Part shown: in pieces, positions 1 through 20,000 of the stretch
Position numbering within the stretch: the stretch's first letter is position 1
Layout of the letters: every line of letters begins with the position of its first letter
IMG/VR virus record: IMGVR_UViG_3300034072_002082
Strand: one strand, 5' to 3'
DNA from: an uncultured virus (IMG/VR IMGVR_UViG_3300034072_002082)
Lineage: Duplodnaviria > Heunggongvirae > Uroviricota > Caudoviricetes
DNA length: 20,000 bases
Notes under the pieces: generated by a model
Told to the model about the DNA's origin: nothing
Databases searched by the model: none
What the model saw: only the letters and a program-made list of their open reading frames with translations
Translations under genes and position numbers: made by a program

Positions 1-529
1 AGCCCCTCAGCTGCCAGACGAATTCGGCGTTGTCGGGCAGATCGAACATCGCAAGACGCTGCTTCGGTTGGGTAGCGTGGAAGCTGACGTAACGAGCCTT
101 GGCAAAGCTGGACAGGAATGCCTCAGAGCTCTCGTAGCCAATCCTGACCACACGTCCATCAGTGCCTTCAGCTATGTGGCTGATTTTACCGGCTGTATCG
201 ATATGTTCGAATGGCCCATTGAGGGCAGTCGAGAACCGTGTGGAGACGGGAAAGATGTCTCCCACGCCAAGGTTGGGAGCATGCCAAGCGCTCATGCCCA
301 CATACAGCCGATCAACGAAGGGAGTGTAATCGACTTGAAGAGCGTCAACACCATCGTTCATGATGGCGCTGCATTCCCAGATGCCGCCGGCGCGCACTCT
401 CTTGGTGATCTTCCAGGGGCCAACACTGGTATAGAATTGCTCGTCGTTCAGGTCGCGAGCGGCTGCTGGAACTGCTTGTGCTGCGAGGAGGGAAAGCGCG
501 GCTGCAATAAGGATCGACCGACTGCGCAT
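1..529 (-). CDS. Secreted hypothetical protein, paralog of 531..1082 and 2291..2854 (3' end runs off the window; absent from the ORF track)
   Basis: Manual translation from ATG at 529, 1 nt after the upstream stop: MRSRSILIAAALSLLAAQAVPAAARDLNDEQFYTSVGPWKITKRVRAGGIWECSAIM...YTPFVDRLYVGMS...SSEAFLSSFAKARYV...LAMFDLPDNAEFVWQLRG. It has a signal peptide and aligns by eye with the paralogs (Y..VG.W, first Cys, P..D.L..G.S, S.E.FL..). Confidence 0.8.
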   Translation of the reverse strand, partial: MRSRSILIAAALSLLAAQAVPAAARDLNDEQFYTSVGPWKITKRVRAGGIWECSAIMNDGVDALQVDYTPFVDRLYVGMSAWHAPNLGVGDIFPVSTRFSTALNGPFEHIDTAGKISHIAEGTDGRVVRIGYESSEAFLSSFAKARYVSFHATQPKQRLAMFDLPDNAEFVWQLRG

Positions 530-530
530 G

Positions 531-1082
531 TCAGTTTGCCGGCAGGGAGTACGCACACTGGCGCAGCATCTCGATGGCCTTGCCTGACCCGGCAAGATCA
601 ATCGCCGCCAACATCCGGGAGCCGGGATTGGTGTAGATCCCGAGCAGTTCTGCGCGCACGAGGGAATCGAGGAAGAGCTCGGTCGAGGGCATTACAGCCA
701 TGAACCTCCGACCGGCGCCGTAGGCTTCGATCGTCTTCTCGGCTTCGGCCTCGTATTCGAGGAAATCTTCGTTCATCTTGGTGCCGGAGACAAAGGCGAT
801 CTTCAGGCCGACATTAGCGCCATCCTTGAAGTTGGCGCCATCCTTAATCGAGAAGCCGAAGACCAGCACGTCCTTGACCGGAGCAAAGGCGATGTAAAGA
901 TGATGGTCACGTGTGCCCGCGAAGAGGTCACAGCGGGTGGTTGCATCGCCTCTCACATTGCGGGTGACTTCCCAGCCGCCCACTTTGCCATAGAGCTCTC
1001 CCGTATCGCTCGAAGCTGCGCTGGCAACGCTGGGCATGGCCACGGCAAGTGCAGTGGCGAAGAGGGCGGTAAGAATCTTCAC
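531..1082 (-). CDS. Secreted hypothetical protein with two Cys
   Basis: GTG start with GGAGG RBS and Sec signal peptide (ASA-A). Clear similarity to 2291..2854 (ELYG...GW, RC.L.A, GFSI.DGANF, MPSTE.FL, L.GS.KA...LR.CAYSL). Confidence 0.85.
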   Translation of the reverse strand: MKILTALFATALAVAMPSVASAASSDTGELYGKVGGWEVTRNVRGDATTRCDLFAGTRDHHLYIAFAPVKDVLVFGFSIKDGANFKDGANVGLKIAFVSGTKMNEDFLEYEAEAEKTIEAYGAGRRFMAVMPSTELFLDSLVRAELLGIYTNPGSRMLAAIDLAGSGKAIEMLRQCAYSLPAN

Positions 1083-1130
1083 GGCATTTCCTCCAAGTAC
1101 GGATAGTCCTTGGGGGCAAGAACCCTAAAA

Positions 1131-1228
1131 TTTTGCTTCGCCTGAGTGACTTGCTCCAGAATGGCCGAAGCTTATGTGTTGATCGGGGTCATTCGGCTTT
1201 CAGCGAGTATGCGCATTTGCGCAGCAGA
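1131..1228 (-). pseudogene. 3' remnant of a fourth paralog; diverged direct repeat of 2228..2330
   Basis: The minus strand encodes LLRKCAYSLKAE-stop (TGA at 1189-1191) versus LLRKCAYSLKAQ-stop at 2291. About 60 nt of downstream non-coding DNA also aligns (ttttgcttcgcc...gacttgc...aatggc.gaagct). Confidence 0.75.
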
Positions 1229-1760
1229 ACGCCGACCGCAATAGCGGGAGTCCGATCCGTCATGGTCGGTCCTATTTTGTTATAGAAAAGGCGGACCTCG
1301 TCCCGCGCTGCCCTGACAAAAAATCACAAGCCTCGCCATCAATTTGTGTGTCGCGAGGTTAAAGAAATCTCAATCCTCGGCGCCTAGGGATCAAGCACCT
1401 CGCAATGGCTTAATCACCGGCGCGGGGTGTGCATCGCGCACTGAACACGGGTCCGCTCTGTCGGACGGCCCGCAGAATATAATAGGCCGTAAGGCCGAAT
1501 ATGTGGGCGTGCTACCCCGTGTTCGCGCGTGACTAACCGTCCCGGCACCAGTCGGGGCGAAGACGCGGGGGCCAGCTTGGATAGAGTCTTACGGTCTGGT
1601 TCGGTGTTACCGATCCTTAGCTTTTCTTCTCTATTGCAGTTTCCGGCTCAACCAGAACAACGTCGCTTTCGCTATTGCGGTCGGCGTTTGCTTCCTGATC
1701 TATCCTTGGTTCTGGGAACGCAGAGAGCGAGAGGGGAAGTCGGGGTTCTGGCGTGGTCGA

Positions 1761-2111
1761 ATGATTGCTGCTGCGATATACACCGTCTTAGTTGTGCGAA
1801 TAGTTATCATCTACCCGGATGGATTTGGCGGAGTTCCTTATTCAGAGGCGAAAGCTGCCGTCGCAGCCAACCTTCGCGACCCCGGCAGTGCAGACTTTCG
1901 CAACATGCTTGGTAGTACCTCAGCCGTATGCGGTGAAGTGAACGGCAAGAATGGGTTCGGGGCGTTTGCAGGGTTCAAGCGCTTCGTTTTTGCTGACGAC
2001 ACTGTGACTTTCGAGCCCGAGATGCCGGTCGCGGCAGATGTTCCCGGCATGACCGCCTACTATCAGGCGTCAGCCACCTTCTCTCGTGTCAGCCAGCGTT
2101 GCTATCAGTAG
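1761..2111 (+). CDS. Membrane-anchored conserved hypothetical protein
   Basis: N-terminal hydrophobic segment followed by LRDPGSADF...VCGEVNGKNGFGAFAGFKRFV, a pattern I recognise from a phage/plasmid family of unknown function. Confidence 0.7.
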   Translation: MIAAAIYTVLVVRIVIIYPDGFGGVPYSEAKAAVAANLRDPGSADFRNMLGSTSAVCGEVNGKNGFGAFAGFKRFVFADDTVTFEPEMPVAADVPGMTAYYQASATFSRVSQRCYQ

Positions 2112-2290
2112 CTTGCCTCGATCACACACTGGATGCGGCACGTCGCAATCATAACACCCCGACATACCCCTTCCTCATCGGCCGCCGTCATGTAGCCGAT
2201 GAGGAATTTGGCTCGTGATGCTTCGATTTTTGCTTCGCCCTCTGCGACTTGCGACATAATGGCGGAAGCTCATCCTGTGATCGCCTGGGA

Positions 2291-2854
2291 TCATTGGGCC
2301 TTCAGTGAGTAGGCGCATTTGCGCAGCAGATCGACGGCCTTGCTCGACCCTTCAAGGTTGACGGTCACTAGCAACCGCAGATTGGGATCGGTGAAGATGG
2401 CAATGTTGTCCGCCCGGGCAAACCTGCGCAGGAAGGTCTCGGTGCTGGGCATCTTTGAATAGAAGGTCCGGTGATCCTCACCGTTCCGATTAGCCCCGAC
2501 GCCTGCATCAGCGTAGATCCAGTCCGGATCGAGGTTCTGGGCTGTCGTCAGTGCTACCTGAATATCAATACTTTTGCCCACGGCAAAGTTGGCGCCGTCT
2601 TGAATGCTGAAACCGAGGAGCACCCCGTCCTTGAAAGGGTCAAATGCTACGAGAAGGGTGTAGAGGTTTGTCTCGGCGTAGAGCTCGCAGCGGTTGCGCT
2701 TGCCAGGGACAACAGCCTTGAAGACCGTCCAGCCGTTGATGTCGCCGTAGAGTTCGGAGCCGCCATCTTCCTGTGCATTTGCTGGAGCGAGAGGAGTAAG
2801 CGCCAGCATGCCGGCCAACAACAGGGCAAGACTTCTCAAGGCACATCCTTTCAC
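2291..2854 (-). CDS. Secreted hypothetical protein, paralog of 531..1082
   Basis: Signal peptide (ANA-Q) and shared motifs with 531..1082. Confidence 0.85.
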   Translation of the reverse strand: MKGCALRSLALLLAGMLALTPLAPANAQEDGGSELYGDINGWTVFKAVVPGKRNRCELYAETNLYTLLVAFDPFKDGVLLGFSIQDGANFAVGKSIDIQVALTTAQNLDPDWIYADAGVGANRNGEDHRTFYSKMPSTETFLRRFARADNIAIFTDPNLRLLVTVNLEGSSKAVDLLRKCAYSLKAQ

Positions 2855-2920
2855 GTTCCAGCATGTCTGGTAGTGAAGCCCTGCAACCTCTGCAATCAGG
2901 GTTAGATCAACCTTGGGAGA

Positions 2921-3763
2921 TTACGCTATCGGCACACCAACCCAGCGAGCCTTAGCGCCCCGGGAGTTCTCCACCACCGGTCCCTTGCCTTCGATCCACA
3001 GATCAAGCTCTTCGACCGTGTAGTACCCTGAGGCGTTCCACTTCTGGTCTCGCGGGTTCTGCAGGAACATCACTGGGTAGGAGGTTAGGCTATCCTTCAT
3101 CGGCCGCACAGCTGTCAGTGCGAAATAGCCAAGGTGACCTTCATGGCGCGATCCGGCGGCGGCATGGATCCGCTCGATGATTCCAGTCTCGGTCGCAAGA
3201 CGCGCAACCTCCGCACGCTCTCGCACGAGTTCGTCGTAGCGCTGACGCCAGTCCGTGGGTACCTGCGAGGCACGAGCGATGGCAAGGCCGCCACGGGAAT
3301 AGGGATTTGGGGTGCCGCCGAGCCAGACGGCGATATCGCCCTGCTCAAAGCCTTCCTGGAGGTTGTTTGCGATTTCTGCAGCCTGGTCCCCATAGAGGCC
3401 GATGGCAAAGTGCTGATCGTCAAACGCGCCGGTGACGACGCATTCTTCGTATCGGCGGGAGAGCAGTAGGCTCGGAAATTCCGCAACCTTATCCGAGGTC
3501 GTAAGAAATTGGCCGTTGTCCCTGACGATACGGTGATTTTTGAAGCGCGAAGCGACAAAGCCGCCGGCGTGAATGCGATCGGCAACAGGGGCAGGGGTCT
3601 TGTTGGTCTCGAAAGGCCCTGTGGCCTCGATCCCCAGCCGCCACTGCAAGGGGATTATCCCGTTTTCTTGCTCCGCGGTGTAATCCCCAGCAAGAACGAC
3701 GCCGTAGATGGCGTCGTTCTCGTCACGTAGCAATTTGCTTTCGATCATGTTCGCGCGGCGCAT
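2921..3763 (-). CDS. Hypothetical protein (start 3763 or 3748)
   Basis: 280-aa ORF co-oriented with its neighbours, GGGGG RBS-like element, globular composition, C-terminal YPVMFLQNP.DQ...GYYTVEELDLW motif. Function not recognised. Confidence 0.7.
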   Translation of the reverse strand: MRRANMIESKLLRDENDAIYGVVLAGDYTAEQENGIIPLQWRLGIEATGPFETNKTPAPVADRIHAGGFVASRFKNHRIVRDNGQFLTTSDKVAEFPSLLLSRRYEECVVTGAFDDQHFAIGLYGDQAAEIANNLQEGFEQGDIAVWLGGTPNPYSRGGLAIARASQVPTDWRQRYDELVRERAEVARLATETGIIERIHAAAGSRHEGHLGYFALTAVRPMKDSLTSYPVMFLQNPRDQKWNASGYYTVEELDLWIEGKGPVVENSRGAKARWVGVPIA

Positions 3764-3779
3764 CCCCCCGATGCTCCGC

Positions 3780-4262
3780 TCAGAACCAGCCGAGGCCGTA
3801 GGCCAGGGCGCCGATGGTGCCCCACAGCATGACGGAAAGGCCGATGGTAAGAGCCAGCTGGTTGCGGGGCTTCATCGGCATCTGGTGCGGAGCAAGGCCC
3901 ATCATGTCGGCCGAGATCGTGCTCCAGCTGAACTCGATCGTGCGCTTGCCGTTCTCGAGCGAGGTTACGGCGAACTGGACCGGCGACTGGGTGATCTCGA
4001 TACGGTCGGTGGGCGAGATGCCAAGAGATGCGAGCGCGCGATCGTGTCCTGCGAGCATGTCCGATTCGGTAACACCGAACTTCCAATCGCCATCGTCCCA
4101 GCGGAAGGCGAAGTCTTCGGACTTGCGAGCGATCAGGTACAAGATCTTGCGAAGCGCGGCATGGCCAGCGCTGCGGGGAGGACGAACGCCCGAGAGAGGA
4201 GCCGCAAAACGGACTTCTGTGGAACCCTTGAGACCAAGGATGTCATGTGTGATTGCGTTCAT
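3780..4262 (-). CDS. Hypothetical protein with C-terminal transmembrane anchor
   Basis: GGGAG RBS before ATG; C-terminal hydrophobic helix LALTIGLSVMLWGTIGALAYGLGWF. Confidence 0.75.
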   Translation of the reverse strand: MNAITHDILGLKGSTEVRFAAPLSGVRPPRSAGHAALRKILYLIARKSEDFAFRWDDGDWKFGVTESDMLAGHDRALASLGISPTDRIEITQSPVQFAVTSLENGKRTIEFSWSTISADMMGLAPHQMPMKPRNQLALTIGLSVMLWGTIGALAYGLGWF

Positions 4263-4338
4263 GATTTACTCCCCATGGATATGCGTACCCCCAACAGCGG
4301 GTAACGTCCATAGAGAAGATACAAACGGTACGGACGTA

Positions 4339-4959
4339 TCAATCCGGCTCGGACGTAATGTCCTTCTGGTGCCGGATAATGCCTGCATGCGTATAGATCA
4401 TCCGCTTGGCACCCTGGCTATCAAATCTCGATGCCACCACGGTGTAGTGGTGGTGGCGGTGGGAAGCGACGCTGGTCACAAAGCCTCGGGCAAGTGCAGC
4501 GGCGCAGTATCCCGCCAGATGATAGCTGTCAGGATGGCGGACCTGAAGGAACAAGGCGCCTTCTACTGCGATCTTGTCCTCTTTGCCGCCGTCCTGCTCG
4601 ATTTCAACGGCGCCATCGAAGAGCCGGGCGCTGATCGCAGGGAAGGGTTTGAGCTGCTCGGTTTGCGTGAAAGCAAATCGCTGCTTCATGCCGGACAGTA
4701 CAACAGCCGGCGCCGGCCTGACGTCAACGGCGGTTCCGATTGGGCATTCGTAGAATGCAAGACGGCCCCGCGCCTCCTGGCGTTGGGCCATCATTGCAAG
4801 GTAGGCAGTCACATTGGGTGGGACCGGCAATGCCGAACCCACCCAACGCCTCACTGTGCTGCCATCAACGCCAAGGGCTGCAGCCAGGCGGGTTTGCCAG
4901 CCGTAGCCGAACAGATCTTCCCCGACGCGTTTGAAGTCGTCGATGGTTTCGATCTGCAT
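4339..4959 (-). CDS. Cro/XRE-like HTH protein with unknown C-terminal domain (206 aa), coupled to TROVE
   Basis: Start revised to ATG 4959, overlapping the TROVE stop (TGATG), with GGAG RBS. N-terminus GEDLFGYGWQTRLAAALGVDGSTVRRWV is an HTH pattern. Confidence 0.75.
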   Translation of the reverse strand: MQIETIDDFKRVGEDLFGYGWQTRLAAALGVDGSTVRRWVGSALPVPPNVTAYLAMMAQRQEARGRLAFYECPIGTAVDVRPAPAVVLSGMKQRFAFTQTEQLKPFPAISARLFDGAVEIEQDGGKEDKIAVEGALFLQVRHPDSYHLAGYCAAALARGFVTSVASHRHHHYTVVASRFDSQGAKRMIYTHAGIIRHQKDITSEPD

Positions 4960-6266
4960 CACTGGCACTCCTGCTCGTAGGTGTGGATCCATCGCAGCAC
5001 TTGCTCTGAAAAGCCAGAGATGCGCGTCCACGGGCCATAGCCAATGGCGTTCTGCGCCGATGCCACGTTGATCATGTACGCGCGGCTGGCACTTGCCGGG
5101 CCGACAGGCGCGCTCGCTTGCTCGTCGGTGATGACGATCAGGCGGTCATGCTCGATGGCATTGATGTGACGGACGGCTGCACCAAGCTCGGTACCAAGGT
5201 GTGACTGCGACTTCTTGATCGCCGACACGCCTGCCATACCCCGTCTGGGCGGAACCTCCACGACCTTGCTCGAGAAGGTGAAGACCCGGACATTGCCGTG
5301 GATCACGCTGGCAAGGGTCGCAGCAGCGTCCATGCGCGTGAGATCCGACTTGCTAGACAGCGGCGCGTCCATGCTGCCCGATACGTCGACGAGAACAATG
5401 GTCTCGCCGCGCAGGATCGGCATGTCGGCAACCGCAGCACACAGCGCCTCGTCGAGCTGGGGCTCGAAGCGCGGCGCGGCCCGGGCGGCGGCGACATAGC
5501 GGAAGGGCAAGACGTCGCGAGCTCCCTTGCGCGCGAGGATGGCCTCGCGCACAAGGGCCACATCGACACCGGCATCGCTCATGTTGCGCAGGTTCCGCAA
5601 CAGAGCGAGATAACCAAGCTTGCCCTCGCGCAGCAGGCGCTCGAAGGTCTCGCGCTTGTCGGCGCCACCGGAGAGGCCAACCTCCCAGGTGTCAGGCGCT
5701 GCCAAGGTCCCGTTGATGAGACGGCCGTAGGTGTCAGCCATCTCGTCATTGGCCGCCTTGGGGTGAGCCAGACGCAGGACGTCCTTGATCGTGACCGTTG
5801 CGGCCCGATTGTACTTGGCAAGCTGATAGGCGTCGAAACGGCCCATGGCACGTGCCAGCCCGCGGCGCATTGCTGCCGGGATCGGGCGTCGGCCGTTCTT
5901 CCAGTAGAGGGCCAGCAGCTCACCGGGCTCATCTGCGCGGCGGCACACCTCGTAGATCAGCGAAGCTGTGTCGAATGCCGATCCCAGCCGACGCTCGATG
6001 ACCGAGATCACCAGCCACAGGGCGACGTGGCGCATATTGGCCTGGGTGCGAAGCTCGATGGCAAGGTCGGCCACCTGCTTGACCGGCACCGTGGCCGCAA
6101 GCGACTGGATGCGCTCGGCGATCGACACGCCGTCCTCGTAGAACTCGCTCTCCCAGAGCATCGCAGACGAGGTCGCGCGGCGCAGGGCGGCAATGTCCTT
6201 CAGAGGAACAGCAGGCGCGCCCTCATGCGTGCGCAGGGCATTCTTGGGCCGGGTATTGGTGCGCAT
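4959..6266 (-). CDS. rsr: TROVE domain protein (Ro60/Rsr ortholog) with vWA domain, 435 aa
   Basis: ATG 6266 with AGGAGG RBS. TROVE motifs WESEFYEDG, RADEPGELLALYW, FDAYQLAKY, KDVLRLAHPK, TWE..LS, YLALLRNLRNM, LPFRY; vWA MIDAS DVSGSM and ITDEQ. Confidence 0.93.
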   Translation of the reverse strand: MRTNTRPKNALRTHEGAPAVPLKDIAALRRATSSAMLWESEFYEDGVSIAERIQSLAATVPVKQVADLAIELRTQANMRHVALWLVISVIERRLGSAFDTASLIYEVCRRADEPGELLALYWKNGRRPIPAAMRRGLARAMGRFDAYQLAKYNRAATVTIKDVLRLAHPKAANDEMADTYGRLINGTLAAPDTWEVGLSGGADKRETFERLLREGKLGYLALLRNLRNMSDAGVDVALVREAILARKGARDVLPFRYVAAARAAPRFEPQLDEALCAAVADMPILRGETIVLVDVSGSMDAPLSSKSDLTRMDAAATLASVIHGNVRVFTFSSKVVEVPPRRGMAGVSAIKKSQSHLGTELGAAVRHINAIEHDRLIVITDEQASAPVGPASASRAYMINVASAQNAIGYGPWTRISGFSEQVLRWIHTYEQECQ

Positions 6267-6305
6267 GGCATCCTCCTTGAGCAGCGGGAGACGCACAGAC
6301 GACCG

Positions 6306-6451
6306 ATCAAGGCGAGGCGGGTATTATCGGCCTCGGACCAAAGGTGCACTAACCACTATGCTACCGGCCTCAAGAGACTGGGCTGGATTCGAACCAGCGT
6401 AACCTGCTGACATGCGAAGTAACCGAGACCTGCGCCTCGCCTCGCCTTGAT
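6306..6451 (-). ncRNA. yrlA: YrlA-like Y RNA with a circularly permuted tRNA-like domain
   Basis: 14-bp terminal stem ATCAAGGCGAGGCG/CGCCTCGCCTTGAT and inner stem GGTCTCGG/CCGAGGCC. Inside, 5'->3': T-arm GCTGG-TTCGAAT-CCAGC (6398-6382), loop-closed acceptor-like stem (6381-6364), UA, then D-arm GCAT-AGTGGTTA-GTGC (6361-6346). It lies directly upstream of the Ro60 gene. Confidence 0.88.
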
Positions 6452-6457
6452 AAGGAC

Positions 6458-6522
6458 GTCCGGGAAATGTCGAGCACCGCATTTTTTCCAAAAACGAAGT
6501 AACGGTGCTCTGCGCCTCGGAC
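6458..6522 (-). ncRNA. Second, minimal Y-RNA-like RNA without a tRNA domain
   Basis: GTCCG/CGGAC and GAGCACCG/CGGTGCTC stems. It shares CGAGGCGCAG, GTTACTTCG and CGAyAwTwCCCG with the YrlA-like RNA, while the paired stem sequences differ compensatorily. Confidence 0.75.
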
Positions 6523-6529
6523 AGACATA

Positions 6530-6558
6530 TAAATAGTGCGCCTCGCACTAACCGTCAA
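6530..6558 (-). promoter_or_regulatory. sigma70-type promoter for the Y RNA-Ro operon
   Basis: TTGACG (6558-6553), 17-bp spacer, TATTTA (6535-6530). The predicted start falls at about 6523, matching the 5' end of the first RNA. Confidence 0.7.
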
Positions 6559-6580
6559 GCGATTAGTGCGAGGCGCACTA
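6534..6580. promoter_or_regulatory. Pair of palindromic operators TAGTGCG-N3-CGCACTA
   Basis: 6534-6550 TAGTGCGCCTCGCACTA and 6564-6580 TAGTGCGAGGCGCACTA are perfect reverse complements of each other, flank the -35 box and have centres 30 bp apart. Confidence 0.75.
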
Positions 6581-6592
6581 AATTATTCCAGA

Positions 6593-6623
6593 TTGGTGTT
6601 GGCGCCGGGTCAGCGCCGACCAA
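6593..6623 (-). terminator. Hairpin immediately after the mucR stop
   Basis: Imperfect inverted repeat ttggtgttggcgc/gcgccgaccaa with no strong U-tract. Confidence 0.4.
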
Positions 6624-6624
6624 A

Positions 6625-7083
6625 TCAGGCCTTGGCGGCGGCCGCCTTGCGAGCGGGCTTGCCTTCGGCCTTCTCTGCCGGCTTGCGACCGAGGCCAATC
6701 TTCTTGGCCAGATCGCGGCGCGTCTCGGCATAGGCCGGAGCGACCATCGGATAGTCGGCGGGCAGGTTCCAGCGCGCGCGGTACTGCTCGGGCGTCATGT
6801 TGTAGTGCGTCATGAGGTGACGCTTGAGCATCTTGAGCTTCTTGCCGTCTTCGAGGCAGACGATGTAATCGTTCTTGATCGAGGAGCGGATCGACACTGC
6901 AGGCTCAGGTGCCGCCTCTTCAACGACAGCCGGCTCACCAACGCCAGCGAGCGAAGTGTAGACGTTGGAGATGAGGGTCGGAATGTCACCGACGGCGACG
7001 CTGTTGTTGCCGACGTGAGCGGCGACGATATCAGCAGTCAGAGTGATAAGAGTTTCGTGCATGTTGTCATTGATCTCGGACAT
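6625..7083 (-). CDS. mucR: MucR/Ros family transcriptional regulator (Cys/Asp/His/His zinc finger)
   Basis: LTADIVAAHV.NN N-terminus; IVCLEDGKKLKMLKRHLMTHYNMTPEQYRARWNLPADYPMVAPAYAETRRDLAKKIGLG. Confidence 0.95.
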   Translation of the reverse strand: MSEINDNMHETLITLTADIVAAHVGNNSVAVGDIPTLISNVYTSLAGVGEPAVVEEAAPEPAVSIRSSIKNDYIVCLEDGKKLKMLKRHLMTHYNMTPEQYRARWNLPADYPMVAPAYAETRRDLAKKIGLGRKPAEKAEGKPARKAAAAKA

Positions 7084-7310
7084 TGTTCAACCTTGTTTAG
7101 TGCGATTACCCGAAACCTCCTAATCTGCCTCTTCGCAGATTATTGCAACCCCTAAGTCAAGCCTACGCAGTATTATCTGCTTGATTTGCAAAATGGCGCA
7201 AACTGTCGCTGCAGCACGATGATTCATCGCAGCTTGGTAGCTTTGCCGAAAATATTATTGCGTTTATTGCGGATTAACCCTGATGCGAGGCAAAGCATTT
7301 CGCAGCCTAA

Positions 7311-7886
7311 TCAGGGAAAACGCAGGCTTTCCAGCCGCTCCTGCTCGGCTTGCGCCTCCAGTGACTTGGCATCGACCATCGAGAAGAGTTCGGAACGGAC
7401 CTTCAGAATGCCATGTCCCTTTGTGCCAGCCCTCGGCGCTCCAGCGCCGCTGCGATGGTGCACCTGGCGAACGCGCGATCGTGGCAGGACGTCCTGCATG
7501 TAGATCTCGCTGAACGTCGTGATATGCTCGCACTGGTCGATCTTGGTCTGGGGAGAAGCGCAGCTGAACAGCTCGACCATCATCTCGACCTGATGGATCG
7601 GGTAGTCGAGGCCGTTCTCGACGACGAGTGGCAATGAAACTTCCCAGCTGTTGCCGACGAACTTGCCCGACGAGCCGGTCGTATTGAGGGCAAAACTCCC
7701 GGCTACGGTATTGCTGGTGCTGAGCGTCCAGAGATACCCGCCTCCGGCAAGGGCCAGAGTGCACATTACGATAGTGCGCAGGTGAGGGTGGGACAGCTTG
7801 GCCTTGGCAGCATGCTTCAGGCGCGTGAGCGCGTCACGCCATGCGCTGGCGTCTTGCGCCGGGTCGTCGAGGGCAGGGTCGCACAT
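7311..7886 (-). CDS. Membrane-anchored hypothetical protein (191 aa)
   Basis: Start revised to ATG 7886, 1 nt after the upstream stop, with GGAGG RBS. One TM helix (IVMCTLALAGGGYLW), then a beta-rich domain with a Cys pair. Confidence 0.7.
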   Translation of the reverse strand: MCDPALDDPAQDASAWRDALTRLKHAAKAKLSHPHLRTIVMCTLALAGGGYLWTLSTSNTVAGSFALNTTGSSGKFVGNSWEVSLPLVVENGLDYPIHQVEMMVELFSCASPQTKIDQCEHITTFSEIYMQDVLPRSRVRQVHHRSGAGAPRAGTKGHGILKVRSELFSMVDAKSLEAQAEQERLESLRFP

Positions 7887-7887
7887 A

Positions 7888-9357
7888 TCAGCCCTCCTGC
7901 CCTGCGATTTGCTCGACGTCCGACCAGGCGTAAATCGCGCCAGTCTTCTCGCCAGGCACCCAGGTCTTGGGGTCAACGATCAGCAGGTGTGGCATGTGGG
8001 CAAAGGCAACGCCTTCACAGGCCATCCAGCGCATGGGCTTGCCCTCGTATTCGCCAAAGCTCCAGTCGCCGGCAAAGCCGCATGGGTGGCCACCGCCGAA
8101 CATGCCGCAGCCAGGGCCAGCCTCGAGCATGAGGAGGCCGTCCTCGGCGCCGAATGCGTGAGATTCGATGAAGTCGATCGTGCAGTCGAAGTCATCGGCG
8201 CCATAGCCGATGCTCGACAGAGCGCCGTCGATCTGCGGATTGCGGCGCGCCAGGACCTGATCCATGTCTCGCGGGGTCTGCTTAGCAGCAACCGCGGTGT
8301 CGACGATCTTCTGCGCGAGCTCGCGGACCTTCAGCGCCATCTGTGCAGACGTTGCATCGCTACGGCCTGCCCACGGGTAGTAGGCGCTAACGCCTACGAC
8401 CTTACCGGCACGCACGAATGCACGCCATTCGGCTGGCCACGCGCCGGGGATGTCCAGAGGGCTGCCAGCGCGGTGCGGATCGCGCCCTTCAATCCAGCGA
8501 TCAGCCACTACCCATGGCCGCGCGAGGAAGGCGATCGGCACAGTGTCATTGCGGCAGTACAGGGACATCGTGCGATGATCCTGAATGTCGATGCGCCGGC
8601 GGTTGCCGGTGCGCACCCAGCCGGGCCCGATCTCAAGGTCGGGGCCAAAGCGGACCTCGGGAATGAAGGTCTCGGTGACGCCGCAGCCGGCGAGCGCCTT
8701 GAGATTGTCGCCGCCACATATGCTGGAGCGGATCATCCAGCCTTCGGGCACGTCGTCCATGGCGCTGTGCAGGCGATCGATGGCGCTGTGCAGATCGACA
8801 GGGATGGCATCGCCGAAGTTCGCTGCCATTTCGGCGCGCTCTTCTGGGCTGTAATCGTTCTCGAGGCCATTGCGGATGGCATCGAGCGTGCGGGCAATGC
8901 GCGTGTTGTCGCGGTCAAGGCCGTAGAGGCCAACAAGGCCAGAGTATTCCTCGGCCGTGAACGAGGCGATCTCGCGCGCCGGGATAGCAGGGACGTTGGC
9001 AGTCTGGGCAATGGCGAGCCAGTTGCGCAGGTCGCACGCATCAAAGCGGCCCGCTTCGCCCATGGCGACACGGGTGTGATCCAGCCAGGTCGAAGCTTCG
9101 GCTATCTGGGAGGCTTCGACTTCAGCCATGCCATCCATGGCCTTGCGCAGCTCACCGGGATTGCGAGCGATCTTGGCAGCGCCAACGATCAGGCGGCGCA
9201 CATCGCTGTCCTGCGAGCGCTGGGCACCCATCTGGGTGATGCCGACCAGCGCCTGGCGCAACCGATCCATGATCGGCTTGGGCATGTTTGGCTCAAGGGT
9301 CGAGGGCGCTGCCTTGCGCGCAGTGGGCAGAAGGGACCGGAGACGGGGACGACGCAT
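7888..9357 (-). CDS. Putative ATP-grasp protein, Cdc123/R2K-like
   Basis: Start probably 9357 or 9360 (GAGGA RBS). Motifs WMIRSS, EWRAFVRAGKVVGVSAYY, TIDF and LLMLEAGP resemble the Cdc123-type E.R.FV...GIS / D / LIE.NP pattern. The CDS is solid; the family call is tentative. Confidence 0.55.
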   Translation of the reverse strand: MRRPRLRSLLPTARKAAPSTLEPNMPKPIMDRLRQALVGITQMGAQRSQDSDVRRLIVGAAKIARNPGELRKAMDGMAEVEASQIAEASTWLDHTRVAMGEAGRFDACDLRNWLAIAQTANVPAIPAREIASFTAEEYSGLVGLYGLDRDNTRIARTLDAIRNGLENDYSPEERAEMAANFGDAIPVDLHSAIDRLHSAMDDVPEGWMIRSSICGGDNLKALAGCGVTETFIPEVRFGPDLEIGPGWVRTGNRRRIDIQDHRTMSLYCRNDTVPIAFLARPWVVADRWIEGRDPHRAGSPLDIPGAWPAEWRAFVRAGKVVGVSAYYPWAGRSDATSAQMALKVRELAQKIVDTAVAAKQTPRDMDQVLARRNPQIDGALSSIGYGADDFDCTIDFIESHAFGAEDGLLMLEAGPGCGMFGGGHPCGFAGDWSFGEYEGKPMRWMACEGVAFAHMPHLLIVDPKTWVPGEKTGAIYAWSDVEQIAGQEG

Positions 9358-9428
9358 CACTTTTCCTCTGTCAGTCGGACAATCGCAATCGATCACCGGC
9401 GATCTTTCAATCCGTCGTGAGACGGGCT

Positions 9429-9469
9429 CCCACGCGAAGAGGGCGGACTGGTGTCCGCCCTCTCGTGGG
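9429..9469 (-). terminator. Stem-loop downstream of clpP
   Basis: cccacg...agagggcggac-tggt-gtccgccctct-cgtggg inverted repeat. Confidence 0.5.
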
Positions 9470-9478
9470 TGCTCGGCT

Positions 9479-10111
9479 TCAGGCGGCCAGCGGCTCGCCC
9501 GGCTCAGGACGCTTGTCGATCACGCGATCGACGAGGCCGAAGGCAAGAGCCTCGTCGGCTTCGAAGAAGCTGTCGCGGTCCATGCGGCGTTCGATCTCGT
9601 CGAGCGGCTGGCCCGTGTACTGGGCGTAGTAGCCGTTCATGCGCGAACGGATCCGCAAGATTTCCTTGGCCTGGATCTCGATATCCGAGGCCATGCCGCG
9701 TGCGCCGCCCGACGGCTGGTGGATCATGATCCGGGCATTGGGCAGCGCCATGCGCATGCCGGGCTCGCCGGCGGCCAGCAGGAAGCTGCCCATCGAGGCT
9801 GCCTGGCCGATGCAGATGGTCGCGACCTTCGGGCGAATGAAGTTCATGGTGTCGTGGATCGCCATGCCAGCCGTCACCACGCCGCCGGGCGAATTGATGT
9901 ACATCGCGATGTCCTTGGTCGGATTTTCCGATTCCAGGAAGAGCAACTGGGCGCAGATCACGGCAGCCATGTTGTCCTCAACGCCACCGTTCACGAAGAT
10001 GATGCGCTCGCGCAGCAGGCGCGAAAAGATGTCAAAGCTGCGTTCACCGCGGCTCGACTGCTCGATGACCATCGGGATCAGGGCATTGGTAGCGTCGTGA
10101 TTATCGTACAA
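9479..10111 (-). CDS. clpP: ATP-dependent Clp protease proteolytic subunit
   Basis: [35 protein letters not shown], catalytic Ser in QAASMG, His in MIHQP, Asp in DRD. TTG start with AAGGA RBS. Confidence 0.96.
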
Positions 10112-10213
10112 ATTTCATATCCTTCAATGGAGGCGGGATTTATTCCCACTCATGTTTTTCGCTTTATGCCCGGGCAGGTGAGATGGCAGCTCGGCAGGCC
10201 GTCGAAGCTGGTG

Positions 10214-10870
10214 TCAGGTGGATGCAGGAGGCTTGCCGAGCAGCCGCAAGGCTTCGATCGGGCTGATATCTCCAGGCCGAAGAGTGACCAGCAACGGGTG
10301 GATTGTGACCGAGACACCCGGCGAGCAGTAGGTGCAGGTGATGTGAGCTGCACCGGGTCCTTCCTGAGGCTCAGTACCCCATGGATAGGGCGCTTCCATC
10401 GTCACGGAATCTCCGCTTCCGAGCACTTCCACCAAGGCTTCCTTGCGCAATGCCTCATAGGCCTGCTTGCCGGGCTCAGGGGCGAGAACAGCTTGCAGCG
10501 CACTGCTGAAGAAGCGAGCGATGCTGGCGAAGGTTTGGTGGGTGCACCGGGAGACACGACCGTCAATGTCGAGGAGGCATTGGCGCTGGTCCTTCTCGAT
10601 GACCAGTCGGACCAGGTCCCAGTCGACGTAGAGCTTGGCCGCAAGGCCGCTCGCCTCGTCGCTGTATGTCCAGGTCTTCTCGCAAGGCCCATTACGCTCC
10701 AGCGCGATCTTGGGAGCACTGGGAGCGTCGCTAATAGCGATGAGGTCATCGAGACGGGCCAGGGCCTCTCGTGCCGCTTCCTGAGCGCTCTCGAGTGAAC
10801 GGCCCGGCTCCGGAAAGACATGAAGCGAAACGCCTTGCGTGCTCATGTCTGTGACATAGGGATAGGGCAT
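10214..10870 (-). CDS. Hypothetical protein
   Basis: 218-aa co-oriented ORF starting 6 nt after the upstream stop. Confidence 0.6.
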   Translation of the reverse strand: MPYPYVTDMSTQGVSLHVFPEPGRSLESAQEAAREALARLDDLIAISDAPSAPKIALERNGPCEKTWTYSDEASGLAAKLYVDWDLVRLVIEKDQRQCLLDIDGRVSRCTHQTFASIARFFSSALQAVLAPEPGKQAYEALRKEALVEVLGSGDSVTMEAPYPWGTEPQEGPGAAHITCTYCSPGVSVTIHPLLVTLRPGDISPIEALRLLGKPPAST

Positions 10871-10876
10871 GCGCGA

Positions 10877-11266
10877 TCAGGCCGGGATCATGACGGTCTT
10901 GGTGGTGCGCATCAGGCGCTCCTTGCCCACTGTGGGCGTAGCTGTGAGCACAACATAAGGCTCAGCCGGGTCCAGCCGGACATGATCGGGCGGGTAGGGG
11001 ACCAGCGAGCAGGGACGACCATCGGCCAGCGGGATCGTCGCGACCTGGTTGTAGCCTGCCCGGAAAGCACGGGCGCCCCAGTCGGCGGCGGCCGTGGCGA
11101 CAAGGAACTGGTCGACATCGCGGCCCGGCGTCTCACCAGGGAAAGCCTCGAGGAGGCAGTAGCGCAGGTGGTTGCCCGCCTCGATACCGGTTGCATCAAA
11201 GGCAGTGTCGACATGAGCGTCGAGCAGAATGGTGTCGGCGTGCTTGATCTGGATCTGCAGACGCAT
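10877..11266 (-). CDS. Hypothetical protein
   Basis: 129-aa ORF with GAGGA RBS, co-oriented. Confidence 0.65.
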   Translation of the reverse strand: MRLQIQIKHADTILLDAHVDTAFDATGIEAGNHLRYCLLEAFPGETPGRDVDQFLVATAAADWGARAFRAGYNQVATIPLADGRPCSLVPYPPDHVRLDPAEPYVVLTATPTVGKERLMRTTKTVMIPA

Positions 11267-11311
11267 GGAACTGTCCTCGACTTTTGAGGGGAAAGGGGAA
11301 TGGCCTGACGT

Positions 11312-11878
11312 TCAACGTCCGTCGAGTGGAAGCTCAAGCATCCCCAATCGGACCTTGGTCGCCCCTACCGAACATCCGATGTGATCTGCAATCTGAAATA
11401 TGGACATGCCAGATGCAGAAAGTCGGCGCATCTTGTCTCCGCACATGAGAATGTCGGCGGCGATGCGATTAGCCTGCTGCTCATGCTTGATCTCGATATA
11501 TGGGTTGAGCAACGCGACCATCGGCTGGCGATACTTGTTGCTGTCATAGACACCCGACATCTCGCCATTCTTGAGGATGAGGTCGCGATGCAGGAGGTAG
11601 TGAGCGATCTCGTGGGCGATGGTGAAGCGCTGCCTGTTCTTGTCGGCTGTCGGGTTGACCCCGATCGACCACTTGCCGCCAAGACACGTGAGGCAGCCGG
11701 CAATCTCGGTGCTGAAGGATGGGCGCCGGATTTCGATACCGAGCTGGTCTGCGAGAGCTTCGACGTCCGTGTAATCGGCATCCTTTGCCTGGCGAACGAA
11801 AGCGAGGTCTGACCGCGGCGGGTCTTCGTTGGCGGGCATGTGCGTGGGTGCCTTGGTCTTGAACAGAAAGCCGAGCAT
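11312..11878 (-). CDS. ImmA/IrrE (DUF955) family zinc metallopeptidase
   Basis: RQRFTIAHEIAHYLLH (HExxH) and EQQANRIAADILM, plus C-terminal HTH-like SIFQIADHIGCSVGATKVRL. Start ATG 11878 with AAAGGA RBS. Confidence 0.88.
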   Translation of the reverse strand: MLGFLFKTKAPTHMPANEDPPRSDLAFVRQAKDADYTDVEALADQLGIEIRRPSFSTEIAGCLTCLGGKWSIGVNPTADKNRQRFTIAHEIAHYLLHRDLILKNGEMSGVYDSNKYRQPMVALLNPYIEIKHEQQANRIAADILMCGDKMRRLSASGMSIFQIADHIGCSVGATKVRLGMLELPLDGR

Positions 11879-11934
11879 GATTTTCCTTTTCTGAGGGGCG
11901 AGTTGCATTCACAGGCCTTAATCATCGCGAAGCG

Positions 11935-11966
11935 AAAACCCCGCCCCGCCAGAGGCGAAGCGGGGT
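11935..11966 (-). terminator. Rho-independent terminator
   Basis: Minus strand ACCCCGCTTCGCC-TCT-GGCGGGGCGGGGT followed by TTT. Confidence 0.7.
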
Positions 11967-11996
11967 CTCCATTTTCCGAGGTGGAGTCCCGGAAAA

Positions 11997-12293
11997 TCAG
12001 GCTGCGGCAGCTGCGGCGGCCGGCTTGCGGCGGGCGCGGCGCGGGCCGAGGATCTTGAGGTTCTTGTAACCGTCCCATTCGGCGGTCACGGTGATCTCGC
12101 GGCCGGGCTTCAGGAGCTTGACGACGCTGGCGCGCTCCTTGTCAAAAGCCATGATGTTGATGCCCTGGAGGACACTTCCGTCCTTCTTCAGGACGCTGCC
12201 GAGGGTACGGCTGTAGGGCTTGCCCTTCGACTTGCCCTTGCTGATGGTGCCGGTCGAGACGGTTTCGCCGAGCTTGATCTTGATCTGGAACAT
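11997..12293 (-). CDS. Small basic protein, possible OB-fold nucleic-acid-binding protein (98 aa)
   Basis: Start revised to ATG 12293 (AAAGGA RBS). Lys/Arg-rich with beta-strand pattern INIMAF...LKPGREITVTAEW and an Arg/Ala tail. Confidence 0.6.
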   Translation of the reverse strand: MFQIKIKLGETVSTGTISKGKSKGKPYSRTLGSVLKKDGSVLQGINIMAFDKERASVVKLLKPGREITVTAEWDGYKNLKILGPRRARRKPAAAAAAA

Positions 12294-12487
12294 GGTGCTA
12301 TCCTTTTTGCTGCACATTCTTTCCCGAAATTGGGAACATCCAGACCTGCCCCACTCACAGACCTGGCGGATTTCAGACGCCAAGAAGGTACCGTCATCCA
12401 CATTGCAGACGTGGGGATCGGCGGCGCGCAGCGGCACACCGGGGTGCAGAGCATCCCTTGGGAAAACAGGGCTAGCCCTGACCAGGG

Positions 12488-13036
12488 TTAGAAGGCGATG
12501 CCCATGGAGAGCTTTTCAATCACGGGCATCTGACGGGCCTTGGTGGCAGGTTCGACAAGCACCTGGCACAGGCTGCCCCGCATGGCGGCGATCTTGAGAG
12601 CTGCCATCGCCATCTCGCTTCTCGCCACCAGTGGGTCGTAGCGCGTATCAAAGGCGAGCACGGCCACGACGAGCTCGGCACCCTTCTTGGTCACGCGATC
12701 ATCCAGGATCTCTATCCGTCCGTTGATGCGCGCCGGAACGTCCCTGCCGGAGATGGTGACAACCTTCTCGGACACCACGCCTTCGCGGCGATCAGCATGG
12801 CTGAACAGGTCCTCGGCCTGCGCGCGCGCCGACTTGCGATAGGGGCTGGCAGGAATGGTCAGCAGGGCGGTCAGGACATCGCCCAGGCTCAGTCCCTCTG
12901 CCTCAAGGATGCGCGACACGCCTTCCATGGCGGCCGCGCGCTCACCATCCTGTGGCGATCCCAAGAGAGCCCATGCTGATTGCAGGCGCTTGGCGCCAAA
13001 TGCGCGTCTTACCGACGACGCAATGTCCTTGGACAT
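12488..13036 (-). CDS. Hypothetical protein
   Basis: 182-aa ORF with GGGGGA RBS and N-terminal LLGSPQDGERAAA motif. Confidence 0.7.
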   Translation of the reverse strand: MSKDIASSVRRAFGAKRLQSAWALLGSPQDGERAAAMEGVSRILEAEGLSLGDVLTALLTIPASPYRKSARAQAEDLFSHADRREGVVSEKVVTISGRDVPARINGRIEILDDRVTKKGAELVVAVLAFDTRYDPLVARSEMAMAALKIAAMRGSLCQVLVEPATKARQMPVIEKLSMGIAF

Positions 13037-13093
13037 GAAAATCCCCCGCCGGAGATGTCCGGCGAGGGAAGTATGGACGCGCAGGGAGAGGGG

Positions 13094-13582
13094 TCAAGCA
13101 CAGATCGGTTGGGGACCCCAGCCGCACATCGCTTCGAGCGAGGTGAGCGCCTTGCGATGGCGAATGCCGATCCAGCTGGCAACGCCTTCCGGGACGTTCA
13201 GCGTCATCTTGGCGTCGCAGCACCGGCTGGCGAGGACATAGCCCTCGTTGCGCAGGTGCTTGAGCGCAAAGCGATCGCGCAGCGGCGCAGCAGCGATCTT
13301 GTTGGGGATCGGCTGGTGGATGGGCTGCGAGCGGTGCTCGATGGCCTCGACCAGGCTCCAGGCGTCGACCGTGATCGTGGTCGGGCCGGTCTTGTCGGCG
13401 CAGAGCGGGCCAACACGGTGGAGCATCGCGCGGATCGAGACCTCGTCCAACGTGATGGGGCGGCCGGCACTGTCGTCGCAGAGGTGGACCGAGCCGCAGG
13501 TGGTGTCGCCGGGGAAGATCAGATCCATCGGGGTCAGCGTGCCCCAGGTGATCTTGGTGATGATGTTGCGCAGGGCCTTCAT
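13094..13582 (-). CDS. Hypothetical protein (162 aa)
   Basis: Start revised to ATG 13582 to avoid overlap with the upstream gene; co-oriented. Confidence 0.55.
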   Translation of the reverse strand: MKALRNIITKITWGTLTPMDLIFPGDTTCGSVHLCDDSAGRPITLDEVSIRAMLHRVGPLCADKTGPTTITVDAWSLVEAIEHRSQPIHQPIPNKIAAAPLRDRFALKHLRNEGYVLASRCCDAKMTLNVPEGVASWIGIRHRKALTSLEAMCGWGPQPICA

Positions 13583-13634
13583 GTCGGTGCTTTCGAAAAT
13601 TTTAGGGCAGGGCAGGGCTGAGGGGCGAAGACCG

Positions 13635-13985
13635 TCAGGCGGCCAGCGCGAGGCCTCGGGCGGGGCCATTGTCCTCAAAGAGGCTCTGATGCCGGCAGAG
13701 CAGCTCGTAGCCATGGGTGATCACGTGGCGCGGGTTGCTGTCATTGCCGCGAATTGCGGTACGGACGTAGTAGCCGATCATGACCGCCACCTCGCTGATG
13801 CGATCTTCAAGGCTCATGGTCGGCCATGCCTTGCGCAGGTTGCCGACGCGGTTGGGTTCGTGGCGCGATGCCTTGAACCAGCCGAGGGAGATCGGCATGT
13901 CGCCGGCGCTGCCGCCGTCGGCGATCGCGATTGCGTCGAGTGCAGTCTGGTACTGCTCGGCGGTGAAGCGATGAACTTGTGACAT
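13635..13985 (-). CDS. Hypothetical protein (116 aa)
   Basis: Start revised to ATG 13985 (GAGGA RBS). Confidence 0.55.
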   Translation of the reverse strand: MSQVHRFTAEQYQTALDAIAIADGGSAGDMPISLGWFKASRHEPNRVGNLRKAWPTMSLEDRISEVAVMIGYYVRTAIRGNDSNPRHVITHGYELLCRHQSLFEDNGPARGLALAA

Positions 13986-14287
13986 GTCCAATTTCCTCTG
14001 ACGGATTTGCCTACCCATGCTCAGTCCGGAAATTTCCTGGCGGACGGCTTGTCGGACGCCCTTGCCATGCGGCTGCGAACGGGCTTCCAGCAGAATGCTG
14101 CGCATGGCTGCTTGCAACCATAAAAGGGTAGAGGGGGGTGCTACCCTTGACACATCTATTCCGAATAGCCCGTAAACCAGCGTTTGAAATCAGTTGTCGC
14201 GGAAGAGGCACTTAGTCCTAAAAAACAGCGACAATTCCTGATCCCCGGTCCATTTGACCAGACGATTTGAGCTACGCAGAACACACG

Positions 14288-14322
14288 AAAAAGCCCGGCA
14301 GCAACGGGGCTACCGGGCTCTT
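14288..14322 (-). terminator. Rho-independent terminator after the pilin-like cluster
   Basis: Minus strand AGCCCGGTAGC-CCCGTT-GCTGCCGGGCT followed by TTTT. Confidence 0.75.
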
Positions 14323-14340
14323 ATGGTGCAAGTTCCAAAC

Positions 14341-14868
14341 TTAGATCTTGTGATAGGCGTAGAAGCCTGCGCTCGCGTGCTGGAAACAGCCGTAGTTTGT
14401 TGTCCAGCTGCTAGGCACAAGGGTCCGGTTTGTCGTCTGGAAAAGATCCGTTGCTGCGATCTGACCAGACTGGCGCTGGATCGAGTCACAAACTGCCTTG
14501 GCTTCGGCGTTCGTCAATGTACCCAGCAAAGTCACGGCACCCGTAGCCGGGTTCGATCCGCTGGTAGCACCTGCAGCATCGACCAACTGCATGTTCACCG
14601 TATCCGTGATCGGATTGACAGGTGCTGCCTTCAGGAAGCGCGGGATCAGCGTCGTGCTTGTGGTGAGCGTTTCAGCCGTACGCGGCGCGCCGGTCTTGAT
14701 GTTTGACATAGAGACAGCGCTGGCCGTTTGGACAAGGCCCTGAACGATCGAAGCAGCCTTCGTATCGTTGTTGGCGGACTTGAAGTCGTCGCCGAGCAAA
14801 AGTGCGCCAGCAAGCGCAAGCCCGATGAACAAAATAACGCCGATGATTCCGATGAGCACGTTAGACAT
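14341..14868 (-). CDS. Type IV pilin-like protein without a class III leader (copy C, ATG start)
   Basis: Long hydrophobic N-terminal helix MSNVLIGIIGVILFIGLALAGALLLG, amphipathic continuation, LIPRFLK.AP.NP and a C-terminal Cys pair. Confidence 0.7.
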   Translation of the reverse strand: MSNVLIGIIGVILFIGLALAGALLLGDDFKSANNDTKAASIVQGLVQTASAVSMSNIKTGAPRTAETLTTSTTLIPRFLKAAPVNPITDTVNMQLVDAAGATSGSNPATGAVTLLGTLTNAEAKAVCDSIQRQSGQIAATDLFQTTNRTLVPSSWTTNYGCFQHASAGFYAYHKI

Positions 14869-14909
14869 GGTGATGTTCCCCCCGAGCGCACATCAGCGCA
14901 CGTAATGCA

Positions 14910-14938
14910 CGGCTAATCCCACATTAAACGGACGTCAA
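14910..14938 (-). promoter_or_regulatory. Internal sigma70-type promoter for pilin-like copy C
   Basis: TTGACG-N17-TAGCCG. Confidence 0.5.
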
Positions 14939-14987
14939 CATGATTTGTAGGAGGGTCGCATCGAACATGCAGATGCATCGCCTGAGG

Positions 14988-15506
14988 TTAGAGCTTGTGG
15001 ATGCCGTAGTAGATCCCATTCCACAGCTTCACGCAGCCCGTCTCGGTCGTCCAGGTTGCAGCCTGAAGGTTTTTGTAGGCGCTGTCGAATGGCGCGGTAG
15101 GAGCGATCTGACCACTTTGCCGCTGGATGGACTCGCACACATTCTTGGCTTCGTCGGTATCTCCAAGCGGCATGATTACTCCGACGGCTGCGCCGCTGGA
15201 CGCATTCCCCCAAACATCACCCAAAATGATGTTCGGGGTATTGGTCACCGGGTTGACCGGTGCGACCTTCATGAAGCGCGGAATGAGCTGGCTGGTGTCT
15301 GTGAGGTTTTCAGCCCGTTTGGTGCCACCGGTCTTGAGCTTGTACATCTGGACAGCGTTTGCCGTCTGGTTCATGGCCTGGACGACGGCAGCGCCCTTGG
15401 TGTCGTTGTTGGCTGACTTGAAGTCATCGCCGAGCAACAATGCGCCGGCCAGAGCCAACCCAATGAAAAGCACGACGCCGATGATGCCGATGAGAACGTT
15501 AGACAA
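14988..15506 (-). CDS. Type IV pilin-like protein (copy B, TTG start)
   Basis: Paralog of 14341..14868 with AAAGG RBS. Confidence 0.7.
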   Translation of the reverse strand: MSNVLIGIIGVVLFIGLALAGALLLGDDFKSANNDTKGAAVVQAMNQTANAVQMYKLKTGGTKRAENLTDTSQLIPRFMKVAPVNPVTNTPNIILGDVWGNASSGAAVGVIMPLGDTDEAKNVCESIQRQSGQIAPTAPFDSAYKNLQAATWTTETGCVKLWNGIYYGIHKL

Positions 15507-15590
15507 GGCCGGGCCTTTCTGAAGCTGGAATAAGGTCGCCCTCCTGCCCTCAGGGGTAGCAAGCGGGCGAAAGCCTTGGCTTGAGCGCGA

Positions 15591-16112
15591 TCAGAGCTTT
15601 GCGTAGGCGTAATAGCCGGAATTGGCGCTATTACGCAGGCAGCCGACCAAGCTCGTCCAATTGGTTACCGTCAGGTTCCGCCCGGTGTTGTCGAAAGCAG
15701 CGGTCGGGGCGATCTGTCCGCTCTGGCGCTGGATGGACTCGCATACGTTCTTGGCCTCGTCGTTATACCCGAGCAGCATGTGGACGCCGCTGGCAGGGTT
15801 CGAATTGACGTTGCCGTTCTGGTCGCCAAGGGTGATGCCGGTGGCCTTGGTGACTGGATTGATCGGCGCTGCTTTCAAGAAGCGCGGGATCATCGCACTT
15901 GTGCCAGTGATGTTTTCGGCAGACTTCTTCGTGCCCGTCTTGATCGTGTACATCGAGACCGCGCTGGTGGTCTGGCTCATGGCCTGGACGACGGCGGCAG
16001 CCTTGGTGTCGCTGTTCGCCGCCTTGAAGTCGTCGCCGAGCAGCAGGGCCCCGGCAAGGGCAAGGCCGATGAACAGAATCACGCCGATGATCCCGATCAA
16101 CACATTTGACAC
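15591..16112 (-). CDS. Type IV pilin-like protein (copy A, GTG start)
   Basis: Start revised to GTG 16112 (GGGGGA RBS), which gives the same MSNVLIGIIG N-terminus as the paralogs. Confidence 0.7.
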   Translation of the reverse strand: MSNVLIGIIGVILFIGLALAGALLLGDDFKAANSDTKAAAVVQAMSQTTSAVSMYTIKTGTKKSAENITGTSAMIPRFLKAAPINPVTKATGITLGDQNGNVNSNPASGVHMLLGYNDEAKNVCESIQRQSGQIAPTAAFDNTGRNLTVTNWTSLVGCLRNSANSGYYAYAKL

Positions 16113-16157
16113 GTTCGATTCCCCCCGGAAGCGCAAAATAGCTCTGAATTGGACATA

Positions 16158-16186
16158 GGTCTAATCGAACGTCCGTCCCGGGTCAA
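16158..16186 (-). promoter_or_regulatory. sigma70-type promoter for the pilin-like cluster
   Basis: TTGACC-N17-TAGACC. Confidence 0.55.
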
Positions 16187-16262
16187 TACTTTCGATATAG
16201 AGGTCCCCGGAATCCGGGGGTTCCGCCGGGCAGGGGAGGGCTTTGCTCTCGAACCCGGCATG

Positions 16263-16294
16263 AAAAAAGCCCCACCAGTGGAGCTGGTGGGGCT
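16263..16294 (-). terminator. Rho-independent terminator
   Basis: Minus strand AGCCCCACCAG-CTCCA-CTGGTGGGGCT followed by TTTTT. Confidence 0.8.
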
Positions 16295-16406
16295 GGAAGT
16301 GCACCGCATGTTCGCTGCGGACGCAATCGAGGGCTCGTCTTGCGTGGGACGATTATGGCAGCCTTTCGGACGTCAAGCTACCCCTCACACGGACATGATG
16401 GAAATG

Positions 16407-16790
16407 TCAGATCTCGCTGACGGAGCAGACAGCGAAGTTGAGGCCGTTCATGTGCGCTCGGGCGCGCACCTCGGGCTGGCTGCGCAGCATCTTGCTGAGA
16501 AGGCGACCAGTCGTGCCTCTTGCAACGATGGAACGCTGGTACGTGCGCTTGCGGGTGTCGTCAAAGCAAGTAATGTCGACGCCTGAAAGGACGTAGAGAT
16601 CATGGCCATCCAGATCTTTGACGCGGACGATCTTCGTTTCGCGCGTGCGCTCAAGCATAACCACGAAGCCAAGCGTCGTGTCGTCCAGACATTGCTGGGT
16701 CAGGCCAGGCTTGGCTGGAGGAAACTTGCGATTGGTGAAGGACCCGGAGCGGAGGTTGCTCGAGCTACCAGTTATGTCCAAATGGCTCAT
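16407..16790 (-). CDS. Hypothetical protein
   Basis: 127-aa ORF divergent from the second mucR and followed by a terminator. Confidence 0.5.
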   Translation of the reverse strand: MSHLDITGSSSNLRSGSFTNRKFPPAKPGLTQQCLDDTTLGFVVMLERTRETKIVRVKDLDGHDLYVLSGVDITCFDDTRKRTYQRSIVARGTTGRLLSKMLRSQPEVRARAHMNGLNFAVCSVSEI

Positions 16791-17032
16791 GACCCATCAA
16801 TCCTTGGAGGTGTGCGCGGCAAAGAAAGGTATGTGCAAGAAGATCTGATATCGATATTTTCATACAGCAAATTCAAACACATGAAGGCTGATAGCTGGGA
16901 ATATTCCGGGAAACCCTTGGAACTCTCACTGGCAAGTTGGCATTATGTCTAGGAACGTCCGTTCAAAAACTGGTGGCGACGTCTATGTCCGATGGCTATA
17001 TTGTCTCCGAACGAGAACAGGGTTGTCAATCA

Positions 17033-17497
17033 ATGGAACAGAGTGAAATTGCCCCCAATATGGTGGGCATGTCCGTCGATCTTGCGGCTGCGTGGGCGGC
17101 CAATCCAAGCAATCGGTGCACGTCTGACGAGGTCCTGAACTTCGTGCGCCAGGCGCATCAGACGCTTCTGGATCTCTCCTCGCCAAAGCCGGAGGCTGAT
17201 GCGGCGCCAGAAGACGAACGACCAAAGGTGATAAAGGGTGCTGTCACCGAGCGCCAATCCTTGTCGTCAAGCGCTCACATCATTTCGATGCTCGATGGCA
17301 AGCCCTACAAGACGCTTCGCCGTCATCTGGCAGGGCATGGGCTCACGCCGGAGGAATACCGGCAGCGCTTTGGCCTGAAGCCCGACTACCCGATGGTTGC
17401 TCGCGACTATTCCGAGCGGCGCAGCGCGATGGCCAAAGCATCAGGGCTGGGGGTCAAGCCGATCCACAAGCAGCGCAAGCGGCGGACGAAAGACTAA
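17033..17497 (+). CDS. mucR: MucR/Ros family regulator, variant lacking the zinc-binding Cys
   Basis: IISMLDGKPYKTLRRHLAGHGLTPEEYRQRFGLKPDYPMVARDYSERRSAMAKASGLG. Start estimated at ATG 17033. Confidence 0.9.
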   Translation: MEQSEIAPNMVGMSVDLAAAWAANPSNRCTSDEVLNFVRQAHQTLLDLSSPKPEADAAPEDERPKVIKGAVTERQSLSSSAHIISMLDGKPYKTLRRHLAGHGLTPEEYRQRFGLKPDYPMVARDYSERRSAMAKASGLGVKPIHKQRKRRTKD

Positions 17498-17515
17498 ACT
17501 CAAAGCTACGGCAGC

Positions 17516-17546
17516 AAAAAGGCCCGCCTCGATGAGGCGGGCCTTT
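17516..17546. terminator. Bidirectional terminator between convergent genes
   Basis: AAAAAGGCCCGCCTC-GAT-GAGGCGGGCCTTT. Confidence 0.8.
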
Positions 17547-17570
17547 GTCGTTTGGCGCTTGGCAATCTGG

Positions 17571-18062
17571 TCAGATCTGGAAGGCTTGCCCAATCTCCTT
17601 GAGGCACTGTTCCAGATTGCGAGTGGCGATCGCGGGGGCTTCACCCATATGCTCAGCCTGATAGGCTCGCAGAGCAGGGCCGATAAGGCTGTCGTCTGCG
17701 GCAGGATTGATCAAAGGCTTCACCATGCCTTGGACCTGCATCATGGTCTGGGAGATTTTCAGTTGATCTGGTCGATTTTGCTTCACGGCGTCCGCTGCCA
17801 AGGCAATGCCGTAATAGGAGCAGCGCACGTAGCCGTCGAACCCCCAGACCTTGGCAAGATTGCGCGGCCCCTCGGCAACGTTGGGCTGCGTTCCTGAAGT
17901 ACCGTCTTGTGCTGCTGCAGGCTGAGCGCTGCCCAACTCGGCGCTGGTAGCTGACGTAACAGTCGACGATTGGCCGTCGCTGGTGTTGTCGGAAGCAGAT
18001 CCGCAGCTGGTCAGCAGCAATAGGGCAAGGCCGATAGCCCAAGTTTTGTGCATTGTTGTCAT
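17571..18062 (-). CDS. Putative lipoprotein
   Basis: Lipobox LLTS-C, Ser/Thr-rich linker and a helical domain with two Cys. Confidence 0.75.
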   Translation of the reverse strand: MTTMHKTWAIGLALLLLTSCGSASDNTSDGQSSTVTSATSAELGSAQPAAAQDGTSGTQPNVAEGPRNLAKVWGFDGYVRCSYYGIALAADAVKQNRPDQLKISQTMMQVQGMVKPLINPAADDSLIGPALRAYQAEHMGEAPAIATRNLEQCLKEIGQAFQI

Positions 18063-18122
18063 CCTTCAGTGTCTGAACCAGATCAGTCACAAGCGCTTAA
18101 GATCGGGTGAAACAGGTCAGCG

Positions 18123-18158
18123 CAGATGGCACCATGTTGGAATTAATGGTGCCATCTG
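18123..18158. repeat. 13-bp perfect inverted repeat after the methyltransferase
   Basis: CAGATGGCACCAT-N10-ATGGTGCCATCTG. Confidence 0.6.
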
Positions 18159-18165
18159 AATGACA

Positions 18166-18927
18166 TCAGGCGGGCTTGTTCAGCACGACGATGCGGCTTG
18201 CGACCCCGGTGCCGGACTTCTTGAAGGCCCCGGCAGCCACCGGCTCGACGTAGGCGCAAAGGCTGTCGAGCCAGTCGCGCCACTCAGCGCATTCACGCTC
18301 TTGGCCGAAGAAGCTGTGTTCGCCGACGATCGCCGCTAGCCGGCCGCCTGGCTTCAGACAGGCAAAGGCATGGCGCACATGCCGGATGTCGGCATTCTTG
18401 GCGAAGGGCGGGTTCATCGCGATCTTGGAGACCTGCAGGGTCTGCGGATCCTGTTCGAGGAAATCGCCCTGGCGGATTACCCCCGCGAGGCCTTGTGCCT
18501 GCAAGGCAGTGATGTTGTCCTGGTCGATCTCGACTGCCGTGATGGATGCCGGCTTGCAGCCGTCCAGCGCTGTGATGATGCGGCCAAGCCCGGCGCTGGG
18601 CTCCAGACAGGTGTCATCGCTGTTGATGTCGAGGAACGAGCAAAGATGGTCTGCGAGCTCGCTCGGGGTTTCGAAGAGCTGCAAGCTCTGCTGGCGGCTG
18701 ACGACATTGCCGTTGCCCAAGGCGTCCTGAATCTTGGGGGAGGGGTCAAACGGGAACTTGTGACCGCCCGCTTTGCGGTCCCACTTGCCGCCAAGTGCTT
18801 TGAGGACCTTGTCCGTGGACATGTAGAGATTGCGGTCGAGTTGACCTGCGGGCAGGGTGAGCAGCATGCCGTTGATCGTCGAGCGTGAGAGCACGTCGGC
18901 GACGTCTGGCGAGATCGTGATAGCCAT
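18166..18927 (-). CDS. SAM-dependent amino-methyltransferase (probable DNA N6-adenine MTase)
   Basis: Motif X QLFETP, motif I LEPSAGLG, AVEID, GDFL, motif IV MNPPF, LKPGGRLAAI, FKKSGTGV. Confidence 0.85.
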   Translation of the reverse strand: MAITISPDVADVLSRSTINGMLLTLPAGQLDRNLYMSTDKVLKALGGKWDRKAGGHKFPFDPSPKIQDALGNGNVVSRQQSLQLFETPSELADHLCSFLDINSDDTCLEPSAGLGRIITALDGCKPASITAVEIDQDNITALQAQGLAGVIRQGDFLEQDPQTLQVSKIAMNPPFAKNADIRHVRHAFACLKPGGRLAAIVGEHSFFGQERECAEWRDWLDSLCAYVEPVAAGAFKKSGTGVASRIVVLNKPA

Positions 18928-18981
18928 CTTTCTTCTCCGTGGTGGATGCCAACGGCGTCAGCACCACAGGAAGCCTTCCTT

Positions 18982-19422
18982 CTACCGCTCCGCAGCACAC
19001 GCTTGGGCGCGAAACTCGTTTGCACGGAGCGCTGCCGCCCGACGGCTGGCTTTGGCCCTCTGAGCGGCTGCGCGGGCCGTCTCAGGGGCAATGCGACGCT
19101 TGCGGCGCATCTCCTTGGTCTCACGGCAGGGTTCGACGCGGCCGATGTCTGCAGCGCCGCCGAAGCCGGTGCCAAAGCGGCGTTCGATCTCTGCAAGGCG
19201 AGCAAGGCCGGCAGGGGTTGCAAAAGCGCAAGTGACAGCCTTGCCGCCGCGACCGTCGGAGCCGACACGGCGAAGGACGATTTCGCCCTCGTCTGCCATG
19301 CGCTTGAGGAAGTGGGTGAGGCGAGCCGCCCACTTCACATTGAGCCCAAGGCCGCCTTCGCTGGCAGCGCGGCGCAAGTAGGCGGCGCGGGTCGCAAGAC
19401 CCTTGTGCTTATCTGCAGACAT
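18982..19422 (-). CDS. Basic hypothetical protein, possible winged helix
   Basis: Start estimated at ATG 19422. LKRMADEGEIVLRR...AFATPAGLARL resembles a MarR-like wing; Arg-rich tail. Confidence 0.5.
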   Translation of the reverse strand: MSADKHKGLATRAAYLRRAASEGGLGLNVKWAARLTHFLKRMADEGEIVLRRVGSDGRGGKAVTCAFATPAGLARLAEIERRFGTGFGGAADIGRVEPCRETKEMRRKRRIAPETARAAAQRAKASRRAAALRANEFRAQACAAER

Positions 19423-19490
19423 GGGGATTTCCGGTTCTAGGGAATAACGTGTTGATGCCTCAACCTCGCAAACCCAATTGGTTACGCCTA

Positions 19491-19640
19491 GCATTTTCAT
19501 GCCACAGCGCGATTTCGAGACTACGCTCATCCTCAGTCGTGAGACTGTGCAGCTCAGCCTTGCGGCTGGCTGCCGGATCACGTTAGCGTCTCAAGGGCCC
19601 TGAACGGCCCTCGCCAGGACATTCCTGGCCGCATTGTGGT
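19491..19640 (-). ncRNA. Probable TnpB omegaRNA (reRNA) scaffold plus guide; boundaries approximate
   Basis: Nested stems right after the tnpB stop: GAGAC/GTCTC, ATCC/GGAT, GCAGC-CAGCC-GCAA-GGCTG-A-GCTGC and CAGTC-TCAC-GACTG, ending at GAAATC (19516-19511). Confidence 0.55.
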
Positions 19641-20000
19641 CACGATGCAGGACTGCGCCGCACGAGCAACTGTGCTTACGCACATTGCCGTTCTTTGGCA
19701 CTTTTGTGCCGCAGAAGCTGCAGTCCTGGCTCGTGTTGCGCGGATCGACCATGCGCAGCTCGCCACCGGCTCTTTCAGCCTTGTAGCGAAGCATGGCGAT
19801 CAGACGTCCCGGCGATGCATCGAGCATCGACCGGTTCAGGCCGGCCTTCTGCCGCACGTTCTTGCCCGGTTTGGCCAAGGTGCCCTTGGCCGACCGGGTC
19901 ATGTTCTTGAGCTTGAGATCCTCGACAACGATAACCTCGAAGCGGTTTGCGATGTTCGCGCTTACCTGATGAAGGTGCGTGGTGCGCGTATTCTCGATCC
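19591..20000 (-). CDS. tnpB: RNA-guided endonuclease TnpB (IS200/IS605/IS607 family), 3' part
   Basis: The frame is open to the window edge: HLHQVSANIANRFEVIVVEDLKLKNMTRSAKGT...GLNRSMLD...VDPRNTSQDCSFCG...CSCG...RDHNAARNV, giving RuvC II Glu, zinc finger and RuvC III Asp. Confidence 0.92.
   Translation of the reverse strand, partial: IENTRTTHLHQVSANIANRFEVIVVEDLKLKNMTRSAKGTLAKPGKNVRQKAGLNRSMLDASPGRLIAMLRYKAERAGGELRMVDPRNTSQDCSFCGTKVPKNGNVRKHSCSCGAVLHRDHNAARNVLARAVQGP

Follow-up and report, generated by a model that had tools for sequence, protein, structure and literature searches.

The DNA at positions 4339–6580 of the window (the whole 20,000-nucleotide stretch analyzed here, from the uncultured virus recorded as IMGVR_UViG_3300034072_002082 in IMG/VR) probably represents an autoregulated, self-contained Ro60/Y-RNA operon belonging to the phage-type (phiRo60-like) TROVE-vWA clade. 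To our knowledge, what turns on a bacterial or phage Ro60/Y-RNA module is understood only for the RtcR-controlled operon of Salmonella. The cassette in the window and about 110 related loci point to a second and much simpler form of control, a dedicated small repressor encoded by a helix-turn-helix (HTH) gene at the end of the operon. On this basis, regulation of a large and mostly unstudied Ro60 clade becomes directly testable, the HTH gene can serve as a marker for further modules, and Ro60 biology would be linked to the entry-burst logic of anti-defense operons carried on mobile elements.

Layout of the minus-strand module

The elements read earlier from the letters alone, namely an operator-flanked promoter, two Y-like RNAs, a TROVE-vWA gene and a coupled HTH gene, were all recovered on the minus strand within 4339–6580. 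Their positions and the evidence for each are as follows.

6579–6535, minus strand: promoter region of the TTGACG type, with two 6-3-6 palindromes around the -35 box (sequence)
6565–6579, minus strand: candidate operator O1, AGTGCG-CCT-CGCACT, a 6-3-6 palindrome (AGTGCGCCTCGCACT) directly 5′ of the -35 box (sequence and repeat finder)
6553–6558, minus strand: -35 box, TTGACG (sequence)
6535–6549, minus strand: candidate operator O2, AGTGCG-AGG-CGCACT (AGTGCGAGGCGCACT), filling the -35/-10 spacer (sequence and repeat finder)
6530–6535, minus strand: candidate -10 box, TATTTA, weak and putative, with a 17-nt spacer from the -35 box (sequence)
About 6457–6523, minus strand: RNA1, a short Y-like RNA whose probable ends were placed from pairing (alignment A5 and RNAalifold)
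About 6306–6451, minus strand: RNA2, a YrlA-type Y RNA with a permuted tRNA-like domain (alignment A3, inverted repeat, model R1 and a weak Rfam match)
4959–6266, minus strand: TROVE-vWA (Ro60-like) gene, 435 aa plus stop (profiles, homologs and solved relatives)
4339–4959, minus strand: HTH gene, 206 aa (ORF, profiles, AF2 model and phrog_3626)

Translation of the TROVE gene starts at the ATG at 6266, which is preceded by the Shine-Dalgarno sequence AAGGAGG (6278–6272), and its TGA overlaps the ATG of the HTH gene by a single base (4959). A simple sigma-70 consensus scan did not call the TTGACG promoter because its -10 box is weak. The single contig of 187 nt that one presumed RNA run yielded within the TROVE gene has no bearing on expression.

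The module is self-contained, as the earlier note had proposed. Among 207 related loci fetched (numbered L001 onward, with WIN denoting the window's own), only one of the 14 flanking window proteins recurs, a ClpP in L083. A scan of the 54 ORFs in the window likewise bore out the claim that rtcB, rtcA and rtcR are missing, and no sigma-54 activator domain was detected. NCBIfam and PADLOC returned nothing for the three ORFs downstream of the HTH gene. The module plausibly sits on a mobile element; a whole-window megablast found no phage match and only two short, weak matches to plasmids of Erythrobacter and Porphyrobacter.

The Ro60-like protein, its Y-like RNAs and known relatives

The TROVE protein, an identical 435-aa copy of which is already on record, scores 60.5 bits against Pfam TROVE (PF05731; cut-off 23) and is borderline against VWA_2 (26.5, cut-off 27), with a weak vWA_Ro60 match. 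Residues D304, S306 and S308 of the MIDAS DxSxS motif (counted along the 445-aa ORF) do not vary among 22 homologs. The protein matches phrog_850 over its full length (E 2.9e-47) and aligns over residues 9–432, the vWA motif included, with phiRo60 of Thermus phage phiLo (9L5Y/9KOP; E 1.9e-43). Sequence comparison places it in a large clade of Ro60 proteins often found in phages, in which phiRo60 is the closest solved relative; 126 confirmed matches were found on viral contigs and 95 records in cultured phages. Assignment as an Rsr ortholog was rejected, as the protein reaches only 17.7 bits against the NF041674 equivalog cut-off of 900 and the Rsr structure 2NVO only at E 6.8e-4. Also rejected was an apparent TROVE-HTH fusion in L001 and L002, where the long ORF runs in an alternative frame.

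Both upstream RNAs are supported by covariation. RNA1 folds into a lower stem, an internal loop and an upper stem capped by a UUACUUCG loop, and it has no tRNA-like domain. In an alignment with 26 relatives (RNAalifold), 15 of its 16 pairs show compensatory changes, and 91.9% of the cells are paired, as opposed to 75.4% after shuffling and at most 48.9% with slid partners. RNA2 is built on a 14-bp terminal stem (6451–6438 with 6319–6306) followed by an internal loop and an upper stem, past which a T-arm, a hairpin and a D-arm form the permuted tRNA-like domain. Its six helices include a T-loop reading GGUUCGAAUCC and a D-arm reading GUAGC...GC; compensatory changes occur at 24 of 31 pairs in an alignment of 31 relatives, and the paired cells stand at 94.7%, against 72.2% when shuffled and no more than 50.7% with slid partners.

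RNA2 was compared with the features of YrlA RNAs given in Rfam RF02553 and by Chen et al. (2014), which include a GNCGAAN0-1G motif in the Ro-binding region. It lies on the same strand as the Ro60 gene and well within 4 kb of it, ending 40 nt before the TROVE start, and it has the end-paired stem, internal loop and tRNA-like T-arm and D-arm. The 3′ strands of the RNAs read CGA[CU] or CGCC followed by UUCCC, and by eye neither window RNA contains a strict GNCGAA. The match to RF02553 is weak (6314–6426, 24.4 bits, E 0.0062 in a 501-nt search) and falls below the gathering score of 69 bits, at which threshold Rfam gave zero matches; ARAGORN detected no tRNA. A dedicated model, R1, matches RNA2 at 6302–6455 with 107 bits and, on reading of the match table, finds same-strand copies 5′ of TROVE in 77 of 80 bacterial genome loci, two of the three misses being loci with no upstream sequence. 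Across 80 viral-contig loci, the model gave 87 matches at E<=1e-12.

Several characterized systems resemble parts of this arrangement. The rsr-yrlBA-rtcBA operon of Salmonella also encodes, on one strand, a Ro60-like protein together with two Y RNAs, the long and tRNA-like YrlA and the short YrlB. There, however, the RNAs follow rsr, the operon includes RtcB and RtcA, and expression is governed by the sigma-54 activator RtcR, which senses tRNA fragments (Chen et al. 2014, PMC4201824; Hughes et al. 2020, PMC7790460), whereas in the window the RNAs precede the Ro60-like gene behind a sigma-70-like promoter, no RtcAB is present and the last gene is that of a small predicted repressor. In Deinococcus radiodurans, the Y RNA is encoded 5′ of the Ro gene and RtcAB is likewise lacking (Chen et al. 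2014, PMC4201824). The window protein is only distantly related to D. radiodurans Rsr, its RNAs belong to a different Y RNA family, and the accessible accounts of that species report no dedicated downstream HTH gene. The D. radiodurans Rsr, Y RNA and PNPase together constitute the system termed RYPER.

The nearest precedent is phage phiLo itself, which, according to the accessible parts of the report (PMC12135203), encodes a TROVE-vWA ring protein (phiRo60) and, directly upstream, the two Y-like RNAs to which it binds (Yrl1 and Yrl2), but no RtcAB. The window differs in the clear tRNA-like domain of RNA2, in the HTH gene that ends the operon and in the candidate operators of the promoter; the terms HTH, helix-turn-helix, repressor, operon, downstream and tRNA-like are all absent from the phiLo text. 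The earlier note had called the regulatory architecture undescribed, and that claim held in part. The searchable literature, taken as main texts and with the proviso that reviews of Ro60 or RNA repair might mention an HTH neighbor, contains no HTH/operator layer on a Ro60/Y-RNA operon. The absence of RtcAB, on the other hand, is the rule in this clade, since RtcB occurs within about 5 kb in just 22 of 182 related loci (Hen1 lies near 6), and the phiLo module already provides a precedent for a Ro60 gene preceded by two Y-like RNAs and lacking RtcAB.

The HTH protein and the promoter palindromes

The HTH protein consists of an XRE/Cro/Aca-like HTH followed by a long helix (residues about 1–71) and an alpha/beta domain (residues about 72–206). 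It matches phrog_3626 (E 3.8e-10), reaches only E about 0.01 with Pfam P22_Cro and YdaS, finds nothing in NCBIfam or PADLOC, and shows no significant sequence similarity to any protein of solved structure, Aca proteins included. In the AF2 model (pLDDT 90.8), the N-terminal domain can be superimposed on Aca10 (Z 7.0, rmsd 2.3, 56 residues aligned), and further predicted structural matches are Aca1 (Z 6.5), C.EcoT38IS, the 434 repressor, DdrO and CapH. VIA gave Z 5–7 to Aca10, Aca1, C.EcoT38IS and the 434 repressor over HTH residues 2–62. The protein thus appears to combine the two features of Aca-like/XRE regulators, an XRE/Cro-type HTH fold and a palindromic candidate operator inside its own promoter.

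TROVE homologs commonly keep this HTH neighbor, an outcome on which the earlier note had staked its proposal: of 80 bacterial genome loci, 57 have a small XRE/Cro/Aca-like HTH gene directly 3′ of TROVE, as do 31 of 80 loci on viral contigs. Upstream palindromes accompany it. The strict motif GTGC[AG]N3[TC]GCAC, situated between TTGAC and the -10 box, occurs 40 times in 202 kb of upstream sequence as opposed to 7 times in 1.56 Mb elsewhere. Of 102 loci that include the HTH gene, 53 have perfect 6-3-6 palindromes of the form GC[AG]-N3-[CT]GC in their upstream region and 49 have none; of 68 loci lacking the gene, 4 have them (Fisher p 6e-11, a value that overstates the number of independent events because the loci share phylogeny). 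Placement of a palindrome between the -35 and -10 boxes is kept in L001–L003, L081 and L084–L088, and the O1 palindrome class occurs at the same place in L081 and L084; most loci of the AGTGCA class have TTGAC 5–6 nt ahead of the palindrome.

The palindrome class also follows the recognition helix. All 15 loci with the AGTGCA class encode an RRW helix, whereas the GTTGCA class goes with SRW in 22 and WRY in 14 and never with RRW, a perfect partition that shared phylogeny again makes look more independent than it is. The result is a readable operator code, RRW with AGTGCA and SRW or WRY with GTTGCA. The palindromes therefore behave as operators of the HTH protein would be predicted to behave, in keeping with the earlier reading of the promoter. 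Together, the conservation of the HTH gene, the upstream palindromes and the agreement of operator class with helix make this protein most likely the autorepressor of its own operon, as in acr-aca operons, a prediction drawn from comparative sequence data. In some lytic phages, among them CcrColossus and Xanthomonas phage Olaya, TROVE occurs with no HTH gene beside it, which indicates that the HTH protein is dispensable for Ro function.

In the window's small subclade, the repressor has gained a C-terminal domain of a rare, orphan fold. This domain is modeled confidently (pLDDT 91.4), and its RHPD, HxY, TH and R residues are invariant. At E<=0.001, Foldseek found zero matches in the PDB; the wide VIA search reached at best Z 3.6, and the ESM Atlas returned nothing usable. 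A profile search identified 13 clusters in 1.84 billion, in proteins of 206–238 aa with the domain at about residues 69–210, and in each case it is fused behind this HTH. These features would suit a signal-responsive switch, in which the long-form repressor responds, through this domain, to a ligand, to damaged RNA or to the Ro RNP, so that the operon would be induced by stress and not just limit itself. The long-form loci WIN, L081, L084 and L086 have paired candidate operators, 30–52 bp apart and 30 bp apart in the window. Nevertheless, the fold and sequence searches yielded no relative that hints at a ligand, oligomerization could equally explain the conserved residues, and most members of the HTH family are only ~70 aa long and have no sensor domain at all. 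We consider such a switch a tentative possibility, the less likely course of events, although compatible with autoregulation of the operon in the window's subclade.

Proposed working of the cassette and its possible role

An autoregulated operon would work as follows. A single transcript from the sigma-70-type promoter would carry the short Y RNA, the YrlA-type Y RNA, the Ro60-like gene and the coupled HTH gene, and the two RNAs would presumably be processed from it. The HTH protein, presumably as a dimer, would occupy the 6-3-6 palindromes over the promoter core and repress its own operon, by analogy with Aca proteins and the controller proteins of restriction-modification systems. When the cassette enters a repressor-free cell, or when repressor is lost, a burst of expression would be followed by clamping. 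The Ro60 ring would be predicted to contact the Y RNAs at their stems, and a partner enzyme would be recruited through the tRNA-like domain; the C-terminal domain of the repressor may confer cooperative binding to the two candidate operators or sense a signal.

The likeness to acr-aca operons (Aca1, Aca2, Aca10) is one of design. According to the accessible portions of the literature (PMC8633003, PMC9410881, PMC9410906), a small HTH gene stands last in these operons of mobile elements and its product binds inverted repeats in its own promoter; in the window, too, the HTH gene closes a short operon and the modeled fold aligns with Aca10 and Aca1. The cargo differs, being a Ro60/Y-RNA module rather than an anti-CRISPR, and repression is here a prediction. 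It is enticing, if rather unlikely, that the cassette is an RNA-based counter-defense or RNA-protection island of the acr-aca build, in which an entry burst of Ro60 and tRNA-mimic Y RNAs sequesters or redirects host RNases such as PNPase, or tRNA-targeting nucleases, before the repressor shuts the operon off. If so, the HTH family and the GCA-N3-TGC operator would mark such modules in Alphaproteobacteria and their phages, and in the orphan C-terminal domain we would have a new module for sensing or oligomerization.

The earlier note had suggested a closer partnership, in which the HTH protein works with the Ro RNP in an RNA-damage or anti-defense switch and the tRNA-mimic Y RNAs are decoys for anticodon nucleases. 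The translational coupling of the TROVE and HTH genes would accord with this, as would the abundance of the family on viral contigs and in cultured phages and the occasional proximity of RtcB and Hen1. In the available text of the phiLo report, phiRo60 binds and attenuates host PNPase (PMC12135203), and the Ro60-like gp130 of phage Bas63, encoded beside tRNA-like genes, counters the Ppl defense in a preprint whose accessible part mentions no HTH partner (10.1101/2024.10.10.617714). Yet the covariation of operator and helix already accounts for the retention of the HTH gene beside TROVE, and lytic phages keep TROVE without it. The evidence thus fits a plain autorepressor better, and both the partnership and the decoy RNAs appear improbable.

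It is very improbable that the inverted repeat at 6580–6534 serves only as an intrinsic terminator for mucR, the gene upstream, with the HTH protein controlling something else: the sigma-70 scan did flag the palindrome pair as one terminator-like hairpin, a 20-pair stem followed by ATTTATATGT, 45 nt past the end of mucR (6625), but homologous loci with unrelated upstream genes still have one such palindrome lying between TTGAC and the -10 box but share no T tail, and the recognition helix of the HTH protein predicts the palindrome class.

Composition and affiliation of the cassette

Every element that the earlier note had named was found in the sequence of the minus strand where that note had placed it, from a palindrome-flanked promoter through two structured RNAs to a TROVE-vWA gene overlapping an HTH gene.

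Elements of the cassette
6579-6565, minus: palindrome AGTGCG-CCT-CGCACT
6558-6553, minus: TTGACG (-35)
6549-6535, minus: second palindrome, AGTGCG-AGG-CGCACT, occupying the 17-nt spacer ahead of TATTTA
6535-6530, minus: TATTTA (candidate -10)
about 6523-6457, minus: RNA1, short structured RNA
about 6451-6306, minus: RNA2, longer RNA with a perfect 14-bp closing stem (6451-6438 with 6319-6306)
6266 (ATG) to 4959, minus: TROVE-vWA gene, 435 aa, AAGGAGG before the start
4959-4957 (ATG), minus: HTH gene, 206 aa, one base shared with the TROVE TGA

The module is of the already known Ro60/Y-RNA kind, within its phage-type clade. Its protein scores 60.5 bits against the Pfam TROVE model (cut-off 23), with a borderline vWA call, and is covered over its whole length by PHROGs family 850 (‘RNA-binding protein’, E 2.9e-47). 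It is not an Rsr ortholog by the NCBIfam Rsr model (17.7 bits, cut-off 900). With a profile of 22 homologs, the closest solved match is the Ro60 homolog of Thermus phage phiLo (9L5Y/9KOP; E 1.9e-43, positions 9-432), whereas Deinococcus Rsr (2NVO) and 9NEN, an entry titled RNA-binding protein RO60, reach about 1e-3 at best. The MIDAS residues D304, S306 and S308 are invariant among the homologs. The family is very large, with 7951 of 8000 scored candidates at E<=0.001, and the 120 matches listed span 416-448 aa. It is also frequent on viral sequence: IMG/VR yielded 126 confirmed matches out of 169 pattern hits, and cultured phages 95 records, including Brevundimonas, Caulobacter (CcrColossus), Xanthomonas and Rhizobium phages; species-representative genomes gave 132 confirmed matches, for the most part in Alphaproteobacteria.

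The Rfam YrlA model recognizes RNA2 (6314-6426) at 24.4 bits, the gathering score being 69. When 30 related upstream regions are aligned to the window, RNAalifold yields six helices, namely a terminal stem, a pair of inner stems, a T-arm, a hairpin and a D-arm, and 24 of the 31 pairs carry compensatory changes; paired cells amount to 94.7%, vs 72.2% in shuffles (0/500 reach 94.7%) and <=50.7% with slid partners. The covariance model built from this alignment gives the window's RNA2 107 bits and finds same-strand copies, often in tandem arrays, upstream of TROVE in 77 of 80 genome loci (a count read off the hit table), the misses being L061 and two loci without upstream sequence, L019 and L048; the 80 viral loci contain 87 matches at E<=1e-12. 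RNA1 repeats the stem-internal loop-stem arrangement of RNA2 but lacks its tRNA-like domain, and 15 of its 16 pairs covary (27 sequences; paired cells 91.9% vs 75.4% in shuffles and <=48.9% slid). The 5' side of both RNAs carries AGGCGCAG and UUACUUCG (repeat D1). The pair mirrors the long YrlA and short YrlB of Salmonella (PMC4201824) and, in phage phiLo, Yrl1 and Yrl2 (PMC12135203); on visual inspection, the window lacks the strict GNCGAAN0-1G motif that Chen et al. describe. Five to seven tandem Y-RNA-like units lie upstream of TROVE in several loci (L071 295-1876; L034 2947-4911; L153 and L159 3976-4959), and L169 carries a full-length unit downstream of the gene instead of upstream.

An HTH partner and its candidate operators

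The N-terminal part of the HTH protein is predicted by modelling to be an XRE/Cro-type regulator fold. Pfam detects weak similarity to P22_Cro and YdaS (E about 0.01), and residues 7-62 match PHROG 3626, annotated as of unknown function (E 3.8e-10). The AlphaFold model, built with 20 homologs, is confident (pLDDT 90.8, pTM 0.88), and its residues 2-62 align with Aca10 (Z 7.0, rmsd 2.3, 56 aligned) as well as with Aca1 (Z 6.5), C.EcoT38IS, 434 repressor, DdrO and CapH. The earlier note had staked its reading on conservation of the HTH gene beside TROVE homologs, and such conservation was found: iterating the family profile on ORFs of the fetched loci placed an HTH domain directly downstream of TROVE on the same strand in 57/80 genome and 31/80 viral-contig loci, and somewhat further downstream in L088 and two more viral loci. 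The pair also occurs in 23 of the 24 metagenome loci with a TROVE gene, a biased sample since all 47 metagenome loci were fetched via the HTH. In most loci the protein has only about 65-90 aa. The lytic phages CcrColossus and Olaya carry a TROVE gene with no HTH after it and a long unannotated gap upstream.

The motif GTGC[AG]N3[TC]GCAC has 40 matches in the 202 kb upstream of TROVE genes vs 7 in the remaining 1.56 Mb, nearly always 5-6 nt past TTGAC, i.e. between -35 and -10. A generalized form (a perfect 6-3-6 palindrome with a GC[AG]-N3-[CT]GC core, <=1.2 kb upstream) was evaluated in 170 of 185 loci, those with <500 nt of upstream sequence being left out; it is present in 53/102 loci with the HTH vs 4/68 without (Fisher p 6e-11, the loci being related, so that independent events are overstated), and one of these four, L138, stops at the TROVE end and might carry an HTH beyond it. 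Two classes dominate among the palindromes: GTTGCA/TGCAAC, with 43 sites, and AGTGCA/TGCACT, with 19 in addition to the two AGTGCG sites of the window. The recognition helix reads ...STVRRW in 15/15 of the AGTGCA class and ...SVSRW (22) or ...QIWRY (14) in the GTTGCA class, where RRW never occurs, a perfect partition whose counts again overstate independent events among related loci. For a repressor and its cognate operator one expects a specificity switch in the HTH to be matched by one in the DNA, as seen here; a palindrome occupying the core promoter implies repression, and, as the HTH gene closes the transcript, repression would mean autorepression. The HTH protein is thus the probable autorepressor of the operon, acting through the promoter palindromes.

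At 1429-1441, in the intergenic region 1083-1528, GTGCATCGCGCAC matches the operator core exactly for a third time; no obvious TTGAC precedes it, and it may be either a second HTH target or a chance match.

Chen et al. 2014 (PMC4201824) place Y RNAs beside Ro60 in >250 bacteria and 22 phages; host PNPase is bound by a phage Ro60 that has two Y-like RNAs encoded upstream (PMC12135203); TROVE proteins occur in jumbo phages (PMC7824862); and a Ro60-like phage protein is reported to counter the Ppl defence (preprint 10.1101/2024.10.10.617714). Aca repressors (PMC8633003, PMC9410881 and PMC9410906) would be the functional analogue of the HTH partner. No HTH partner or operator is described in the portions of the Ro60 literature that were searched. 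What appears to be new is a dedicated XRE/Aca-like predicted autorepressor with a readable operator code, widespread in the clade, together with a rare orphan domain fused to the HTH in the window. An RNA-damage or anti-defence decoy function for the module is proposed, on the inference of the earlier note.

The C-terminal domain of the long-form HTH

Among the fetched loci, this domain occurs only in the window and in eight metagenome loci (L081-L088), and searching 1.84 billion representatives with its profile retrieved 13 clusters, all of 206-238 aa, with the domain at about 69-210 and always behind the HTH. Its invariant residues are F, K, P, RHPD, H, L, HxY, TH and R. Modelled alone it is confident (pLDDT 91.4), and it matches no solved fold: the highest Z in the VIA comparison is 3.6, and Foldseek returned nothing at E<=0.001. 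Two operators lie 30-52 bp apart in four long-form loci (the window, L081, L084 and L086), a spacing that would fit an oligomerization domain for cooperative binding; a sensor is equally possible.

Genomic surroundings

Of 14 flanking window proteins, only a ClpP has a counterpart in related loci, 80% identical and at L083 3-380, about 4 kb upstream of TROVE; it is the sole flanking gene common to the window and any related locus, and the conserved unit is thus promoter, RNAs, TROVE and HTH.

Flanking features
2291-4262, minus: three ORFs after the HTH gene (160, 280 and 187 aa)
6625-7083, minus: MucR/Ros regulator (Pfam E 7e-50), with its end 45 nt before the Ro60 promoter
9479-10111, minus: full-length ClpP, about 3 kb upstream of the module
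11312-11908, minus: M78/IrrE-type peptidase (PADLOC CapP, E 4e-21)
16937-17497, plus: second MucR/Ros regulator (Pfam E 7e-32)
18166-18927, minus: DNA methyltransferase domain (phrog_9133, PADLOC mad2), resembling those in very large phage/plasmid proteins
19591-19998, minus: TnpB/Cas12f-like fragment, running past the window end

The three ORFs have no match in Pfam, NCBIfam, PHROGs or PADLOC and no relatives among the fetched loci. M78/IrrE-type proteases usually partner an XRE repressor, which they cleave after DNA damage. The window holds no integrase, capsid or conjugation gene, so its placement on a mobile element, as the earlier note had it, is no more than plausible. In the public sequencing run that best covers the window, a 2140-nt contig corresponds exactly to 4298-6437, and at the cassette borders (4264-4299, 6408-6592) the assembly graph breaks into higher-depth variant contigs, one of which comprises the promoter and RNA1 region with 16 mismatches (33x vs 9x). 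These variants suggest related copies in the same sample, and the breaks at both ends fit, weakly, a variable cassette.

Within about 5 kb of related TROVE genes, RtcB occurs in 22/182 loci, 17 of which also carry the HTH, and Hen1 in 6; the clade touches RNA repair, yet the absence of RtcAB is the norm. Loci with RtcB or Hen1 neighbours include L005 (2774-4102), L058 (6385-7596) and L014 (6300-7730).
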